From a virus (lineage: Duplodnaviria > Caudoviricetes): a DNA stretch of 64,000 bases. Position numbers and translations under genes: made by a program. The notes beneath the pieces are model-generated. The model did no database searches. It saw only the letters and a program-made list of their open reading frames with translations, and was not told the origin of the DNA. The stretch covers positions 1 through 64,000 of the IMG/VR virus record IMGVR_UViG_2887863138_000003, one strand, 5' to 3'. Shown one piece after another: positions 1 to 64,000 of the stretch; position 1 is the stretch's first letter, and every line of letters begins with the position of its first letter.

Positions 1-409
1 ATGCGAGGAAGTTATTTGATCAAATGCCTTTTGAAACGCCATGAATCAGAGCCTAGTGCACATACCCAAATAGTAGCTACTGCAATCTATGTTACTGTGT
101 TGTCTAGGCAAGTTTTGTCTGAAATACCATTTTTCTATATTTTACTAACAGCATAACTACCCCAGTCCTTCCCCCGTCACTAGCAGTATCGTCTTTAAAG
201 ATTGAGTTAAAAGTTGCGATGACTTACTCAGTCCACGAGGCACGGGAATGTTTTCTAAGCCTCAGAAAAATATCTGATCATTGCCTTCCAGCTTCAAGAA
301 AAGCTACGGATGTGTTAAAACAGGATGAAGTGGGCATTTTTCTGACTTCGATATAAGACCGTAATTAAATCTCACAACCTTAGTCCACCTCTAAATCCAA
401 TACATCCTC

Positions 410-529
410 CTATAAGCTACCAGCAGGTCCAAAAAACTCAAAATGAATATCTGCTTCAACGCAAGCATCAAAATACCCTGGATCCCACGTCAAATTTTCA
501 GCCCATAGATAAAGTTCCAAAAGGTACTA
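410..529 (-). pseudogene. 3' remnant of a flavohemoprotein (Hmp-like) gene
   Basis: Minus strand reads ...VEADIHFEFFGPAGSL-stop (stop 410-412), resembling the flavohemoglobin C-terminus; an in-frame stop lies ~40 codons upstream, so only a fragment remains. Confidence 0.5.
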
Positions 530-569
530 AATGCCTACACACTAGAGAGAACTTTCTTTTCCATAAACT

Positions 570-1435
570 TAGAGTTGGTTCCTATAAAGGTAGTTTCACT
601 TGGGATTTGCTAACAGTTTATGATAAATCGTAGGGAATCAAAAGAGAAAAAAATGCTGTTAACAAAGGTGTTTTTTTGAAATTGTTATCCAATTGTTTTG
701 TATTATATGGAAAAAAGCTCATATCTGTAGGGCGTCAGACAATCTGGTCGTATGCCTCAGCCATGTACAAATTTGACAATGCCTCCTTGTGATTTAGGTA
801 ACTATAACCTTATCGCTTATATGGGTAGAGGCTTATCGACAGCCACATAATGGGGCAAAAAATAAGTTGTCATGTACGAGTAAAATACTTAGAAAAAGCT
901 ACTCATTTTAGATATACAGGAAAAAATAGGATATCTATTCTAAAGCAAGAAATGCTTGAATAAACAGTTGCAGATAAATAAAAAAGAATGGCTTGAGATG
1001 GATCATTAAGAGGCATTCAAAAGTTGGATAGGCAGTTGAAGCTTGTTTTTGCTTGAATGAATTTATTAAACCTAGAGCCTGGATTTGGGAAGTTGGGATA
1101 AAGAAACCTAATCTTCTGCATCTGGTCTATGTATAACCCACCCCTGTCACAAGCATAAAACGAGTTTGTCTACAATCGAAGCCCTTTTCTAATGAAGGGC
1201 TTCGGCTGTAAACAGAGTACTAGAAAATCCAACATACCTGTATAATGGAGATATTCTCTCTTTCAGAAACTTGAGTTGTTCTCAAAGGAGACTCTCAATC
1301 ATTTGGGACTAGTTAAAAGTGTATGATAAACTGTACAGAATCAAAAGACAAAAAAATACTGTTAGTAAAGGTGTTTTTTGAAACTATTTTCCAATATTTT
1401 TCCATAATATAGAGATAAACCCATATTTGTATAAC
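570..1435 (+). repeat. Two imperfect direct copies of a ~150-bp non-coding segment (~570-730 and ~1270-1435)
   Basis: TATGATAAA..GAATCAAAAGA.AAAAAAAT.CTGTTA..AAAGGTGTTTTTT(T)GAAA...TCCAAT...CATAT.TGTA is present in both copies. Confidence 0.7.
1177..1204. terminator. Hairpin, probable intrinsic terminator
   Basis: CGAAGCCCTT-ttctaatg-AAGGGCTTCG perfect 10-bp stem. Confidence 0.5.
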
Positions 1436-1925
1436 CTCAGCAGGAAAAATCAGCTATTCTACAAGCTATTAATCACTCCTAGATTTATGCAGCTACAACA
1501 TGAATGTACAACCAAATAAGGTTTGATATATGTAAGGTGATTAATATGTAATTCAAAAAAATAAATAAAACACTGTCCTCCATAAACTAACATATAGAAG
1601 AGACAGTGTTTTGGTTTGTTATTATTTAAAACATCTGCTACATTACTAAATCCTCCAAGACGTACAGTACACACTAAAATAGTTCAACAAAGATTGAGAC
1701 ATGAAAAGCCTTAATAACCAAAGATATCCACATTCATGTATTACTTTCTACCGAGTTAAAGAGATAGCTAAATATTTCGATTCACTTCTACAAAATCTAT
1801 CGGTCCACCAAAATGCTATAACTCAAATTTTAGACAAAAAAGAGGACAAAAAAGTATCGTCCCCACTCTGTCCCCAAGTTAGTACTTTTAGAACCTGTAC
1901 TAGTAAATTAAACAACCCTGTTACA

Positions 1926-2246
1926 TCAAGCATCCTTACCCCAGGTGTTGTTAGGAAGATCAAGTTCGAATCGTAGACCAATATCATCTTCGCTTAGTCG
2001 TAATGTTTGATTTTTAGTGGAGCCGAGAACGTAGTCCGTTCGGTGATTCCACAAGGCTTTTATGGTGTTTTCCCCCAAGCTGCGAGTAAAAGCTCCTGGG
2101 GCCACTTTCTCGTAAAATGCCCCATAAATCAGCTTGCTACGTTAATTAAATTTAAAGACATATCCACTAATGGAAAGTTGGCCATTTTCTTTATTTAACC
2201 GAATTTCGATCGGGTGGAGGATATGCCTCGTTTCTCTCTTATTCAT
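1926..2246 (-). pseudogene. HK97-family prohead protease, internal stop and 3'-truncated
   Basis: MNKRETRH...ISGYVFKFN*RSKLIYGAFYEKVAPGAFTRSLGENTIKALWNHRTDYVLGSTKNQTLRLSEDDIGLRFELDLPNNTWGKDA*, directly after the portal. Confidence 0.85.
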
Positions 2247-3489
2247 CTACTTGCTTTCCCCCCTTGCTAGTCTTCGTTTTTTGTAGCTCTTCAAGTTGAT
2301 CTAACCAGGTCATATTCAATGGATTGATAGGTCTATCGCCAATTTCCCCATAGCCATTCTGGTTCTCCTTCTCCCTTACCTCCTTGAAGGTGATAGCTGA
2401 AATAGATACCATGTCCTTATAGTATTGAGCACGACTTTGACAATCTCCGCGCAGCTCGCTTTCCACGTTAAACTTGGAATAATACTGTTTGCGCTCTTTG
2501 CTTGTGAATAACTTATAATCAATTTCTTGCTCCCAATTGGTTATGATCGGCTGCAAGGTATTTTTTACGTATTCAATGGATTGATGTTCAATATTTGAAA
2601 AAGTAGCCCGATCCAACTGTCCTAACTTATGGGGTGGAATTTTATAGATTTTGGCTATTTCACCAATGCCGAACTTTTGTGTCTCAATAAATTCAGCATC
2701 TTTCAACGGCATTCCTAAGCTTTGATAATCCAAACCCCCGTCTAAAATGGCAACCTTATGAGCGTTATTTAATCCAGTATTTAATTTCTGCCACTCTTCT
2801 CTTGTTCGATCCTTAGCTTCCGGTTGCAAGATATCTGGCACTTTTAAAATCCCTCTACTAGTCGTACCATTCGCATAAAACGTACCGATGAATTTATCTG
2901 ACGCTTGCTGAATTCCGATCTTTTCACGGATTACTGAAATAGGGGAGATACCCTTTAATCCTGTCTTACTAATAGCCTCTAAGTGAAGTACATCAAACCA
3001 CGGGATTTTACGTTGCTCCCCATTTGGTAAAGTCGTTGTATACCACACTTCACCTGTGTTCGGATCGGTGGTTACTTCCGTTACAGATGGATTTAAGGGC
3101 CATAATGCCTCCAGTCTGCCATTCCATCCCCAATCAATAAGAGCGTAGGCATTTCCCCATAGCATTACATGTACTTGTAGCAACTCTTTAAACGTGTAGG
3201 CGTTCATATACGGATTAGGCCGAATGCCTAGCAGACTCGTGACAGAATGGTTTCGATCTCGTTCGATTCTGTTTCCCTTGCGAGTGAAAATCTGGATCGG
3301 TAGCTTGCCGATATCACCACCTAAGATACTCGCGCATGTGTAGACATTACTGTTTAATAGAGCTGTGTCACCTGTTACGCGTTCCCCACTGTATGTTGTT
3401 GATCCACCAAGTAGATTAATGAGCCAGTCTTTCGGGTTCTGTAAGTCTGATTCATTTTGAAATAAGCTCCTGAATATCATTGCTTTCAC
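2239..3489 (-). CDS. HK97-family phage portal protein
   Basis: 416 aa with typical HK97 portal segments (GLKGISPI, AKIYKIPPHKLG, NIEHQSIEYVKNTLQP); position between terL and protease. Confidence 0.93.
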   Translation of the reverse strand: MKAMIFRSLFQNESDLQNPKDWLINLLGGSTTYSGERVTGDTALLNSNVYTCASILGGDIGKLPIQIFTRKGNRIERDRNHSVTSLLGIRPNPYMNAYTFKELLQVHVMLWGNAYALIDWGWNGRLEALWPLNPSVTEVTTDPNTGEVWYTTTLPNGEQRKIPWFDVLHLEAISKTGLKGISPISVIREKIGIQQASDKFIGTFYANGTTSRGILKVPDILQPEAKDRTREEWQKLNTGLNNAHKVAILDGGLDYQSLGMPLKDAEFIETQKFGIGEIAKIYKIPPHKLGQLDRATFSNIEHQSIEYVKNTLQPIITNWEQEIDYKLFTSKERKQYYSKFNVESELRGDCQSRAQYYKDMVSISAITFKEVREKENQNGYGEIGDRPINPLNMTWLDQLEELQKTKTSKGGKQVDE

Positions 3490-3674
3490 CTCCTGTCGTC
3501 AGGTACACTCGACAGTTTCTTGCCGATTAGAAAGCCTAAAAGACATAAAAAAACACCGGATACATAAAGTCCGGCGATACCATTTAGTAAGTAGGTGGCT
3601 GTCGTAATACAAGCACATCCAGAGAGAATGAGAATATCCTCGATAAATAATAGCAGGAACCGTAAGTACTTCAC
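3486..3674 (-). CDS. Small membrane protein preceding the portal
   Basis: 62 aa, two hydrophobic segments, 4-nt overlap with the portal start, as is usual in Bacillus cos phages. Confidence 0.7.
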   Translation of the reverse strand: MKYLRFLLLFIEDILILSGCACITTATYLLNGIAGLYVSGVFLCLLGFLIGKKLSSVPDDRR

Positions 3675-3746
3675 TTTCTCCCTCCTTTAAATTGCATAAT
3701 AAAAAATCACCGCATATATAACGATGATTTTTTCATTATCTTACTA

Positions 3747-4205
3747 TCACAACCAATAGTTTTTCATTAAATCACTAAACCATTGAGGCTGCCTTACCTC
3801 TTCTCTAGGAAGGTATTCCTTTAAAACAGGTTTAATATCAAGTATTGGAGTACCTTTAACAGCATCTAAACCTTGTACATATAAAACTCTATTCTCTCTT
3901 TTTAATAGTTTTACAGTTGTTAACCCTAATTTATTGGGTCTATATTTACTTCGTTGAGCAAGAATCCCTACGTTAGGATAATTAGGATTATTTCTTGGAA
4001 TCTTAGAACCATATTCAATTTCATCGTCTCGGACTTGATCAAAATAAAAAATAATTTCTATATGTGAGTACTCGTCAATACCATCCAAGCTACTATCTTT
4101 CATATGATCAGCTAATGTAATAGTAGAAATCTCTTCCCCCCAAAAATCATGAGACAAATCTTCTCTTTTATTCTCAACAAAACCAATTGGTTTAACTTGA
4201 AACAT
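3747..4205 (-). CDS. TrmO/TsaA (UPF0066) family SAM-dependent methyltransferase, moron
   Basis: VKPIG, RPNKLGLTTV and GLDAVKGTPILDIKP motifs; RBS AAAGGAG before ATG at 4205. Confidence 0.8.
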   Translation of the reverse strand: MFQVKPIGFVENKREDLSHDFWGEEISTITLADHMKDSSLDGIDEYSHIEIIFYFDQVRDDEIEYGSKIPRNNPNYPNVGILAQRSKYRPNKLGLTTVKLLKRENRVLYVQGLDAVKGTPILDIKPVLKEYLPREEVRQPQWFSDLMKNYWL

Positions 4206-4328
4206 TGAAATCTCATCTCCTTTTGACCTATAAATTAAATTCAATATATTTGTATATTATTTTACAATCAATCTTTAAAAATAGTTTTAAAAGGATTGGC
4301 TAAATTAAGAAAAAACTTACTAAAGATT

Positions 4329-6019
4329 TTAGAAACTGAAATTCCCCGATAAGATATGTGCGTTTAAATCCGCTTTCGGGTCTTTACACATTACCCTTAC
4401 ATGTGCGTTTATCGCTGACGCTATCGGGTCGATCCGATCCGTAGATTTAGACTTGTCCAGCATAATATTTTCCTGGGCGTCCATCTTGGTTACTGCGTTT
4501 CCAATTGACCATTCTAGAACAGGGTTCTTGTCGTGTAGAACCTTCTTTTCCAAAACCATTTCTCTAAAATTCTTTGTTGGTTCTGATAGAGTACGCACCC
4601 CTTGCCTAATTTCAATCATGGTATAGCCTTCTGCCTCCATATCAGCAGCGAATTGCGTTGCATTGTATGGATCGTAACAAACTTCTTTGATTTTCCATTC
4701 CTTATCACGCTCCATGCGCTGAATATACGCCTTAATAAACGTGTAATCCACAACAGCACCAGGAGTGGCCGTCATCCATCCTTGCTGGATATATAGATCA
4801 TAGGGGAATCTATCTGTTTTTCGTTTGACTGCCAACGTATCTTCCGGCATAAACGAATGATTTAAGATAGCAATGTGGTCATTTTTTAGATCAAATTCAA
4901 ATGACACACTGGTTAAGTCAATTTTTTTAGACAGGTCAATACCAACGATACATTCGAATTGGGCAAGATTAGGCATTTCATCAACGCCACATTTGGCCCA
5001 AGCCTCCAGTGACATATACCCGTTTTCTTTCTGATCTACCCACCGATTCATATTTTTGGTTAAGTAGTTTCGCATCTTCTCTGGTACGTCTAAAGCTGCT
5101 TTAAGCTCGCCACGCAAATAAGCCATACCCTCTTCATATGAACATAGGATCGGATTGGCTTTTATCCAGACAGATTCATCTTTGATATCATCGTCCTTGT
5201 CAAGTTCGTTGACCATTACGAAATATTCCTCATTTTCTATGGATGAATAAGGATCAAGGAAGCTGGCATCATTGATGAGTATCACGCCCACCCTACTTCT
5301 GAAATTTATGACGTGCTTGTGTCGGGTATGGGCGCACGTAGTCAACCGTTAATGATGATTATTACAACAGCAGGATTCAACCTGCACCACCCTTGCTATA
5401 GTGTGGAATACTGAGTATATTCCGAATATTACGTTAAAACCGTCACCCGTTTTTCCTGCATCCTTTGATAGAGCAGCGATAAAAGATTCACTTTTGAGAT
5501 GCTGTATTTTTCCGTAGGCTACTTTGAACTTACCATTTAGATCGGGGCAACCATCAATTTGCGTTCGTGATTCATTCCAGACAATTTTACTTTGCTCGGC
5601 TTTGGTAGCTCCGATGTAGACCTCTGACATGTTTTCACCGAAAGCAGAGGCTTCATAGCTTGCCACAGCTCCCAAAGATTGCGATTTAGCATTTTTCCTT
5701 CCTACCTGCCAATACGCTTTGCGAAAACGCCGTAGACCTGTATCCTTATGCACCCATCCATAAATGTTCCCAAAGACAAATACTTGGATTTCATGAGGGG
5801 TTATTCGTTTACCAGCAAGCTTTCCTTTCGTATGTCTGAATAAAGACATCCAATATAAAAAACGATGTGCTTTTTCCTCGTCAAAAATATAAGAAAAATG
5901 TTCCGTCCCCTCATTCTTGATATCATCCAGGAAACGGCTACACGCCCATTTGTGCTTCTCACAAGCAACTATCTCACCAGCTACGATATCAAGACTATAG
6001 TCAATTAGTGTTTAATCAT
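4329..6019 (-). pseudogene. terL: Terminase large subunit, frameshifted at the 5' end and internally inverted (~5260-5430)
   Basis: Walker A VGRKNAKS on the minus strand; the Walker B segment GIIDEYHAHPTSEIYDVLVSGMGARSQPLMMIITTAG reads on the plus strand; nuclease half GIDLSKKIDLT...DRIDPIAS on the minus strand. Confidence 0.9.
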
Positions 6020-6543
6020 AAATCACCAAACGCCTTTTCGACCTCGCTAGGCTCCTGCTTCTCCTGTTTCGGTATTACAAGTTTGCATCGAGAAGCAATA
6101 GTAAGGCCCAAGTCACTTGCTGCTGATCTACATTGTTTAAATAATTTATCCTGGTTAATCAATAAATCTGAATAAGCTGCGTTTGCTTCCTCCCATTCGT
6201 TCATGTCAATTACAGCCCCGTCACCATCATGAATTGCTTGTTTGCGCTGTACTGTCAATTCCGTTTGTAGCAAGGCATCTGTGACTTTTATATACATCTT
6301 TCGGGCATATAAAAAGCGAGCCAGTGCATCTAGATCAAGATTAGTCATGATGCCGATTTGCAACAGCTCGCTTGCAATCTTTTTAAATTCTTTTTTCAGG
6401 TCTTTCGGTAGGTAGTTAGGGGGCTTAACTTTGTCATTTGCCGCCTTTATTTCCTGGACTTTACGCTGTTCTATTTCAGCTTTTGTTAGGTTTTTCTTTC
6501 CCTTGTAGAGCAGCAAGTCAACTGGTTGCCTTGGTCTAGCCAT
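6016..6543 (-). CDS. terS: Terminase small subunit (P27 family-like)
   Basis: MARPRQP start, DLDALARF and ASDLGLTIASRCKL motifs, immediately upstream of terL. Confidence 0.88.
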   Translation of the reverse strand: MARPRQPVDLLLYKGKKNLTKAEIEQRKVQEIKAANDKVKPPNYLPKDLKKEFKKIASELLQIGIMTNLDLDALARFLYARKMYIKVTDALLQTELTVQRKQAIHDGDGAVIDMNEWEEANAAYSDLLINQDKLFKQCRSAASDLGLTIASRCKLVIPKQEKQEPSEVEKAFGDL

Positions 6544-6637
6544 TCCCTCACCCCTTTTTGTCTATTGAAAATAATGTATTAGACTGTGCAAACAAAGTGC
6601 TAGACTGGCATTTATTTATGGAAGAAACCGATCTCCG

Positions 6638-7114
6638 TTAGTTCAATCTAAGCTCCATTTTTCTACTCTTCGTTGTCATTCCGATTGATTCATAAAATAA
6701 AATTGCAGAAGCATTATTCTCCGATACCCCTAATTCAATACTATCAACCTTCAGACTTCCCCCGAAATCAATAACATATTGCATAAGTCTCTTTCCAACG
6801 CCCTTATTTCTGTACGTTTCGGAAACACACAAACTATTTACAAATAATATTTTTCTCGCATTCACAAATGAATTTTCAGTTATGTCTTCTTCCTTCGTCA
6901 CAACTACTCCGATTATCTCTAAGCCTATGGTAGCCACGAAAATATGCTGTTTGACATCAATTAGCTGGCTTTCGAAGAATTCTTTCCCGACTGGAGCTGG
7001 GTTTTCTTTATACAAATCTGGTCTTTCAAAAACGTGTAGATCATGAACCTGCCTGAACAAGAGCAACAAAGATTCGTAGTCATCTTGATGAGCGTTTCGG
7101 ATAGATATATCCAT
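6638..7114 (-). CDS. GNAT family N-acetyltransferase, moron
   Basis: LCVSETYRNKGVGKRLM acetyl-CoA motif; NASAILFYESIGM. Confidence 0.88.
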   Translation of the reverse strand: MDISIRNAHQDDYESLLLLFRQVHDLHVFERPDLYKENPAPVGKEFFESQLIDVKQHIFVATIGLEIIGVVVTKEEDITENSFVNARKILFVNSLCVSETYRNKGVGKRLMQYVIDFGGSLKVDSIELGVSENNASAILFYESIGMTTKSRKMELRLN

Positions 7115-7254
7115 ATTTCTCCCTCCCCAATCAGTTAACGTATTTTACCACGCTTACTCTTTAACCAAAATAGTTTTACTGAGCATTTCTGCCCGTTAGT
7201 TCAATAATTTACAATGAGTCTGACACTTTATTTTCTGTGTACACCTTTCATTTC

Positions 7255-7345
7255 TGAAAATCCATTTAGGGAAATTTTTTTATGGAAGACTGACACGCGG
7301 TCTAGCGTTAGCGCTGTGCAGGTTTTTGATACCCCCCTACCCCAA
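7255..7345. other. Possible cos/packaging site region
   Basis: Non-coding tract with ACCCCCCTACCCC and GACACGCGGTCT between HNH and terS, the usual location and style of cos regions in HK97-like Bacillus phages. Confidence 0.3.
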
Positions 7346-7506
7346 TACCTTCATACAACTTTAAAAGCTCATCTTACCCCGTTTCTGTAGATCTGTGGAC
7401 GTATGTGCTTGTCCCTCTGTAATTCAATCAATTAGAGATAGGACAAATAAAAGAAGCAATCCATCAAAAATTGCTTCTTTGTTTTCTAACCCTATTGTTC
7501 AAACTT

Positions 7507-8067
7507 TTATTTAGTTGAAAGTTCACTCTCTGTTACCCATTTATGATTTTTCACTGGTTCTCCACCAGTTGTAGGAGTGTAATCAACCATATACACGGTA
7601 GTATGTTCACCTGAATCAATTTTAGCAGTTGCACCTTTCATACCTGGCATGTGGTCTGCTTCTAAGGTAACTTCTGTCCCTGGTTTCAAAGTTTCAGTAC
7701 CCGCATTTTTAATCTCTTCCTGAACAACCCATTTATGATTTTTTACTGGTTGTCCACCAGTTGTTGGAGTATACGAAACAGTATAGGCTGTCGTATCATA
7801 AGCACCTACAATCGTTGCTGTAGCACCTTTCATACCTGGTATGTGGTCTGCTTGGATAATTGCCTGACTTCCAACTGGATAAGTTGGATTCTTTGCTTCT
7901 TTTAAACCTTTAGGAACTTCACTCAAAATAGAATGGTTCATATCTGAATGGTTTATGTTTTCAATAGGCTGTGAAGTAGACTGTTGGCTTGTGTTATTTC
8001 CACATCCGCCTAAAGCAATAATTGTGGCGACACTAAGAATTATCAGTTGCTTTTTCACTGAGTACAT
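7507..8067 (-). CDS. YdhK/DUF1541-family lipoprotein, moron
   Basis: Lipobox ALGGC; two repeats of ADH(I/M)PGMKGATA.I...TT.Y.V.YTPTTGG.PVKNHKWV. Confidence 0.88.
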   Translation of the reverse strand: MYSVKKQLIILSVATIIALGGCGNNTSQQSTSQPIENINHSDMNHSILSEVPKGLKEAKNPTYPVGSQAIIQADHIPGMKGATATIVGAYDTTAYTVSYTPTTGGQPVKNHKWVVQEEIKNAGTETLKPGTEVTLEADHMPGMKGATAKIDSGEHTTVYMVDYTPTTGGEPVKNHKWVTESELSTK

Positions 8068-8215
8068 ACCCCTATTCCTTGAAATTATTTTCTTATCAAA
8101 TAATTTACCCACTAAGGTATGTTTGCAAACAAAGGTACAGCAATATTTCCAAACTAATCTCCGTTTAGCTTAATGAGGCTCTTTGTCTAATACTTTATTT
8201 CTTCTAACAGATAGA

Positions 8216-8575
8216 TTATCTCCAAGAGCCTCTATCTTCTATAGCAGTCTTCCGGTTATGACACTGCTCACATAATGGCTGCCAGTTGTTCCGATCCCAA
8301 AACAATGTCCTATCTCCCTTGTGTGGAACGATATGGTCAACTACTGTAGCACCATTGAGTAAACCTTTGTCAAAGCAATGTTTGCAGAGTGGATGCTTTC
8401 TTAAAAATCCTATTCTTGCTTTTCTCCACTTGGCATCGTAGCCACGTTGCGTAGATGATCCACGTTCCCTATCATACTGCTGGACTTGTTTCTTTTGATG
8501 CAAAGGGCAATAAGCTTCTCTTGTTAGTGTTGGGCATCTGGAATGCAGATAGGTCTTTAATGGTTTGCTAGGCAT
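8216..8575 (-). CDS. HNH endonuclease (packaging-associated)
   Basis: PLCKHC...VVDHIVPHKGD..LFWDRNNWQPLCEQCHNRKT. Confidence 0.92.
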   Translation of the reverse strand: MPSKPLKTYLHSRCPTLTREAYCPLHQKKQVQQYDRERGSSTQRGYDAKWRKARIGFLRKHPLCKHCFDKGLLNGATVVDHIVPHKGDRTLFWDRNNWQPLCEQCHNRKTAIEDRGSWR

Positions 8576-8875
8576 TGTTTCACCTTCCTTGTTTAGTAGA
8601 GAAAATATCTATCAAAATGACCTATATATATTTATTTCTTTTCTTTTGTGTACTTATTGCATACATCATACAGCGAAAACTAGAGTTACTGTTACAGAAA
8701 TAAAGGTTATTGCTTACAGAAACCCATCTGGTTAAAATACCCATTTCCGCAAAATTAGTTATTGTAAACAAAAACCCCTATTAATGTTACATAAACTACA
8801 GTTCAAACAGAGTTATTGCGACATGATGTAAACATTAAGTACAAAAGAAAAAAGCACCACATTGGGTGCTTAATC

Positions 8876-9133
8876 TCAGCCAAACAATATCGCACTAAGC
8901 CATTTTTTATTACTGTATAATATTAAACACAGATAAATGGCAAATAGAAAAAATTGTCTTTTAAGTAAAAGAGCTAATGCATTAAGGCCAAGTAAGATTA
9001 ACATAGCTATGTATGTCTTTCCAGTATCTTCGTCATCTAAATGGACAAACAAATAAATTGTAACAAAAATTGCAATAACTAATTGGATATAAAACCAAAC
9101 TTTTTTAAACCGATCTGTTTTGCTAGGTGGCAT
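8876..9133 (-). CDS. Small 3-TM membrane protein, possible immunity partner
   Basis: 85 aa, hydrophobic, directly downstream of a secreted protein gene. Confidence 0.6.
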   Translation of the reverse strand: MPPSKTDRFKKVWFYIQLVIAIFVTIYLFVHLDDEDTGKTYIAMLILLGLNALALLLKRQFFLFAIYLCLILYSNKKWLSAILFG

Positions 9134-9191
9134 TTTCTTATCTATGCTGACTCACCTCTGTCTCTGCAAACTTAACATATATAAAGTATTA

Positions 9192-9881
9192 TTATAGCGG
9201 TTCAACTACAAAACCAAAAGTGAGATTTGTAGTAGTAATCAAAACCCCATTACCTTCATTTGCTTCTTCTATTTTATTAACAGTAGTTTGGAGAAACCAG
9301 GCTATTAAAGATGAAACAAAAGTAACTGATTTTGAATCAGGATAGTCCAAATTGACATTTATCATGGCTAATAACGTAGCAAATGCGACTCCTGCTTTAT
9401 GTTGGCGTATCATATCTCTAGTAGCCCTATCATCTAGCCACATTCCATAACCCCACCAATATACTTTAATGTCTACGTTGCCTTTTAGAGAACGTTCTTT
9501 TGCCATTGCCATTACTTTATTACTTCTTTTTTTGTTCTCTTTTATGGTCGTGATACTTAGGTCTTTATTTACTACAATATTACCCTCTTTTACTTGTATG
9601 TTCAAATCATTCATATGATTCTGAATATCATCAACAAATTCTTCAGGGATTGATAATTCAGAATGGTACGATTGATCTAAAGAGATTGTTCCATCCTCTT
9701 TTCTAATAACATATTCTGCTAACATTTCGACATATTTATTTTGATTCTCTTCAATACTTTTTTTAGCGGTAGATGATTCAGCGGCAGTATTAGTTTTATC
9801 ATAAGCTTCTGCTGGTACTGCTATAGATGTTAAAAGAGCTAACATCGAAAGTGAAAGTAAGACTTTTTTCATGGTTTTCAT
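9192..9881 (-). CDS. Secreted hypothetical protein, bacteriocin-like C-terminal domain suspected
   Basis: Sec signal MKKVLLSLSMLALLTSIAVPAEA; C-terminal VYWWGYGMWL followed by a hydrophobic helical hairpin. Confidence 0.65.
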   Translation of the reverse strand: MKTMKKVLLSLSMLALLTSIAVPAEAYDKTNTAAESSTAKKSIEENQNKYVEMLAEYVIRKEDGTISLDQSYHSELSIPEEFVDDIQNHMNDLNIQVKEGNIVVNKDLSITTIKENKKRSNKVMAMAKERSLKGNVDIKVYWWGYGMWLDDRATRDMIRQHKAGVAFATLLAMINVNLDYPDSKSVTFVSSLIAWFLQTTVNKIEEANEGNGVLITTTNLTFGFVVEPL

Positions 9882-10048
9882 ATCCTTTCAGACTATTTTT
9901 TACAATATAAGCATAACATTTAAAAAAAGGTAAATATATGTAAAAAATTCGACACCTTTTTCAATCAAACCAATATATTGTCGAATATTAATTTGAAAGC
10001 AATATAAAAAATAGCCACCCGCAGGTGACTAATGCACTTATTTCCCTA

Positions 10049-10280
10049 TTACTCAGTCTTTTCTTCTATTGATTGCTCAATAACATAGTTAATTTTTAGC
10101 AATATACCAAGGCGCCAATAATACCAGATTAAGATTGCTAAAGCTAGTAACAAAGCAGAACCAAACATTTTAAAATAAGATAACATATTGTTTTCGAGAG
10201 CTTTTAATAAAACTTTGCCTACTTCGTTATTAATAAATTCATTAAATTCTTCTTTGGATTGTAGAGTTTTAGAAGCTATC
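10049..10280 (-). pseudogene. 3' fragment of a membrane protein gene fused at a deletion junction
   Basis: Reads ...QSKEEFNEFINNEVGKVLLKALENNMLSYFKMFGSALLLALAILIWYYWRLG...KTE*; the upstream part of the ORF is just antisense integrase. Confidence 0.4.
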
Positions 10281-10968
10281 AGGGAAATGATCCCTAAGAA
10301 TGTAGCTTCCGTTGTGGACAGGCCCAAGGCAAGGAAAAAGGAAATGGAAGTCTGGGAAGTGGAAGAAGCCCACCTTTTTCTAAAATCATCTGAAAAGGAT
10401 TCGTTATTACATCGCTTTTCTTTTAGCCCTAGCTTAGGTATGCGCCAAGGTGAAATTATTGGTTTGCGATGGAAGGACATAAATTTGGAGAATGGGGTTA
10501 TATCAATAACCCAAACCTTAAGTCATGACGGAAAAGAGTTACAGATTGGAGCTAAAACTAATTCTGGAAATAGAACTATAGCTATTGATGCAGAAACAGT
10601 AAAAGAGATGAGGAAAGTTGAAAAAAGATACAAAGCTGAAAAATTAAAAGCTGATCCAGGTATGTATGAAGATAACGGGCTAGTTATTTGCACTATTGTA
10701 AAAAATCCGGTAACACCAAGAAATTTAATGAGGTCATTTTACCGCTTGATTGAACAAGCGCAGGTAAAAAATAAGATTTCATGATCTTCGACATTCACAT
10801 GCCACCATGCTATTAAAAGCAAACGTTAATCCAAAGGCTGTTGTTGAACGTATGGGGTGGTCTGATATGAAGATGATAGACCGCTATGCTCACGTTTTGC
10901 CTAACATTCAAAAAGAGACTGCTGAAACTTTTGGTAAAGTATTCTTTGAAAATAAAGAAGCTAAATAG
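10270..10968 (+). pseudogene. int: Tyrosine integrase, N-terminally truncated and frameshifted
   Basis: GMRQGEIIGLRWKDINL; frameshift near 10770 before IRFHDLRHSHATMLL...ERMGW...DRYAHV; stop TAG at 10966-10968. Confidence 0.9.
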
Positions 10969-10976
10969 AAATTTCA

Positions 10977-11016
10977 TTCGCGCCAAATTCGCACCAAAAT
11001 TTCTTTTCGCACCAAA
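10977..11016 (+). repeat. Three 11-bp direct repeats, probable integrase arm-type sites of the left element
   Basis: TTCGCGCCAAA 10977, TTCGCACCAAA 10988, TTCGCACCAAA 11006. Confidence 0.6.
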
Positions 11017-11048
11017 AAACATATGGACAATTCTATCTGTTAATAACA

Positions 11049-11076
11049 AAAACCCCTTGATTAACCAAGGGGTTTA
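11049..11076. terminator. Bidirectional hairpin between integrase and tRNA 3' end
   Basis: AAACCCCTTG-attaac-CAAGGGGTTT. Confidence 0.6.
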
Positions 11077-11089
11077 ACAATCTTATGTA

Positions 11090-11134
11090 TGGTGATCCGG
11101 ACTGGGTTCGAACCAGCGACCCCCACCCTGTCAA
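11090..11134 (-). other. att core: 3' half of tRNA-Val(GAC), anticodon loop to CCA
   Basis: Minus strand TTGACAGGGTGGGGGTCGCTGGTTCGAACCCAGTCCGGATCACCA contains the GAC anticodon, GTTCGAA T-loop and CCA; D-arm and 5' acceptor strand are absent. Confidence 0.88.
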
Positions 11135-11166
11135 CTATCCGATTTGGGTTCGGAGCCTTTCCGTTA

Positions 11167-11215
11167 TGTCCTCCCGCCTGTCCATCCGCTACATATCAAC
11201 GTTTGTCCATCCGCT
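11167..11215 (+). repeat. Three 12-bp direct repeats, probable arm-type sites of the large prophage
   Basis: TGTCCTCCCGCC 11167, TGTCCATCCGCT 11179, TGTCCATCCGCT 11204. Confidence 0.55.
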
Positions 11216-11315
11216 CTCTTTCCGTTAATGAGTATTATACCGTACAGGAGCAGTAAACAGCAAATTTCTTGACCTACAGACTGGGTTGCAAATGTGCCCT
11301 CGGGTCTCTTCTATT

Positions 11316-11666
11316 TTAATCGGTAACGGACGCAATGTTCCCGAAATCAATCCACGTCCAATCCCCGTTTTCTTCCTCGATTCTAACTTGCTTCATAATC
11401 GTATCAAACGACTTGGCAACGCCCCTCACCGTCAGGAACTCGCCTCCATTCTTGGAGACTTCCCGCCAATACTTAACGGTTATCTCGAAGTTATAACGTT
11501 TACTTTCCGTCAACCTATAGTTAATCGCCATGATTTCGTCGTGATCGAGGTCAGGCTTCGGTAGTAACGATAGCTCTCTTCGATGCTTTAGATACCATTC
11601 GCGTTGCTCCGGCAATACCATACGCATGGAGCCGAATAGGTCGTTAATCTTTGTTCGCTTTTGCAT
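11316..11666 (-). CDS. YolD-like family protein
   Basis: MRMVLPEQRE...PKPDLDHDEIMAIN...ITVKYW...WIDFGNI, typical YolD pattern. Confidence 0.85.
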   Translation of the reverse strand: MQKRTKINDLFGSMRMVLPEQREWYLKHRRELSLLPKPDLDHDEIMAINYRLTESKRYNFEITVKYWREVSKNGGEFLTVRGVAKSFDTIMKQVRIEEENGDWTWIDFGNIASVTD

Positions 11667-11925
11667 AGTAAAACTCATCCTCCGTCCATAGCCAATCTAT
11701 CAAGTCTAGGTTAGGTGATACGATGATGTCAACGATTTGATTGACGCGGATCGTATGAGAGTTCCAATCCGTTACTAGCTTGATTTGTTCACTATCATTA
11801 GCCGCGATCCAGCCCCACGACGTATGGGCTCCCGATTGATCCGACCAGATAGCCAATAGTGGCCTGTTGTTGTTGATGACATTTTGTACACCCTCTAAAA
11901 ACAAATCCAGCAAAATGACCGCCAC
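11644..11925 (-). CDS. Hypothetical protein, first gene of the SOS-boxed unit
   Basis: Open frame with RBS-like AAGGTGG between the SOS box and yolD. Confidence 0.45.
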   Translation of the reverse strand: MAVILLDLFLEGVQNVINNNRPLLAIWSDQSGAHTSWGWIAANDSEQIKLVTDWNSHTIRVNQIVDIIVSPNLDLIDWLWTEDEFYYAKANKD

Positions 11926-11939
11926 CTTCTATTTGAATA

Positions 11940-11951
11940 GAACATTTGTTC
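11940..11951. promoter_or_regulatory. LexA/DinR SOS (Cheo) box
   Basis: GAACATTTGTTC matches GAAC-N4-GTTC, just upstream of the yolD unit. Confidence 0.8.
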
Positions 11952-12035
11952 CTATTATATGCGAACAGAACGGGAACATGCAACAAAAAAAGTGCCCACC
12001 TACCAGCCGTTAGGCCAATAAGTGGGCTCGTTTCC

Positions 12036-12290
12036 CTATTTAAGTTTTCCTTCGCTATTGTCCGGTTTAACGTAACTATACGCACCTGCCGCAGTCAATC
12101 CGACCACGACCGTAGTCAATAGATTCGCCTTCAATGCGCCGTCCGGCAAGAACACGAACACGCCCGATAGCGCAATCGCTACCAACGGAGCAAACTTCGT
12201 CGGCACTCCGAATCCTTTCGCGATTCCAGTCAAAGCCGCCACGATTGCGGCCAGCGTCGCGATGTCATACGTAAGTTCCACGTTATGCAC
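12036..12290 (-). CDS. Holin
   Basis: 84 aa, three hydrophobic helices, GLTAAGAYS motif, follows the endolysin. Confidence 0.8.
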   Translation of the reverse strand: MHNVELTYDIATLAAIVAALTGIAKGFGVPTKFAPLVAIALSGVFVFLPDGALKANLLTTVVVGLTAAGAYSYVKPDNSEGKLK

Positions 12291-13038
12291 CCGCCTTTCT
12301 CGATACCCGATCCGCTAGTACGAAGACCAGCCACGGCATGTCCTCGATTACCTTCTGCGGCTCCTTTCGTAACCGCTCCTTCCATTCGGCCGCATCCGAC
12401 AGTAGTTCCTGTGCCGCGAGATTATCTATCGACTTATCCGCGAGTTCTAGCTGCCATTCTTTTAACGCCAAATCCACCGCCTCCTCGATTTTCATTATAG
12501 GTACCGGGGCCACCGGCTTATCAAAACGGGTTAACTTATTCCCGTTTACAATCGACATAATTAACGTAACGTAATTCGGATCAGTCGCGTACCCGCCCCG
12601 TTTGACCGCCTCCGCAAACTCCCGTGGTGTCTTCGCTTTCCACACGCCCGCATTTACGTAGCGCGGTTTCTTCAGCAGAGCGAAATGGTCGTCGATGGCC
12701 TCGCCGTAATTGTTGTACGCTCGGAACCGTGCCTTTACTTGTACCTTCGTCTTGTTGCCGGAAGTGCCGAGTATCTTTACGAGGTCACCGCTGGCCCGCG
12801 CCTTCGCTACGTCCGCCGCCGAATAATACTCCGTGGTCAAGATCGTAACGCTACCGGCCGACCCCGTTCCTTTGATATTGCCGAGATTATACGACTCGCG
12901 CCCCGTCACCATATCGCGCGGTGTCCGCAAGTCCCATCCGACCTCTAGTATGAGTTGCGCGATAACACCGGACGGGCACGGGTAGCGCCCGACTACGTGC
13001 GGTGCTATCAACAAGATTAGCCGTTCTTGCTTCGTCAT
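12283..13038 (-). CDS. Endolysin, glucosaminidase (GH73/FlgJ-like)
   Basis: IAQLILEVGW, YNLGNIKG, FRAYNNYGEAIDDH, GGYATDPNYVTLIMSIV. Confidence 0.88.
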   Translation of the reverse strand: MTKQERLILLIAPHVVGRYPCPSGVIAQLILEVGWDLRTPRDMVTGRESYNLGNIKGTGSAGSVTILTTEYYSAADVAKARASGDLVKILGTSGNKTKVQVKARFRAYNNYGEAIDDHFALLKKPRYVNAGVWKAKTPREFAEAVKRGGYATDPNYVTLIMSIVNGNKLTRFDKPVAPVPIMKIEEAVDLALKEWQLELADKSIDNLAAQELLSDAAEWKERLRKEPQKVIEDMPWLVFVLADRVSRKAGA

Positions 13039-13048
13039 TTGTTCGACC

Positions 13049-13312
13049 TCATTTCGTTAGAAAATAAATAAGGATGGACCCGATAAAACTCGTTCCCATC
13101 CCGATGATTACGCCCCAGCTTCGGCGCGAATCCGATTTGATTTCTGCAATGTCACGCGCGTTTTCTTGGGCCAACGCTAGTGCTTCCCGTGCTTTGTCGT
13201 GTACTTGTTCGAGCTTTTCACGGTCACGCGATAAGTGGTCGACCTTTTCTTCCACGCGGACCATGCGCTCCCGTACGTCTTGTAAAATTGATACAGTGTC
13301 GTGTTCTCCCAT
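13049..13312 (-). CDS. XhlA-like holin/hemolysin
   Basis: Coiled coil plus a single C-terminal TM (WGVIIGMGTSFIGSILIYF); ATG at 13312 with RBS. Confidence 0.7.
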   Translation of the reverse strand: MGEHDTVSILQDVRERMVRVEEKVDHLSRDREKLEQVHDKAREALALAQENARDIAEIKSDSRRSWGVIIGMGTSFIGSILIYFLTK

Positions 13313-13322
13313 GCGCACCCTC

Positions 13323-13460
13323 CTAGAATTTGATTCCGGTAATTTCTTCGTAATCGGCCGGTGTGATCTCTCCATACGGGTTGGCATCTGTTTGTACAGC
13401 AAGTCGTAGCAACTCGTCCGTAATCCAATTGTATCTATAAGCTAACGACCAGAAGTTCAT
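13323..13460 (-). CDS. XkdX family protein (not in ORF track)
   Basis: MNFWSLAYRYNWITDELLRLAVQTDANPYGEITPADYEEITGIKF with RBS GGGGAG. Confidence 0.85.
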   Translation of the reverse strand: MNFWSLAYRYNWITDELLRLAVQTDANPYGEITPADYEEITGIKF

Positions 13461-13660
13461 TACTTACTCCCCCCTTTTAACTGGATGATTTCTAGTCTCA
13501 GATTCGCCAACTCTTCTCCCAACGACTTAATTAGTGCATTCTTTTGTGAAAGTTCAATCTTAGTCTTAGCGACTTCTTGGCCTAGTGTTACAATTGGCAT
13601 TTTAGCGTTGTCCCGTTCCTGCTCCATTTCGCCCAAATCCATAGGTTTTATTAAAATCAA
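13460..13660 (-). CDS. XkdW-like tail-fibre assembly protein
   Basis: 66 aa coiled coil (LGQEVAKTKI...LGEELANLRL) between the fibre and xkdX. Confidence 0.6.
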   Translation of the reverse strand: MILIKPMDLGEMEQERDNAKMPIVTLGQEVAKTKIELSQKNALIKSLGEELANLRLEIIQLKGGSK

Positions 13661-15333
13661 TCGAATGCACCTCCGAATCCTCTTACAATTACAGGCTCAG
13701 TTGCAACTCCTTTAACAAAAACAAAGCGTACACTAACGCCCCATTTTTCTGCTGTTTTTTCCTTGTTAGTGAAAATGAAGCCTCGGTTGAATTTAACGTT
13801 ATTAGTGGCATCTTCCCATGTCGGCAACTCGTCAAACGCATTGTTACACACCTCTACTTTATAATCTGCACCAGGAGGAACCGTCGCATCAATCGTTATA
13901 AGAATACGTTTAGCAGCAATAGTGGTATCAAAAGGTTTCTTTAGAGAGAACGCTATCTTGTCGGCTGATCGACGGAAAGTAAACGTCCTAGTCGATTTCA
14001 AGCCTTTACTGTCGGTTGCCTCGATCGTTAATGTGTGGGCTTCTGTTAAAGAGAGCCGTAGCCACATGTCCAGTGGGATAGTCAAAGTATTTTCCATTTT
14101 GTCAGTTCCAGCGAATGTGCGGATTGCCTTACCGTTGATTTTCTCAGTGATGGTAAACGTGTCACCCTCTGGCTCTGTTACCGTGTATTTCTTCATAGGG
14201 ACAGAACTGAGTGTGCCAAGGTCTTCATTTTGACCGCTTATAACGGGTGGTCGGTTATGGACGACTCGGAATTTACGCGTAATCTCAGTTGATTTACCGC
14301 CTTGGTCATCTTCCGCCCAAACAGTTAGGGTGTAATCGACGTCTTGGGCTAGGTCAGATCCTGTTATATCGGTTGTACCGTCATAGAGACGCTTGGCTCG
14401 GAATGTTAAGGTTTTGGCAAATGAAATAGGCGTACTACCGTTGGATACCCCCGATTGCAACGCCCTTGCCGTTCCTTTATTTACTTGGTACTTTACTGTA
14501 ACTACGTTATCCTTGTCGATGTCGGATGCGGTTCCTTGAATGCTTAACGTTGCATTTTCCGTAAGCATTTGGTTGTCGGTTGGTGATGAAAGGGTAAGTG
14601 TCGGATTAGAGTTATCAGAATACTCGATAGTTACCGCATACTGATAGTAATGGGTATAGCTTCGCGTGTCACTTCCTGGTTTTGTAACGGTACCGCGATA
14701 GTTTTGCCTATAACTATAGACCGCAGTTGAGGGTCTTGTAACCGTGCCGGAATACGTTGCTGTTGCTGTCATACTCCAATATTCGTCTGGATTTCGACCA
14801 GATCGTGTGCAAGCCCCAAAAGAAACGGAACCCGTGCGATATAGAGTTCCACTATACCCACCCTCGTTATATGAAATGGAGCTAGGCAACGATCTTTCCG
14901 CGCTTCTCTCCGCTTCTGGACAAGAGTTCATCATGCCACTTGATGCAGTATAGCTTTTCGATACAGATTTACTATCCCCAGTAGAGCCACTTACAAGTGT
15001 TTGTGTGGGGCTACCGTCTTTATTTAATGTCCCACTGAATCCCCCACTATTATAGGAAATACTGCTCGGAAAGGAATTAGATGAGCTTGTCTGCGAAGTA
15101 GTTACCTCTTTACTCTGAGAGGGTGTGTAGGAACCTCCTGTTTGAATCCACCGTGTGTAGGAACCGCCACCGAGTGTAAATGTTACAGTGTTACCGTTCA
15201 CTCTATATGAAACTGTCCCCGTATTAACTACTACAGACTTAACGCTATTCAATCCCGGTATGGTTAAAGTGTGCGTTTGTGAACTGTATGGTAGTTCATC
15301 AAATTGTTTTTCAAGTTTTTTTATAACGGCCAC
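13657..15333 (-). CDS. Tail fibre / receptor-binding protein with nested beta-rich repeats and Ig-like domains
   Basis: 558 aa at the end of the tail module; two PSSISYN.GG.SGTL repeats; Ig-like segments (PTLTLSSP, YTLTVWAEDDQGG, HTLTIEATDSKG). Confidence 0.7.
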   Translation of the reverse strand: MAVIKKLEKQFDELPYSSQTHTLTIPGLNSVKSVVVNTGTVSYRVNGNTVTFTLGGGSYTRWIQTGGSYTPSQSKEVTTSQTSSSNSFPSSISYNSGGFSGTLNKDGSPTQTLVSGSTGDSKSVSKSYTASSGMMNSCPEAERSAERSLPSSISYNEGGYSGTLYRTGSVSFGACTRSGRNPDEYWSMTATATYSGTVTRPSTAVYSYRQNYRGTVTKPGSDTRSYTHYYQYAVTIEYSDNSNPTLTLSSPTDNQMLTENATLSIQGTASDIDKDNVVTVKYQVNKGTARALQSGVSNGSTPISFAKTLTFRAKRLYDGTTDITGSDLAQDVDYTLTVWAEDDQGGKSTEITRKFRVVHNRPPVISGQNEDLGTLSSVPMKKYTVTEPEGDTFTITEKINGKAIRTFAGTDKMENTLTIPLDMWLRLSLTEAHTLTIEATDSKGLKSTRTFTFRRSADKIAFSLKKPFDTTIAAKRILITIDATVPPGADYKVEVCNNAFDELPTWEDATNNVKFNRGFIFTNKEKTAEKWGVSVRFVFVKGVATEPVIVRGFGGAFD

Positions 15334-15608
15334 TATACCACCAGCCTTTTGTTAGTCTCGTCATACCAGCCCTCGGTTAAAATCACATCATTTAGAGTTA
15401 CAAAATTTTCGAAGAACACATTGCCTGTGAAGTTGTTAAACAATGCGTCCTTAACTGTCTGCACCTCGATCTGTAAGGCAGCAATCGCTACCGTATGCTG
15501 TTCCAGAAGCTTGTGCGCATCAGCTATTCCTTTTTCCCATCTGTTGACGTCATTTTCAGTAATATCATCTTCGAACTTCCAGTCTAACCGAACGTCATAC
15601 GACATCAA
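15333..15608 (-). CDS. Hypothetical tail protein
   Basis: WKFEDDITENDVNRWEKGI motif common at phage fibre N-termini; position. Confidence 0.6.
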   Translation of the reverse strand: MMSYDVRLDWKFEDDITENDVNRWEKGIADAHKLLEQHTVAIAALQIEVQTVKDALFNNFTGNVFFENFVTLNDVILTEGWYDETNKRLVV

Positions 15609-15886
15609 CGCACCCCCTCTCGAATAACAAAATTGAACCGAAATTCCAAACGCTGTCCTTCGCTAACCGGAACGTCCGCCTGCCTCTCCGCAATCAGACC
15701 GCCCGCTTCATCGTACAGTCTTAATGAAGAAACTCGCGTAATCCCTTTGACTGATTCCGTACGGACGGTCACCGCCGCCCCATTCCGGCTAATGTTCCGA
15801 ATAGGTACCGTTTGATTATTAAGAACGATAGATGTCGCGCGTGTAGCGATGTCCTCCGCAATGCGTTCGAGATATCTTACGTCCAT
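15605..15886 (-). CDS. Hypothetical baseplate/tail protein
   Basis: RBS GGAGGTG, operon position. Confidence 0.6.
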   Translation of the reverse strand: MDVRYLERIAEDIATRATSIVLNNQTVPIRNISRNGAAVTVRTESVKGITRVSSLRLYDEAGGLIAERQADVPVSEGQRLEFRFNFVIREGVR

Positions 15887-16465
15887 CTATAACGTCACCT
15901 CCCGCTGCTCCTTACCGATCGTATCCCCGACACGCAGTTCGCCGATCGTCCGATATCGCCGTAGAATTACCGTTACCGTATCGACTACTTCGATTACTTC
16001 CCGTGGCATGGGCGCTAGTACCACATCGACATGAGCCGGTGCCATTTCACGGAGGGCAACGTAAGCATCGCATAGATTCGGTGGGATATCGCCGCCAATT
16101 ACGATAATGACCGTATACTTACGGGGTTCCTCCTCAGCCGTGGCGTCGGGGAAGAACGCATCGGCAATGGATTCGAGTACGGCTAATGTAACCGTCCCCG
16201 TACCGCGTAGCTTAGACTTGATAACGGAGCGTCGCTGCTCGATCGGTTTAGATAGATCGGTGGGCACTCCGACAACGGCTTCCCATCGTGCTAGACCCCA
16301 CGTTGCCGTATCTACGAAGAACTGGTCGGCTAAGTCCCGAATCCCCTCGTGCAATAACGCAAACTCTTCTGATTCTCGGTCAATTATGTTCTTTATGTGC
16401 CGCGACTCTCCGTAATGGATCGTTGGCAATGAATCGAGCATTCGGCGCTTAATTACGTCATTCAC
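15887..16465 (-). CDS. XkdU/YmfQ (DUF2313) baseplate protein
   Basis: QFFVDTATWGLARWEAVVG...EQRRSVIKSKLRGTGTVT. Confidence 0.88.
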   Translation of the reverse strand: MNDVIKRRMLDSLPTIHYGESRHIKNIIDRESEEFALLHEGIRDLADQFFVDTATWGLARWEAVVGVPTDLSKPIEQRRSVIKSKLRGTGTVTLAVLESIADAFFPDATAEEEPRKYTVIIVIGGDIPPNLCDAYVALREMAPAHVDVVLAPMPREVIEVVDTVTVILRRYRTIGELRVGDTIGKEQREVTL

Positions 16466-17537
16466 TGAGTGTCACCGTCCCTAGTACCGCGATTGAATCG
16501 GTGCCTATCGCTATATTCTCCTCCGCACCATTAACGGTCAGATCGGCATAATCAAGTACCGAAGCCGAGCCTCCGATCACGCCGGCAACCCGTGTAAAAC
16601 GTACAACTGAGTCAACTAGCGCGAGCTTACCGAGATAATCCGTCAGTGCTTTCGTCACTTCTTCGCGGGCCTCTTCGATGGTATGGCCGTTCACTAACGT
16701 TATCTTTGCGGCTACATTGATCGGTATTTCGGCTACACCAACGACCGTCACTTCCGCACATGCAGGTCTCTCCTTTTCGATGTAAGTCGCTACCTTGTCG
16801 ATAAGCTCTTGGGAGGGCGCCCGCTTCCGATCATCAAGTAAGACGACTTTTACCGTTCCCGGCCCGTCCCACACCTCGTATACTCGCGCATCAGAGATAC
16901 CAACGACATCAAGCGCCCATTTCCGGTAATGATGACGATTGCCTGACGTAATAGGCTTTCGGACGCGATCAAGGTACCGTTCTAACAGGGCGTCGTCTGA
17001 TTCTTCGTCAATACCGCCCTCGAATGGCAGCTCGTTGGTGACGCCGGTTATCCCTGTGATATTACCTTGCGTTAGCTTGATTTCGCCAGCACCCACGTTG
17101 CCCGATTTACCGCCTTCAACGGCTTTCGCTGCTAACGTAATAGTCCCGTTTAAAATGACGCCAGACTCCGTGACTTCAAAGTAAATCGGCTCTTCACCAT
17201 CCGTAGAAACTTCGGTACCTACGGGGATTTCCGTATTCTCATGCCCGTAAATAGTAACGGTACCAATAGCCTTTTCCGAGGGCTTTCGGTAGACACCTAA
17301 TTCAGCACATCTACGCGTCAGCCACTCGTTGTAAGACGACATGGTACCGTCAGTATTTATCGCGAATCCTTTATCGAGTACCGCGTCCAGCTCCAGCCAT
17401 AACGCCTCTAACTCGGGTGCCACGGGAGCCGTCGCATCATACAAGATCGCACCAGGTCGCTTGTCTACGTCCGGCCGAGACCTTTCGAGTATCCGTTCAA
17501 GGATTTCCTCACGCGTTTGTTGTTCGTACACCGTCAC
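16458..17537 (-). CDS. Baseplate J/gp47 family (XkdT-like)
   Basis: DKRPGAILYDATAP, GGIDEESDDALLERY, SGNRHHYRKWAL, WDGPGTVKV. Confidence 0.92.
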   Translation of the reverse strand: MTVYEQQTREEILERILERSRPDVDKRPGAILYDATAPVAPELEALWLELDAVLDKGFAINTDGTMSSYNEWLTRRCAELGVYRKPSEKAIGTVTIYGHENTEIPVGTEVSTDGEEPIYFEVTESGVILNGTITLAAKAVEGGKSGNVGAGEIKLTQGNITGITGVTNELPFEGGIDEESDDALLERYLDRVRKPITSGNRHHYRKWALDVVGISDARVYEVWDGPGTVKVVLLDDRKRAPSQELIDKVATYIEKERPACAEVTVVGVAEIPINVAAKITLVNGHTIEEAREEVTKALTDYLGKLALVDSVVRFTRVAGVIGGSASVLDYADLTVNGAEENIAIGTDSIAVLGTVTLSE

Positions 17538-17950
17538 ACCTCCTCTACGACATCTAACGTTAGCCCGTCCGTCGTATCAACGTAAAAAGAGACGGTCAAT
17601 TTGTCCGCCTCTCGTTCTATCTCAAAGTCGTATACATCGTCTATTCGATCGTCGTAGATCAATGCCTCAGTTATGACACGGGGTATCTCCGACCGCAAAA
17701 GCTCTATCGGTAAATCTTCCCCGATTAAGTCTATGAGTTCACAACCGTACTCGCCGTCGTAGTAAATCGGAAACCGAAACCGCGCAGTCATAATAACCTT
17801 GCTGATAAATTGACGGATGGCCGCCTCGCCGTCGATCATGCCGTCAATATCGCCGGTATTGAAGTCCAGCGAATAAGTTAGCGTTGGCTGGACTTCTGGC
17901 TCCGATTGGATCACTCGATCCTCTAGTCGTTGTAACGGACTAAGCGCCAT
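17534..17950 (-). CDS. XkdS (DUF2634) baseplate wedge protein
   Basis: TARFRFPIY..EYGCEL...SEIPRVITEALIYDDRI. Confidence 0.88.
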   Translation of the reverse strand: MALSPLQRLEDRVIQSEPEVQPTLTYSLDFNTGDIDGMIDGEAAIRQFISKVIMTARFRFPIYYDGEYGCELIDLIGEDLPIELLRSEIPRVITEALIYDDRIDDVYDFEIEREADKLTVSFYVDTTDGLTLDVVEEV

Positions 17951-18383
17951 TATAGATCACCACCCGATCTTGAATGATATACGTTTGGCCCTCGTCAATA
18001 GACTGGATGATGACGCGATCGCCCGCTTTCAATTCGTCGGTAAACTCGATCTCGCCCTCGATAACCAACTCCGTGATATCGTGCACGTGGGGCGTATAGC
18101 CTGCTCTCGTCATAACCTCGCGCACTGTCTCACTGGTTAAGGTAACCTTCCGTTTATGCCGCGTCAGATGCTCCGCAACAATCAAGTCTTCCGCTAACAG
18201 CTCAAGTTTTTCATCGTTATCGACTGTAACTCGTATAGCTGGCGGAGGAGCAACGACAGTGCCAAGCTCGATATCCACGTCCTTGTTGTATCCGATCTGT
18301 TGAATGAGCTGTCGAAACTGACTCGGACCTCCGCCTTCCAGCCGACTAGGCTCTTGGAGTCTTTTTGAGGATTTCGTCGACAA
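17940..18383 (-). CDS. XkdR (DUF2577) protein
   Basis: IELGTVVAPPP...LKAGDRVII...GQTYIIQDRV. Confidence 0.82.
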   Translation of the reverse strand: MSTKSSKRLQEPSRLEGGGPSQFRQLIQQIGYNKDVDIELGTVVAPPPAIRVTVDNDEKLELLAEDLIVAEHLTRHKRKVTLTSETVREVMTRAGYTPHVHDITELVIEGEIEFTDELKAGDRVIIQSIDEGQTYIIQDRVVIYNGA

Positions 18384-19413
18384 TAGATTTCCGCCCCTTT
18401 CGTTTCTTTCTTTTCTTCTTCGGCTTGTCTTCCGGTGGTGGATCGTATTTCAACGTTGGAAGATCGTCCGTCGCGCTCAACGTAAGTGACATCGTATGTT
18501 TGCCGCTCTCAAATGTGTGACTATCGGTTGAAACGCAGTAACCTCCGATGATCTCCGTCATTGATTCTTGTACATAGACGCCTACCCCCGCGTACACGGT
18601 GTCAATCCCTAGCGCATTGACGGTCGCCTCGTCGTGTATGGTTCCGAGGTCTTTTAGGAGCTGTTTCGCTAACTGCTCGATTTGGGATCGGGTTTTATCC
18701 GAGTCAGCACTTTCGAGGTGCTGCATGATGCCGAACCGTTTTATGAGTGCGTCGTTTTTGACTACGGCCACCAACGGCTTTTTCTTGTTATCCCCGCCGG
18801 TCACCTTGACCTGTGTTCGTAGTTCTTCGATCGACTGCGAGTATGACGCGTCCAGTATATTAACGCCGTTTTCGAGTACCCACCGAACAGGCTGTTCTTT
18901 CCGCGATAACAGATTAAACTTGCCTTCCTTCGAGCAAATAAAAAAGCGCCGTCCGGTCTGCTTCTGCGTAACCGTTAGCGCTGTTATCATCATGTCCCAT
19001 ATGGATTTATTCCGGAGCACAAGCTTTGGTATTACGTATCCTGTATCGTCAATTTTACCGACTGCAATTCCGAACTGTTTGCATAGTTTCTGCGCAATGG
19101 CACTCGCCTTCATTCCACGGAATATCTGCGTATCCTGATTCTTCGCAAGATAGATATTATCATCGTATGCCGTAACGCTCATGATCCCGCGATCATTGAT
19201 ATTATGCTTGAACGTCAGACCCCGGAATAGTTCACGTCCATTACTGTAGAGACGTAACTCCTTGCCGAGTTCTACGGGGACAGCTTTTTTACGGCCGTCC
19301 ACCGTGTTTACGAAAGATATTTCTAGGGTACGGGCTGGCTGCGTAATATCGCCGGACCATGTAGCACTTTGAACAACCATAGGCGCGCCGTCATAATGCA
19401 CTTCCCACGTCAT
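18346..19413 (-). CDS. XkdQ/YqbQ family baseplate hub protein
   Basis: TWSGDITQPARTLEIS, VTAYDDNIYLAKN, YSQSIEELRTQVKV, FGIMQHLE. Confidence 0.88.
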   Translation of the reverse strand: MTWEVHYDGAPMVVQSATWSGDITQPARTLEISFVNTVDGRKKAVPVELGKELRLYSNGRELFRGLTFKHNINDRGIMSVTAYDDNIYLAKNQDTQIFRGMKASAIAQKLCKQFGIAVGKIDDTGYVIPKLVLRNKSIWDMMITALTVTQKQTGRRFFICSKEGKFNLLSRKEQPVRWVLENGVNILDASYSQSIEELRTQVKVTGGDNKKKPLVAVVKNDALIKRFGIMQHLESADSDKTRSQIEQLAKQLLKDLGTIHDEATVNALGIDTVYAGVGVYVQESMTEIIGGYCVSTDSHTFESGKHTMSLTLSATDDLPTLKYDPPPEDKPKKKRKKRKGRKSIVDEILKKTPRA

Positions 19414-20090
19414 ACTAACACCAACTTCTGACCCGGCTTTATTTTGTTGGGATCGGAACCAACAACGGCTTTGTTCTTGGCGTAGATGTCCCGTGTTTTA
19501 AGTCCGTATCTAGCCGCGATCACAGATAGGCAATCGCCTTTCTTTACGACATATGGCTTCGGAATCTCTTTCTTACCGCCTCTTGCGGCCGCCTTTTTCA
19601 CTTTTGCCGTCGTTGCTGTACCGTTGCCTTTCTTCGCGCCCATGTCAACTTGACGGATGCTTGTGAACTTGTACTCTTTGAGGTCAAGATCGTAGTAGAT
19701 ATCACCGGGCGCCCCGTGTTTTTCGGGCACGATATCGAACCTGCGTATGGTGACCGCATAGTTTATCGGGGTTCCCGTAATCGTCAGGCGGCACGGCTTC
19801 CGGGAGTCGCGCCACCTCTCTAGCATCTCTCTAGCTGACCACGGATCGGGAAAGCCTTCGTACTCGCAATAGGACGGGTGGTAGTCGCGAGGAAAGAACG
19901 ATGAAAACGAAAAGTCTCGCAACTTAGGATCACCGATAACGGTAAATTCACCTAAGTGCGAGACCTCAACGTCCTGATAGCCGAAATCGCTCGATATTTT
20001 AATAGACTCCGGATTAACCGGAAGTTGCAGGCGTTCCGCCCCGTTATTGTAAGAGAGCCAGAATTGAATACCGTTTGTAATCGTCATCAC
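19410..20090 (-). CDS. XkdP-like LysM tail protein
   Basis: LQLPVNPE N-terminus; C-terminal LysM YVVKKGDCLSVIAARY...NKIKPGQKL; true start may be ATT at 20081. Confidence 0.88.
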   Translation of the reverse strand: MMTITNGIQFWLSYNNGAERLQLPVNPESIKISSDFGYQDVEVSHLGEFTVIGDPKLRDFSFSSFFPRDYHPSYCEYEGFPDPWSAREMLERWRDSRKPCRLTITGTPINYAVTIRRFDIVPEKHGAPGDIYYDLDLKEYKFTSIRQVDMGAKKGNGTATTAKVKKAAARGGKKEIPKPYVVKKGDCLSVIAARYGLKTRDIYAKNKAVVGSDPNKIKPGQKLVLV

Positions 20091-20103
20091 CTCGTTTACA
20101 TAG

Positions 20104-20135
20104 AAAAAGACCCCTTAAAAGGGGTCTTTCTTTTT
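20104..20135. terminator. Bidirectional terminator-like hairpin at the edge of the TA insertion
   Basis: AAAAAGACCCC-ttaaaa-GGGGTCTTTCTTTTT. Confidence 0.65.
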
Positions 20136-20235
20136 GTCGAATTATATTTCTTTATGTCAAATACATAAATATGCTATCATCAAATATAGCAACAAGAAAT
20201 CCACCATTAATACGCCTCGACGAAAGGAGGTGATA

Positions 20236-20307
20236 ATGATGAGCGAATACGAGTCTTTAAGTATAGCTATCCAACTAGCTGTACTTATCGTAATGATCAC
20301 TAAGTAG
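20236..20307 (+). CDS. Putative holin-like type I toxin (BsrE-like), 23 aa
   Basis: AAAGGAGGTG RBS then MMSEYESLSIAIQLAVLIVMITK*, against the phage gene direction. Confidence 0.7.
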   Translation: MMSEYESLSIAIQLAVLIVMITK

Positions 20308-20440
20308 TATATCTACTGTGTCATTTAACCATTTCAGGATTTGCATTGTCACAAGCTGAACCTTCCTTAAGAAAGGTCATAAGTGGGCCAACACTTATGG
20401 CTTTTTTCTTTACTCTACTTTGTAGAATAAATGACTACTA
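20300..20440 (-). ncRNA. Candidate antisense antitoxin RNA, ends approximate
   Basis: Minus-strand TTGACA-17-ATAAAT promoter (20474-20446) points at the toxin 3' region, which ends in hairpin CATAAGTG-ggccaa-CACTTATG + T-run. Confidence 0.45.
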
Positions 20441-20589
20441 GCAATAATTTATCATCAGTAATGACTTCTTGTCAATTATTTTTTACAAAAAATTACGATG
20501 AAAATGTAACTACTCCTAATTATAGCCTAAACGTAGTGTTCCAAAACCATAAGGATAACTATCCTTCCCATAAATCCCGTCACCTCTGT

Positions 20590-22569
20590 TTACACCTGTT
20601 CGCTGATTTTACGTACCATAATCGACATGATCTTGTCTGCCGCTGTCTCTAAGTTTCCGTTGTAACCCTGTATGATAATGTCTCCAAACGAGATGTTTTT
20701 CACGCCGTTAGAGTCCTTGCCGTCGATCGTAAGGTTTCGTCGTCTATCGGATGGAGTGTTAGAAGCCTCTTCCTTGCTGGCTCGGTTTTCCTCTGCGGTC
20801 ATTACCCTTTCGCCTTTATGCAAACGAGCTTGGTAGCCATCGAATGGTACGTAATCAAGGCCGCTGTAGTGAGAGCCGTCGTCCCCGACACCGATGTTAC
20901 GACGTTCGCGGAAATCTCTCATCTTCTCTTGTTGAAGCGAGTAATCCATTTCGACTTCGGTTATTTTCGGGATATTGAGCGCGAACTCTTGACCACCCAT
21001 CAAGTCAGGCATTTTAAAGTTGAAGGCTTGGTTCATCGCGTCAATTAACGTATTTAACTTCCCGATTACCCAGTTCACTCCGGTCGCAAACGTGTTTTTG
21101 ATAGTAACCCACATGGAATGGCCTGCTTCTTTCACGGTCTCCCAATTCTTAACCAGTAGATACCCCGCCCCGACTAACGTACCTATACCGACAACTAATA
21201 GTCCTATCGGGTTAGCATTAGCCGCGGTATTAAACGCCCATTGTGCGGCTGTTGCCGTTAACATTACGGCTTTATAGGTAGCCCATGCCGTAGTAGCTCC
21301 GACAACCAATGGTCCCACAATTTCAAGTACGTCTTTAGTCGTTTTCCCCCATTTTTCCGCCTCTTTACTTCCGAGCCACTTGTTGAAGACGGAGGCCGCA
21401 TTCGCTCCCTTTTCCGCGAGGTCCTTTAAGGTAGGGAGTAACGGAGTGAACACTTCTATCTTTAATCCTTCCAGTGCGGATTCCAATTGCACAAGCGAAC
21501 CGTTAAAGTTATCGAGTTGTACTTTCGATACCCTCCCGGCTGTTCCCCCGCTGTTCTCTAATTCCTTCGTAAATTTTCGTAGCTTATCGGGGCCCGCATC
21601 CATCAACGCTAGAAATCCGCTACCAGCTTCCATACCCGCGATTATGCCAGAAAGCGCCGTTTTCTGTTCGCTGGTCATGCCTTTCATTGCGTTCTGGAGG
21701 TCTTCGAGGATCGTGGCAAGCGATTTCATCTTGCCTCCGCTATCAAACAGTTTAACGCCGAGCTTATCGAACGCTTCTGCGGCCTCTTTCGGAGGCTTCG
21801 CAAAACGGGCGAATAGTCCCCGTAACGTAGTACCCGCTTGTTCCGCTTGGATACCCGCATTACCGAGGATACCCGCCGCGGCCGCCGTTTCTTCTAACGA
21901 CACACCGAGCGCTTTCGCCCAAGGAGCCGCGTACTTCATCGTGTAACCGAGCATTTGAAGGTCAACGTTAGCTGACGTAAACGCCTTCGTAAGCACGTCG
22001 GCCACACGTCCTGTATCTCCTGCCGCGATACCAAAACCGGAGAGGATATTCGAGACGATATCGGCGGTTGTTCCGAGGTCTGTTTGGCCCGCCGCGGCCG
22101 CATCGAGAAGTCCGGGCATGGCCGCTATGATTTCGTTAGTTTTATAGCCTGCCATCGCGAGGAACTGCATACCTTCGGCGGCTTGACTTGCGCTGAATAC
22201 CGTAGAGGCGCCGAGCTCTTTGGCTTTCGTGGTTAGTTTCGCAAGGTCTCCGGCGCTAGCGCTGGAAAGGGCCGCAACACGGGACATTGAGCTTTCGAAG
22301 TCTGCCGCCGTTTTGATCCCGTCAAAGGCCGTACCGACAGCGACTACTGCGCCCGCCACCATCTTAAGCTTGCCGAGAAGATTCGGAAGTCCCCCCGAGA
22401 AATTATTCACCGATTGCGTGGCGGCATTTTGGGCATTACGATAGGAGCCGGTAGATGCGGCAACCTTTTTCACCGATAAGTTCGTCCGCTCGAGTTCCGA
22501 AGACACTCGGCGGAGGGTCGGGGTCATCACGTCCACAATCCGTAATCGGCCGACTAGATCAAACGCCAT
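20590..22569 (-). CDS. Tail tape measure protein (TP901 family)
   Basis: AADFESSMSRVAA, TVFSASQAAEGMQFLAMAG, GTTLRG, LDNFNGSLVQLESALEG. Confidence 0.93.
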   Translation of the reverse strand: MAFDLVGRLRIVDVMTPTLRRVSSELERTNLSVKKVAASTGSYRNAQNAATQSVNNFSGGLPNLLGKLKMVAGAVVAVGTAFDGIKTAADFESSMSRVAALSSASAGDLAKLTTKAKELGASTVFSASQAAEGMQFLAMAGYKTNEIIAAMPGLLDAAAAGQTDLGTTADIVSNILSGFGIAAGDTGRVADVLTKAFTSANVDLQMLGYTMKYAAPWAKALGVSLEETAAAAGILGNAGIQAEQAGTTLRGLFARFAKPPKEAAEAFDKLGVKLFDSGGKMKSLATILEDLQNAMKGMTSEQKTALSGIIAGMEAGSGFLALMDAGPDKLRKFTKELENSGGTAGRVSKVQLDNFNGSLVQLESALEGLKIEVFTPLLPTLKDLAEKGANAASVFNKWLGSKEAEKWGKTTKDVLEIVGPLVVGATTAWATYKAVMLTATAAQWAFNTAANANPIGLLVVGIGTLVGAGYLLVKNWETVKEAGHSMWVTIKNTFATGVNWVIGKLNTLIDAMNQAFNFKMPDLMGGQEFALNIPKITEVEMDYSLQQEKMRDFRERRNIGVGDDGSHYSGLDYVPFDGYQARLHKGERVMTAEENRASKEEASNTPSDRRRNLTIDGKDSNGVKNISFGDIIIQGYNGNLETAADKIMSIMVRKISEQV

Positions 22570-22751
22570 GATTAGCCGCCCCCTTCCTTATTCAACGCCG
22601 CAATCTCGTCTTCGACGACCACCTCTGTGGAGGCGTACATAAAGATGCGCTCACCTCTTGGCGCGTTATAAATGTAGGCCGGCGGGAGGCCTTGTCGTTG
22701 GAATATCGTGTGTATAACGAAAGCCTCGCCTCCCGCGCGTATTAGTTTTTT
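22559..22751 (-). other. Programmed -1 frameshift extension of the tail assembly chaperone
   Basis: Slippery GTAAAAAAC-TAA at the xkdN end; the -1 frame continues KLIRAGGEAFVIHTIFQRQGLPP...MYASTEVVVEDE to a stop at 22559. Confidence 0.8.
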
Positions 22752-23107
22752 ACTTGGTCAACCGCTGTTCCAATGTCATACCCAGATAAGTCTAAAATCT
22801 CAGAGACAAGCTTAATCCTTTCGCCCGGAAGTAACGTCTTTTCAACAACTTTTACAGGGTCTTGTGTCTCATATTTCGCGAGTAAATCCGGATGTGACCA
22901 GTCTGGTTCAATCGTTGCTTTTTGTATCATTATTAGTGCTTTCTTAGTCTGATCGACCGTCTTCCCAAACGTCGCTCTTTCTTGGCTATCTTCGATTTCT
23001 TGATCATCAAGAGCACGGATACGGAATGTCCCAAATCGTTTCAGTGGCACTTCTTTTTCGGGTTTTTTATCAGCATCAAGCAGGGCTTTTAATAGATCGT
23101 CTGTCAT
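22742..23107 (-). CDS. XkdN-like tail assembly chaperone
   Basis: FRIRALD, EPDWSHPDLL, KTLLPGE, LDLSGY. Confidence 0.85.
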   Translation of the reverse strand: MTDDLLKALLDADKKPEKEVPLKRFGTFRIRALDDQEIEDSQERATFGKTVDQTKKALIMIQKATIEPDWSHPDLLAKYETQDPVKVVEKTLLPGERIKLVSEILDLSGYDIGTAVDQVKN

Positions 23108-23126
23108 GTAATCATCCTCCTAATTT

Positions 23127-23573
23127 TTACTCCTCCTCAATGAAATCTAGGAACTCGTAATCTTCAAAAACAAAAGGCCACTCCGTCTCGACGGGTGACC
23201 CATGCTCAAATTTCATTACATCAATTTTGGTAAACTGGACGCCCTTTGCGAGTACTCGCTCGGCACCGTATGCCTCGGGATCATCGAGTTTCATAACGAG
23301 CTGGCAAACGAAGGCCCCGGCACGGTCGTCCATGATCTGTCCTATCTTACGAGCAAATGCGGACGATATCTTGTATCCGCGAATAGAACCGGTACACTCG
23401 ATACTCATCGGCTTGTTCCCGGCTTTGCGGCTACCGGATCGCTTAATCTTCTCATATTGAATCTCAACGGATAACTCACCCGCATTGAAATTCGCCAGCC
23501 ACACGCCGTCCATCCAGATTTCGCCGAACGAACCACTTAGGACGCGGTTGGATTCTAGTAAATTTTTCGCCAT
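23127..23573 (-). CDS. Tail tube protein (XkdM-like)
   Basis: SGSFGEIWMDG, KLDDPEAYGAERV, ETEWPFVFEDYE. Confidence 0.92.
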   Translation of the reverse strand: MAKNLLESNRVLSGSFGEIWMDGVWLANFNAGELSVEIQYEKIKRSGSRKAGNKPMSIECTGSIRGYKISSAFARKIGQIMDDRAGAFVCQLVMKLDDPEAYGAERVLAKGVQFTKIDVMKFEHGSPVETEWPFVFEDYEFLDFIEEE

Positions 23574-23587
23574 CTATACTTACCTCC

Positions 23588-24625
23588 CTATACGTGGATT
23601 CGTAGGAAGATGCGTTCCATACTATCGGTCTCTGTATAAGCGATGTACAAATATACCGCGTCTCCCTTCGATTCAAATTCGGGGTCTAACGTTACAACGG
23701 GGTCTTCGAGGACATTCGCTTTACCTAATCGTTCTAGGTACGCTTTGATCGCCGCAATTAAGGCTGCCTGCCCGTCTCGATTGTTATCGATTTTCCCGAT
23801 GTAGTCGCTCGCGGCCGTTTTCACGATATCCGTATTAATCGCTTGTCGTCCGCGAATCTTACGTATCTTGGCACCACTCGTTAATTGTCCTTTTTCAACG
23901 ATCACGTAATCACCGTTGTGTACGAGGACAAGCGAACCCGCTTCGAGTGCTTCGTCGATCTGTGCGTTCGTAAGACGTTTGTTAACGTCGTCTAACGGTA
24001 GCCTTGCGTACGTAATCGACTTATTGATCGGTGTACCTGCGATTAAGCCGGCAATGTACGTCGCGTACTCACAAGACGGGTACTCCTTGCCGTTGACTAC
24101 GCCGCCGACAATCAGGTTAGCTACGTAGCTATCCGCTATCTTCTTACTGCGCGCGTTCCCTACTTTCGGATCAGCATCATCTGCCGCCGTACCGCCTGTG
24201 ACGTATACGAAATGCTTGCCTTCCGCACGATTGCGTTTTACCCACGTTACTGTCGCGTCAATCTCAGCCGAATCCACAGCTCCGTCGTATGCAAACACGT
24301 TAAATGCTCGTGTATCAAAGGAATCGCGCATCTCAATAAATGCCTCTGCCGTTTGCTCCTTCGGCATGGTGTAAACGAGCACTTGCCTTGCTCCGCCTTG
24401 CAAAACGAAACGAATGGACTGAATATTGGTGACGCCGAACAAGTCAACCGCTTGCTTTTCGGTCTCAATCGTGTAGAACGTCTTTTCTGTCGCTTTTGCT
24501 CCGTACTTCATAAGTGGAATTGCAACAATACCACGAGCACCGCCTCGAATCTGTGATGCCGCGGCTTCCACGTACATCAAATAGAGCCCGGGACGGGTCG
24601 GCTCATTAAGTGGGTCCCATTCCAT
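23588..24625 (-). CDS. Tail sheath protein (short XkdK-like)
   Basis: RPGLY, RGIVAIPL, YIGKIDNNRDGQAALIAAIKAYL, DSMERIFLRI. Confidence 0.88.
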   Translation of the reverse strand: MEWDPLNEPTRPGLYLMYVEAAASQIRGGARGIVAIPLMKYGAKATEKTFYTIETEKQAVDLFGVTNIQSIRFVLQGGARQVLVYTMPKEQTAEAFIEMRDSFDTRAFNVFAYDGAVDSAEIDATVTWVKRNRAEGKHFVYVTGGTAADDADPKVGNARSKKIADSYVANLIVGGVVNGKEYPSCEYATYIAGLIAGTPINKSITYARLPLDDVNKRLTNAQIDEALEAGSLVLVHNGDYVIVEKGQLTSGAKIRKIRGRQAINTDIVKTAASDYIGKIDNNRDGQAALIAAIKAYLERLGKANVLEDPVVTLDPEFESKGDAVYLYIAYTETDSMERIFLRIHV

Positions 24626-24639
24626 CGCGTTACCTCCTT

Positions 24640-25086
24640 TTATCGGGCTTCAAATCGCCCGTATACGTGCATAATCTTGTCGTACTGTTCTTGCGTTCTT
24701 GCCTCGCGTACCTCCGTTGATAACACGCCTAATCGTGCGTAGAGGCCGCCCTCCGTCTTGAATGTCGTTGAAAAAGAAAAAGACCCGATACGGATATACC
24801 GCTTCGAGTCTTTCATTGGGATTAATGTAGTTCCATCGTTTGCTTTACGTTCGATTACGTCCATTTTTGCTAGGACATCCTGCGCATCAACACCGTATAC
24901 CACGATCTGATAGTCGCGATCAATCCGGTAGTGATAACGCGTCTCGGACTCAGAATCGGAGGACAGGAGCCGGACGACTACGTTATTTTTCGCAGGCTTG
25001 TCAGGTACCTCGTATTTCAACGCGATCGAAGGTAAAACCGCCTTTATAAACTCGCCCACTGATTCCTGTTCAACAAGTGCGGACAT
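24640..25086 (-). CDS. Tail completion/terminator-like protein
   Basis: Position between the gp10-like gene and sheath; 148 aa with RBS. Confidence 0.6.
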   Translation of the reverse strand: MSALVEQESVGEFIKAVLPSIALKYEVPDKPAKNNVVVRLLSSDSESETRYHYRIDRDYQIVVYGVDAQDVLAKMDVIERKANDGTTLIPMKDSKRYIRIGSFSFSTTFKTEGGLYARLGVLSTEVREARTQEQYDKIMHVYGRFEAR

Positions 25087-25099
25087 CGTACCACCTCCG

Positions 25100-25516
25100 T
25101 TAGAAACCTAGTCTCTGGACTTCCGCTTTTACTCCGTCTTCAATGTCTTTTAGCCACTTCTGCTTATGTTCGTCGGCCGGAGCATCTATAAACTTCGCAA
25201 CAGTGCCGGGAGTTGTCGGATTCTTGATGTCGCCTTTTACCTCGTGAATGTAGTAAGCGTAATTAAAATTCGGCCACTTGGGTGTGTTTTCTATTGCAAC
25301 GGCCGAAATCTCACCGCTTACCTCACCGTTTTTCTGCCGGACCTCCGTACTAATGCCGCGCCGTAGCGTGCCTTTGTCTAAAGGAGCAACGTCTACTGAC
25401 TCCGCTTTCCATTCATCCATTGCATCGTGCATACCACGTTTGGTCGCGGCGAATACGACATCAGGCGTTCGCTGAATCGCGTCCTTAAATGCCCGCATGT
25501 CAAGTTCGAATTCCAT
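25100..25516 (-). CDS. HK97 gp10-like neck protein
   Basis: APLDKGTLRRGI, YAYYIHE, AKFI motifs. Confidence 0.8.
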   Translation of the reverse strand: MEFELDMRAFKDAIQRTPDVVFAATKRGMHDAMDEWKAESVDVAPLDKGTLRRGISTEVRQKNGEVSGEISAVAIENTPKWPNFNYAYYIHEVKGDIKNPTTPGTVAKFIDAPADEHKQKWLKDIEDGVKAEVQRLGF

Positions 25517-25518
25517 AG

Positions 25519-25884
25519 TTACAGTGACACCTCCGTTAAGATAGGCTTGCCGCCAATATCGCGCTTAATCTCAATAGCTAACGGGCTATACTGGCGTACT
25601 CTGCCGAGCTCGTCGGTGAACTCGATCCGGTCTTGGTCAGTGATAGGCGCAAGCTTGTCACAAAGCACCTGCGCAGAGGACACGACTTCCTGTGACGTAA
25701 CGCCGTGTACACCGCCTTGATTCGTTTGTGCCCGGACAAGCTTCGTCTTCTCTTGTATCCGGCAACGTAACGAAAAAGGATCGCCGTATACCGGTCGATC
25801 CCATTCGTCTGTCTTCGGATTGCCCTCGTCGTCTAGCAACGCAGGGTAAACCGTTATTTTGTTTCGCATTGGCACCAAAGGCAT
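25519..25884 (-). CDS. Head closure / head-tail joining protein
   Basis: DEWDRPVYG...CRIQEKTKLV...; position. Confidence 0.6.
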   Translation of the reverse strand: MPLVPMRNKITVYPALLDDEGNPKTDEWDRPVYGDPFSLRCRIQEKTKLVRAQTNQGGVHGVTSQEVVSSAQVLCDKLAPITDQDRIEFTDELGRVRQYSPLAIEIKRDIGGKPILTEVSL

Positions 25885-26268
25885 TTATAACACGCTCCAT
25901 CCTACGCCGCGATTCCCGAGCTTCACGTCATTTTCCGCCCCGATTAGTTCACGACTTATTGGCGGTATCAGATCGACTAGCTCTCTCGGTTTGTCGCGGA
26001 ATGTAAAGGATGCTACACCGGATAACGAAAACGCACTGACGCCGTTATGGGCTTGCCGTAACGTGTCGTTAAACTCTCGGGCCAATACTGCCGCGAACTC
26101 ATATACAGCCGCATCCGGTACTGTATATTTCGGGTATGCAGACGCTAGTGTACGTGACGCGACGTTAATTATCCGTTGTTTTCTCGCTTCGTCACAGTCC
26201 GTCCAGTCCTCGATATCAATAACATTTACGTCAATATAATCGTCTGCGGCTTCGATTGATAACGTCAT
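25885..26268 (-). CDS. Head-tail adaptor protein
   Basis: ADDYI...W...KQRII..A...; position after capsid accessory gene. Confidence 0.6.
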   Translation of the reverse strand: MTLSIEAADDYIDVNVIDIEDWTDCDEARKQRIINVASRTLASAYPKYTVPDAAVYEFAAVLAREFNDTLRQAHNGVSAFSLSGVASFTFRDKPRELVDLIPPISRELIGAENDVKLGNRGVGWSVL

Positions 26269-26286
26269 AGGGAAACACCTCCGGTT

Positions 26287-26505
26287 TTATTCGGAGGCTT
26301 TGCCACGTCCCTTTTTGGCGGGCTGTGCGGCGGGTTCCTCCGTATGAGTTACGTCATCTGTACGTTTGACCCATTCGGGGGCCAACGCGTCTAACATAGC
26401 AATTTCGTCTTCTTTTTCGGTTGAATACGTACCGAAGAAGTTAAACTTGACGCGGACATCGCCACTATCAACTTCATAGAACGGGGATGCTTTATAATCA
26501 GCCAT
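26287..26505 (-). CDS. Small head-associated protein
   Basis: RBS AAGGAGG, directly after the capsid gene. Confidence 0.6.
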   Translation of the reverse strand: MADYKASPFYEVDSGDVRVKFNFFGTYSTEKEDEIAMLDALAPEWVKRTDDVTHTEEPAAQPAKKGRGKASE

Positions 26506-26516
26506 TTGTTACCTCC

Positions 26517-27635
26517 TTACGATACCGATGTGGAGATATTTTCGAGAATTGCAATCTTCTCTTTTGCGTTCTTTACCTTAACGCCGTACTCACCACGAAT
26601 TTGGCGAGCTACAAAGTCAGCTCCTGGTACACCCGCATCTACATCGTACAGCGCACGACCTTGCAACGGATGCATCGACAAGATAGTTCGATCGAAAAGA
26701 GCTACCTTATTTTTCGGGAAGTTCGGATCAACGATAATAGTCGCTTCACCGCCACCTACGATGTCGGAGACGAAAGTAGAGATTCGGTGACCAGTAGTGG
26801 TATCTTGACGCTCAGTGCGAATTGTATTAGATGCTAGCTTCGAAATTTGACGTGCGCCCGCAGTGTTCGTAAGGATCGTGTTAACGTTACCGCCGCGCAA
26901 ATAAACTTCCTCCATCAAATCGTTGATGACCTTAGCGTCGATCTCCTTACCGCTTAAGTTCTTTTTAGCAGCGCCCTTCTTATCCGCGTAATACAATAGA
27001 CCACCGCTCATGCTCGGTGTGCCCTTGTTACCCATAATTTTACGACCGTAGATTAGAGTATCGTTCATCTCGCGGGACATCTCTTGCAAGCGTAACTCAA
27101 CTTGGTAGTTTAATTCGTCGGTGACGTTGTGGGTACGAACTGCCATTTGCGTATTGGAGACGGATGCATATCGTTCATAGATTTGCGTGTAGTTATCATC
27201 AACGTAGCGATCGTGACCCTCGTCTTGACCTACGCCAGCCCCTTGCAATTGCGGTCGAGCTACGATTCGAAGTTCTGCTCCAGCTTTTAGAGCCCCCGCC
27301 GTAGTTCCGTCAAATCCACGAATTACAGTAACCTCATCGCCGGCAACAGCAGTTACTTTCATGTATTCTTCGCCAGCTACCACGATTGCGTTAATGCGGA
27401 ATTTCTCACCGTCGCTATCGTTTACGACCAATTGGGTATCTGTAGCCGTAACATCTGCCTTTACGTTGGCGCGGTTCGAGTTGAGGTTATCTGACATCCA
27501 CTCAAATTTCGTCTGCGTTAGTGGCTCGCCATTTAGACCTACCAAACCTAGTAGAGTAGGTGAGTCATTGATAATTAGATCAATACCTGCTGATAGTTCA
27601 CGTACTTGGTCTTTAAAATCATAAGTAAATAGCAT
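26517..27635 (-). CDS. Major capsid protein (SU10/DUF5309-like)
   Basis: FEWMSDNL, NYTQIYERYASVS, TLIYGRK, SMGGLL-like SMSGGLL, IRGEYGVKVKN; follows the scaffold. Confidence 0.85.
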   Translation of the reverse strand: MLFTYDFKDQVRELSAGIDLIINDSPTLLGLVGLNGEPLTQTKFEWMSDNLNSNRANVKADVTATDTQLVVNDSDGEKFRINAIVVAGEEYMKVTAVAGDEVTVIRGFDGTTAGALKAGAELRIVARPQLQGAGVGQDEGHDRYVDDNYTQIYERYASVSNTQMAVRTHNVTDELNYQVELRLQEMSREMNDTLIYGRKIMGNKGTPSMSGGLLYYADKKGAAKKNLSGKEIDAKVINDLMEEVYLRGGNVNTILTNTAGARQISKLASNTIRTERQDTTTGHRISTFVSDIVGGGEATIIVDPNFPKNKVALFDRTILSMHPLQGRALYDVDAGVPGADFVARQIRGEYGVKVKNAKEKIAILENISTSVS

Positions 27636-27665
27636 TAATGGGATTCCTCCTTGTTTTTGGGTATT

Positions 27666-27694
27666 AAAAAAACCACCGCTAATAGACCGGTGGT
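27666..27694 (-). terminator. Hairpin plus T-run between scaffold and capsid genes (attenuator or mRNA stabiliser)
   Basis: Minus strand ACCACCG-gtctattag-CGGTGGT-TTTTTT. Confidence 0.45.
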
Positions 27695-27698
27695 GTAG

Positions 27699-28394
27699 TT
27701 ACTTACGTAATTGACTTAGCTTATTGGACAGTTCTAAGACTTTACCAAAGTCTTTTTTCTTCTTTGCTTCCTCTAGTTGTGCTTCGAGTGTTTTAGCTCC
27801 CGTTTCATGACCGTACCCAGATGGTCCGCCAATCGTACTAGGCTCCTTTTTGGTCTGCGCGATAAGAAACGGTTTAGTCTCAACTAATGACTGTATTACG
27901 CTGTCCATCCCTACCACATTGCCAGACTCATCGAACGTTACTTTAGCTAAATCAGTTGACGCGAGAATGTAGGCATCGTCGATATGAGCAATATTCGCGC
28001 TAGCTGCCGCAGTAATAAAAACGTTACGAATTTTCTCCTGTCGGTACTTTGCTTCCATCTCAGCAACACTCTGCTCTAGTGTCTGTTTTGCTGCGGCTTC
28101 CTTCTCGTAATCTGTTTTCCATCGCTCGATCTCGGTCATCTCAGATCGCTGTTTCTCTTCTTGTTCTCGTTCGTATTCCGCGAGCTTCGTTTTCAACTCA
28201 TCATAATCGGCATACTTTTCCGATTTCTTACGTTCACGTGCGATTCGATCCGCAACAATCTTATCTAGTTCTTCCTGCGTAAAAGTTTTTGGTGTTTCTA
28301 CGGGATCATCGGTTGGTGGCGTTTGATCCTCTGTGGCGTCCTCCGCAAAGGTTTGCAAATTCATCGGAAATAAAAGTTTAAGCGTGTCAGTCAT
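27699..28394 (-). CDS. Capsid scaffolding protein
   Basis: PMNLQTFAE, KTFTQEELDKIVADRIARE, coiled coil. Confidence 0.88.
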   Translation of the reverse strand: MTDTLKLLFPMNLQTFAEDATEDQTPPTDDPVETPKTFTQEELDKIVADRIARERKKSEKYADYDELKTKLAEYEREQEEKQRSEMTEIERWKTDYEKEAAAKQTLEQSVAEMEAKYRQEKIRNVFITAAASANIAHIDDAYILASTDLAKVTFDESGNVVGMDSVIQSLVETKPFLIAQTKKEPSTIGGPSGYGHETGAKTLEAQLEEAKKKKDFGKVLELSNKLSQLRK

Positions 28395-28466
28395 TCGTTA
28401 CCTCCCGCTTAAAGCCCGTCGGCTATATAGTTCCGAAAGTTTTTCGCCATTTCGTAAGGCCAAACA

Positions 28467-29294
28467 CTATTCCGGTGTTCTAACCGGAGAGACTAAGTGA
28501 CGACAGCGAGGATGAAAAATATCGCGTCGTCCTCTTAAATCTTCAAGATACGGGTAATCTCCGGGAGCATCAGGCGTCAGCTTAACGATCCGGCCTTCCC
28601 AAAGTCCGCAATCATCTTTTGCCCCATGTCTCGATATCCTGCCGTAGTATACTTCGCGCCCAACAGCTTCGTTTATCGTTCCTTCCATGTGCGCGAACAT
28701 CATTTTCGTACGAGTAACCATATCGACGTAAACTTCCGGCTTCCATCGCCTTCCCGCCGCATCAATAATTCCGGTATTGAGGGAATCCCCTAGTGTCTTA
28801 CGGAGCCTCGTTAGTGTATCGCGATTGATTGTACGTCTACCGTTTACTCCCTTCGCCATGTTTGCTCGCATAGATTCTGCGGTTACCTTGCGCACAGCGT
28901 TCCGTACTCTTCGTTTTACGTTTCTTGTCACCGCAAGTAGGTCCTCTTGCGTATCAGCTATTACAGCGTTAGTCATTGCCTTGTTTATTCGGTTGAACCT
29001 CGCTATTGAACGGGCTTCCTCAATCGTTGACGCGGCTCCTAGTACGTAGATAGCGTCTGCTATTCCATTGCTGGCCGCTAAGGGTACGTTTACTCGAACC
29101 CATTCCGCAGATTCTTTGTCCAATGCGGATAGTATGCGAGCGACTTCGCTTAGAGATGCAATCCCGTTGTCCCGTGAAATCGACGTGATATCAAGCCGGT
29201 CAAGCTCACGGAATATGTCCTCCACGGCTTGCTTGTAAGCGCGAACTAGTTTCTCAGTTTCGTAGTCGTAGTTGGGCATCGGTGGTTGTCGCAT
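28467..29294 (-). CDS. Minor capsid (head morphogenesis) protein
   Basis: DAAGRRWKPEVYVDMVTRT, ISRHGA...C, FHPRCRH. Confidence 0.85.
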   Translation of the reverse strand: MRQPPMPNYDYETEKLVRAYKQAVEDIFRELDRLDITSISRDNGIASLSEVARILSALDKESAEWVRVNVPLAASNGIADAIYVLGAASTIEEARSIARFNRINKAMTNAVIADTQEDLLAVTRNVKRRVRNAVRKVTAESMRANMAKGVNGRRTINRDTLTRLRKTLGDSLNTGIIDAAGRRWKPEVYVDMVTRTKMMFAHMEGTINEAVGREVYYGRISRHGAKDDCGLWEGRIVKLTPDAPGDYPYLEDLRGRRDIFHPRCRHLVSPVRTPE

Positions 29295-30844
29295 TACTCT
29301 TCGCCACCCTCGTCATTAAAAATGGACGAGTCCACCGTCCCGTTTGCGGCTTCTTCGTCCTCCTCAATTCGTGCTATAATCTCGTCAGCTTTTTCGTCGT
29401 CTACTTCGTCCATATACTTAATTGCTGAACGGACATCGAGGGTAGGCTTGCCCCCAGTTCTCAACGACATAGTTTCCGCGATCTCTTTCTCATCACGAGG
29501 TATGCCGTCCTTCCAACGAATAGTTGGGTATGCTGGTGTATACGACTCGAAACCCTCTACGCCGTCATTCGCAAAGTTCTCTAGTATTTGCGATGAGTAC
29601 AACGCGTCACGAAAAGCATGGTCAACGTGAGCTCTTATCCGTTTAACCTTTGATATAATCGGCATAAAACGTGACTTTATCGCCGAGCCATCAGTATGTG
29701 ACGTTCCGGTTCCGCCTTTGTCCTCCGCTAATGTCGTACCGAATAGCCATTGTGGCGTCTCGCTCATCTGGAATACGATGCCTAGTAAAACGTCTAGCTC
29801 TTTAAAGGCGCCGTCTAACTGCGAATCCCATGTCATATATCCGGGCGTGACTTCCGTTTTATCTACGGGGATATAGCGTCCACTGAATCGTACGTCGGGC
29901 TCACCTAAATCGGGCCCGTACGCAGTTGGATCGCTGTGTTTCCACAGGATGTAGTCAATCTGAACCAGCCTATCGTTAATCGCGGCCAGTACCGACTCTA
30001 TCTTTTCAATGCCGCTACTTCCCCGCCAATCGGTATCAGTAGACTTGTACGGAATGTGATAGACGGCCATGTGAGAGAGACCCGTTGCAACAACGTCTTT
30101 CTCGTGTCCTGTACTTACCGTGTCCCCTATGGTGAATGTTTGAATAGGCGCATCATACCGCGTATCTACTGATTTAGGATGTAGCCGGAACCTCTCGTAG
30201 ATTATTGCCCCTGGAACATGGCGTTCGACGTTAAGGTACGGAGTTTGCGTCATCTTCGAGCCCTCTACGATTGACTCTATTAATCCGTTTGTCTCCGTCA
30301 CCCACTCGACCCACGCTATATTAATCGCCTTGAATCGTTTTCGCGACCCTTTCGATAGCTCGGGGAATACGTTCGACGGGTCAACCGCTTCGATAATCGG
30401 TTCAGGTTTCACTTTGATTTCAATACCATCGGGCACTTCAGATAAATCCTGCCGTGGAGCATAGTATGTCTTGATGAACGCGTCTCCCCGAATCCCAGCA
30501 CCGGTAACTATCTCGTGACCCAAAACGTTCAAATCGTTTTCCTCAACAATAGAGGTCAGTCGTTGCTGCTCGATGGAGGAGTCAGGCTTGCCGGATTCAT
30601 ACGAAGGTGGCTCACCGAACATTAAATCGGCCGGCTTCGTTAGCAGTACGTCCATCAAGTTGACCGCGATATAGAGCTTCGATAATTGGGGAGCGTGCGG
30701 CGTATCCTTTAGGATTTCGGTTGCACGTTCGAGTACTTCCGCTTGCTTGCCGTCGAAAATCTTACGGCCTCGATAGTATTTGGACAGGCGTTCAATGTCG
30801 CGTGAAGGTGGGAATTGCGCACCTGTGACGAATAGTTTAGCGAT
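29294..30844 (-). CDS. Portal protein (SPP1 gp6-like), probable ATC start
   Basis: The frame is open 62 codons upstream of the track start, to ATC-GCT-AAA-CTA-TTC located 8 nt after AAAGGAGG; portal-like VYHIPY, YILWKHSDP, TIRWKDGIPRD. Confidence 0.82.
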   Translation of the reverse strand: MAKLFVTGAQFPPSRDIERLSKYYRGRKIFDGKQAEVLERATEILKDTPHAPQLSKLYIAVNLMDVLLTKPADLMFGEPPSYESGKPDSSIEQQRLTSIVEENDLNVLGHEIVTGAGIRGDAFIKTYYAPRQDLSEVPDGIEIKVKPEPIIEAVDPSNVFPELSKGSRKRFKAINIAWVEWVTETNGLIESIVEGSKMTQTPYLNVERHVPGAIIYERFRLHPKSVDTRYDAPIQTFTIGDTVSTGHEKDVVATGLSHMAVYHIPYKSTDTDWRGSSGIEKIESVLAAINDRLVQIDYILWKHSDPTAYGPDLGEPDVRFSGRYIPVDKTEVTPGYMTWDSQLDGAFKELDVLLGIVFQMSETPQWLFGTTLAEDKGGTGTSHTDGSAIKSRFMPIISKVKRIRAHVDHAFRDALYSSQILENFANDGVEGFESYTPAYPTIRWKDGIPRDEKEIAETMSLRTGGKPTLDVRSAIKYMDEVDDEKADEIIARIEEDEEAANGTVDSSIFNDEGGEE

Positions 30845-30860
30845 AAGTCTCGCCTCCTTT

Positions 30861-32561
30861 CTATAGATATGCGGGCTTGTCTGTCACTCGTTTTCTACGC
30901 AGCTTTGCCGCGCCATACGCCATATGCAAGGCATCTGGACCATCATCGTGATTATGATTCGGGTACATTTCGAACATCTCGATAAGCAAACGTTGGTCCC
31001 GCTTAAATCGAATCTTCCCACTCTGAATATCCGGCAACAATGATTCTATTCGGAGTGCTTTACGCATGCGTTGCTTGATCTCCTTCAGCCGTCGATGTGT
31101 GGGGTACCCTTTCCTCCGTAACTCTTCAGCCAGTTTATGTGCAAACCATTCCTGTGCTTGCTGTGCCTCGACCGCGATTCCCTCATACTGAAACTGAAGT
31201 GAACGATTAACAACTTCTTGTAGCAGAATGTCGGGATGTACTCGTTTAAGAAACACATCTAGCACGTAACAAACACCCGTGTCACGATTACGGCCTATTG
31301 TAATAATTGCGGAGTAGTCCCCCTTCTCCTTACCCATCGCGAAGTCAATTCCGCAGTAATAATCTAACGTCAGGCCTTGCATGTCTTCTTCCGTATAGTA
31401 CGTGAATGTTTCGGGATTAAAAATCTGCGACTCCTCATCGACCGGATTGCCGAGGTACTCTTGGTTAAACGCCCGTGCGCCCATTGCCTCCCGCTTCTCC
31501 ATGAAAAACTTATAGGTGTATCGCGGCCATAACGTTTTAGTTCCCTTCAGTAGCTCCGTTTCGTTCTCTTCATAAAAAGAGTCCGCATTCTGTTTTGCAT
31601 TCGGAACATCCTCGTTGTAAAGCTTTCGCCATAATTCCCATAAGTCTTCACGTTCTGACCACGACAAAATTGCAGGAAACTTGCGCGATACGAAGTCTTT
31701 ACGCTTTGTGAGGACGTGGTTAAGCAAACTGTCATAATGTACGATTGTTCCCATGTAAACGCAAAGCCCACCAAAACCAAGTGCTTCTAACATCTCAGAT
31801 CGGAACCAGTGAAGGTTTTTCGCACGCAATTCAGGTGTATTTGTGTTTTCCCCTGATTCCAAGTCGTCGAGCAAGAACAGATCCGGTCGTGTTGCCCCAT
31901 GTCGGAGGCCCCGCATCTGTGTACCCATACCCTTTGCCTCGACCTTTGTTCCCGTTGTCGTCACGAACTCATACTTGTTGTCCGTATCATTCATGGACTT
32001 CTTTTCGTAGAGCAAAATACCGAAGTCCTCACGTAATTTCTGATTAAAGACAAGTTGATTACGCGTCCACTGTATGAAGTCCCCGGCTACGTCAGTCGTT
32101 TCTGAAACCTCAACAATATAGCGTTTGTGCCGGTATGCTACGTTTCTACATAGGAACCCATTTGACAAGTAAGCAGTCTTCGCATGATTTCGTCCAACAG
32201 ACCATGCCACATTTTCCGATACATTACCTCGCGTTATTTCATCGAGTAATTGACATAGCTCACGGTGAAAATCGGCTGCATCCTCATAATCAACTCCTGC
32301 CGGTATGAGGTTATCTTGGTTGCCGGGGTTCCTCGCCTCAGAAAAGTATTCGTACATGAACAGGAGGCTATCGTACTCGCAATCGTGGACACGTTGGAGC
32401 CTAGATAATTCTGAGTCAAGTAGCTCCCATTGATCAACGTCATAATCCGTTAAGTCGCCTACATCAGCCAGCCGCTTATATTGAGCAATGAGTTCGATAC
32501 GACGGTCGATTTCGAGCTGTCGCGCCGGACGATCATGCCATTCACCATTGAGGAACGCCAA
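30861..32561 (-). CDS. terL: Terminase large subunit
   Basis: GRNHAKT Walker A variant, RPDLFLLDDLE Walker B, FNQEYLGNP, GIDFAMG, HDDGPDAL. Confidence 0.92.
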   Translation of the reverse strand: MAFLNGEWHDRPARQLEIDRRIELIAQYKRLADVGDLTDYDVDQWELLDSELSRLQRVHDCEYDSLLFMYEYFSEARNPGNQDNLIPAGVDYEDAADFHRELCQLLDEITRGNVSENVAWSVGRNHAKTAYLSNGFLCRNVAYRHKRYIVEVSETTDVAGDFIQWTRNQLVFNQKLREDFGILLYEKKSMNDTDNKYEFVTTTGTKVEAKGMGTQMRGLRHGATRPDLFLLDDLESGENTNTPELRAKNLHWFRSEMLEALGFGGLCVYMGTIVHYDSLLNHVLTKRKDFVSRKFPAILSWSEREDLWELWRKLYNEDVPNAKQNADSFYEENETELLKGTKTLWPRYTYKFFMEKREAMGARAFNQEYLGNPVDEESQIFNPETFTYYTEEDMQGLTLDYYCGIDFAMGKEKGDYSAIITIGRNRDTGVCYVLDVFLKRVHPDILLQEVVNRSLQFQYEGIAVEAQQAQEWFAHKLAEELRRKGYPTHRRLKEIKQRMRKALRIESLLPDIQSGKIRFKRDQRLLIEMFEMYPNHNHDDGPDALHMAYGAAKLRRKRVTDKPAYL

Positions 32562-33017
32562 TCACTCGTCACCTTCCCTCTTCAACGAGTCCGCACGTTC
32601 CTTCAAACGGGCTAGACGGTCTTCAAGCGACTGAACAGTAGAGCCTTCTTCCGTTTTGACCTCCTGACGATCAATAAGGAGTCCACCAAATTTATAAAAC
32701 AGCTCAATCCCTTTCATTGAACCTTGCCCTTTAAGCGTCATGTCCAGATGTTTCTCCATGATGTGCGGAAGGTGTGACATAAACGCGTCTGCCGATAACT
32801 CATTCGTGTACGCAATAAAGTCACGATTATGATGCCGCCATTTATAAAGAGCACTAATTGAACATTTCGCCTGCTCTGCAATCTCGTCGAGAGTTAAACG
32901 TCCTTGTTCGCCATCATCGGGATTACGCGGTAGGAAGTTGTTAATTGCGAGTAATTGAGCTGCCGTTATTTGCTCACGCGTTAATTTCGCTTCTAATTTA
33001 CGCAAGTCTTTCGCCAT
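32562..33017 (-). CDS. terS: Terminase small subunit (phBC6A51-type HTH)
   Basis: LTLDEIAEQAKCSISALYKWR HTH, directly upstream of terL. Confidence 0.75.
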   Translation of the reverse strand: MAKDLRKLEAKLTREQITAAQLLAINNFLPRNPDDGEQGRLTLDEIAEQAKCSISALYKWRHHNRDFIAYTNELSADAFMSHLPHIMEKHLDMTLKGQGSMKGIELFYKFGGLLIDRQEVKTEEGSTVQSLEDRLARLKERADSLKREGDE

Positions 33018-33148
33018 TTTACCGTTCTCCTTCGTTAAGATACGTTATTATATTCGAAACGTTCACGCTTTCTCGGCCGTTACCGGGGAGTCGCGGCATA
33101 ACTGGCGAAGCTAATCGCCAGCACGGTCGTTCTAACGTCATCAAATGT

Positions 33149-33182
33149 AAAAAGAAGCCACCGATAGGCATCCGGTAGCTTC
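33149..33182 (-). terminator. Intrinsic terminator upstream of terS
   Basis: GAAGCTACCG..CGGTGGCTTC-TTTTT on the minus strand. Confidence 0.6.
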
Positions 33183-33677
33183 CGTTTAAATTCGAGGGGT
33201 ATTCGATTAGACCCGAAGGTTTAAAACTTGTAAGAAAACGCTCGGAACCTGACGGTGAAGGATCGTACACCCGCCTTGGGGGTATCCGTGAAATGCATAA
33301 ACGTTGCATACGGTTGTAACCAAACGTACGTTTGAGTCCGATAATATATGATCCGTAAACACTTGTTCGCATACGTAAACCCCGTCACTATGCGATTTAA
33401 TATGTTAACCATACGTTATAAGATTGACATAATCGGGTGTATATCAATATCTAGTACGAACACGGGTTGAATACGAATACATTTCGAAGAATAACCGTGA
33501 ATACCGTATGCATCCGGGTTGAAGTTTTCGGAAGGGTCACGCGTGGAACGCTCGTGCGGATATTTTCGGGTTAGCATCACGGTTCAATCGGTACGCTTCG
33601 TTTCCGGTAGTCCCCGAGTTCCTTCTATATTATGACGCGGGTTAATGACGGGTAGGAACGTGTACCGATTTGTCCAT

Positions 33678-33869
33678 CTATCCGTCTCCCTTCCGTAGCC
33701 ATAAAGCTATTGTGATAAGTAAGATTAGTCCGCCCAAACACGCCCAATAAGGTAGTGCGAATAGCACACTGATACCCCACGCTAGAAGTACGATTCCTAC
33801 GAGTATTGCCATAAGAACTCCGAGTAACATTAACGCGATCTTAGCGTAGAAATTAGGTCCGAAGAGCAT
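33678..33869 (-). CDS. Small membrane protein
   Basis: RBS AAGGAGG, two TM helices. Confidence 0.7.
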   Translation of the reverse strand: MLFGPNFYAKIALMLLGVLMAILVGIVLLAWGISVLFALPYWACLGGLILLITIALWLRKGDG

Positions 33870-33896
33870 CGTGTATTACCGCCTCCTTTCCGTTAT

Positions 33897-34022
33897 TTAT
33901 CTATATGGCCCGTTACGGAAGCTCCACAAGAACAGGCCGCCTACAAACGCTAAAGCTAACGCGCCTAATCCGACAGGTACTCCGATAATCCACACGGCCC
34001 ACATCGGTAAAGTAAACGTCAT
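33897..34022 (-). CDS. Small membrane protein, 41 aa (not in ORF track)
   Basis: GAGGAGG RBS; MTFTLPMWAVWIIGVPVGLGALALAFVGGLFLWSFRNGPYR. Confidence 0.7.
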   Translation of the reverse strand: MTFTLPMWAVWIIGVPVGLGALALAFVGGLFLWSFRNGPYR

Positions 34023-34278
34023 ACACACGGCCTCCTCTCGTTAATAATTCGTACGTAAAGAGTACTGCTACGGCTCATTCGAGCCTCCGCCCTCAGCGGA
34101 CAAGCCGCCTCGGTATCAATATCTTCTACCGCGTTGTAATTACTTCTATACTTTGTTCGCGATGAGAGATGATAGCGAGGCAACTTGTTTGCCGAAGCTC
34201 GGCGTTAGCCGATTATATTTACGGGATAAGAAAGGGAAATCACGACAAACCGCGCCACTATGCGATTTTCGCTCTCGG

Positions 34279-34324
34279 ATATGTTACGCTGGCATAACAT
34301 ATATGTTACGGTAGCATAACATAT
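34279..34324. repeat. Two overlapping 24-bp palindromes with 22-bp period
   Basis: ATATGTTA-cgctggca-TAACATAT and ATATGTTA-cggtagca-TAACATAT. Confidence 0.85.
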
Positions 34325-34344
34325 TGTTTACGTAATCTAGGCGT

Positions 34345-34905
34345 CTAGGCGCTTTCCTCCTCGTCATTATCCACCGCCGCCTGTTCAAACAACTTCACCG
34401 CCGTAGCCAAAACACTCGTATCCCCACGGTAAATAAAATGCGGATTAAGCATGTAATACTTCTCGCGGCCGATCTTCGTACAGCCCAGCAATCGTTTGTC
34501 CCGCGAACACAGTCCGTCCAGTACGCGTGCAGCTCTTTGACGACTCCACCCCATTAGGTCAGCGACTCTATTAACGTTGAAATAAAACGATTGTTCGTCC
34601 TTTACGTATTGATCGTAGTCAAGAAATATCAGTATCGAAAATAGTAACGACTTCTCATCGTCAGTTAACCGTTTGTTGCGTACTAAGTCACGGTTGTTCG
34701 CGTGAAATACCATCGTGAAGTCGTGTGTTCTATCGAACTTCTTCGGCCTATATGATCGAACGCGCTGGCCGGGCGATACGTCCACGAGCACCTTTTGTGG
34801 CTCGGTTGTTCCGTTGTGAAAGTGGCCCGATTCCACCACGTCAAGAATTTCGCCAGTTGTTACGTCCATAAACCTACCATTACTACTCATCCAATCGCTC
34901 CCCAT
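34345..34905 (-). CDS. RepL-like winged-helix protein
   Basis: NVNRVADLMGWSRQRAARVLDGL HTH and YMLNPHFIYRG, resembling Firmicute RepL C-termini. Confidence 0.6.
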   Translation of the reverse strand: MGSDWMSSNGRFMDVTTGEILDVVESGHFHNGTTEPQKVLVDVSPGQRVRSYRPKKFDRTHDFTMVFHANNRDLVRNKRLTDDEKSLLFSILIFLDYDQYVKDEQSFYFNVNRVADLMGWSRQRAARVLDGLCSRDKRLLGCTKIGREKYYMLNPHFIYRGDTSVLATAVKLFEQAAVDNDEEESA

Positions 34906-35451
34906 TCTCTTTGTAGTTACGCTCCCGTAATGTAAACTTGCGGCCGATAGCGTGGAGCGTTACGCATTAAGAACGGTTCATGACGCCGTTCCTCGACCGC
35001 ATGTAGCGTACGTAAACTAAATAAAGCTCCCGACGGAAAGTACTCGTCAGAAGCTCTCGTTTAATTTACGTTTGAAATCATCACTCTCGAAAACAATATG
35101 TACCTTGCGTCTTATTTCCCGTCTTTAACAATCGCGAATACCTTAACCCTCATCGTCTGTTTCCGATATCTTAATACGAAGGTCCTTTCCGTCTAATTCT
35201 CGCCACTGCGACTCCCGTAATTCTCGAATGTGGTCGGCGTATTTTTACCCAGAAAAGCGAACCCGAATTTATGACGGACTAAGCTACAAAACCCCATCAA
35301 GAAGGGAAGATTTGAGGTAAAAATATTCTAGTACTTATCTTTTCCATTTCCAATAATTGACTCAACCCCAATTAGCTGTTTAAATAAAGGTACTACCCAA
35401 TTGAACTTTTGGTGGGTAATTTTAGATTAAATCTTTTATAAATAAGAAAGG

Positions 35452-36549
35452 GTGTTTTTTTTGAAAAGATATTTTTTAATTTCACTAACCTTGTCAAGTG
35501 TTATATGTAGTTCTTTCTTTTCTCCTAACGCAGTCGTCCATGCAAAGAACAGCGAATATGAGTTACATACTACAAAAAAAGATTTTGAAAGAGCTTTAAA
35601 AAAGAATGGTGTTGCCTTTATAGATACTGAACTAGTTCCACTGGAAACTATAGACAGTTATTATGATAGTGAAGATGAGGGAACGAAGAAGTTACAATCT
35701 TTTAAATCAAATGAAAACCCTTCTTTACACGTTGATGAAAAGCCTACTTCTAAGATTGATTCGTACGGGTTAATTCAAGATGGAGATAAAGAAATACCTG
35801 TTTATATCATAAGTCCAATTGATACGGTAATGCCGAAAAATATGAATAAACAAGATATCATTGAAAAAGTAATTAAAGCTGCTTTAGATAATTATTATGC
35901 TAAAGAGAAGGAAGAGAAGACAGATAATCCCCCTAATAGTCTAGTTCCGTTTGCTATGGGAACCTATGAACCAAAAGCTTCCGCACTTAAAGTAAATCAT
36001 GCTTGGTCTACTAATGATTCTTATTGGTTAACTATGTATAGAGTATATGAAGCTCCACGTTCAGGTTCAAATGTTTATACATTTATGCAAGCTGATCATG
36101 AGTATCTGGGCCCGACTAAAGGGAATAACAGAATTATACCATGGACATTTAAAACTCAATGGATAGCTAGATATGATGGATTGATGCATAAACCACAGCC
36201 TCAGAGCATAAAAGGAGACAGTGACATGTCTATAGCTATTAATAAATATATTACTTTGTCAGCTGATTTCATTTCAGCTTTGACACTGAAACATGAGTTT
36301 TCCATGTCAACTAATCACGCTGTATGGACAATGTACCCCTATAATTTTGCTGCCTTCCGAAAAGGTTTTCAATTCTCACAAGGAGCATACATTGATAAAG
36401 GGGCTGATTGGAATTCTGTTAACCTCCAAGTATGGGATGAATTTTGGCTGACTCATAGTACTGGTTCAAATTCTGCTGACTTACAACATAAATATAATGT
36501 GAAATATTTCTATAAAGACGACAGATTAAGACTTACGACTAAAGAATAA
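35452..36549 (+). CDS. Secreted hypothetical protein (AT-rich moron)
   Basis: Signal peptide ending NAVVHA; 365 aa; opposite strand to the phage core. Confidence 0.75.
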   Translation: MFFLKRYFLISLTLSSVICSSFFSPNAVVHAKNSEYELHTTKKDFERALKKNGVAFIDTELVPLETIDSYYDSEDEGTKKLQSFKSNENPSLHVDEKPTSKIDSYGLIQDGDKEIPVYIISPIDTVMPKNMNKQDIIEKVIKAALDNYYAKEKEEKTDNPPNSLVPFAMGTYEPKASALKVNHAWSTNDSYWLTMYRVYEAPRSGSNVYTFMQADHEYLGPTKGNNRIIPWTFKTQWIARYDGLMHKPQPQSIKGDSDMSIAINKYITLSADFISALTLKHEFSMSTNHAVWTMYPYNFAAFRKGFQFSQGAYIDKGADWNSVNLQVWDEFWLTHSTGSNSADLQHKYNVKYFYKDDRLRLTTKE

Positions 36550-36576
36550 ACCTTTATATTTTTCTGGAGGTAAATT

Positions 36577-36753
36577 TTGAAAATACTTATATTTGTACTA
36601 TGTTTGATGATTTTTACTATTAATTCTTATCTTTATATTTTTGTGAGTAGTTTAGAAAGAAATCATCACTCCACAGAAACCCAAAGCATATTTTATTTAA
36701 TTAATATCGTGCTTCTTTTCTTGGTTGTTCAGACAAATAAAAAATATAAGTAA
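36577..36753 (+). CDS. Small 2-TM protein, 58 aa (not in ORF track), possible immunity partner
   Basis: GGAGG RBS, TTG start, MKILIFVLCLMIFTINSYLYIFV...FYLINIVLLFLVVQTNKKYK*. Confidence 0.65.
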   Translation: MKILIFVLCLMIFTINSYLYIFVSSLERNHHSTETQSIFYLINIVLLFLVVQTNKKYK

Positions 36754-36804
36754 TAGTAAAGTTATATTTTGTGATCGTAAATTCTAGAATATCGAAATGA
36801 CCTT

Positions 36805-36840
36805 AACTGACGACTAATGAATTTAGGCGTCAGTTTTTTA
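36805..36840. terminator. Terminator between the moron operon and the micropeptide cluster
   Basis: AACTGACG-loop-CGTCAGTT-TTTTA. Confidence 0.6.
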
Positions 36841-36974
36841 TTCCATCATCCTACCACTTTCTGCATAGAGGCGGCCTGTTCCTCGTCAATTCCGAATATT
36901 CTAGCGCTCGTAGCCCAAAAGGTCGGATTACCAGCGCCAGCCACGTCCTCAGACGCGGTTGGTCTTTGATACGA

Positions 36975-37013
36975 TTAGTAACCGGGATTGTCCGTCCAAT
37001 CTGGTTCCGTCAT
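36975..37013 (-). CDS. Micropeptide 3, MTEPDWTDNPGY (12 aa)
   Basis: AAAGGAG RBS 8 nt before ATG; paralogous to its two neighbours with synonymous codon differences. Confidence 0.75.
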   Translation of the reverse strand: MTEPDWTDNPGY

Positions 37014-37032
37014 AAATAATACACTCCTTTGT

Positions 37033-37071
37033 TTAATAGCCGGGATCATCGGGCCATTCTGGATCAGTCAT
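37033..37071 (-). CDS. Micropeptide 2, MTDPEWPDDPGY (12 aa)
   Basis: AAGGAGG RBS 9 nt before ATG. Confidence 0.75.
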   Translation of the reverse strand: MTDPEWPDDPGY

Positions 37072-37090
37072 GTCGCGTAGCCTCCTTGTA

Positions 37091-37171
37091 CTAATGGCCG
37101 GGATTATCAACCCAGTTAGGGTCTGTGCAGCATTTCCACTCCGGAAAGCTCTCGAAAACTATCTTCATCAT
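37091..37171 (-). CDS. Micropeptide 1, MMKIVFESFPEWKCCTDPNWVDNPGH (26 aa)
   Basis: AAGGAGGTG RBS; the last 11 residues align with micropeptides 2 and 3. Confidence 0.72.
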   Translation of the reverse strand: MMKIVFESFPEWKCCTDPNWVDNPGH

Positions 37172-37253
37172 ATCCACCTCCTTGCCTACACTTTTCGACA
37201 AGAAGATTTCCGATTCCTTCCAAATATACAAAAAGCCGCCGGTTTTCCGACGA

Positions 37254-37340
37254 CTAATTGCGATTTTTCACGGCTTGTACTAACGCGGCGATCGAGATGA
37301 CCAACGCTACCACCGCGATTACCAATGTAATAGTTTCCAC
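37254..37340 (-). CDS. Small hydrophobic peptide (type I toxin-like), METITLVIAVVALVISIAALVQAVKNRN
   Basis: GGAGG RBS, GTG start, one TM helix with basic tail, followed by a hairpin + T-run. Confidence 0.68.
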   Translation of the reverse strand: METITLVIAVVALVISIAALVQAVKNRN

Positions 37341-37392
37341 GGTTCCAACGCCTCCGTTGACTATCGTACATAATCGAGGGTATGATTGGAAT

Positions 37393-37482
37393 AAGATAAT
37401 GGGGAGGGCAGGGACCCGTTAGGCTCCCATACCCGTCTGTTGACCGACCTCTTACGCCGCTAACGTAAGGGGTCTTTACTTT
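37393..37482 (+). ncRNA. Candidate antitoxin sRNA (~90 nt)
   Basis: TTGACT-18-TATGAT promoter (37357-37386); ends in hairpin GACCTCTTACG..CGTAAGGGGTC-TTT shared with the convergent peptide gene. Confidence 0.5.
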
Positions 37483-37580
37483 AGGTTCCGACCGTTGCTG
37501 TTTCGCCTGCCAATGCGGTAGTTGACTATCGCAGTTGCCAAGTTTACCAGCGCGGTCACCAGAAGCACGACCTCCACCAT
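37476..37580 (-). CDS. Small hydrophobic peptide (type I toxin-like), MVEVVLLVTALVNLATAIVNYRIGRRNSNGRNLK
   Basis: AAGGAGG RBS; TTGTCA-17-TATCCT promoter upstream; TM helix plus basic tail. Confidence 0.7.
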   Translation of the reverse strand: MVEVVLLVTALVNLATAIVNYRIGRRNSNGRNLK

Positions 37581-37685
37581 TACCCGTCCTCCTTCTCATT
37601 TACTGGAAGGTATGGAAATCACACCCTCTACAAGAAGGATAACACGTTCCGTTAAACGTGACAATAACAAATGGAGTTGTTCGCG

Positions 37686-37898
37686 ATGAAAATACATATT
37701 AAACTAGCCGATCTACTCAAAGAACGTGGAATCTCGCAACGAGAACTCGCACGCCTGACGGGTATACGTGTCTCGTCAATCAACGAAATGTGCAACAATG
37801 ATACAGTACGACTACCACTCGATAACCTTGCGAAGATATGCCAAGTGCTTGGCGTTGAGATTACGGATGTGCTCGAACTTATAGATGAACGTCTCTAG
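37686..37898 (+). CDS. XRE/Cro-C1 HTH regulator
   Basis: LADLLKERGISQRELARLTGIRVSSINEMCNN...LAKICQVLGVEITDVL. Confidence 0.88.
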   Translation: MKIHIKLADLLKERGISQRELARLTGIRVSSINEMCNNDTVRLPLDNLAKICQVLGVEITDVLELIDERL

Positions 37899-37934
37899 CA
37901 TGCATAGATACGAAATCCTCCGAAAGTAAACCCC

Positions 37935-38390
37935 TTACGCAATAAAATAGCTCTTGACTTCGCTCGCCTTTATGTCTTTCGCGTACTGTTCTTGTCTCGC
38001 CTTATTGCGTATCTTAGCGTTGTTATCTACGAATTGCATTTCGTAAGGGCTGCGTCTTCTGCGCGAAGGTTTCCGGTAAGAGATTCCGTCCGTCCCTGTA
38101 TCCTCTACTATTTTAAGCGAGGTCTCACCGCCCATACCGGAACCTCGTCGCTTGTGTTTTCCGAGTGTTCGGCGGGCGTATTGTGTCGCAGATAGGATCG
38201 GATATTCGTGGTGGGTCATTTTATGCTCGTCGTTGTCCGTAAGCTCCTCGTGTAGGATCGCGTCTGTCAAGCGTTCAAGTTCGGCGGGCTTAGGTCGGTC
38301 ACCAGTTTGTGAAATAAAATCGTCAATCCATGCGCTGATTGTTGCGATACGATCCATTCGTTCCATTCGGGTTAAAACTAACGTGTCCAT
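37935..38390 (-). CDS. Phage hypothetical protein
   Basis: RBS GGAGG; 151 aa; co-oriented. Confidence 0.7.
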   Translation of the reverse strand: MDTLVLTRMERMDRIATISAWIDDFISQTGDRPKPAELERLTDAILHEELTDNDEHKMTHHEYPILSATQYARRTLGKHKRRGSGMGGETSLKIVEDTGTDGISYRKPSRRRRSPYEMQFVDNNAKIRNKARQEQYAKDIKASEVKSYFIA

Positions 38391-38632
38391 TCGGATTCCT
38401 CCCCAGAAAGTAGATGCTTGATTGCGGTTTCAGCACTAGAAGAATCGTCGATCCCTCGGTAATTTGCAAACGTAAAAGTGCCGGTTAATGACGATCCATC
38501 CCTAAACCAAACGGAGGCACCCACTTCTTCACACGGGTACGTACGCTCAGAAATATAGAAAGGCTCCCTTCTCTTAGAGAAGTCAGTTTCTACCGTACGT
38601 TTAATGCTATGAATCAATATTTTATCTAACAT
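38378..38632 (-). CDS. Phage hypothetical protein
   Basis: RBS GAGGAGG; coupled to neighbours. Confidence 0.65.
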   Translation of the reverse strand: MLDKILIHSIKRTVETDFSKRREPFYISERTYPCEEVGASVWFRDGSSLTGTFTFANYRGIDDSSSAETAIKHLLSGEESEWTR

Positions 38633-39000
38633 TAAGCCGCCTCCTCACCGTAATTCCACGCCTCATAGATTGTCGCAACTTGATCTAATCCATTTCCTAC
38701 TAGTTGTCCTACGCGCTGTTTACTTACACCCATCGCCTGTCCAGTCTCAACCGTATATAACTCCCGTTCATACACGTAATACAACGCTTCACGCTCCCGA
38801 TCCGTCAGCCCCGCCCGTTCGATCGCCTCCGCCAAATCAATCAGCACGTCACACGCCGCGTAGTCGCCCCGTTCGAACCGGCTTGACCGTAAATGGTGGA
38901 TATCGCGTAGGATTGCGTGTACGCCGTCACGGTCATTTAACGCGTACCTTACGGAAAGATTTCGGTGCCCTTTTTCGATATCTACAGCACATGCGCCCAT
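38632..39000 (-). CDS. Sigma-70 region 4-type HTH protein, probable late-gene activator
   Basis: LTDREREALYYVY...TGQAMGVSKQRVGQLV. Confidence 0.72.
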   Translation of the reverse strand: MGACAVDIEKGHRNLSVRYALNDRDGVHAILRDIHHLRSSRFERGDYAACDVLIDLAEAIERAGLTDREREALYYVYERELYTVETGQAMGVSKQRVGQLVGNGLDQVATIYEAWNYGEEAA

Positions 39001-39757
39001 TAAGCCGCCTCCCTTAGTTGTGCAATCCGTTGGTTCGCGATATCAGCGTACTTTGACTCCGTTTCAAATCCGATAAATTTACGCCCGGCGCTTATTGCTG
39101 CTACCGCGGTTGTACCGGAGCCCATGCAGTTGTCGAGGACGATTTCGCCAGGATTCGTGTACGTTCGGATAAGGTATTCGAAAAGGGCAACGGGCTTCTG
39201 TGTTGGGTGGACTGATTCGTTACTGCTATTAGCATTGCTGAATGTCAATAGATTTTTTGGGTACCATTTGTCATAGACCTTTTCTTCGAGATTTGATTTC
39301 TCACCGCCCATGATTTCGGTCCGTTTATATTCTCTAGTTTTTCTTTTCTCAATCTTGTCGGGTGGACGTTCAACCATGATCGGGTAGTAATTAACCTTAC
39401 CCTTGCCAAAAACACATATATCCTCGGTTTGCTGCATAGGGCGGTGTTTGGCTACCAAATGCCCCCTAGCTGTCACTTTGTCCCATACCCATGAATACTG
39501 CTCATCACCAACGCGCTTGTAAACGGCTGGGTTGCCGTCAATATGATCGCCCCATTGTCCTTTATGATACGCTTGTATTGCTCCCACAACGTTTCAAACG
39601 GAATGACCGTGTCCCACTTGCACCGGGTCGTCCCATACGGTAGATCGCACAAGATCATATCTACGCTCCCATCCGGAATCATCCGCATCCCCTCGATACA
39701 ATCGCGCTGATATATCCGATTTAACTCGATCTCTCCGAGTAGTTTCTTTTCCGCCAT
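39000..39757 (-). pseudogene. N4/N6 DNA methyltransferase (beta class), frameshifted near 39500
   Basis: DCIEGM..DMILCDLPYG in one frame; WVWDK, HPTQKPVAL, VLDNCMGSGTT in another. Confidence 0.88.
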
Positions 39758-39889
39758 CAAACCGCCTCCTTCATTTCGCGTATGATACACGGTAATAAAC
39801 GCCTGCCTAACGCGCTTATTAACGGTATTATCTTCCAATCTACCGTTGAATGACGTATACTTGCGTTAAATAAACGGTTAACGATCGGA

Positions 39890-40300
39890 GTGAACACTAT
39901 GTCTTTCGTTGCTCACAATTTTTCTTACTCTGAATCCTTCGACTCTTATATCTCTTTAGATAAATTCAACCGTCTGTATTTATCGTACGGACTCCGCAAC
40001 AAACTTGGAATTGTTCCCGGCACGCCGTTCAAATGTCACGTGGGTTATGACCCAAAGACCGGCAATATCGGCCTTGCACGTCCGGGCGAAATCTCCGTAG
40101 ATGACTCGGTACAGCCGGCTATCTTCGACAGCAAACGTTACTACGCGGCCGTGACATCCTTTGTACGTAAGCATAACGTTCCCGTCGGCAAGTACCTGTA
40201 TATCGAACGTTCTAACAACTGGTACGCGTTCCGTCACAAAGAGCAGGAAGAACCTTCGTCCGCACCCTCTTCACCCAGACGCGGCCGTAAGAAATCGTAA
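39890..40300 (+). CDS. Hypothetical protein, possible AbrB/MraZ-like swapped-hairpin DNA-binding fold
   Basis: ISLDKFNRLYLSYGLRNKLGIVPG resembles the D..GR..IP..LR..LGI..G pattern; lone plus-strand gene. Confidence 0.5.
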   Translation: MNTMSFVAHNFSYSESFDSYISLDKFNRLYLSYGLRNKLGIVPGTPFKCHVGYDPKTGNIGLARPGEISVDDSVQPAIFDSKRYYAAVTSFVRKHNVPVGKYLYIERSNNWYAFRHKEQEEPSSAPSSPRRGRKKS

Positions 40301-40403
40301 GTAATCTCCGTTGAGGTAGCGTGGCGGCCATCCGTGTAACCAGCACGGTAGCCGTCCGCATATGCCTCGCGAACATAAGCAGGCCAGTCGGGTACGAACG
40401 GGT

Positions 40404-40502
40404 CTACTTGACGATCACCTTCACTATATCGAATATCCAGCCCATCACTACAAACACAAGAATTAAGAATACTATCGGGTTCTCGTTTGCAAACTTCCAC
40501 AT
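40404..40502 (-). CDS. Small membrane peptide, 32 aa (not in ORF track)
   Basis: AGGAGG RBS; MWKFANENPIVFLILVFVVMGWIFDIVKVIVK*. Confidence 0.62.
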   Translation of the reverse strand: MWKFANENPIVFLILVFVVMGWIFDIVKVIVK

Positions 40503-41047
40503 CAAACCGCCTCCTTATGCTTAACATCCCGCATCACGCAATCAATCTGCTGCCATAGGTCAAGGACTGATCCGTCATTGTACAAATCGTAGTCGACCTC
40601 GAACCAGTCGATATACTGTTCGGTCTCGTGGTGGAGATCAGCTTCCGTAAAGGTATCGCCAGCGTCCTCCATTCGTTTTAGTCGCGTCCCATCTTCGGCG
40701 TTAATACGGATAATAACGAATCCTTCATCGCGTAGACGGTCGTACTCGTTCATCTGGCGGAGGTCTGTAATTACTACGTCGAAAAGATGTGCTCGATTCA
40801 CTTCGCGCATGGTTCGCTTAATCCACACGTCAGGATCAATCGACCTCATCGCCTGCCCCACGCCTTGTAATAGCGCACGGGGCTTCTTGCTGTTAGCGAC
40901 TTGTTCGGGGAACAGCTCGTGACACACACTTTTTATGCCGTCACCGAATGCGAACGGTACGAAATCGTAATGTTCGACTAGGTAGGTCGCGACCGTATCC
41001 TTGCCCGATCTCATCTTTCCGGTAAGAGCGATTTTCACGTTAGGCAA
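40502..41047 (-). CDS. Deoxynucleoside monophosphate kinase
   Basis: IALTGKMRSGKDT P-loop, RALLQGVG, VITDLRQMNE, HHETE. Confidence 0.82.
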   Translation of the reverse strand: MPNVKIALTGKMRSGKDTVATYLVEHYDFVPFAFGDGIKSVCHELFPEQVANSKKPRALLQGVGQAMRSIDPDVWIKRTMREVNRAHLFDVVITDLRQMNEYDRLRDEGFVIIRINAEDGTRLKRMEDAGDTFTEADLHHETEQYIDWFEVDYDLYNDGSVLDLWQQIDCVMRDVKHKEAV

Positions 41048-42239
41048 CGGCAGTCACCTCCGTTTCTTGGTCGCGGGAGTCATCGATGATACGAAATTGT
41101 TTATCACCAATCCAACCGGAACTTTCTTTTGTTAAAAAGCAATTTTTACCGTAACGCTCATGATTGTAGCCCGTCACACGTTCTTTAAGCGTTAGCGCTC
41201 TACCTCCCAGCCGATGGGCCGTTGGATAAACAACGTCACCTACACGCGGCTCCGTAGGCTGTGGAGTGTTCAAGTAATCCGTGGGCACATCGAGGTCCAA
41301 CGCACGACGTAACGCAATAGCCTTGCCGATATGGGCGTTGAAGCAGTCGTCCGGCGAACACTTGGCGATACCACGAGCGTATATCCTTTCCGGGGTTACC
41401 GCGCCGCGAAGTAAGCAGACTATGGTTCTCTTTTCCTTGTTGACGATAAAATCAGCAGTCATCCCAAGATGTCCCTCAAGAAGGTAAATATCATCGCGTC
41501 CACGTAGATGCGGATTCCTTACATCGGTCATATCAGACCTTAGTTCTACCACGTCCACCTTGGCACGTTCCACGATCCCATCACGAGACTTATTCGTCAG
41601 AACTTCCATCATCTTATCCCGGGTCTCCTCGTTGTTAGGCGCACCCACGAATTTCGCCAGCTCCGCCTGTACGCTGTCCACGATCGCTTTAAGGATTTCG
41701 GAAGGAGACGATGAGGCTACGTTGACGGTTAGGTTTACGGTGATGTTATTCGTGGCCGGTTCGTCTAAAGGCGTTATAACTACGTATTCGCGGTGATAGA
41801 TAATCTGAGCATGTCCGGTTACAAGTACGCAGCCAAACACCTCCGGTACTTCCCTGATGGTCTGGACGCTCCCGTTTGCGTACAGTCCCTCAGCGTCTTC
41901 TGCCGCGACGATTAGAATACGTTCGCCGGCCTTAGCCTTTCGTTTCTCTTCGCGGTAACGTAAGCCGTCAACGTGGATAATATCAGTAGGTTCGAGGACT
42001 ACGTAATCGTCATGAGCTAGATTAAGCTCAGTGCCGTCACCCCACTTTCCGTCCACGTCTATAAAGAAAGACCCATATAACTTCGTAACTGTATAAACCT
42101 CGCCCTTTCGATATTCACCTAACATCACTCCCGCGTCCGCGATGATCTTTACTCGTTCACCAACGTTTGCCTCACGTTTAACCTCGCGATACTCACGCTT
42201 AACTCCGTTATCATCCGTCAAAATAGTTACATTCGTCAT
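41040..42239 (-). CDS. Phage protein with tandem KOW/SH3-like repeats and a C-terminal AKCSPDDCFNAHIGKAIALRRAL domain
   Basis: Repeats YREVKREANVGERVKI and YREEKRKAKAGERILI, each ending YVV(L/I). Confidence 0.7.
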   Translation of the reverse strand: MTNVTILTDDNGVKREYREVKREANVGERVKIIADAGVMLGEYRKGEVYTVTKLYGSFFIDVDGKWGDGTELNLAHDDYVVLEPTDIIHVDGLRYREEKRKAKAGERILIVAAEDAEGLYANGSVQTIREVPEVFGCVLVTGHAQIIYHREYVVITPLDEPATNNITVNLTVNVASSSPSEILKAIVDSVQAELAKFVGAPNNEETRDKMMEVLTNKSRDGIVERAKVDVVELRSDMTDVRNPHLRGRDDIYLLEGHLGMTADFIVNKEKRTIVCLLRGAVTPERIYARGIAKCSPDDCFNAHIGKAIALRRALDLDVPTDYLNTPQPTEPRVGDVVYPTAHRLGGRALTLKERVTGYNHERYGKNCFLTKESSGWIGDKQFRIIDDSRDQETEVTAVA

Positions 42240-42266
42240 ATACCGATCGCCCTCCGAAATTTTTAT

Positions 42267-43103
42267 TTAGGCTACGTCAAAGTACGGCGCTGTCCACGGC
42301 TCTGCTTTCGTGACCTCTTTACGTAATTGCTCGGCTAGTTCCGCAATCTCCCATTGAGCGCCGCGCCCCTCTCGTCGTTTGCTGTAGAAGTCGAGAAGGG
42401 CCCGAAGGTTCGCGGTCATAACTAGATTGGTTGCGGCCGCGTTCGGGAGTACCATTCGGGCATCTTCCGGCGGGACTCCTGCGCGACGTAAACGGTCGTA
42501 TACCGATTGCAGGGTGCTCATCGCATCTTCGAACTCTTCTACCGCCGTAATGTTTCGCCAGATGGCGTCACCAGTCTCTTCGTTAAATCCGATCAATCGA
42601 GTAGAATCCGTGTCCTTTCCGTTGAGTGTAGGCGGCACCACGTAATCAAATCCGCCAGTCTTATCGGAACTGCCCATCCGCACATAGCGTTGTGATTGGA
42701 CGGAGTAGCTAAAGCCGACCCGATGCCGTGTCAATTGCGCTAGGAGTGCGCGGGATACGCCCTCGATCGCGAATGTAAACGTTAAATGTTCCATAGTAGA
42801 CGTATGGCCTGAACGTGTGATGTGGCGGAACAGGCGGTCGGCTTCCGTACCACCTTCGCCGTCGGATGCGGTCTGGCCGAAATATTTGTCGCCTTCGAGA
42901 ACAACGATTTCGGACGGCTTGTTGGCGGAATAACACGTTCTGATTGCGGTGAGGGCTACGGCTTGGCCGTCAGTTGCGCCCCATCGGTCGTGTTGATTAC
43001 CTTCATATCCTAGGAATTCGTCAAGTATATCGAAGCTATTGTAAAACTCTTCGCTCAGTTGCGTATGCGAGATCAGCTTCACGGACATTTGCGTTTCTAC
43101 CAT
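42267..43103 (-). CDS. thyX: FAD-dependent thymidylate synthase
   Basis: GHTSTMEH, SRALLAQLTRHR..FSYSVQSQRY, EDARMVLPNA, AQWEI. Confidence 0.93.
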   Translation of the reverse strand: MVETQMSVKLISHTQLSEEFYNSFDILDEFLGYEGNQHDRWGATDGQAVALTAIRTCYSANKPSEIVVLEGDKYFGQTASDGEGGTEADRLFRHITRSGHTSTMEHLTFTFAIEGVSRALLAQLTRHRVGFSYSVQSQRYVRMGSSDKTGGFDYVVPPTLNGKDTDSTRLIGFNEETGDAIWRNITAVEEFEDAMSTLQSVYDRLRRAGVPPEDARMVLPNAAATNLVMTANLRALLDFYSKRREGRGAQWEIAELAEQLRKEVTKAEPWTAPYFDVA

Positions 43104-43693
43104 TACGCTGACACCCCCGTACTCCCAAAACCACCGGCTCCGCGTTCTGTCTCGCTTAATTCGTCCGCAACGATAAACTGCGCCTGCATTACCGGCAATA
43201 TCAATCCTTGGGCAACACGATCGCCATTACGTATTAGGTACGTTCCTACTGGATAATTGTGCCACCGTTCGCCTCGGACTAGCTCGCCGGATATCGTCCG
43301 TAAACACACAGTGATCGGATATTCGATTCGATAGTCTGTTGCAATCGTTTTGCCCTCTTTGAAGTCGTAATCGGAGTCATGGGCAATAAGTGGCTCTTTT
43401 TCCGTAATATTATCGAACATCATCGCGACTTCGCCCCGGTAGTCACTGTCGATAATACCGATACCGTTCGATTGCCGAAGCCCCGTATTAAGAGCGATGC
43501 CCGATCGCATGCACACTAACATCATGAAGCCCTCCGGTATTTCAAACGCGAGTCCTAACGGAACCTTTTTCGTCTCACCGGGCGAAATGGCTACGTCCTC
43601 AACCGCGACAAGATCGAAGCCGGCCGAGCCAGTCGTAGCGTACTGCGGAATTACTGCGTCCGGGTGCAGACGTTTGATTTTTACGGGGATCAT
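43103..43693 (-). CDS. dut: Trimeric dUTPase with an internal insertion
   Basis: AGFDL, RSG, GIIDSDYRGE, GDRVAQ, RGAGGFGSTG motifs. Confidence 0.92.
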   Translation of the reverse strand: MIPVKIKRLHPDAVIPQYATTGSAGFDLVAVEDVAISPGETKKVPLGLAFEIPEGFMMLVCMRSGIALNTGLRQSNGIGIIDSDYRGEVAMMFDNITEKEPLIAHDSDYDFKEGKTIATDYRIEYPITVCLRTISGELVRGERWHNYPVGTYLIRNGDRVAQGLILPVMQAQFIVADELSETERGAGGFGSTGVSA

Positions 43694-43798
43694 TCGGTAC
43701 CCTCCCTAAATTGAGCAATTTTTTAGAATATACAAATTTATCAATAATTGGTAACATAAATATCGACAAAAAATTTTACATAAAAGGAGTCGTTTCTG

Positions 43799-44074
43799 TT
43801 GAAAAACAAATTCTCAAAAATTCTTTCCGTCGTGGCACTTTCGACCCTTGTCTTTTCTCCAAGCGTTCTTGCCGCAGACAAAGTATGGAAAACAGTAACA
43901 TATGAAAAAGTATTACGTCATTGGTCGGGCAAGTTTGATCCTGAGATTAATTACGACAACGGGAAAGGATACTCAGGTAAACTTAAGCTTGTAAGCACAT
44001 CTTGCGATGTCAGAGACGCTGAAATCGAAGAATGTGATATCACCTATGAGGGATGGCTTTACTACCAATATTAA
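43799..44074 (+). CDS. Small secreted protein (moron) resembling the tail-fibre repeat domain
   Basis: Signal peptide ending SVLA; FDPEINYDNGKGYSGKLKL...ITYEGWL; own RBS AAAGGAG and downstream hairpin. Confidence 0.75.
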   Translation: MKNKFSKILSVVALSTLVFSPSVLAADKVWKTVTYEKVLRHWSGKFDPEINYDNGKGYSGKLKLVSTSCDVRDAEIEECDITYEGWLYYQY

Positions 44075-44177
44075 TAAGCTATAAAGCGCGAACCTCAGCT
44101 TATCATTAAAGGGATAGCTGAGGTCTTTTAATTTTACTTAGCTACGTCCCAGAATTTTATCTGAAATTCGGTCATCA

Positions 44178-44417
44178 TTACTTCGCCTCCTTAATAGATT
44201 CGTAGACTTCAAGAAGCTTTCGTTCAGCAAAATGCAAGCCAGCTCTATAGGCTTTCGTTTCCAAGTCGTCTGGTTCTCGTAGGATCACTCGATGGTGCTC
44301 CTCGTGTAGCTTATAAAGTGTATGAAATACGATATCGACTAACTGTTCACCAACCGTGGGTTTTCCTCGTAACATTTCGATTAACTCGCGTTGTTCATTC
44401 GTTGGGCCGTAGCTCAT
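44178..44417 (-). CDS. Phage hypothetical protein
   Basis: RBS GAGGTG; 79 aa. Confidence 0.55.
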   Translation of the reverse strand: MSYGPTNEQRELIEMLRGKPTVGEQLVDIVFHTLYKLHEEHHRVILREPDDLETKAYRAGLHFAERKLLEVYESIKEAK

Positions 44418-44679
44418 AGATTCATGACACCTCGAAATATGGTATGATGGAAAAAGTTAGTTTGTTTTACGGGACTAAAAAGTCTTACGCGACTGCAAAA
44501 ACCTTAGCGAATCTTACGGTACTTGGGGGTGTGTCTATGACGATTCTCAGTTTTTTTGTACCGGGAATTCAACTAGCTGTAGGTCTTTCCATGCTTCAGC
44601 TTGTAGCACAAGGCATTGCCATTAATATGACTCCAACCGCTAAGGGGTCGCGTAAAGCAAACTACTATCATCGTCTTTA

Positions 44680-46944
44680 CTACCGAACAGGACACGCCCC
44701 ACCCTCGCATGAATCCGCGCCCTCTAAATCGCTAGTTCCGTCCGTCTCGTACTTCGCTAGAATTGCCGGATCGAACGGCTTCATCTTGGTGCGTAGCTCC
44801 TCGTATTCCTCTTTCGTAATAGCCTCGTATGGCGCGAGTTGATACGTGCCGCCATCAAGTGCCAAGAACGATACGCCTACGAAATCGTCCCATCCGTCCC
44901 ACACCGTCTGCTCAACCGTTGCCCATTCGTCCGGCCTCACAGTAATCGTATTGGACGAATTGTGGTCGGTGTACGAACGTTGGAATCGGAAGTAAGTCTC
45001 GAATTGACGCGTTGCACTTACGTCATCTTTCGTTTCTAACGCGCCAGAAGCAACAGGAAAGTCGATGACCAACGTACGAGCGTTTGCGAGGCGTTCCGCT
45101 TCGGTGTCGCCCGGCGTTCCTACTTCGGGATTCACCGTCCAGCCGAGCTCCTGCGCTACCTTAACGAGTGGATCGGACGCGTTGATACGGATACGTCGAA
45201 TGTAGTACGGGCTGTGCGACCAGTGTAGACCGGAAGATACGCCGCCAGCTAATTGCGAGATGGTGCCCTCCGGCTTGACCGTTGTCACGAGTAAGGGCGC
45301 GTTCACCCGGAGTTCCTTCGCATAGGACTCCGCCTCGTTATTCGCTACGGTGCCGAGGAGTTCGAGTAAATCACGTTCTTGTCGTTCGCTATAGTTAACG
45401 GCTGCCATCGCGTCTTTCCATCCGGTTAGTGACGCGCCGAGAAGCCTGTCACGCTGTTGTATCGCGTCCCAATGTGGCAATTCGAGTGTTACGAGAGTCA
45501 TTCGTAAGCCTGCGCGGGCGGAGCGTCGTTGAGCTTGTAGGAGTGTAGAGATGTCGAGTTTACCGTCGCGAACGAACTGCATAACGTTGACCGTCGTTAA
45601 GTTGCAGACCCCATATGAATCGAGCAGTATTTCCGCGCAGGGATTAAGCCCTTCGGCGTTCGGCCGTCTTCTTCGCGCCTCTTCCAGATTGATAAACCCG
45701 GGTTCGCCTTCCGATTGCATGATCGTAAACACTAGATTCAAAAACTCGCGACTAGGTTTCGTTTCGAACGCGATAGAGTTATTCGATAGTCTCCGATGAT
45801 CAAGTCCGAACCGTCCGTCTCCCACCTTCGCAATAGAGTCGAACCACCCCGGCTTTTGTCCGATAGCCTCTAGCATTTCACCTACCTTACGATGATGCGC
45901 GAGTTGATCCTCCGTCCACACGCCGTTGATGCCGTACTTTGCAAGCAGGCACTCGTAGTCGTCCGCGTCAAAGAGAAATATTTCGGCTGTTCTGCGCACG
46001 CCCCCGACCACTACGTTAGCTCCGATAAGATTGCCGATATCGAGAATGTGGATCGGACGTACGCGGTTGTAGACTGGAATATGGCCCGAGCCCACTGGTA
46101 TCTTGATTAGTCGTTGGTCTTTCTTCAACGGAGCCAGCGAAGGATCAATCTGATTCTTTAACACGCGGTCAATCCCCGCAAACATCTCCGCAAGGGGTTC
46201 GTGGCCCGATGCCGTCCCTCCGAATCGTCTCAGACGTTCACCTTTCGGACGAACCGAGTTGTACGAAATTTTAACGGTGTGGACCGATTCGTATTGCGGC
46301 TCCGTTAAGACTTCGAAATAGGCTCGGAGGGCTTCGACCCATCCTTCTTTACTGTCGCCCACGTAGACTTTCACGTAGCCGTTATCGAGTTCGGTTACCT
46401 TTGTTCGTTCCAATCGTCGGTTTACGGGAACAGGTTCGTAGGGTGCGTTGATTAGCGTTGTATTTGTACGGATTGGCGCTAACCCTGCCGCAAACTTCTT
46501 CGTACACTTGAATCCGACGCCTGTACCGATCATTAACAAGTAGAACAGGTCGCCTAAATCCGACCACGATCGAATGTTAATGAAGGAGCAATTAAAATTC
46601 GCGAGAGGGTACTTATCCGCGATTCCACTTTCGGCGCCCCCGACCCACAACGTCCGCCCACTCAGGAATTGACGTAGATTGAACATTCCGTCGAAGAACG
46701 ACTCGGCTTCGGCCTGTAAACTCGCGTAAGGTACCGTATAGCCGATCTTTTCATAATGCTTTACCGCGAGACCGAAATTGTACTCCGTAGCACGGCGGCA
46801 TGTTTCTTTCCACGTCTCACGGCGACCAATTTCGGGCAGCCACCGTGAATATGTCCGGTAATATGCGAACTTGCCGAGCTCGTTCATGTGTTTGGGAAAG
46901 TCCGGGTACGTCTCTATAAATTCATCCGTTAGCAATTGAGTCAA
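44680..46944 (-). CDS. nrdJ: Class II (B12-dependent, monomeric RTPR-type) ribonucleotide reductase
   Basis: [41 protein letters not shown]-terminal CEGGACPVR. Confidence 0.93.
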
Positions 46945-47107
46945 TCCGCGTCATCTCCCTTTCGATATCGTTTATCGCGTTAATTATCGTTTGCCTGCGT
47001 AATTTTAGCGCTAGACATCTTCGTTCACTGACGATTAGGCTCTCGTTTACGTCCTCTAGCTCATCATGTAGGTAACGGAGTGATCGTTCAATGTGGGTTT
47101 CTTTCAT
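46922..47107 (-). CDS. Small coiled-coil hypothetical protein
   Basis: Coupled to neighbours. Confidence 0.55.
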
Positions 47108-47298
47108 TTATTCTCAGGCATTTTCGAAAAGAATACTTTACTCACAATGCCAACTAAGAGGAGTAAAGCTAACCCTTGCGAGAATGCGAATTCGATGCCG
47201 AAGATACCACCAACAAATACGGACGTTACCCATCCCATGACTAAATACCATAACACCTCACTCAAAATAAACACAGCGATTGACAGATGCTGTTTCAT
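47104..47298 (-). CDS. Small membrane protein
   Basis: Two TM helices, RBS. Confidence 0.6.
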   Translation of the reverse strand: MKQHLSIAVFILSEVLWYLVMGWVTSVFVGGIFGIEFAFSQGLALLLLVGIVSKVFFSKMPENK

Positions 47299-47484
47299 TT
47301 AGGTTCCCTCCTTTAGGCATTCGTGGCCTATTAGATAGCACATTACCAGAATAAATATAGTTATTGCGGTGATAGGGTACTCCCCCGCTGAGTACACTAC
47401 AATCAAACTTGCTGTGAGGCAAGCAGTCGCCCCTATAAGTAACGCTACGAGGACAAGAAAACCCATGACAATCTTTTTGAGCAT
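47299..47484 (-). CDS. Small membrane protein
   Basis: Two TM helices, RBS GGGAGG. Confidence 0.6.
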   Translation of the reverse strand: MLKKIVMGFLVLVALLIGATACLTASLIVVYSAGEYPITAITIFILVMCYLIGHECLKEGT

Positions 47485-47496
47485 CGAGAAGCCTCC

Positions 47497-47718
47497 CTAC
47501 TCTGTGCCGTTTTCAATTACCTCTAGTACCTTTCTAGCCCATACCCTGTCTTGTTCTTTGATCTCCTCCGACAAGGCACTATAAGGAATCCAATATGCCT
47601 GCCATCTCTCCCTACGTTCTAGTGACACTTCATGCGCGACTGATTTGGACCACTTAACCCATTGTTCGTGTTCTAGGTCTGCCAGTTTTTCTATAATCTC
47701 TTTTGTCAAAACACTCAC
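47497..47718 (-). CDS. Phage hypothetical protein (LADLEHEQW..W family)
   Basis: EKLADLEHEQWVKW...PYSALSEEIKEQDR, a pattern common in Firmicute phages. Confidence 0.65.
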   Translation of the reverse strand: MSVLTKEIIEKLADLEHEQWVKWSKSVAHEVSLERRERWQAYWIPYSALSEEIKEQDRVWARKVLEVIENGTE

Positions 47719-47897
47719 CTCTCCTCATCTAATCCAAAGATAAATCGACCCACAAAATAACCAGCTATTAGCACGACGATACTCACGGGAATGCCTATTA
47801 GAAGCGACCCAAATACCCAAGAGGCTAGGCTAACCATCAGGAAGACCACGAACCCAACAGCGATTAAGAACACTAGGCCTGCCAAAGTAACTATGAG
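47715..47897 (-). CDS. Small 2-TM protein (not in ORF track), start uncertain
   Basis: GGGAGG then LIVTLAGLVFLIAVGFVVFLMVSLASWVFGSLLIGIPVSIVVLIAGYFVGRFIFGLDEER*. Confidence 0.55.
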   Translation of the reverse strand, partial: LIVTLAGLVFLIAVGFVVFLMVSLASWVFGSLLIGIPVSIVVLIAGYFVGRFIFGLDEER

Positions 47898-47912
47898 ATG
47901 GTTTGCCTCCCA

Positions 47913-48203
47913 TCAAACCGCCTCCCACACTTTGACCATTTTTTCTACTTGATGTACTTCAACGCATTCGACTTCATTCTCGTATTCCCATGGTGCCTCG
48001 TCCTGACACTCTGTTGCTCCGACACTATAGCCCGTGGAATAATATTTTCCATCGGTCCATTTGAAGATAATGTCGTGGTATATAGACCATCTTGATTGGT
48101 CGACAATTTGATCTAGAATTACTTCCACTCCGTCGTAACCTTCCCATGGAAGCCCATATTCTTTTAACTCTTCCGTTCTGAAATTAACTTTTGCCATAAT
48201 CAA
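47913..48203 (-). CDS. Phage hypothetical protein
   Basis: SRWSIYHDIIFK..DGKYY..YSVGATECQDE.PW. Confidence 0.65.
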   Translation of the reverse strand: MIMAKVNFRTEELKEYGLPWEGYDGVEVILDQIVDQSRWSIYHDIIFKWTDGKYYSTGYSVGATECQDEAPWEYENEVECVEVHQVEKMVKVWEAV

Positions 48204-48724
48204 ATCGCCTCCTCAACGTCTATCAATTTATTCGCGATAAGATACGCCAGCACCACCGCACACGCATCGCTGTCATCGTAGCCAGCCGCAAACTCGTAGT
48301 CTTCCGGCAATCCGAGTATCTTACGTACACTTGCCGCGACCTCGCCCTTCTCCGCCTTGCCATTACCGGTGACCAACCGTTTTACAGCCGTCGGACTAAT
48401 CTCGTCTGTCACCGTATAGCCATACCGAGCCAGCCCTTGGTCAACGGCCGCCCATGCTCCAAATACGCCTTGTCTCGCCCTTTTCGATCGGCCATCCGTA
48501 AAGTCTTCACGTATGATTGCGGTAAGTGGTCCGGCATCGTGAGCAACCGCTACCGTCTTGGCCTCAATGTATGCAAACCGCTGACCGTCCGTATGTGCAG
48601 TAGATGTAACGAGCGATGAAGCGTATATTAGCGTAGGCACCCGGTTCACTACGTCTATCACCGCAAATCCGGGGTTCATCGAAATGTCCAAACCGAGATA
48701 TCGTTCCTTTTTACGAGTAGCCAT
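48200..48724 (-). CDS. RuvC-like Holliday junction resolvase
   Basis: YLGLDIS, IIRED, PTAVKRLVTGNGKAEK, DDSDACAV. Confidence 0.82.
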   Translation of the reverse strand: MATRKKERYLGLDISMNPGFAVIDVVNRVPTLIYASSLVTSTAHTDGQRFAYIEAKTVAVAHDAGPLTAIIREDFTDGRSKRARQGVFGAWAAVDQGLARYGYTVTDEISPTAVKRLVTGNGKAEKGEVAASVRKILGLPEDYEFAAGYDDSDACAVVLAYLIANKLIDVEEAI

Positions 48725-48727
48725 CGG

Positions 48728-48931
48728 TCACCTCCGTAAGCCCGCTGCGCTCTCTAAATGACGCGCATAGTCGAGCAGATTGTCGTACACTACGTCTCTG
48801 TCCTCCGTATGTAGCTCGGAGGCTAAACGGCGGAGGTCGCCGGACACGACCGCCATCACCGTTTTAAGCGAGTCTACTTCGCGTTCTAATTCGTCATAAT
48901 TTTCGATCATCTCATAGGGAACTATTGGCAT
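48728..48931 (-). CDS. Phage hypothetical protein
   Basis: RBS, coupled. Confidence 0.55.
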   Translation of the reverse strand: MPIVPYEMIENYDELEREVDSLKTVMAVVSGDLRRLASELHTEDRDVVYDNLLDYARHLESAAGLRR

Positions 48932-49176
48932 TAGGCGGCCACCTCATCGAGCAACGACTCGTGGACCACTACTGATCCTTGAACTTTATCCGAGTAGATT
49001 ATATACAACAGTCCATCCTCATCCCTAGAAGCTTCTGGTTGATACGCAGAACCGAGTACGAAAACCATATCGCCTTCCGCAAATATAGTCTTACTACCAA
49101 TCTCGTAGTCGCCCCATTGAGCAATTAGTATCTCAGTGTTTAATATTTTCTTAGGACACTCTTTAAAATCAATCAT
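48931..49176 (-). CDS. Phage hypothetical protein
   Basis: RBS, coupled. Confidence 0.55.
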   Translation of the reverse strand: MIDFKECPKKILNTEILIAQWGDYEIGSKTIFAEGDMVFVLGSAYQPEASRDEDGLLYIIYSDKVQGSVVVHESLLDEVAA

Positions 49177-49771
49177 CAGGCCGCCACCTCCACGATTTTC
49201 GCCCCGTAAGGTACGTACTTCAACGGCCGATCCGGTGCATTTACGACTACATTCCGATAGTCAATACCGCGATAGTCTGCAATCGGCTTTAGCTTACGGA
49301 AGACCTCGATTGTGGCGAGCACATCGTTCATCGCGCGATGGTGTCCGTTTAGCTCGATGCCGTATCGGGCACATACATCTTTTAACGAAGCTGACTCCGT
49401 AGGTGCTACGAGCTTGGCGAGTGATCGGGTGCAGACGAACTTTTCAAGGAACATAACGCGTCCAGTAACAAACGATAGGTCGAATGGGGCATTGTGAGCA
49501 ACGACCGTAGTATCAGCGAAAAATTTACCTAACGCACTGGTAGCGAAGAAACTGTGAGTGCCTCCGTGCAACTCTCTCTCTCTGTGATACCCGTCAGTTC
49601 CGCGATAAAGTTTGGTAATTCGCGTCCCTCATCGAGCTGCACAAACGTCTGGAACCGACCATACTCACGTTCCAAATCCGTTCTGATCGCGGCAACTTCG
49701 ATAATTTGATCGTTCTCGTGGTCGAGCCCCGTCGTTTCCAAATCAATGAACGTGTAGATTTCGCCCATCAA
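49176..49771 (-). pseudogene. DnaQ/DEDDh 3'-5' exonuclease split by a 2-nt frameshift in an (AG)6 run
   Basis: FIDLETTG and ELTGIT in frame 1; VVAHNAPFDLSF and HHRAMNDV in frame 2; (CT)6 at 49572-49583. Confidence 0.88.
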
Positions 49772-50766
49772 GCCACCTCCTTATCGAGTATCGAAGTAAT
49801 TTGTTCGAACGCGACGATATACGATCGTTTCTTCCACTCAGGCATTCGCGACCTACGTACCATCGCCACTTGTCGTTCCAGTTCATCGTATTCTTCGGCA
49901 CTCAACGAAAGGGCGCACGCTGTCTTAAAGTTGTTAAACGTCCACTTTTCAAGGTCAAGCTTCGGCGGTCGGCCCTCTTTCGATCGGACAACTATGTCCA
50001 ACAATTCGTCCCGAAGTCCGATTCGGTCTTGATCCGTGATAGTCACGTGAAACACACGTAAATCAGGCTTGGCCGCGTATTCCTCATCCGTCAGTACCCA
50101 ATTGGCTTTAGACGCGTTCACATACACGATGAGGTAGTCGTCTAACGGTGCGTCAGAAGTCCCGTACATTTCCGTATAGCCGACGCATTGAGCAACGTGC
50201 TTGGCTTCCGGCTCGGTCATCGAATGGGGACTCGTCTTGGCTGCGGTCGTCTGCTTCGACTTGATTTCGAGTCCTACGCGACGTCCGTCTTTGTATCGGA
50301 GGATGCCGTCGGGCTTTCCGTAGAGGGCGAAGCGTTGGCCGTCGTGATCCATAACGTGTAGTTTCTGCGCGAAGTCCTCCCACATCGGAAGGCCGTCCGG
50401 TGTACGTTCGACGGTGAAGGGCGGTGCCTCCCCGAAAGCACGCTCGTAATGCTTCTCGATGAATAGTAGATCGCGTTGTATTACGTCACCGATTGCGGTA
50501 CCGAGTCGTGTCCAGCGTCCTTGGTGCGGAGGTCGCGGTTGGATATCCTTTTTGGCTCCACGTAGCTTTTCGTATAGTTCGCGTTTATCTGCGTTGGCGC
50601 TAGACGGCGAAAAGTACGGTTGGGCCCGAAAGTTGAAGAACGGGCGGGTACGAAGGGCATTCGCTTTCTGCTCGGAAATTATAGCGTCAAGCTCGCTGTC
50701 CCAAACCTCGGGCGCAGAATGCCATCGGTCAAGCATCATTTTGAAATCATCGGCTAGTTGTGAGAT
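49768..50766 (-). CDS. PD-(D/E)XK (Cas4/RecB-like) exonuclease
   Basis: LYGKPDGIL...VGLEIKSK...H.AQCVGY; AAAGGGGA RBS precedes ATC at 50766 (track start 50799 lacks an RBS). Confidence 0.78.
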   Translation of the reverse strand: MSQLADDFKMMLDRWHSAPEVWDSELDAIISEQKANALRTRPFFNFRAQPYFSPSSANADKRELYEKLRGAKKDIQPRPPHQGRWTRLGTAIGDVIQRDLLFIEKHYERAFGEAPPFTVERTPDGLPMWEDFAQKLHVMDHDGQRFALYGKPDGILRYKDGRRVGLEIKSKQTTAAKTSPHSMTEPEAKHVAQCVGYTEMYGTSDAPLDDYLIVYVNASKANWVLTDEEYAAKPDLRVFHVTITDQDRIGLRDELLDIVVRSKEGRPPKLDLEKWTFNNFKTACALSLSAEEYDELERQVAMVRRSRMPEWKKRSYIVAFEQITSILDKEVA

Positions 50767-51056
50767 AGAGCATCGTCCCCTTTCGTAACTGTTTCCCATT
50801 GGGTGATTTCTACAGTCCTTGTTACTTCTTCTACCTCAACCACATCGCCCCAACAACCATATTCATAGTGCCCAAAATAACTACCGGCACGCTCAACATC
50901 AAGCATAAAATGCTTCCCGTCAGGTGTTTTAAAAATACACTCGCACACACTATATTTCCCTTGATCTACCCACGAAGTCACTTCGACCTTTTCGTAATCA
51001 AAACCACACTCATCTCCAAAGAATATTGCCAAACGTTGTTCCTCCGTCGTCTTCAT
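50754..51056 (-). CDS. Phage hypothetical protein
   Basis: RBS GAGGGG; 100 aa. Confidence 0.6.
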   Translation of the reverse strand: MKTTEEQRLAIFFGDECGFDYEKVEVTSWVDQGKYSVCECIFKTPDGKHFMLDVERAGSYFGHYEYGCWGDVVEVEEVTRTVEITQWETVTKGDDALSHN

Positions 51057-51058
51057 AT

Positions 51059-53869
51059 CTACCCGTCCCCCTCTTCACTATCGAACCATTCACTCGGTTT
51101 AATCTCGCGCATCCAACACGGCTCGATTACTGTGTCACACGCTAAAGGCGTTAACAGTTCGACCGCACCAGTCATCAATCCGTCTAGGAGCGAGACTGCT
51201 TCTGGCGTCATCTGTTCGTTCGGTACGCTGAATTTAAGCTCGTCGTGCAACGTTAGGTTAAATTCCCAACCGCGTGCCAATACACACACGTAGTAAGCGA
51301 GAATCATTATGATTTGTAGTACGTTCGCGCCCGAACCTTGAATCGTATGGTTGAACGCTTGACGCTCGGCACGCCCTGTCGCTCGGATTAATTGCCAGAA
51401 CTCCGTGCGCTCCTCGAATTTTAGGCGGCGCGACTTCCGACCAAGCTCAGGGTCGTTCTTATCCTTGATTCCGGCCTTACTCATGAGTGTGCATAACCGT
51501 TTCCACTGCGCTACATATTCGGGGAATCTTCGTTTCTGACCCCATAGTGTCGCGACCCATCCGTATTTTCGAAGATGCTCGAACGTGGACTCAACCATCC
51601 CTTTGAATCCCGGCAATACCTCGTCAAACTTAGCGTAAGCAACTTTCGCCGCCTCTTCTGACACGCCTCGTTTAACCGCAGTCTTAGCAAACTGTTCAAC
51701 TGCCTGCCCGTAGCCCTCCGCAAGAAACATGTCCTTCATCAACTTACGGTAAGGAACCGTTGCTAGACCACCTTTGTAGGCGGATTCCTCACATAGCTCA
51801 CGATCAACCCCAAATAGAATTGCGGCAAACTCAACGTAAGGATCGAGGCCTTTTCGGTACATCTCCGCGAACGAATGATCATTAAACTCGGATGCCATTC
51901 GGTGAGCTTGAATGCGTGGCTCAATCGAGGACAAGTCGCTACCGAGGTACGTGTAACCCGGTGCAGGCTCGAATGTCATACGGACGCGTGTCCCCTCTTC
52001 ACTGCGCGACGGTATGTTTTGAAGGTTTGTTCCCTTCTTGACCCCAACATCGCAAGCTACGAGGGCTTCCATAGTAGCTAAGTAATTATCGTCACCAATA
52101 TGTGCTGGTTTTAAGTGGTTCGGCTTGCCTTTGTACCCACTCGATCCGTAGCGTCCAGTGGAAACTGTTCGGAGCTGAGTATGTAGGCGGCCGTCCACGT
52201 CTAAAGATTCCGGTATCTTATCAATGTATGTGCCGAGTAACTTGCTGTAGGTCGCGTATTCCGCCAGTGGCGCAAGGGCCGGCTCCTCTTCGAAGTACTT
52301 CTGCAATACATCCGAGGACACAGCGCGCTCCTTCTTCTTATCCTTAACGATTTCTTTCGTCCTGTCTCGGATACCCAACCGGTCATAGATGAGATACGCG
52401 AGGTGATCGTTCGATGATAGGTTGAACTCGCGGATGAAGTCGGGTGCGTTCTGTGGGATGGCTTCGGGCAGTTTTTCGGACTCATATCGTTTGCTCCGCA
52501 TTTTTAGATCGGCATATTTTTTCGTAGATGGATTGGAGGTCGCGAGTTCGGATCGGCACCGTTGGAGCATCTCGTGACGCTTTTGAATACGTTCTTGTTG
52601 CGCCTTACACCACGAACTAATCTTATCGCCTCGTAACGCCATCGACATGTCGTATAGGAACGCGTCGTCGATCTTGTAAGTATCGAATATGGCTTTCTCG
52701 GCGGCTTCGAACTTCGGCCGGAACTCATCGCCAAGCCCCGACAGCTTTACGAGATTGACCTGAAAGCCTGTTCGTTCGATTGTTACGTTGACCTCGGGCA
52801 AGAACTGGCGAATCTGGAAATATGGGACGTGAAGGTTGTCGCTCGCAAGCATCATTTCGATTTGCCAACGTGTCAAATACCACCCCTTGTGTACGTCCTT
52901 GATAGCGTAGATGCCCACGACCTCGATCGGGTACTTCATCGGGGAGGTACTGCCGAATAGATCCTCAAAGGTATAGTCGTCGAATACAACGTGATATCGC
53001 GAAGTAATATACTTCTTGTATTTCGTGAGTAATGGTTTCAACGCGTAGGATTCTTCGTGGTCATTTAGGATGAATTGTGCGTCCTTCGAATCATATCGGA
53101 TGCCTCGTGGTCTGAATCCGTCATTTAGCAGCATTGCCAAGTCAAACTCTGCATTATGAAACGACTTGACGTGACCCGCGTCTTCCATGAAAGCTCGGAC
53201 AGCATCGAGAGCCTTCGAACGTGTACACTGGTCTTCCCCGGTCAGATGCCCATACGCAACGTAATAACCTTCATCCAGTAACGGAAGCCAAAACGAGTAG
53301 CCGCCGGTCAGGTCGATCATTTTGTCCAAACCGGAGGTCTCGGTGTCCCACGCGGTAAAAGACTGTACGAGAGGCAGTTCGATGCCATACGAGAGCAACT
53401 TACGTCTGATGTGGGTATCGTTGAACAGCCCGAATGCCTTTCGGAACCATTCGTCTGCCTGTTGAAGCCGAACTTCTTCGCGTAGCCGATCCATCATACG
53501 AGCGAGTTGCCCGTCGTTTGTGATCACGTGGTAGTTGGTCGGCTTGTTCCGAAGAGTCTCCGCAATTCTCTCTTCGCGGGCCTCCGTGGCTTGCGCCGCC
53601 ATGATACGGCGCCCCATTTCGAGGACTTCGGCTTTCGAGAGCTTCTTCTCCGAGAGCCTGCCTATCGCCCCGGAGAAGAATGCGGTCTTGGCTGTTTCGT
53701 AGATGACACGTTCCTTGTCGGTTAGTTTCTGAGCGCCGACCCGCGCCCACGCCTGCTCGATCGTTTCTTTTGCGGCAGACTTACGTTTAGTCGCGTCTGC
53801 CACTCGTTGCTTAACCTCAGCGTCGGCTACGGTCGGTGAACGGAGTTTTAACGATAACTTTACGGTCAG
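51059..53869 (-). CDS. polA: Family A DNA polymerase with 3'-5' exonuclease; probable CTG start
   Basis: AWDTETSG, HNAEFDL, TNLQNIP, GSDLSSIEPRI (motif A), RKLMKDMFLAEGYG (motif B), NHTIQGSGA, TLHDEL (motif C). Confidence 0.93.
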   Translation of the reverse strand: MTVKLSLKLRSPTVADAEVKQRVADATKRKSAAKETIEQAWARVGAQKLTDKERVIYETAKTAFFSGAIGRLSEKKLSKAEVLEMGRRIMAAQATEAREERIAETLRNKPTNYHVITNDGQLARMMDRLREEVRLQQADEWFRKAFGLFNDTHIRRKLLSYGIELPLVQSFTAWDTETSGLDKMIDLTGGYSFWLPLLDEGYYVAYGHLTGEDQCTRSKALDAVRAFMEDAGHVKSFHNAEFDLAMLLNDGFRPRGIRYDSKDAQFILNDHEESYALKPLLTKYKKYITSRYHVVFDDYTFEDLFGSTSPMKYPIEVVGIYAIKDVHKGWYLTRWQIEMMLASDNLHVPYFQIRQFLPEVNVTIERTGFQVNLVKLSGLGDEFRPKFEAAEKAIFDTYKIDDAFLYDMSMALRGDKISSWCKAQQERIQKRHEMLQRCRSELATSNPSTKKYADLKMRSKRYESEKLPEAIPQNAPDFIREFNLSSNDHLAYLIYDRLGIRDRTKEIVKDKKKERAVSSDVLQKYFEEEPALAPLAEYATYSKLLGTYIDKIPESLDVDGRLHTQLRTVSTGRYGSSGYKGKPNHLKPAHIGDDNYLATMEALVACDVGVKKGTNLQNIPSRSEEGTRVRMTFEPAPGYTYLGSDLSSIEPRIQAHRMASEFNDHSFAEMYRKGLDPYVEFAAILFGVDRELCEESAYKGGLATVPYRKLMKDMFLAEGYGQAVEQFAKTAVKRGVSEEAAKVAYAKFDEVLPGFKGMVESTFEHLRKYGWVATLWGQKRRFPEYVAQWKRLCTLMSKAGIKDKNDPELGRKSRRLKFEERTEFWQLIRATGRAERQAFNHTIQGSGANVLQIIMILAYYVCVLARGWEFNLTLHDELKFSVPNEQMTPEAVSLLDGLMTGAVELLTPLACDTVIEPCWMREIKPSEWFDSEEGDG

Positions 53870-53887
53870 AGCGACCGCCTCCTTTCG

Positions 53888-55087
53888 TTACGCTACTCGT
53901 AAGTTAACGGAGGATTCTACTGGCGCGATGAGCTCTAGCTGATCCGCCTTAGTCCATGTTCCGTCGGTACTCTCCACAAACGCGGGCTTACTTAGCCGGT
54001 AAGGCATAGAAGTTCCATCATCATCTACGACAGTGGTGATAATTCCTACATGCTCATTTAGACCGTGACAAACCGATGCTCCAAGGAATCTTACCGTGTC
54101 GCCTACCTTAAACTTGCCAACCTTACGGCCGAGTGCGGCCCATTTCACCTCCTCGTCGGTTGCCTTCTCTAGTTGATCAGGCTTCGCGTAGCCCCTACTT
54201 CCATTTTGTCTTTCAATAGTCACTCCATCATCGTCCTCGCGTAAGCCAACAGTATAGATACCTCCATCATCAAAACCTAACAGTGGAAACTCTCTTCCGC
54301 CGCTAACCAAACGCACCTTATCGCCCGGCTCAAACTGATCAAGTGCGACTTTACGCAATGCTTCTGCAACCTCTTCGTCAGTGGCGCGGACTAGTCCATC
54401 CTCTAGGAACCAGCCTGTGATCCTCTCGTCTAAGTCCTCGGCACGGTATGGCGTGCGGGACTCATCATCGCAGACAACCTTCACGATTTGCCCAACTGAG
54501 GCGTGTGTCATATCGGCCTTTACCACTTTCGCATACTCCCCGACTTTCAAACGTTTAGCTTTCTTCTTCATCGCTTCCAGCTCGGCAACTCTCGCTTGTG
54601 CCGCGGCTAGTTCCTCGTCGATGGAAATCGGCTCTAGTACGACGTATTCACGGTGATAAAGGCCTACCCCTGACCCACACACCGACACACCGGTACTACG
54701 CTTTGACGTAACATACAGAACATCCCCATTCTTATAGGCACTTCCTGCGTACTGTGCATTCACAACGATGATCTTCTCTCCCGGTTCTGCCTCTCGCGCG
54801 ACCTTACGATAAGTCACGCCCTCATGCGTTACTAGTTCGTTCGGAACAGTGCCGATTTTTTCGAGTAACTCGTAATCATCTTCATCGCCCACAGTGTCGT
54901 ATGTCTCGCCGTACTCGTTGATAATCTGCGGGTCATCGAAATAGTCGATTTCTACTACCTCATACGGTTTTTCTGCTACGATATAGTCTCCGTGCGACTC
55001 ACCATACATTAGGTAATCGCCTACCTGCGCATCACGATCCGTTACCACACGATATTGAACGCCATTTACCGTTTTGAAGTTTGCCAT
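53888..55087 (-). CDS. Phage protein built of ~5 KOW/SH3-like repeats
   Basis: AQVGDYLM, AEPGEKIIVV, LKVGEYAKVV, FEPGDKVRLV, FKVGDTVRFL; LVRATDEEV/LEKATDEEV linkers. Confidence 0.7.
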   Translation of the reverse strand: MANFKTVNGVQYRVVTDRDAQVGDYLMYGESHGDYIVAEKPYEVVEIDYFDDPQIINEYGETYDTVGDEDDYELLEKIGTVPNELVTHEGVTYRKVAREAEPGEKIIVVNAQYAGSAYKNGDVLYVTSKRSTGVSVCGSGVGLYHREYVVLEPISIDEELAAAQARVAELEAMKKKAKRLKVGEYAKVVKADMTHASVGQIVKVVCDDESRTPYRAEDLDERITGWFLEDGLVRATDEEVAEALRKVALDQFEPGDKVRLVSGGREFPLLGFDDGGIYTVGLREDDDGVTIERQNGSRGYAKPDQLEKATDEEVKWAALGRKVGKFKVGDTVRFLGASVCHGLNEHVGIITTVVDDDGTSMPYRLSKPAFVESTDGTWTKADQLELIAPVESSVNLRVA

Positions 55088-55089
55088 TA

Positions 55090-55485
55090 TTAAACCGCCT
55101 CCGATAATTGTTTTTTAATAACAGTCGATAACTTGCGCCATTTCTCGTTGATATTGTCCGGCGTCGCCCAATATTCGGACAGCTCCCGATTTTCAATCAA
55201 GTACACTTCGCCGTCGAGCACCCCGATGAGATAATCCGCGTCGTCCCGCGTGTAAACTTCGCCACTATTACGCGATCCACATACAACGAGCGCACCGCCC
55301 CGGTCCTCCCGTCTACGTACGGTCTTTACTTGAAACGTCTGCCAGTCGCGTGACAACGGGTGCCGCGCTACAATGTCGTACACTTCGGGGGCTTCGGGAT
55401 TGGCGATCTCATAGCCGTTAGCAAGGAGCGCTGTTTTCGCCACTAGCTGCGAATGGGCTCCGATATTATTCGAGTAGTTCGCCAT
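55090..55485 (-). CDS. Free-standing PD-(D/E)XK endonuclease (group I intron-associated type)
   Basis: EVYDIVAR...TFQVKT...YTRDDADYLIGV. Confidence 0.7.
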   Translation of the reverse strand: MANYSNNIGAHSQLVAKTALLANGYEIANPEAPEVYDIVARHPLSRDWQTFQVKTVRRREDRGGALVVCGSRNSGEVYTRDDADYLIGVLDGEVYLIENRELSEYWATPDNINEKWRKLSTVIKKQLSEAV

Positions 55486-55503
55486 CTGGTCGCCTCCTCT
55501 CGG

Positions 55504-56259
55504 TTAAAATGGCAAGTACTCGTCGGAAACGGTAATCGGCCCGTCCTCTAATACTGATTGATCTACGTTCTTCGTCGCGTTTTTGAGAATTTCGCGGATA
55601 TCGTCCTCGGTGCGGAAGTTCGCGAGTTCTTCGTACTTGATTTCGGTCGAGCCGATAAAGGCACGTGCAGCATCGAGTACCCCTTCGTCAAGGTCAGCCG
55701 ATTCCAGCGAGTACGATTTATCCGCCTTGCTGATCGTGACCGCATCGCCTGTCAACGTGTAGTCCGGCTTAAACTTTTTCGCGGCTTTTTCAAGCTTATC
55801 GAAATCAATCATGAGATTGTTAGCGTGGAACTCCTTAAGGTCAAGAACACGCCACGTCTTATATTCGGGATCGTATACCGGCACCATGAAGTAAAGTTTG
55901 CGTTTGGCTTTCGCCTTGCACGATAAGCAATTAGTTCCGTTTGGCTTCGCGTACTGGTCGAATAGAGTAACGCCTTCGTCTTCGTTAGCTGGCGCCTTCT
56001 TCGGACTGTGCGAGCACGTATGCTTACGGTAGTAGGTTTCGCGTGACGGGTACTTCTCGCCATCCTCATGCGTGTAGTAAAAGTACCATTCGGTATACGG
56101 CGCGAGGAGGACAAACGTCTTGCCGCCGGTCAGTTCTTGACTGAGCTTAACGTAGCGTGTAACACCTTCCGGCAAGCCTGCGTTAATGCCTCCGCCGGCT
56201 CCTTGTGCTGCCTTGTCGCGAGCCTCTTCACGTTCTTTTAACTTTTCACGGATTCCCAT
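55504..56259 (-). CDS. Probable single-stranded DNA-binding protein (gp32-like)
   Basis: His/Cys cluster HTCSHS..CLSC, RKLYFMVPVYD, acidic C-terminal tail DEYLPF; ATG at 56259 with AAAGGAG. Confidence 0.65.
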   Translation of the reverse strand: MGIREKLKEREEARDKAAQGAGGGINAGLPEGVTRYVKLSQELTGGKTFVLLAPYTEWYFYYTHEDGEKYPSRETYYRKHTCSHSPKKAPANEDEGVTLFDQYAKPNGTNCLSCKAKAKRKLYFMVPVYDPEYKTWRVLDLKEFHANNLMIDFDKLEKAAKKFKPDYTLTGDAVTISKADKSYSLESADLDEGVLDAARAFIGSTEIKYEELANFRTEDDIREILKNATKNVDQSVLEDGPITVSDEYLPF

Positions 56260-56278
56260 GCACATCGCTCCTTTAACG

Positions 56279-56685
56279 TTATGATCGGTGGATTGCTTCG
56301 AATTGGTCTCGTAGTTCCTCGCCACTTGAAACATCGGAGGCGTAGTAACGTAGCGCGTTGATCAACTTACCCATCGTGTGTTCCGTTAGCTGAATCGTGT
56401 ATGTCTTCTCAACGGCTGGTGTCGTGGAGATTAGCGTGATTGGTGTGTTGTGTGCGGGGTCTGTCAAAGGCTCTAGCACGACGTAATTCTGAAGAGAAGT
56501 ATACCGACGTCACCTATGTCATCGTAAAACGTCGCATCACCGTCTAAGTCAAAGCCCACTAGCGCGTAAACCTTATCCTTAGTTAAATCAACCGTTGGTT
56601 CTGTAATCTGGATGAGCCTATCGCCCATTAACGCCTCACGTTCAACCTTACGATACAACTTACTTTCGTGAGTAATCGTCTCCAT
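56279..56685 (-). pseudogene. Frameshifted paralog of the KOW/SH3-repeat family
   Basis: LYRKVEREALMGDRLI...; a one-base shift near 56510 joins it to YTSLQNYVVLEPL. Confidence 0.65.
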
Positions 56686-56863
56686 TATCAACACTCCTCG
56701 TCATCATTTCGGACACCGGTAGTCCCGCGTCCGCGAGACGGCATGAACGGTCGTCTACTAGAGTAGCTTGCGCTTTGCCCCCACAGGTTTACGACAGGCA
56801 TACGGGGCGCCTCGCCTTCTTCGTCCACACCGCCTTGCCGACGCGGGAGGTCGGCTGCTTCTC

Positions 56864-57388
56864 TTACGCGCTATACACCGCAAGGGACTTCGCTACGTTT
56901 TTCTTTTCTAGCCGCAAAGCCCGCAATTCCGCGTTTAATTGCGTGATGTGCAAATCAATACCGTTGATAAGCGCTTGGCACGCGTTTATGGTCGCCACAC
57001 TCCGGGCTCGTTCACGTTTTAAGACAATGCGCGACCTCTCAACCGTCATTTCCGCAATTGTGATGCGGGTCTTTCTGCTCAACGATGACTCCTTTCGTTC
57101 GAGCTTCCGTAACTCTTTGGTAAGATAAATACATACTTTATCACGGACATCTGGCGTCGGTTTAGTGTATTGCATGACCGTGACTACGAGGTCAGATGAC
57201 TCGTGAAGGATGATTCCGATTTGACCACGGGCGTACAATCGGCCCGGCTTGCCGTACTTATCTATCGTTGTGCTTATGAACATTGCTCGCGACAGTTGAT
57301 TCCGAATCCATTCGGCAGCTTTCGTTTGACTTACGTTGAATCGTTCGACTGCGCGTTTGATCGCGTGAGATGAAACGGTGAGATTCAT
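56864..57388 (-). CDS. Hypothetical protein, N-terminal SHAIKRAVER domain plus coiled coil
   Basis: HA..R..ER pattern as in DUF4258/RelE-like folds; coiled C-terminus. Confidence 0.6.
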   Translation of the reverse strand: MNLTVSSHAIKRAVERFNVSQTKAAEWIRNQLSRAMFISTTIDKYGKPGRLYARGQIGIILHESSDLVVTVMQYTKPTPDVRDKVCIYLTKELRKLERKESSLSRKTRITIAEMTVERSRIVLKRERARSVATINACQALINGIDLHITQLNAELRALRLEKKNVAKSLAVYSA

Positions 57389-57525
57389 CCGAGCCGCACC
57401 GCCTTTCCGAGCAAGGTGGATGAGGCGGGTAAGGTAATCGGAATATAGTCCGCAGGATCATCATAGGGCGGGAAACCTCCGTTGTAGATATATTCGATAT
57501 TTTCGGATTGCTTACGTTTAGGCAT
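57385..57525 (-). CDS. Small hypothetical protein
   Basis: MPKRKQSENIEY...LG*, RBS CGGAG, TGA/ATG overlap with the next gene. Confidence 0.5.
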   Translation of the reverse strand: MPKRKQSENIEYIYNGGFPPYDDPADYIPITLPASSTLLGKAVRLG

Positions 57526-57720
57526 CGGGATCATCTCCGTTTCAAGAGTAATTATTTCGCTATGTTTAACAGAACGTTCTGTATAATGACAATTAAAGAT
57601 GGTTAAGATTTTGTAAGGACCACTTGTTATAATTGAGAACAACTTAGAAGTACTCTATAATGACAATAAGAAAGAGATACGACGCGCATATGCTCGTTCG
57701 TAATAATTTCTTAGGTTTTG

Positions 57721-58314
57721 TTAGACAATCCGTGGTAGGGTAGTTTGACAAAAAGACCTAAATCGTGTGATGGAACGTCTATGTGAATCGGGCTTACCTC
57801 CAAAGAGTTGCGCCAACAACTCCGAAAGAGCCGAATCATTATAGAAACCATCAGACCAAGCGAGTAGGATCGCTTTCTTTCTCGAATCGCCCTTCGCCAA
57901 AAGGGCGATTTTTTCATTTATTGATTCTCTAATAATCATTTCTTGCTCTGTCTCTCTAAAGGTATCTGCTAACGTACCGATTATCGTATTACCTTCGTCG
58001 TCAATTTCTATTTCTAGTGGGATGTTATCGGTTCTGCTGTATTTCCTTCTCTTTATAAATTTTCTAAAACATCTTTCTAAATTAAATCTTGCTAACCTGC
58101 TAAAGGACCCTTTTTCTACATTGAAGTCTTTTATTGTCTCATCTAAGGCGTCTATCAACTCCTTTGTTAAGGAAGCCTCATTCTGTACCTTATACCAGTT
58201 CCTATTAACGTAGTCGTTTATTATAGGAATGAAATCCTTATAAACTAACTCTTTGGATTTCTCGCAGCCTCTTTGGGCGGCTATTGCGATTATTTCTATT
58301 TGGTTGTGGTTCAA
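57721..58314 (-). CDS. Sigma factor-like protein
   Basis: Region 2-like ETIKDFNVEKGSFSRLA; C-terminal helical HTH-like part. Confidence 0.62.
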   Translation of the reverse strand: MNHNQIEIIAIAAQRGCEKSKELVYKDFIPIINDYVNRNWYKVQNEASLTKELIDALDETIKDFNVEKGSFSRLARFNLERCFRKFIKRRKYSRTDNIPLEIEIDDEGNTIIGTLADTFRETEQEMIIRESINEKIALLAKGDSRKKAILLAWSDGFYNDSALSELLAQLFGGKPDSHRRSITRFRSFCQTTLPRIV

Positions 58315-58430
58315 ATTCTACGCCTCCGTTTTAATTAATTTTCCCTTATACTACTAATAGGGGAACGCTTGGTTTAAAATTGGGACATCTTTCTAAGAAA
58401 AATTTAAAAAGTCGTAATCAGAGGTGCCAT

Positions 58431-58688
58431 ATGACCTTTAAAGTCGGAAGGTGCCGCTTGTTTGAACGGTTGAAAATCGCTGATATGACGCAGGCTGATC
58501 TCGCAGAAAAAATCCAGATGAAGCGCCAGCAGCTATCTGACTACGCGAATAACCGAAATGTCATGTCGCTGTCTAATGCGAGGTCTATTGCGCACGCCCT
58601 AGGCTGTCATATCGACGATCTGTACGAGTGGATCGAGATACCTCCCTCGGAGCGAAACCGTAACAACAATCGGAGCCGAGAAGAGTAG
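58431..58688 (+). CDS. XRE-family repressor, convergent with the peptide operon (AimC/cI-like position)
   Basis: MTQADLAEKIQMKRQQLSDYANN...ARSIAHALGCHIDDLYEW; RBS GAGGTG, ATG at 58431. Confidence 0.85.
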   Translation: MTFKVGRCRLFERLKIADMTQADLAEKIQMKRQQLSDYANNRNVMSLSNARSIAHALGCHIDDLYEWIEIPPSERNRNNNRSREE

Positions 58689-58715
58689 CGGAAGTCTCCG
58701 CTCTCTCACCGACTT

Positions 58716-58737
58716 TTGTACCGAAACTTCGGTACAA
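58716..58737. promoter_or_regulatory. Perfect 22-bp palindrome in the aimX-like interval
   Basis: TTGTACCGAA-ac-TTCGGTACAA. Confidence 0.6.
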
Positions 58738-58884
58738 TCTTTTTTAGTGGTTGCCCAACTAGCTGGCTCCTATTGTTTTCTTGTTTTTATTGTATACCCG
58801 GTAAAGGCTAATTCTGCTACTAGGTTTATAATTTTGATTTTTCTCGCTTTTTGTCGAATTTAGGCGAAACAAAGGGAAAAACAC

Positions 58885-58916
58885 AAAAAAAAAAAGACAC
58901 CCTCTACAGGTGTCTT
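58885..58916 (-). terminator. Terminator after the peptide gene
   Basis: AAGACACC-tgtagag-GGTGTCTT followed by a T-run on the minus strand. Confidence 0.75.
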
Positions 58917-58932
58917 AAATAGGTTAGTAATA

Positions 58933-59076
58933 CTACCAACCTCCTCCAACTATTCTGGAAGTTACATATGCGACGCTCTCTTCTGATCCATTATCATAAG
59001 TAAACTGTTCTGCCTGTGTTGGCTGAGTAAATAAAACGGAGACAATTGCTACTAAAGTAACCATAAATGCTTTCAT
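58933..59076 (-). CDS. Secreted signalling pro-peptide (AimP/Phr-like), 47 aa (not in ORF track)
   Basis: MKAFMVTLVAIVSVLFTQPTQA-EQFTYDNGSEESVAYVTSRIVGGGW*; starts 1 nt after the receptor stop. Confidence 0.85.
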   Translation of the reverse strand: MKAFMVTLVAIVSVLFTQPTQAEQFTYDNGSEESVAYVTSRIVGGGW

Positions 59077-59077
59077 T

Positions 59078-60403
59078 CTAATTCGCCCCTTTTAAAATAT
59101 TCAAATATCTATGTTCAACGTCCTCTCCTAAAATAGCCTTATGTTCGAAGAGGATCGCGGACATTTTTTGATATACGGAAATATCTCTGAACTCTAGTGC
59201 TGTCTTAATGACCTCAAGAACATCGTTGAATGCTTCTTTATACTGCTCCATAGCTAGATAATACTGTAATCTAACAACTTGAAAATTATAAAACTGACTC
59301 TTATTGTACTTATCCTTCTTTAATGCGACTGACTCAAAGATTGTGTTATATTTCTCTAAAAAAACACCAATTCTCTCTAGCTGTCCGTTTGAAAGTAATA
59401 TCTTCAGCGCGTATGGAGCTACCGTAATAATTTCATGTTCGCGATTCTTATCTACAACCAGTCGGATAAACTCACTTACCGCTTCTAGCTTACCTTCCAT
59501 TACTTCGATTAACTTTTCATTCGACAACGCCGCCCAACGGTAATAATCACCTAGGTTGTGGCATTCCCGGAGAAGTTCTGCCGCCTTTCTGAGTTCACCC
59601 ATTCCTATTAAACTTGCTGCTTGGTAAAGAAGCGACTCCCCTAGATGTTTAATATCTTTGGCGTCCTTTGCCTCTTTGTAGTACGCATCTGCTACAACAG
59701 AAAGTTCCTCCCACTCTTTGGTAACATTATACCAAGTAACGACACGATAGTATCCATCTAACTGTAGATTTACTGTTTCTGCAACACCATTTTTTTGAAT
59801 GGGATATTCTGTCGGCAGATCGTTCAATACTGCTCGTAATTTATGTAATGCTTCTACACCCTTCTTACGCATATCTCGATCGCGTTCAATCAAGAAAATT
59901 CGATGGCAGCAAATCGCATACCTTTCTGATATTTTCTTTTCGATGTTTGTAATTGCGTAATACACAGACGCGGCCTCTGCTAGAAAGCCGTAACCGAAAA
60001 GTGCCTCTGCCAAAGTTAAGGCGGTGGACATATCCTTTATATCTATTGTTTCCAAGAATAACTCGACTACTTTACTGCAATGACTGACACCTTGCTTACA
60101 GTGAGAGCATGCCTTAATAAAGTCTGTTACTTTGGGAAGAGAAACTTTGGACGAGTCCTTGAAAAGCTCTCCATAAATCATTCCATAAAAAAAATCGTCG
60201 TCTAGTCTGAACACGTGTGTCAATAAATCTACCTGGTCCATCGTAATCGCTTGCTTGTTCTTCATAATATAAGAAAGCGATTGGGGAGAGATATACAACA
60301 ATTTAGCTAGGTCTCTTTGACTAAGATTATGTGAATGCATTTGGATTAGTATTTCTTCCCTTAATTTAAGACGATAATAAGTCAAGTCACTGGTGTCGAT
60401 CAT
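59078..60403 (-). CDS. HTH-TPR peptide receptor (RRNPP, AimR-like)
   Basis: N-terminal XRE HTH (LSQRDLAKLLYISPQSLSYIM) followed by ~370 aa of all-helical TPR-like sequence, adjacent to a signal-peptide ORF. Confidence 0.82.
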   Translation of the reverse strand: MIDTSDLTYYRLKLREEILIQMHSHNLSQRDLAKLLYISPQSLSYIMKNKQAITMDQVDLLTHVFRLDDDFFYGMIYGELFKDSSKVSLPKVTDFIKACSHCKQGVSHCSKVVELFLETIDIKDMSTALTLAEALFGYGFLAEAASVYYAITNIEKKISERYAICCHRIFLIERDRDMRKKGVEALHKLRAVLNDLPTEYPIQKNGVAETVNLQLDGYYRVVTWYNVTKEWEELSVVADAYYKEAKDAKDIKHLGESLLYQAASLIGMGELRKAAELLRECHNLGDYYRWAALSNEKLIEVMEGKLEAVSEFIRLVVDKNREHEIITVAPYALKILLSNGQLERIGVFLEKYNTIFESVALKKDKYNKSQFYNFQVVRLQYYLAMEQYKEAFNDVLEVIKTALEFRDISVYQKMSAILFEHKAILGEDVEHRYLNILKGAN

Positions 60404-60454
60404 TGGTTATCACCTGCCATCAATTATTCGAAATAGTATAATCAAAGTATAATT

Positions 60455-60505
60455 CACATTATGTGTATTGTCAACACATTATGTGAATTGAAAATACATT
60501 ATGTG
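60455..60505. promoter_or_regulatory. Three palindromic operators at exactly 20-bp period
   Basis: CACATTATGTG 60455, CACATTATGTG 60475, TACATTATGTG 60495 in the divergent promoter region. Confidence 0.8.
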
Positions 60506-60567
60506 ATGTATTATATTTAAATATGTGTTATGATGAATATAAATTTAGTAAAGGAGAGATATTCCAG

Positions 60568-60786
60568 ATGAAGAAGGAAATTGAACTACAAGGAAATACA
60601 TTTAAAGAGTGCTTAGATATTATGAAAGCAGAGAAGAAAATAAAAACTTATAAGGAACTAGCCGAGTTGTCAGGCGTGAAGGAAACCACTCTCAGCATGC
60701 GCCTTACACGAGGAAATATGAACCTAAGTGACGTTGTTACCCTACTTGAAGCTCTTGATTATGAAATCATATTTCGTAAAAAATAA
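60568..60786 (+). CDS. XRE-family HTH protein divergent from the receptor
   Basis: TYKELAELSGVKETTLSMRLTRGNMNLSDVVTLLEALDYEI; RBS AAAGGAG. Confidence 0.82.
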   Translation: MKKEIELQGNTFKECLDIMKAEKKIKTYKELAELSGVKETTLSMRLTRGNMNLSDVVTLLEALDYEIIFRKK

Positions 60787-61772
60787 TTACTACCTTTACA
60801 AAAATTTATCTTAATAAAACTTTTTTTATCTGTAAACACATTTTTTAACACATATTTTAGTTCCGCACTATTTTTTATTTCGTTTGGGTCCTTGTAACGG
60901 AACGGATACCCTACGACGTTAACCGTCATGTATCCCGACAGCCCTCCGACGACCGCCCGTTTCATCTTCTGACCAGCCTCGTCGTGATCCGCCATAACCC
61001 CGATAATCTCTATCGGGCTCTTCCGCAAAGCCTCCGCCTTCTCTTCCCTGATCACCGAACCACCTAATGCTACCGCCGGCACTCCCGCACTCCACAAATA
61101 CATTGCGTCAATCTCGGATTCCACAAGCACCGCTTTTGTAATCCTCTGCTTATAAACGATGTCCAGCCCGTACACCATTTCGCGTATAGGCCGTCTTCCC
61201 TTTGCGTACCAAAACGTTTTTTCGTTAACTTTCCGATATTTAACGTTTCCCAGCGTTCCATCCGCGTTAAACCAAGGAATGGTAATCGCGTTAGTCCTCG
61301 GATCATAGCCCGTTCGGAACAGTTGTTGTATTTCTTCGGTTATACCTCGCGAAGCTAAATACGGGTGATCCCTGCCTAGGTACTGTTCGTAAAAACCGGC
61401 GCCTGATGTATGGACTCGCGGCTGGTCTATACGTAATCGCCCCGACAAGTCCAGCGTAAGCGCCTCGGGATCAACCGTTCCCTCCCCGTACTTCCATCGC
61501 AAGTAATCCTGCGTCTCCTCTTCCGTTTCCTCCCGTAGAAACGCGGGCAACTTTACGATCCCGCCGCGCTGGTAATCCGGGTCCTTGGCGCCCATATCCG
61601 ACCAATAGCCGGCTTTTGCTATGTTACGTGGGTCGTTGTTGTCACGTAGCCATACGTAGAATGACGGAGACCGATCCCAACGGAAGGGGCTGGCCGCAAG
61701 TAGCTTGTCATCCGTCCACGTTGCGTCCGTCCACGAAAACTGCTCGAGCTCAGCCTGAATATCTATCTCCAT
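60759..61772 (-). CDS. DNA primase (TOPRIM)
   Basis: ITIPWF, VKYR, VLVESEIDAM, VMADHDEAG, KDPNE. Confidence 0.85.
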   Translation of the reverse strand: MEIDIQAELEQFSWTDATWTDDKLLAASPFRWDRSPSFYVWLRDNNDPRNIAKAGYWSDMGAKDPDYQRGGIVKLPAFLREETEEETQDYLRWKYGEGTVDPEALTLDLSGRLRIDQPRVHTSGAGFYEQYLGRDHPYLASRGITEEIQQLFRTGYDPRTNAITIPWFNADGTLGNVKYRKVNEKTFWYAKGRRPIREMVYGLDIVYKQRITKAVLVESEIDAMYLWSAGVPAVALGGSVIREEKAEALRKSPIEIIGVMADHDEAGQKMKRAVVGGLSGYMTVNVVGYPFRYKDPNEIKNSAELKYVLKNVFTDKKSFIKINFCKGSNYFLRNMIS

Positions 61773-61785
61773 TTGTACGTCCTCC

Positions 61786-63132
61786 TTAAAACGGCATCTT
61801 AAATTGATCTGCGGCCGCCTCTCCGCTTGGTAACTCACGTACAAGCCCATAGTTCGGCATGTAAACGACTTCTAACGTGACACCTTCGCCTCCATTACGC
61901 CCTTTGTTTAGCTGTATAATCCCGATTCCATCCAACGTATCTATCCCGATAGTTAGTGCCGAATCTTGGAGGAACGACTTACTCTTCATTAGTTCAGCGC
62001 GTGTGGGCGGTCTAAGCTCTCGATTGCCCTCATCGTCTCTGTCGTCACGGACCTCTTCCGCCTGTGTAATGCCATGAATAACACACTGATACCGACCTGC
62101 CAACGCCCTGATTTTGTTCGAAGTCTCGGTCGCGTCTCCTCCGGTTGTCTTAGATCGGTTCGCCTCGTAGGTCATATAATAGTACGGGTCAATAACAACC
62201 ACGTCCGCCTTTGTTGCCACGATGTCAGCTTCTAGGTCGCGAACTCTACGGGATGAGAAGTCGATATCGTCTACCGCACGAACAACGATGGTGCCCGGTA
62301 TAATTTCGTTGATCTCCGTTAAAAATTGTTCGAACCCCTGTTCAAACTCTTCCGTTAATTTCCCATTAAGCAGCGCTCTGTTTTCGAATCCTACCTCGTA
62401 ATCCACACCGCCAATGTTTGCGTTGACAGCTCCTTGGCGCGCTGAGATAGACGAATAGGCGCGGGCCATCCATTCAAATCGAGACATTTCCATCGCCCAT
62501 ACGAGTACGTTTGCGCCCTGAGCCGCAGCTTCTATCGCTTCTTCCATCGTAAATATTGACTTGCCTCGGCCACTCCGCCCGTACCACGTATAAACATTGC
62601 CGGAAAGGTAGCCGCCTATCTCTTTATTAATCGTAGGGAATTTCGACTTCCATATCTTAAACGACGTTCCTTCCTTACGTTTTCGATATTCGTCTAAGAA
62701 CGTTACCGTATCACGTTTAATATCCGTTCCTACCTTTGATCGCGTAGCCGTTTCCGACCTGATCTGCTCTGTTTGCTCGATGAGCCACGTGGCAAACTCT
62801 TCCGTCGATAGTTCCGTAAACTTATCGCCGACGTCCCGTCCGGTTAAGAACGAATGTAGCCGTAATTTGCCCGCATCGTTCCTCATTTTACGGGCCATGT
62901 ATTCGAAGGAGTCGCCCACTTCCGGCATGTACGTAAAGCCCGCACACTCAGCGACTACAGTTCGATAATCTGGCGCCTGTCCTCCGTTGCTGTCCGCGTA
63001 GTCCTTAATGAATCGGTAGGCCTTCCGTTCAGCTTCCGTGGGGAAATGCTCGGCCCGAATATCGTATCGAAGAAATGCTCCCGTATCGTTTGTGTCAATC
63101 ACTTTCGATAGAAATGATTCACCGTATGCCAA
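61786..63132 (-). CDS. Replicative DnaB-like helicase
   Basis: YGRSGRGKS Walker A, WAMEM, VVVIDPYY Walker B, QLNKGRNG. Confidence 0.9.
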   Translation of the reverse strand: MAYGESFLSKVIDTNDTGAFLRYDIRAEHFPTEAERKAYRFIKDYADSNGGQAPDYRTVVAECAGFTYMPEVGDSFEYMARKMRNDAGKLRLHSFLTGRDVGDKFTELSTEEFATWLIEQTEQIRSETATRSKVGTDIKRDTVTFLDEYRKRKEGTSFKIWKSKFPTINKEIGGYLSGNVYTWYGRSGRGKSIFTMEEAIEAAAQGANVLVWAMEMSRFEWMARAYSSISARQGAVNANIGGVDYEVGFENRALLNGKLTEEFEQGFEQFLTEINEIIPGTIVVRAVDDIDFSSRRVRDLEADIVATKADVVVIDPYYYMTYEANRSKTTGGDATETSNKIRALAGRYQCVIHGITQAEEVRDDRDDEGNRELRPPTRAELMKSKSFLQDSALTIGIDTLDGIGIIQLNKGRNGGEGVTLEVVYMPNYGLVRELPSGEAAADQFKMPF

Positions 63133-63151
63133 AACCGCTCACCTCCGCTAG

Positions 63152-63952
63152 TCACGAAATGTCTACCGATTTATTACCAAAATAATGACTTATTTGAGCT
63201 ACGGTCATGCCGTTGATATGGCGGGCACCGCCATTCCTTTCTAGCAGTTTGTCAATGTAATCTAGCCCCTTAGCCGTAACATAAGTAATGGGAACGTTAA
63301 ATAGGCTACTGTTTCCGAACGTCCGTTGCTTTACCACGAAGTAGCCCTCGTTAACATACATCTGGTAGGGCTCGTTTTTGTGATTTAGAAGTCTAAGGGC
63401 ACGCAAAAATGCATATAGTTTCTTTTCACCAATGCCCAGTGATTTACCTGATTCCCGCATGAGTTGGTAGTTTTTCGCGTCGATAAATCTGTCATGAGCC
63501 TGTACTTTTGGTTGCTGTAAAAGTAGTTGTTCTTCTGCGTAGGCTCTAGCTTCTTGTTCTTCTTTTAATCTAGTTGCCAACCCTATGATGAAATCTGGAT
63601 TACTCAACGTTTTTTCAATCGTCTCCGAAGTCATATAAGCACCGTGTTTACGGATTGAAGGGATAACCTCATGAGTAATCCATCGTTTGAACGACTTTGC
63701 TTCGGACTTACGACTTCCTAGAATTAAAGCATAAAGACCAGCTTCATTTACAATAGTCATATTGGGGTTTCTGCTTAAACTATCCGTTAAACGGATAGTT
63801 TGTTTTTCATCCTCATCCAATCTCCCGACAGCATTACCTTGATTTGTTATTCCCAACACTTCACATACATCCTTGGCTACAAACCACGGTTCCCCGTCTT
63901 GTATAACTAAGCGAACCTGATGATTTTGGTAATTAAAAATATTTTTATACAT
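63152..63952 (-). CDS. Phage antirepressor (BRO-N + ANT/KilAC)
   Basis: EPWFVAKDVC, VNEAGLYALILGSRK, FKRWITHEVIPSIRKHGAYM, TYVTAKG. Confidence 0.93.
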   Translation of the reverse strand: MYKNIFNYQNHQVRLVIQDGEPWFVAKDVCEVLGITNQGNAVGRLDEDEKQTIRLTDSLSRNPNMTIVNEAGLYALILGSRKSEAKSFKRWITHEVIPSIRKHGAYMTSETIEKTLSNPDFIIGLATRLKEEQEARAYAEEQLLLQQPKVQAHDRFIDAKNYQLMRESGKSLGIGEKKLYAFLRALRLLNHKNEPYQMYVNEGYFVVKQRTFGNSSLFNVPITYVTAKGLDYIDKLLERNGGARHINGMTVAQISHYFGNKSVDIS

Positions 63953-64000
63953 ACGTCTTCCTCCTACCTTTACACTATTTGTTCAACTCTCCTTTTCTTT

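What the first reader, a model, noticed from the sequence alone, without database searches (positions are those of the whole stretch)
36975..37200. Tandem array of three micropeptide genes sharing T-[DE]-P-x-W-x-D-[DN]-P-G-[YH]-COOH
The minus strand encodes MMKIVFESFPEWKCCTDPNWVDNPGH, MTDPEWPDDPGY and MTEPDWTDNPGY. Each has its own strong RBS (AAGGAGGTG, AAGGAGG, AAAGGAG) and stop. Conservation is at the codon level: ACA/ACT/ACG for Thr, CCT/CCA for Pro, GAT/GAC, GGC/GGT, TAT/TAC, TAG/TAA, with unrelated spacers. That pattern indicates selection on peptide sequence and on a free C-terminus. No signal peptide or modifying enzyme is nearby, so they should act in the cytoplasm. A TGTCGAA Spo0A-type box (37194-37200) sits just upstream. 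Hypotheses (inference): ready-made ligands or decoys for TPR/RRNPP receptors, jamming arbitrium, Rap or quorum sensing without export; inhibitors of a host defence or protease; or leaderless W-x-D RiPP substrates modified in trans. I know no described system with this architecture, and all three are invisible to normal ORF callers.
Basis: partly seen in the sequence, partly recalled or inferred. Interest (0 to 1): 0.9.

Follow-up and report, generated by a model that had tools for sequence, protein, structure and literature searches.

The report
Leaderless copies of rival phage signals
A prophage of the insect- and beehive-associated bacterium Brevibacillus laterosporus carries a row of tiny genes (12 to 26 codons) whose products are built from the same 5-6-residue 'words' that other phages and mobile elements of this species secrete to talk to their own receptors, but without any export signal, which suggests that the prophage counterfeits its rivals' messages inside the cell.

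Summary
Three micro-ORFs lie on the minus strand at 37171-37091, 37071-33 and 37013-36975, each with its own SD, ATG and stop. They belong to a family of 12 arrays (3-7 units each, 57 units in all), all in B. laterosporus (pro)phages.

Selection acts on the peptides. pN/pS is 0.38 in frame against 0.92 and 1.26 out of frame. Spacers are fixed at 16-21 nt.

The decisive result is that the peptides are concatenations of mature signal 'tails'. These are the tails of secreted propeptides that sit beside HTH-TPR (RRNPP-type) receptors in other phages and mobile elements of the same species.
- P3 = Met + TEPDW + TDNPGY (the second unit is phage Sundance's signal).
- P2 = Met + TDPEW + P + DDPGY (the last unit is SecTim467's signal).
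- P1 contains SFPEW.

Ten of 18 distinct signal tails recur exactly in the micropeptides; shuffled peptides give a mean of 0.085. The matching codons differ synonymously. The carriers' own signals (IVGGGW, NVGEHG) never appear in arrays. The window's provirus has no receptor for the copied signals.

Best reading (inference, about 0.6): cytoplasmic, export-free counterfeit ligands that switch rival receptors to their 'quorum reached' state. Expression and binding are untested. The scan had not recorded this on other DNA.

The parts
37234..37255 (-). Intrinsic terminator of the upstream 28-aa membrane-peptide gene. It isolates the array from upstream transcription.
   Evidence: 9-bp stem, T-run. 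The same terminator precedes 11 of 12 arrays.
37193..37220 (-). Conserved promoter-like element: GAAGGAATC (37220-37212), a 14-nt spacer, then CGAAA (37197-37193). It overlaps a perfect Spo0A-type box TGTCGAA (37200-37194).
   Evidence: Conserved in all 12 arrays. It occurs once only in the window. There is no sigma-70-type promoter between the terminator and P1. The fit to the sigma-H consensus RWAGGAXXT-14-HGAAT is from my own knowledge and was not tested.
37091..37171 (-). Micro-ORF P1 (26 aa plus TAG). It contains the units SFPEW, TDPNW and VDNPGH. SD AAGGAGGTG lies at 37183-37175.
   Evidence: SFPEW equals the tail of the secreted propeptide at L052 / P0015.
37033..37071 (-). Micro-ORF P2 (MTDPEWPDDPGY plus TAA) = Met + TDPEW + P + DDPGY. 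SD AAGGAGG lies at 37087-37081.
   Evidence: TDPEW is the tail of provirus G008's propeptide (P0013). DDPGY is the tail of phage SecTim467's propeptide.
36975..37013 (-). Micro-ORF P3 (MTEPDWTDNPGY plus TAA) = Met + TEPDW + TDNPGY. SD AAAGGAG lies at 37030-37024.
   Evidence: TEPDW is the tail of the L053 / P0014 / P0016 propeptides. TDNPGY is the last six residues of the phage Sundance / L039 / P0011 propeptide.
36846..36974 (-). Conserved roughly 130-nt element after the array, with a 17-bp hairpin (36940-36901). In other loci it ends in a second TGTCGAAAG...GAGGAGGTG copy and a variable 'cargo' gene. In the window the second copy is mutated (TGCAGAAAG) and no cargo gene follows.
   Evidence: No Rfam match.
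59078..60403 (-). The provirus's own HTH receptor (441 aa). Context only; probably not the target of the array.
   Evidence: Pfam HTH_3. Homologues occur in five of the other array carriers: G001-G004 and phage Emery and G009.
58933..59076 (-). The provirus's own secreted propeptide (47 aa, signal-peptide-like N-terminus, tail IVGGGW). Context only.
   Evidence: This tail is absent from all 51 distinct micropeptides.

Best explanation
The array is a translated operon of mini-genes. Their products are leaderless, head-to-tail copies of the mature signal peptides used by OTHER phages and mobile elements of B. laterosporus. Those elements run RRNPP-type (arbitrium/Alo-like) receptor-propeptide systems.

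Shown here: the peptides are under purifying selection; they are built from two unit types ([T/S]-x-P-x-W and x-D-[D/N]-P-G-[Y/H/F], plus GGIGW in other arrays); and these units are identical to the C-terminal tails of secreted propeptides next to HTH-TPR receptors elsewhere in the species.

Inferred mechanism: the array is transcribed from its own stationary-phase-type promoter (sigma-H-like, overlapping a Spo0A box). Each mini-ORF is translated from its own SD. The initiator Met is removed, since Thr or Ala is second in most 12-mers. The peptides act whole or after a cut behind the aromatic residue that ends each unit. They then occupy the TPR pockets of rival receptors in the same cytoplasm, with no secretion, extracellular processing or Opp import.

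By analogy with AimR and AloR13, where peptide binding shuts off the receptor-activated downstream gene, this would force a superinfecting or co-resident rival into its 'quorum reached' state. For temperate rivals that means lysogeny or no induction. For Sundance/SecTim467-type phages it means shut-off of their spo0E-like sporulation inhibitor. Either outcome protects the shared host and therefore the resident prophage.
For: (1) Translation and selection. There are 57 units in 12 arrays with retained SD, ATG (54/57) and stop, and 16-21-nt spacers. pN/pS is 0.38 in frame against 0.92 and 1.26 out of frame.
(2) Identity to signals. Propeptides were found through receptor genes, not through the motif. 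TDNPGY is in Sundance/L039. TDDPGY is in SecTim467. TDDPGH is in P0007. HGGIGW is in Emery, twice in its propeptide. TDPEW is in G008. TEPDW is in L053. SFPEW is in L052. VVDPGY is in L049. YDPGF is in L048. DDPQG is in L035, P0006, P0010 and P0012.
(3) Statistics. Ten of 18 distinct 5-residue tails occur exactly in micropeptides. Shuffled micropeptides give a mean of 0.085 and a maximum of 2 in 1000 trials. Of 666 control 5-mers from propeptide bodies only 2 match, and both are the internal second copy of Emery's signal.
(4) The matching units differ by 80 synonymous changes in 405 nt, including Ser TCT against AGC. Identity is therefore selected at the peptide level.
(5) The signals are foreign. 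No receptor of the DPGY/PEW family (A3) occurs in G000-G004, G006, G007, G009 or Emery. The own signals of the carriers with a known receptor (IVGGGW, NVGEHG, HGGIGW, ITDPEW) are absent from their own arrays.
(6) The targets are RRNPP-like. They have HTH_3 plus TPR. The fold matches PlcR-PapR, AimR, NprR and Rap at Z 15-19. A propeptide starts 0-15 nt after the receptor stop.
(7) Spo0E-like genes follow the Sundance, SecTim467 and L039 systems. AloR13 activates a spo0E-like gene and its 6-aa signal shuts it off (PMC7425212).
(8) Lysogen-made non-cognate arbitrium signals can push a superinfecting phage into lysogeny (bioRxiv 10.1101/2025.10.13.681967).
(9) Several matching receptors are on mobile elements: phages, IMG/VR proviruses, or with integrases 0.4-2.6 kb away.
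Against: There is no expression, peptide or binding evidence of any kind. The 12-mers are longer than typical 5-10-aa mature signals, and an N-terminal extension may prevent closure of a TPR pocket. Internal units need an unidentified endopeptidase to gain a free C-terminus. Short cytoplasmic peptides are usually degraded quickly. G008's own array carries one-residue variants of its own signal (TDPNW and TNPEW against TDPEW), so self-avoidance is only weakly supported (n is small and not significant). Type G (GGIGW) resembles the carriers' own IVGGGW, so an effect on the carrier's own receptor cannot be excluded. Both peptide sets follow one motif grammar, so some exact matches follow from shared ancestry alone. 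Agonist and antagonist action cannot be told apart from sequence.
Confidence: 0.6

Rival explanations
1. The peptides are real extracellular signals. They leave the cell through lysis, or through an unknown exporter such as the small membrane peptides that always flank the array. They are trimmed by the same extracellular proteases that cut propeptides after an aromatic residue and are imported by neighbouring cells. The phage thus 'broadcasts' in its rivals' languages instead of acting only in its own cytoplasm.
For: An aromatic residue (Y or F) precedes the final hexapeptide in natural propeptides, and W holds that place in the micropeptides. That fits shared processing. Leaderless secreted signals exist (LCP/SIP, PMC10518010). 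TM micro-proteins of 28-41 aa flank the arrays in the window, Emery, L005 and L015. The terminator that ends the 28-aa gene in the window precedes 11 of 12 arrays.
Against: There is no signal peptide and no ABC or PptAB-type exporter nearby. The peptides are acidic and hydrophilic (D 15%, net charge -2 to -6), unlike known leaderless exported signals. A stationary-phase promoter isolated by a terminator fits lysogen expression better than lysis-time release.
Confidence: 0.2
2. The peptides are competitive antagonists. The N-terminally extended or fused peptides occupy foreign receptors, or the carrier's own, without triggering the conformational switch. The receptor is then blind to the true signal, which is jamming and not spoofing.
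For: The sequence evidence is the same as for the best explanation. The fused two-unit format differs from free 5-6-mers. Many units are one-residue variants of known signals, as expected for binders that need not activate.
Against: Many units are exact copies of the signals, with correct free C-termini. Nothing in the sequence argues specifically for antagonism.
Confidence: 0.12
3. The act of translation, not the peptides, is what matters. On this view the tandem SD-led mini-ORFs form a ribosome-loaded 5' leader. It would stabilise the transcript or tune expression of the variable cargo gene downstream.
For: Most loci have a cargo gene after a conserved structured leader. Strong SDs lie close to the predicted 5' end.
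Against: Frame-specific purifying selection acts on the peptide sequences. The peptides are identical to foreign signals despite synonymous divergence. The window and L014 keep the array although the cargo gene is gone. A second promoter-like copy precedes the cargo gene.
Confidence: 0.04
4. The array is a store of signal cassettes used by recombination to change the specificity of a propeptide gene (pherotype switching), or it is debris of propeptide 3' ends. A leaderless RiPP substrate set is a further minor option.
For: Units shuffle, fuse and split between arrays.
Against: Silent cassettes or debris would not keep an SD, ATG, stop and a 16-21-nt spacer at every unit, nor show pN/pS of 0.38. 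There is no DNA-level identity to propeptide genes. No modifying enzyme is nearby.
Confidence: 0.04

Closest known systems
Arbitrium (AimR-AimP-AimX) and Alo (AloR-AloP) RRNPP communication systems of Bacillales phages and Paenibacillaceae
   Same: The micropeptide units are identical to the C-terminal 5-6 residues of secreted propeptides encoded directly after HTH-TPR receptors. In these families that is the position of the mature signal (PMC7425212). Some target systems are followed by a spo0E-like gene, as in Alo13 and as noted for phage Sundance (bioRxiv 10.1101/2021.07.15.452460).
   Different: There is no signal peptide. No cognate receptor lies next to the array or anywhere in the carrier. 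Several different signals are fused in one peptide. Three to seven mini-genes stand in tandem. The array has its own promoter, separate from any receptor gene.
Cross-talk or manipulation between arbitrium phages by non-cognate signals (bioRxiv 10.1101/2025.10.13.681967 and 10.1101/2025.10.13.681337)
   Same: The concept is shared: a resident prophage's peptide can push a superinfecting phage towards lysogeny and reduce induction.
   Different: In those studies the manipulating peptide is the phage's own ordinary secreted AimP, which happens to cross-react. Here a dedicated locus encodes a panel of foreign signals, distinct from the carrier's own, without export signals.
Leaderless communication peptides (SIP/LCP-RopB) and SHP-Rgg of streptococci and other Firmicutes (PMC10518010)
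   Same: Both are ultrashort SD-led ORFs without a classical leader that encode RRNPP-family ligands.
   Different: LCPs are 8-10 aa and highly hydrophobic. They are single genes beside their receptor, are secreted, and were not found in phages. These peptides are acidic, tandem, receptor-less and phage-borne.
Polycistronic smORF peptides pri/tal/mlpt of insects (my own knowledge, not checked here)
   Same: Both have one transcript with several tandem 11-12-codon ORFs that share a short C-terminal motif (there LDPTGxY).
   Different: The insect case is eukaryotic, has an unrelated function (a Ubr3/Svb switch) and shows no mimicry of other elements' signals. It is an analogy of architecture only.

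Membership tests
RRNPP signalling propeptide (AimP / AloP / Phr type) | N-terminal Sec-type signal sequence for export | tested here: not met
   The 12-mers have no room for one. No unit has a hydrophobic N-region, and composition is D 15%, P 11%, G 11%, W 9%. Genuine propeptides in the same species have K/R followed by a hydrophobic stretch.
RRNPP signalling propeptide (AimP / AloP / Phr type) | Gene lies directly beside its cognate HTH-TPR receptor | tested here: not met
   The neighbours are a 75-aa XRE, small TM peptides and a sigma-like protein. No A3-family receptor occurs anywhere in G000-G004, G006, G007, G009 or Emery.
RRNPP signalling propeptide (AimP / AloP / Phr type) | C-terminal 5-10 residues are the mature signal | tested here: met
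   This holds at sequence level only. C-termini and internal units equal the tails of 10 of 18 distinct natural propeptide tails.
RRNPP signalling propeptide (AimP / AloP / Phr type) | Secretion, extracellular processing, Opp import and binding to the receptor | not testable with these tools
   This needs peptidomics, reporters and binding assays.
Leaderless communication peptides (LCP/SIP-RopB, SHP-Rgg) | Ultrashort SD-led ORF without a leader | tested here: met
Leaderless communication peptides (LCP/SIP-RopB, SHP-Rgg) | Highly hydrophobic aliphatic/aromatic peptide next to a RopB/Rgg receptor | tested here: not met
   The peptides are acidic with net charge -2 to -6. No adjacent receptor exists. 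The LCP paper found none in phages.
RRNPP receptors (the proposed targets, A3 family: L034, L039, L035, L041, L046-L053, Sundance, SecTim467) | N-terminal HTH plus C-terminal TPR superhelix | tested here: met
   Pfam finds HTH_3 and TPR_14/TPR_2. The AF2 model has pLDDT 76.9 and is all-helical. The top Foldseek hit is PlcR-PapR7 and several AimR structures follow. VIA Z is 18.8 for NprR, 18.7 for RapI and 15.1 for AimR. Generic TPR proteins score equally, so the fold alone is not specific. No NCBIfam name applies.
RRNPP receptors (the proposed targets, A3 family) | Small secreted propeptide gene immediately downstream | tested here: met
RiPP precursor peptides | Modifying enzyme (rSAM, P450, cyclodehydratase and the like) in the gene cluster | tested here: not met
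   The seven neighbouring genes scanned within about 2.5 kb of the window array, and five cargo genes from other loci, gave no enzyme family in Pfam or PHROGs. The methyltransferase ORFs at 39000-39838 were not scanned.
Sigma-H-dependent / Spo0A-regulated promoter | Match to RWAGGAXXT-14-HGAAT and to the 0A box TGNCGAA | tested here: inconclusive
   GAAGGAWTT-14-CGAAA is conserved in 12 of 12 arrays and TGTCGAA in 9 of 12. The element is unique in the window and no sigma-70 promoter is present. The consensus sequences are from my own knowledge. No transcript data exist.

The most novel reading that the evidence does not exclude
Temperate phages can carry a private 'counterfeit signal arsenal'. 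This would be a fast-evolving tandem array of export-free mini-genes, each a chain of rival elements' quorum words. The peptides would be made directly in the cytoplasm to switch off the receptors of superinfecting or co-resident phages and mobile elements, blocking their lysis, induction or sporulation-hijack programmes. It would be a new class of inter-phage conflict system, and also the densest known cluster of functional 12-codon genes in a bacterial virus.
Probability: 0.5. Interest if true: 0.92.

Novelty: new variant of a known kind. Interest (0 to 1): 0.86.

Why it matters
Phage peptide communication has been treated as private, honest signalling, and only in 2025 did preprints show accidental cross-talk. 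A dedicated locus that manufactures rivals' signals without export would show that such communication is actively attacked. It would explain the pressure behind rapid diversification of signal-receptor pairs; one B. laterosporus genome gave 17 matches to the two receptor families. It would add a peptide-based layer to superinfection exclusion and prophage-prophage conflict.

The finding is also practical. All the genes are below the length cut-off of gene callers; in phage Emery, GenBank annotates the opposite strand. Similar arrays may therefore be hidden elsewhere. They can be searched for by matching micro-ORFs against the tails of RRNPP propeptides. The peptides are short enough to synthesise, and a suitable reporter design already exists in Voichek et al. 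2020, so the hypothesis is directly testable.

Tried and rejected
Searches and tools that gave nothing usable:
- RNA evidence: no RNA holder was listed for this stretch. Read laying was not used because the only RNA runs were oligo-dT libraries under another organism label.
- Rfam: no match in 36000-38500.
- A viral-contig scan with the conserved promoter/SD anchor gave no new loci.
- The search for related loci with the receptor alignment returned only phages already in hand.
- NCBIfam gave only sub-threshold HTH hits for the receptors.
- A PDB sequence search saw only HTH and weak TPR signals.
- Phage_portal Pfam found nothing in G005, so integrases were used instead.
- The sigma-H consensus could not be confirmed from the paper library.

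Ideas considered and dropped:
- One decayed long gene: the units are in mixed frames, each with its own SD, ATG and stop.
- DNA or RNA-level repeat: selection is frame-specific.
- Recurrent late promoter for the phage sigma-like protein: the motif is unique in the window.
- Small ORF in the downstream element: it is intact in 3 loci but interrupted by a stop in Emery and by a 2-nt deletion in the window.
- SSB C-terminal-tail mimic, ClpP IGF-loop mimic, TnaC-like arrest peptide and Ca-binding loop: these were resemblances from memory only, with no supporting data, and the exact signal matches superseded them.
- Self-avoidance as a statistical claim: the numbers are too small.

Full report
WHAT IS THERE. 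P1 is 26 aa at 37171-37091. P2 is MTDPEWPDDPGY at 37071-37033. P3 is MTEPDWTDNPGY at 37013-36975. Each has a strong SD 7-10 nt upstream and its own stop. The window is part of a 73-kb IMG/VR provirus. Its GC content is about 0.48-0.51, against about 0.35-0.40 in the flanks. An intrinsic terminator at 37255-37234 ends the preceding 28-aa membrane-peptide gene. No sigma-70-type promoter lies between that terminator and P1.

THE FAMILY. Brevibacillus phage Emery has the same locus with seven micro-ORFs. GenBank annotates two ORFs on the opposite strand there. A degenerate pattern for W-x-D-[DN]-P-G-[YH]-TAA found nine IMG/VR stretches, eight of which are homologous arrays. A 12-mer pattern scanned over one genome for each of 185,579 species hit only B. 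laterosporus, at two loci in one genome. A search of 5.8 billion proteins with the longest first unit found five 'hypothetical proteins', all from Brevibacillus. tblastn over 50,697 phage records found only Emery.

The 12 arrays hold 57 units of 11-48 aa, and recognisable unit types recur in the same relative order across arrays. Starts are ATG in 54 of 57 units. Stops are TAA 45, TAG 10 and TGA 2. Of 45 spacers, 43 are 16-21 nt, and the units sit in mixed frames. Units fuse and split between arrays. In L015, for example, one unit reads through the spacer into the next.

SELECTION IS ON THE PEPTIDES. Pairwise comparison within unit types gives differences by codon position of 627/372/1056. pN/pS is 0.21-0.53 per type and 0.37 overall. 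Recomputed with the frame control, it is 0.38 in frame, and the same columns read in the +1 and +2 frames give 0.92 and 1.26. This excludes a DNA- or RNA-level repeat. Together with the mixed frames it also excludes a single decayed gene.

FLANKS. All 12 arrays share GAAGGAWTT, 14 nt, CGAAA and then the first SD. Nine of the 12 have a perfect TGTCGAA. The motif occurs once only in the window. It fits the sigma-H consensus and the Spo0A box as I remember them; this is a lead, not a test.

Downstream lies a conserved element of about 130 nt with a 17-bp hairpin (window 36940-36901). The hairpin shows mostly G-C to G-U changes and one compensatory pair, and it has no Rfam match. In the other loci that keep the element, except L014, it ends in a second TGTCGAAAG...GAGGAGGTG copy followed by a variable gene: a 41-aa TM peptide in Emery and L005, and unrelated 67-, 94- and 225-aa proteins elsewhere. 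The window and L014 have lost that gene but kept the array.

The neighbours are a 75-aa XRE, two small TM peptides, a sigma-70-region-4 protein and proteins of unknown function. No enzyme family turned up.

THE KEY RESULT. The provirus has an HTH receptor (59078-60403) followed by a 47-aa propeptide with a signal-peptide-like N-terminus and the tail IVGGGW. Homologous receptors are present in five of the other array carriers: G001-G004, phage Emery and G009.

Reading the small ORF after each receptor gave the first surprise. Emery's propeptide carries HGGIGW twice and ends in it. The last unit in six other arrays ends in (D)HGGIGW or DGGIGW, yet five of those six carriers with a known receptor use IVGGGW themselves (the sixth, G008, uses ITDPEW).

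The species-representative B. laterosporus genome gave 8 matches to this receptor family and 9 to a second family, A3. The A3 family has HTH_3 plus TPR. Its AF2 model has pLDDT 76.9. Its best fold matches include PlcR-PapR7, AimR, NprR and Rap at Z 15-19, although generic TPR proteins score equally.

A3 receptors are followed within 0-15 nt by secreted propeptides. Their tails are DYDPGY, AYDPGY, VVDPGH, VYDPGF, VVDPGY, YSFPEW and ITEPDW. A3 homologues in phages give TDNPGY (Sundance and the Sundance-like L039), TDDPGY (SecTim467), RDDPQG (L035) and ITDPEW (provirus G008). Database relatives add TDDPGH and HDDPQG.

These are the building blocks of the micropeptides. P3 = Met + TEPDW + TDNPGY. 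P2 = Met + TDPEW + P + DDPGY. P1 contains SFPEW.

STATISTICS. The set has 25 propeptides with 18 distinct 5-residue tails.
- Ten tails occur exactly in the 51 distinct micropeptides.
- Five 6-residue tails occur exactly.
- Shuffled micropeptides give a mean of 0.085 matching tails, with a maximum of 2 in 1000 trials.
- Of 666 control 5-mers taken from propeptide bodies, two match, and both belong to the internal copy of Emery's signal.

The propeptides were reached through the receptor genes, not through the motif, so the comparison is unbiased. The matching units differ by 1-5 synonymous changes per 15 nt (80 of 405), including Ser TCT against AGC. The identity is therefore kept by selection on the peptide and not by recent copying.

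FOREIGN, NOT SELF. No A3 receptor exists in G000-G004, G006, G007, G009 or Emery. The tails IVGGGW, NVGEHG and the host's HG[VIM]GG types never occur in arrays. G008 does carry an A3 receptor, with signal ITDPEW. Its array has TDPNW and TNPEW but not TDPEW, although four other arrays have exact TDPEW. This is suggestive only.

Targets are often mobile. They include sequenced phages and IMG/VR proviruses. Integrase genes lie 0.4 kb from L046 and 2.6 kb from L053. In genome G005, array L015 contains SFPEW and VDPGY, the tails of the co-resident L052 and L049 systems.

MECHANISM (inference). In the Alo13 system the receptor activates a spo0E-like gene and the C-terminal 6-aa signal shuts it off (PMC7425212). 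In arbitrium the peptide inactivates AimR and favours lysogeny, and lysogen-made cross-reacting peptides push a superinfecting phage into lysogeny. Sundance, SecTim467 and L039 have a Spo0E-like gene (PF09388, E of 1e-10 to 1e-13) right after their receptor-propeptide pair. Sundance's locus has been read as a sporulation-hijack signature.

I therefore propose that the array supplies rivals' signals directly in the cytoplasm of the lysogen, probably from a stationary-phase promoter. Any such receptor arriving or residing in the cell would then be held in its peptide-bound state.

Every unit ends in an aromatic residue or His. Natural propeptides have Y or F just before the last hexapeptide. A single cut after the aromatic would therefore free two correct signals from a 12-mer. 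Removal of Met before Thr or Ala would free the first N-terminus (established MetAP specificity). None of these steps is shown.

RIVALS. Four alternatives remain: release and extracellular action, antagonism instead of agonism, a translation-only leader for the cargo gene, and cassette storage. Each is set out with its evidence above. The first two share the central claim that the peptides are ligands for foreign RRNPP receptors.

KNOWN OR NEW. The literature searches found RRNPP systems in Brevibacillus phages, leaderless hydrophobic LCPs (none in phages) and cross-talk between secreted arbitrium signals. They found no leaderless tandem array of foreign signals. The array fails two defining features of an RRNPP propeptide, the signal sequence and the adjacent receptor. 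It also fails two features of LCPs, hydrophobicity and the adjacent receptor. I file it as a new variant of peptide-based phage communication, with a substantial chance that it is a new kind of inter-phage conflict system.

Noticed in passing
window 36846-36974 (-); L001:4597-4751; L006:1011-1165; L008:10379-10533; L012:639-793: A conserved element of about 130 nt follows the array. It has a 17-bp hairpin and a second TGTCGAAAG...GAGGAGGTG copy, followed by a variable 'cargo' gene. That gene has been lost in the window and in L014. A 37-aa ORF across the element is intact in three loci but broken in Emery (stop) and in the window (2-nt deletion).
   Followed up: partly
window 37254-37340 (-) and 37476-37580 (-); L001:4747-4872: Small hydrophobic single-helix peptides (28, 34 and 41 aa) flank the arrays checked (window, Emery, L005, L015). 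They lie upstream in the window and L015 and downstream in Emery and L005. The terminator that ends the 28-aa gene in the window precedes 11 of 12 arrays. Their relation to the array (export? toxin?) is unknown.
   Followed up: no
L001 4077-4271 and 4355-4546 (KC595516.1 gp37, gp38): GenBank annotates two 63-64-aa ORFs on the strand opposite to Emery's seven micro-ORFs. These are probably spurious calls that mask the array.
   Followed up: partly
G005 (B. laterosporus MSSRFCCT15): L026-L033, L045-L053: One genome gave 17 matches to HTH-TPR receptor genes of two families, two of them short partial matches on one contig. Thirteen have a readable secreted propeptide downstream. This is an unusually dense set of peptide 'languages'.
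   Followed up: partly
L016:2769-2900; L020:2817-2975; L029: Several propeptides carry their presumed mature signal twice (HGGIGW twice, NVGEHG twice, DNGAKP / DNGARPK). This is a natural precedent for multi-unit peptides that need internal cleavage.
   Followed up: no
L015 about 5819-5966; L014 about 4513-5100: In L015 two micro-ORFs are fused by read-through of the spacer, including its SD, into one 48-aa peptide. L014 is a degenerate array with few intact units. Together they show birth, fusion and decay within the family.
   Followed up: partly
window 39000-39838 (-): Two overlapping ORFs (195 aa and 121 aa, in different frames) both cluster with the single 227-257-aa DNA methyltransferase of related phages. 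The gene looks frameshifted or split in this provirus.
   Followed up: no
window 37671-37898 (+): A 75-aa XRE/HTH_26 gene on the opposite strand lies within about 1 kb of the array in most loci. It is divergent in the window and convergent in Emery and L005. It may regulate the module.
   Followed up: no
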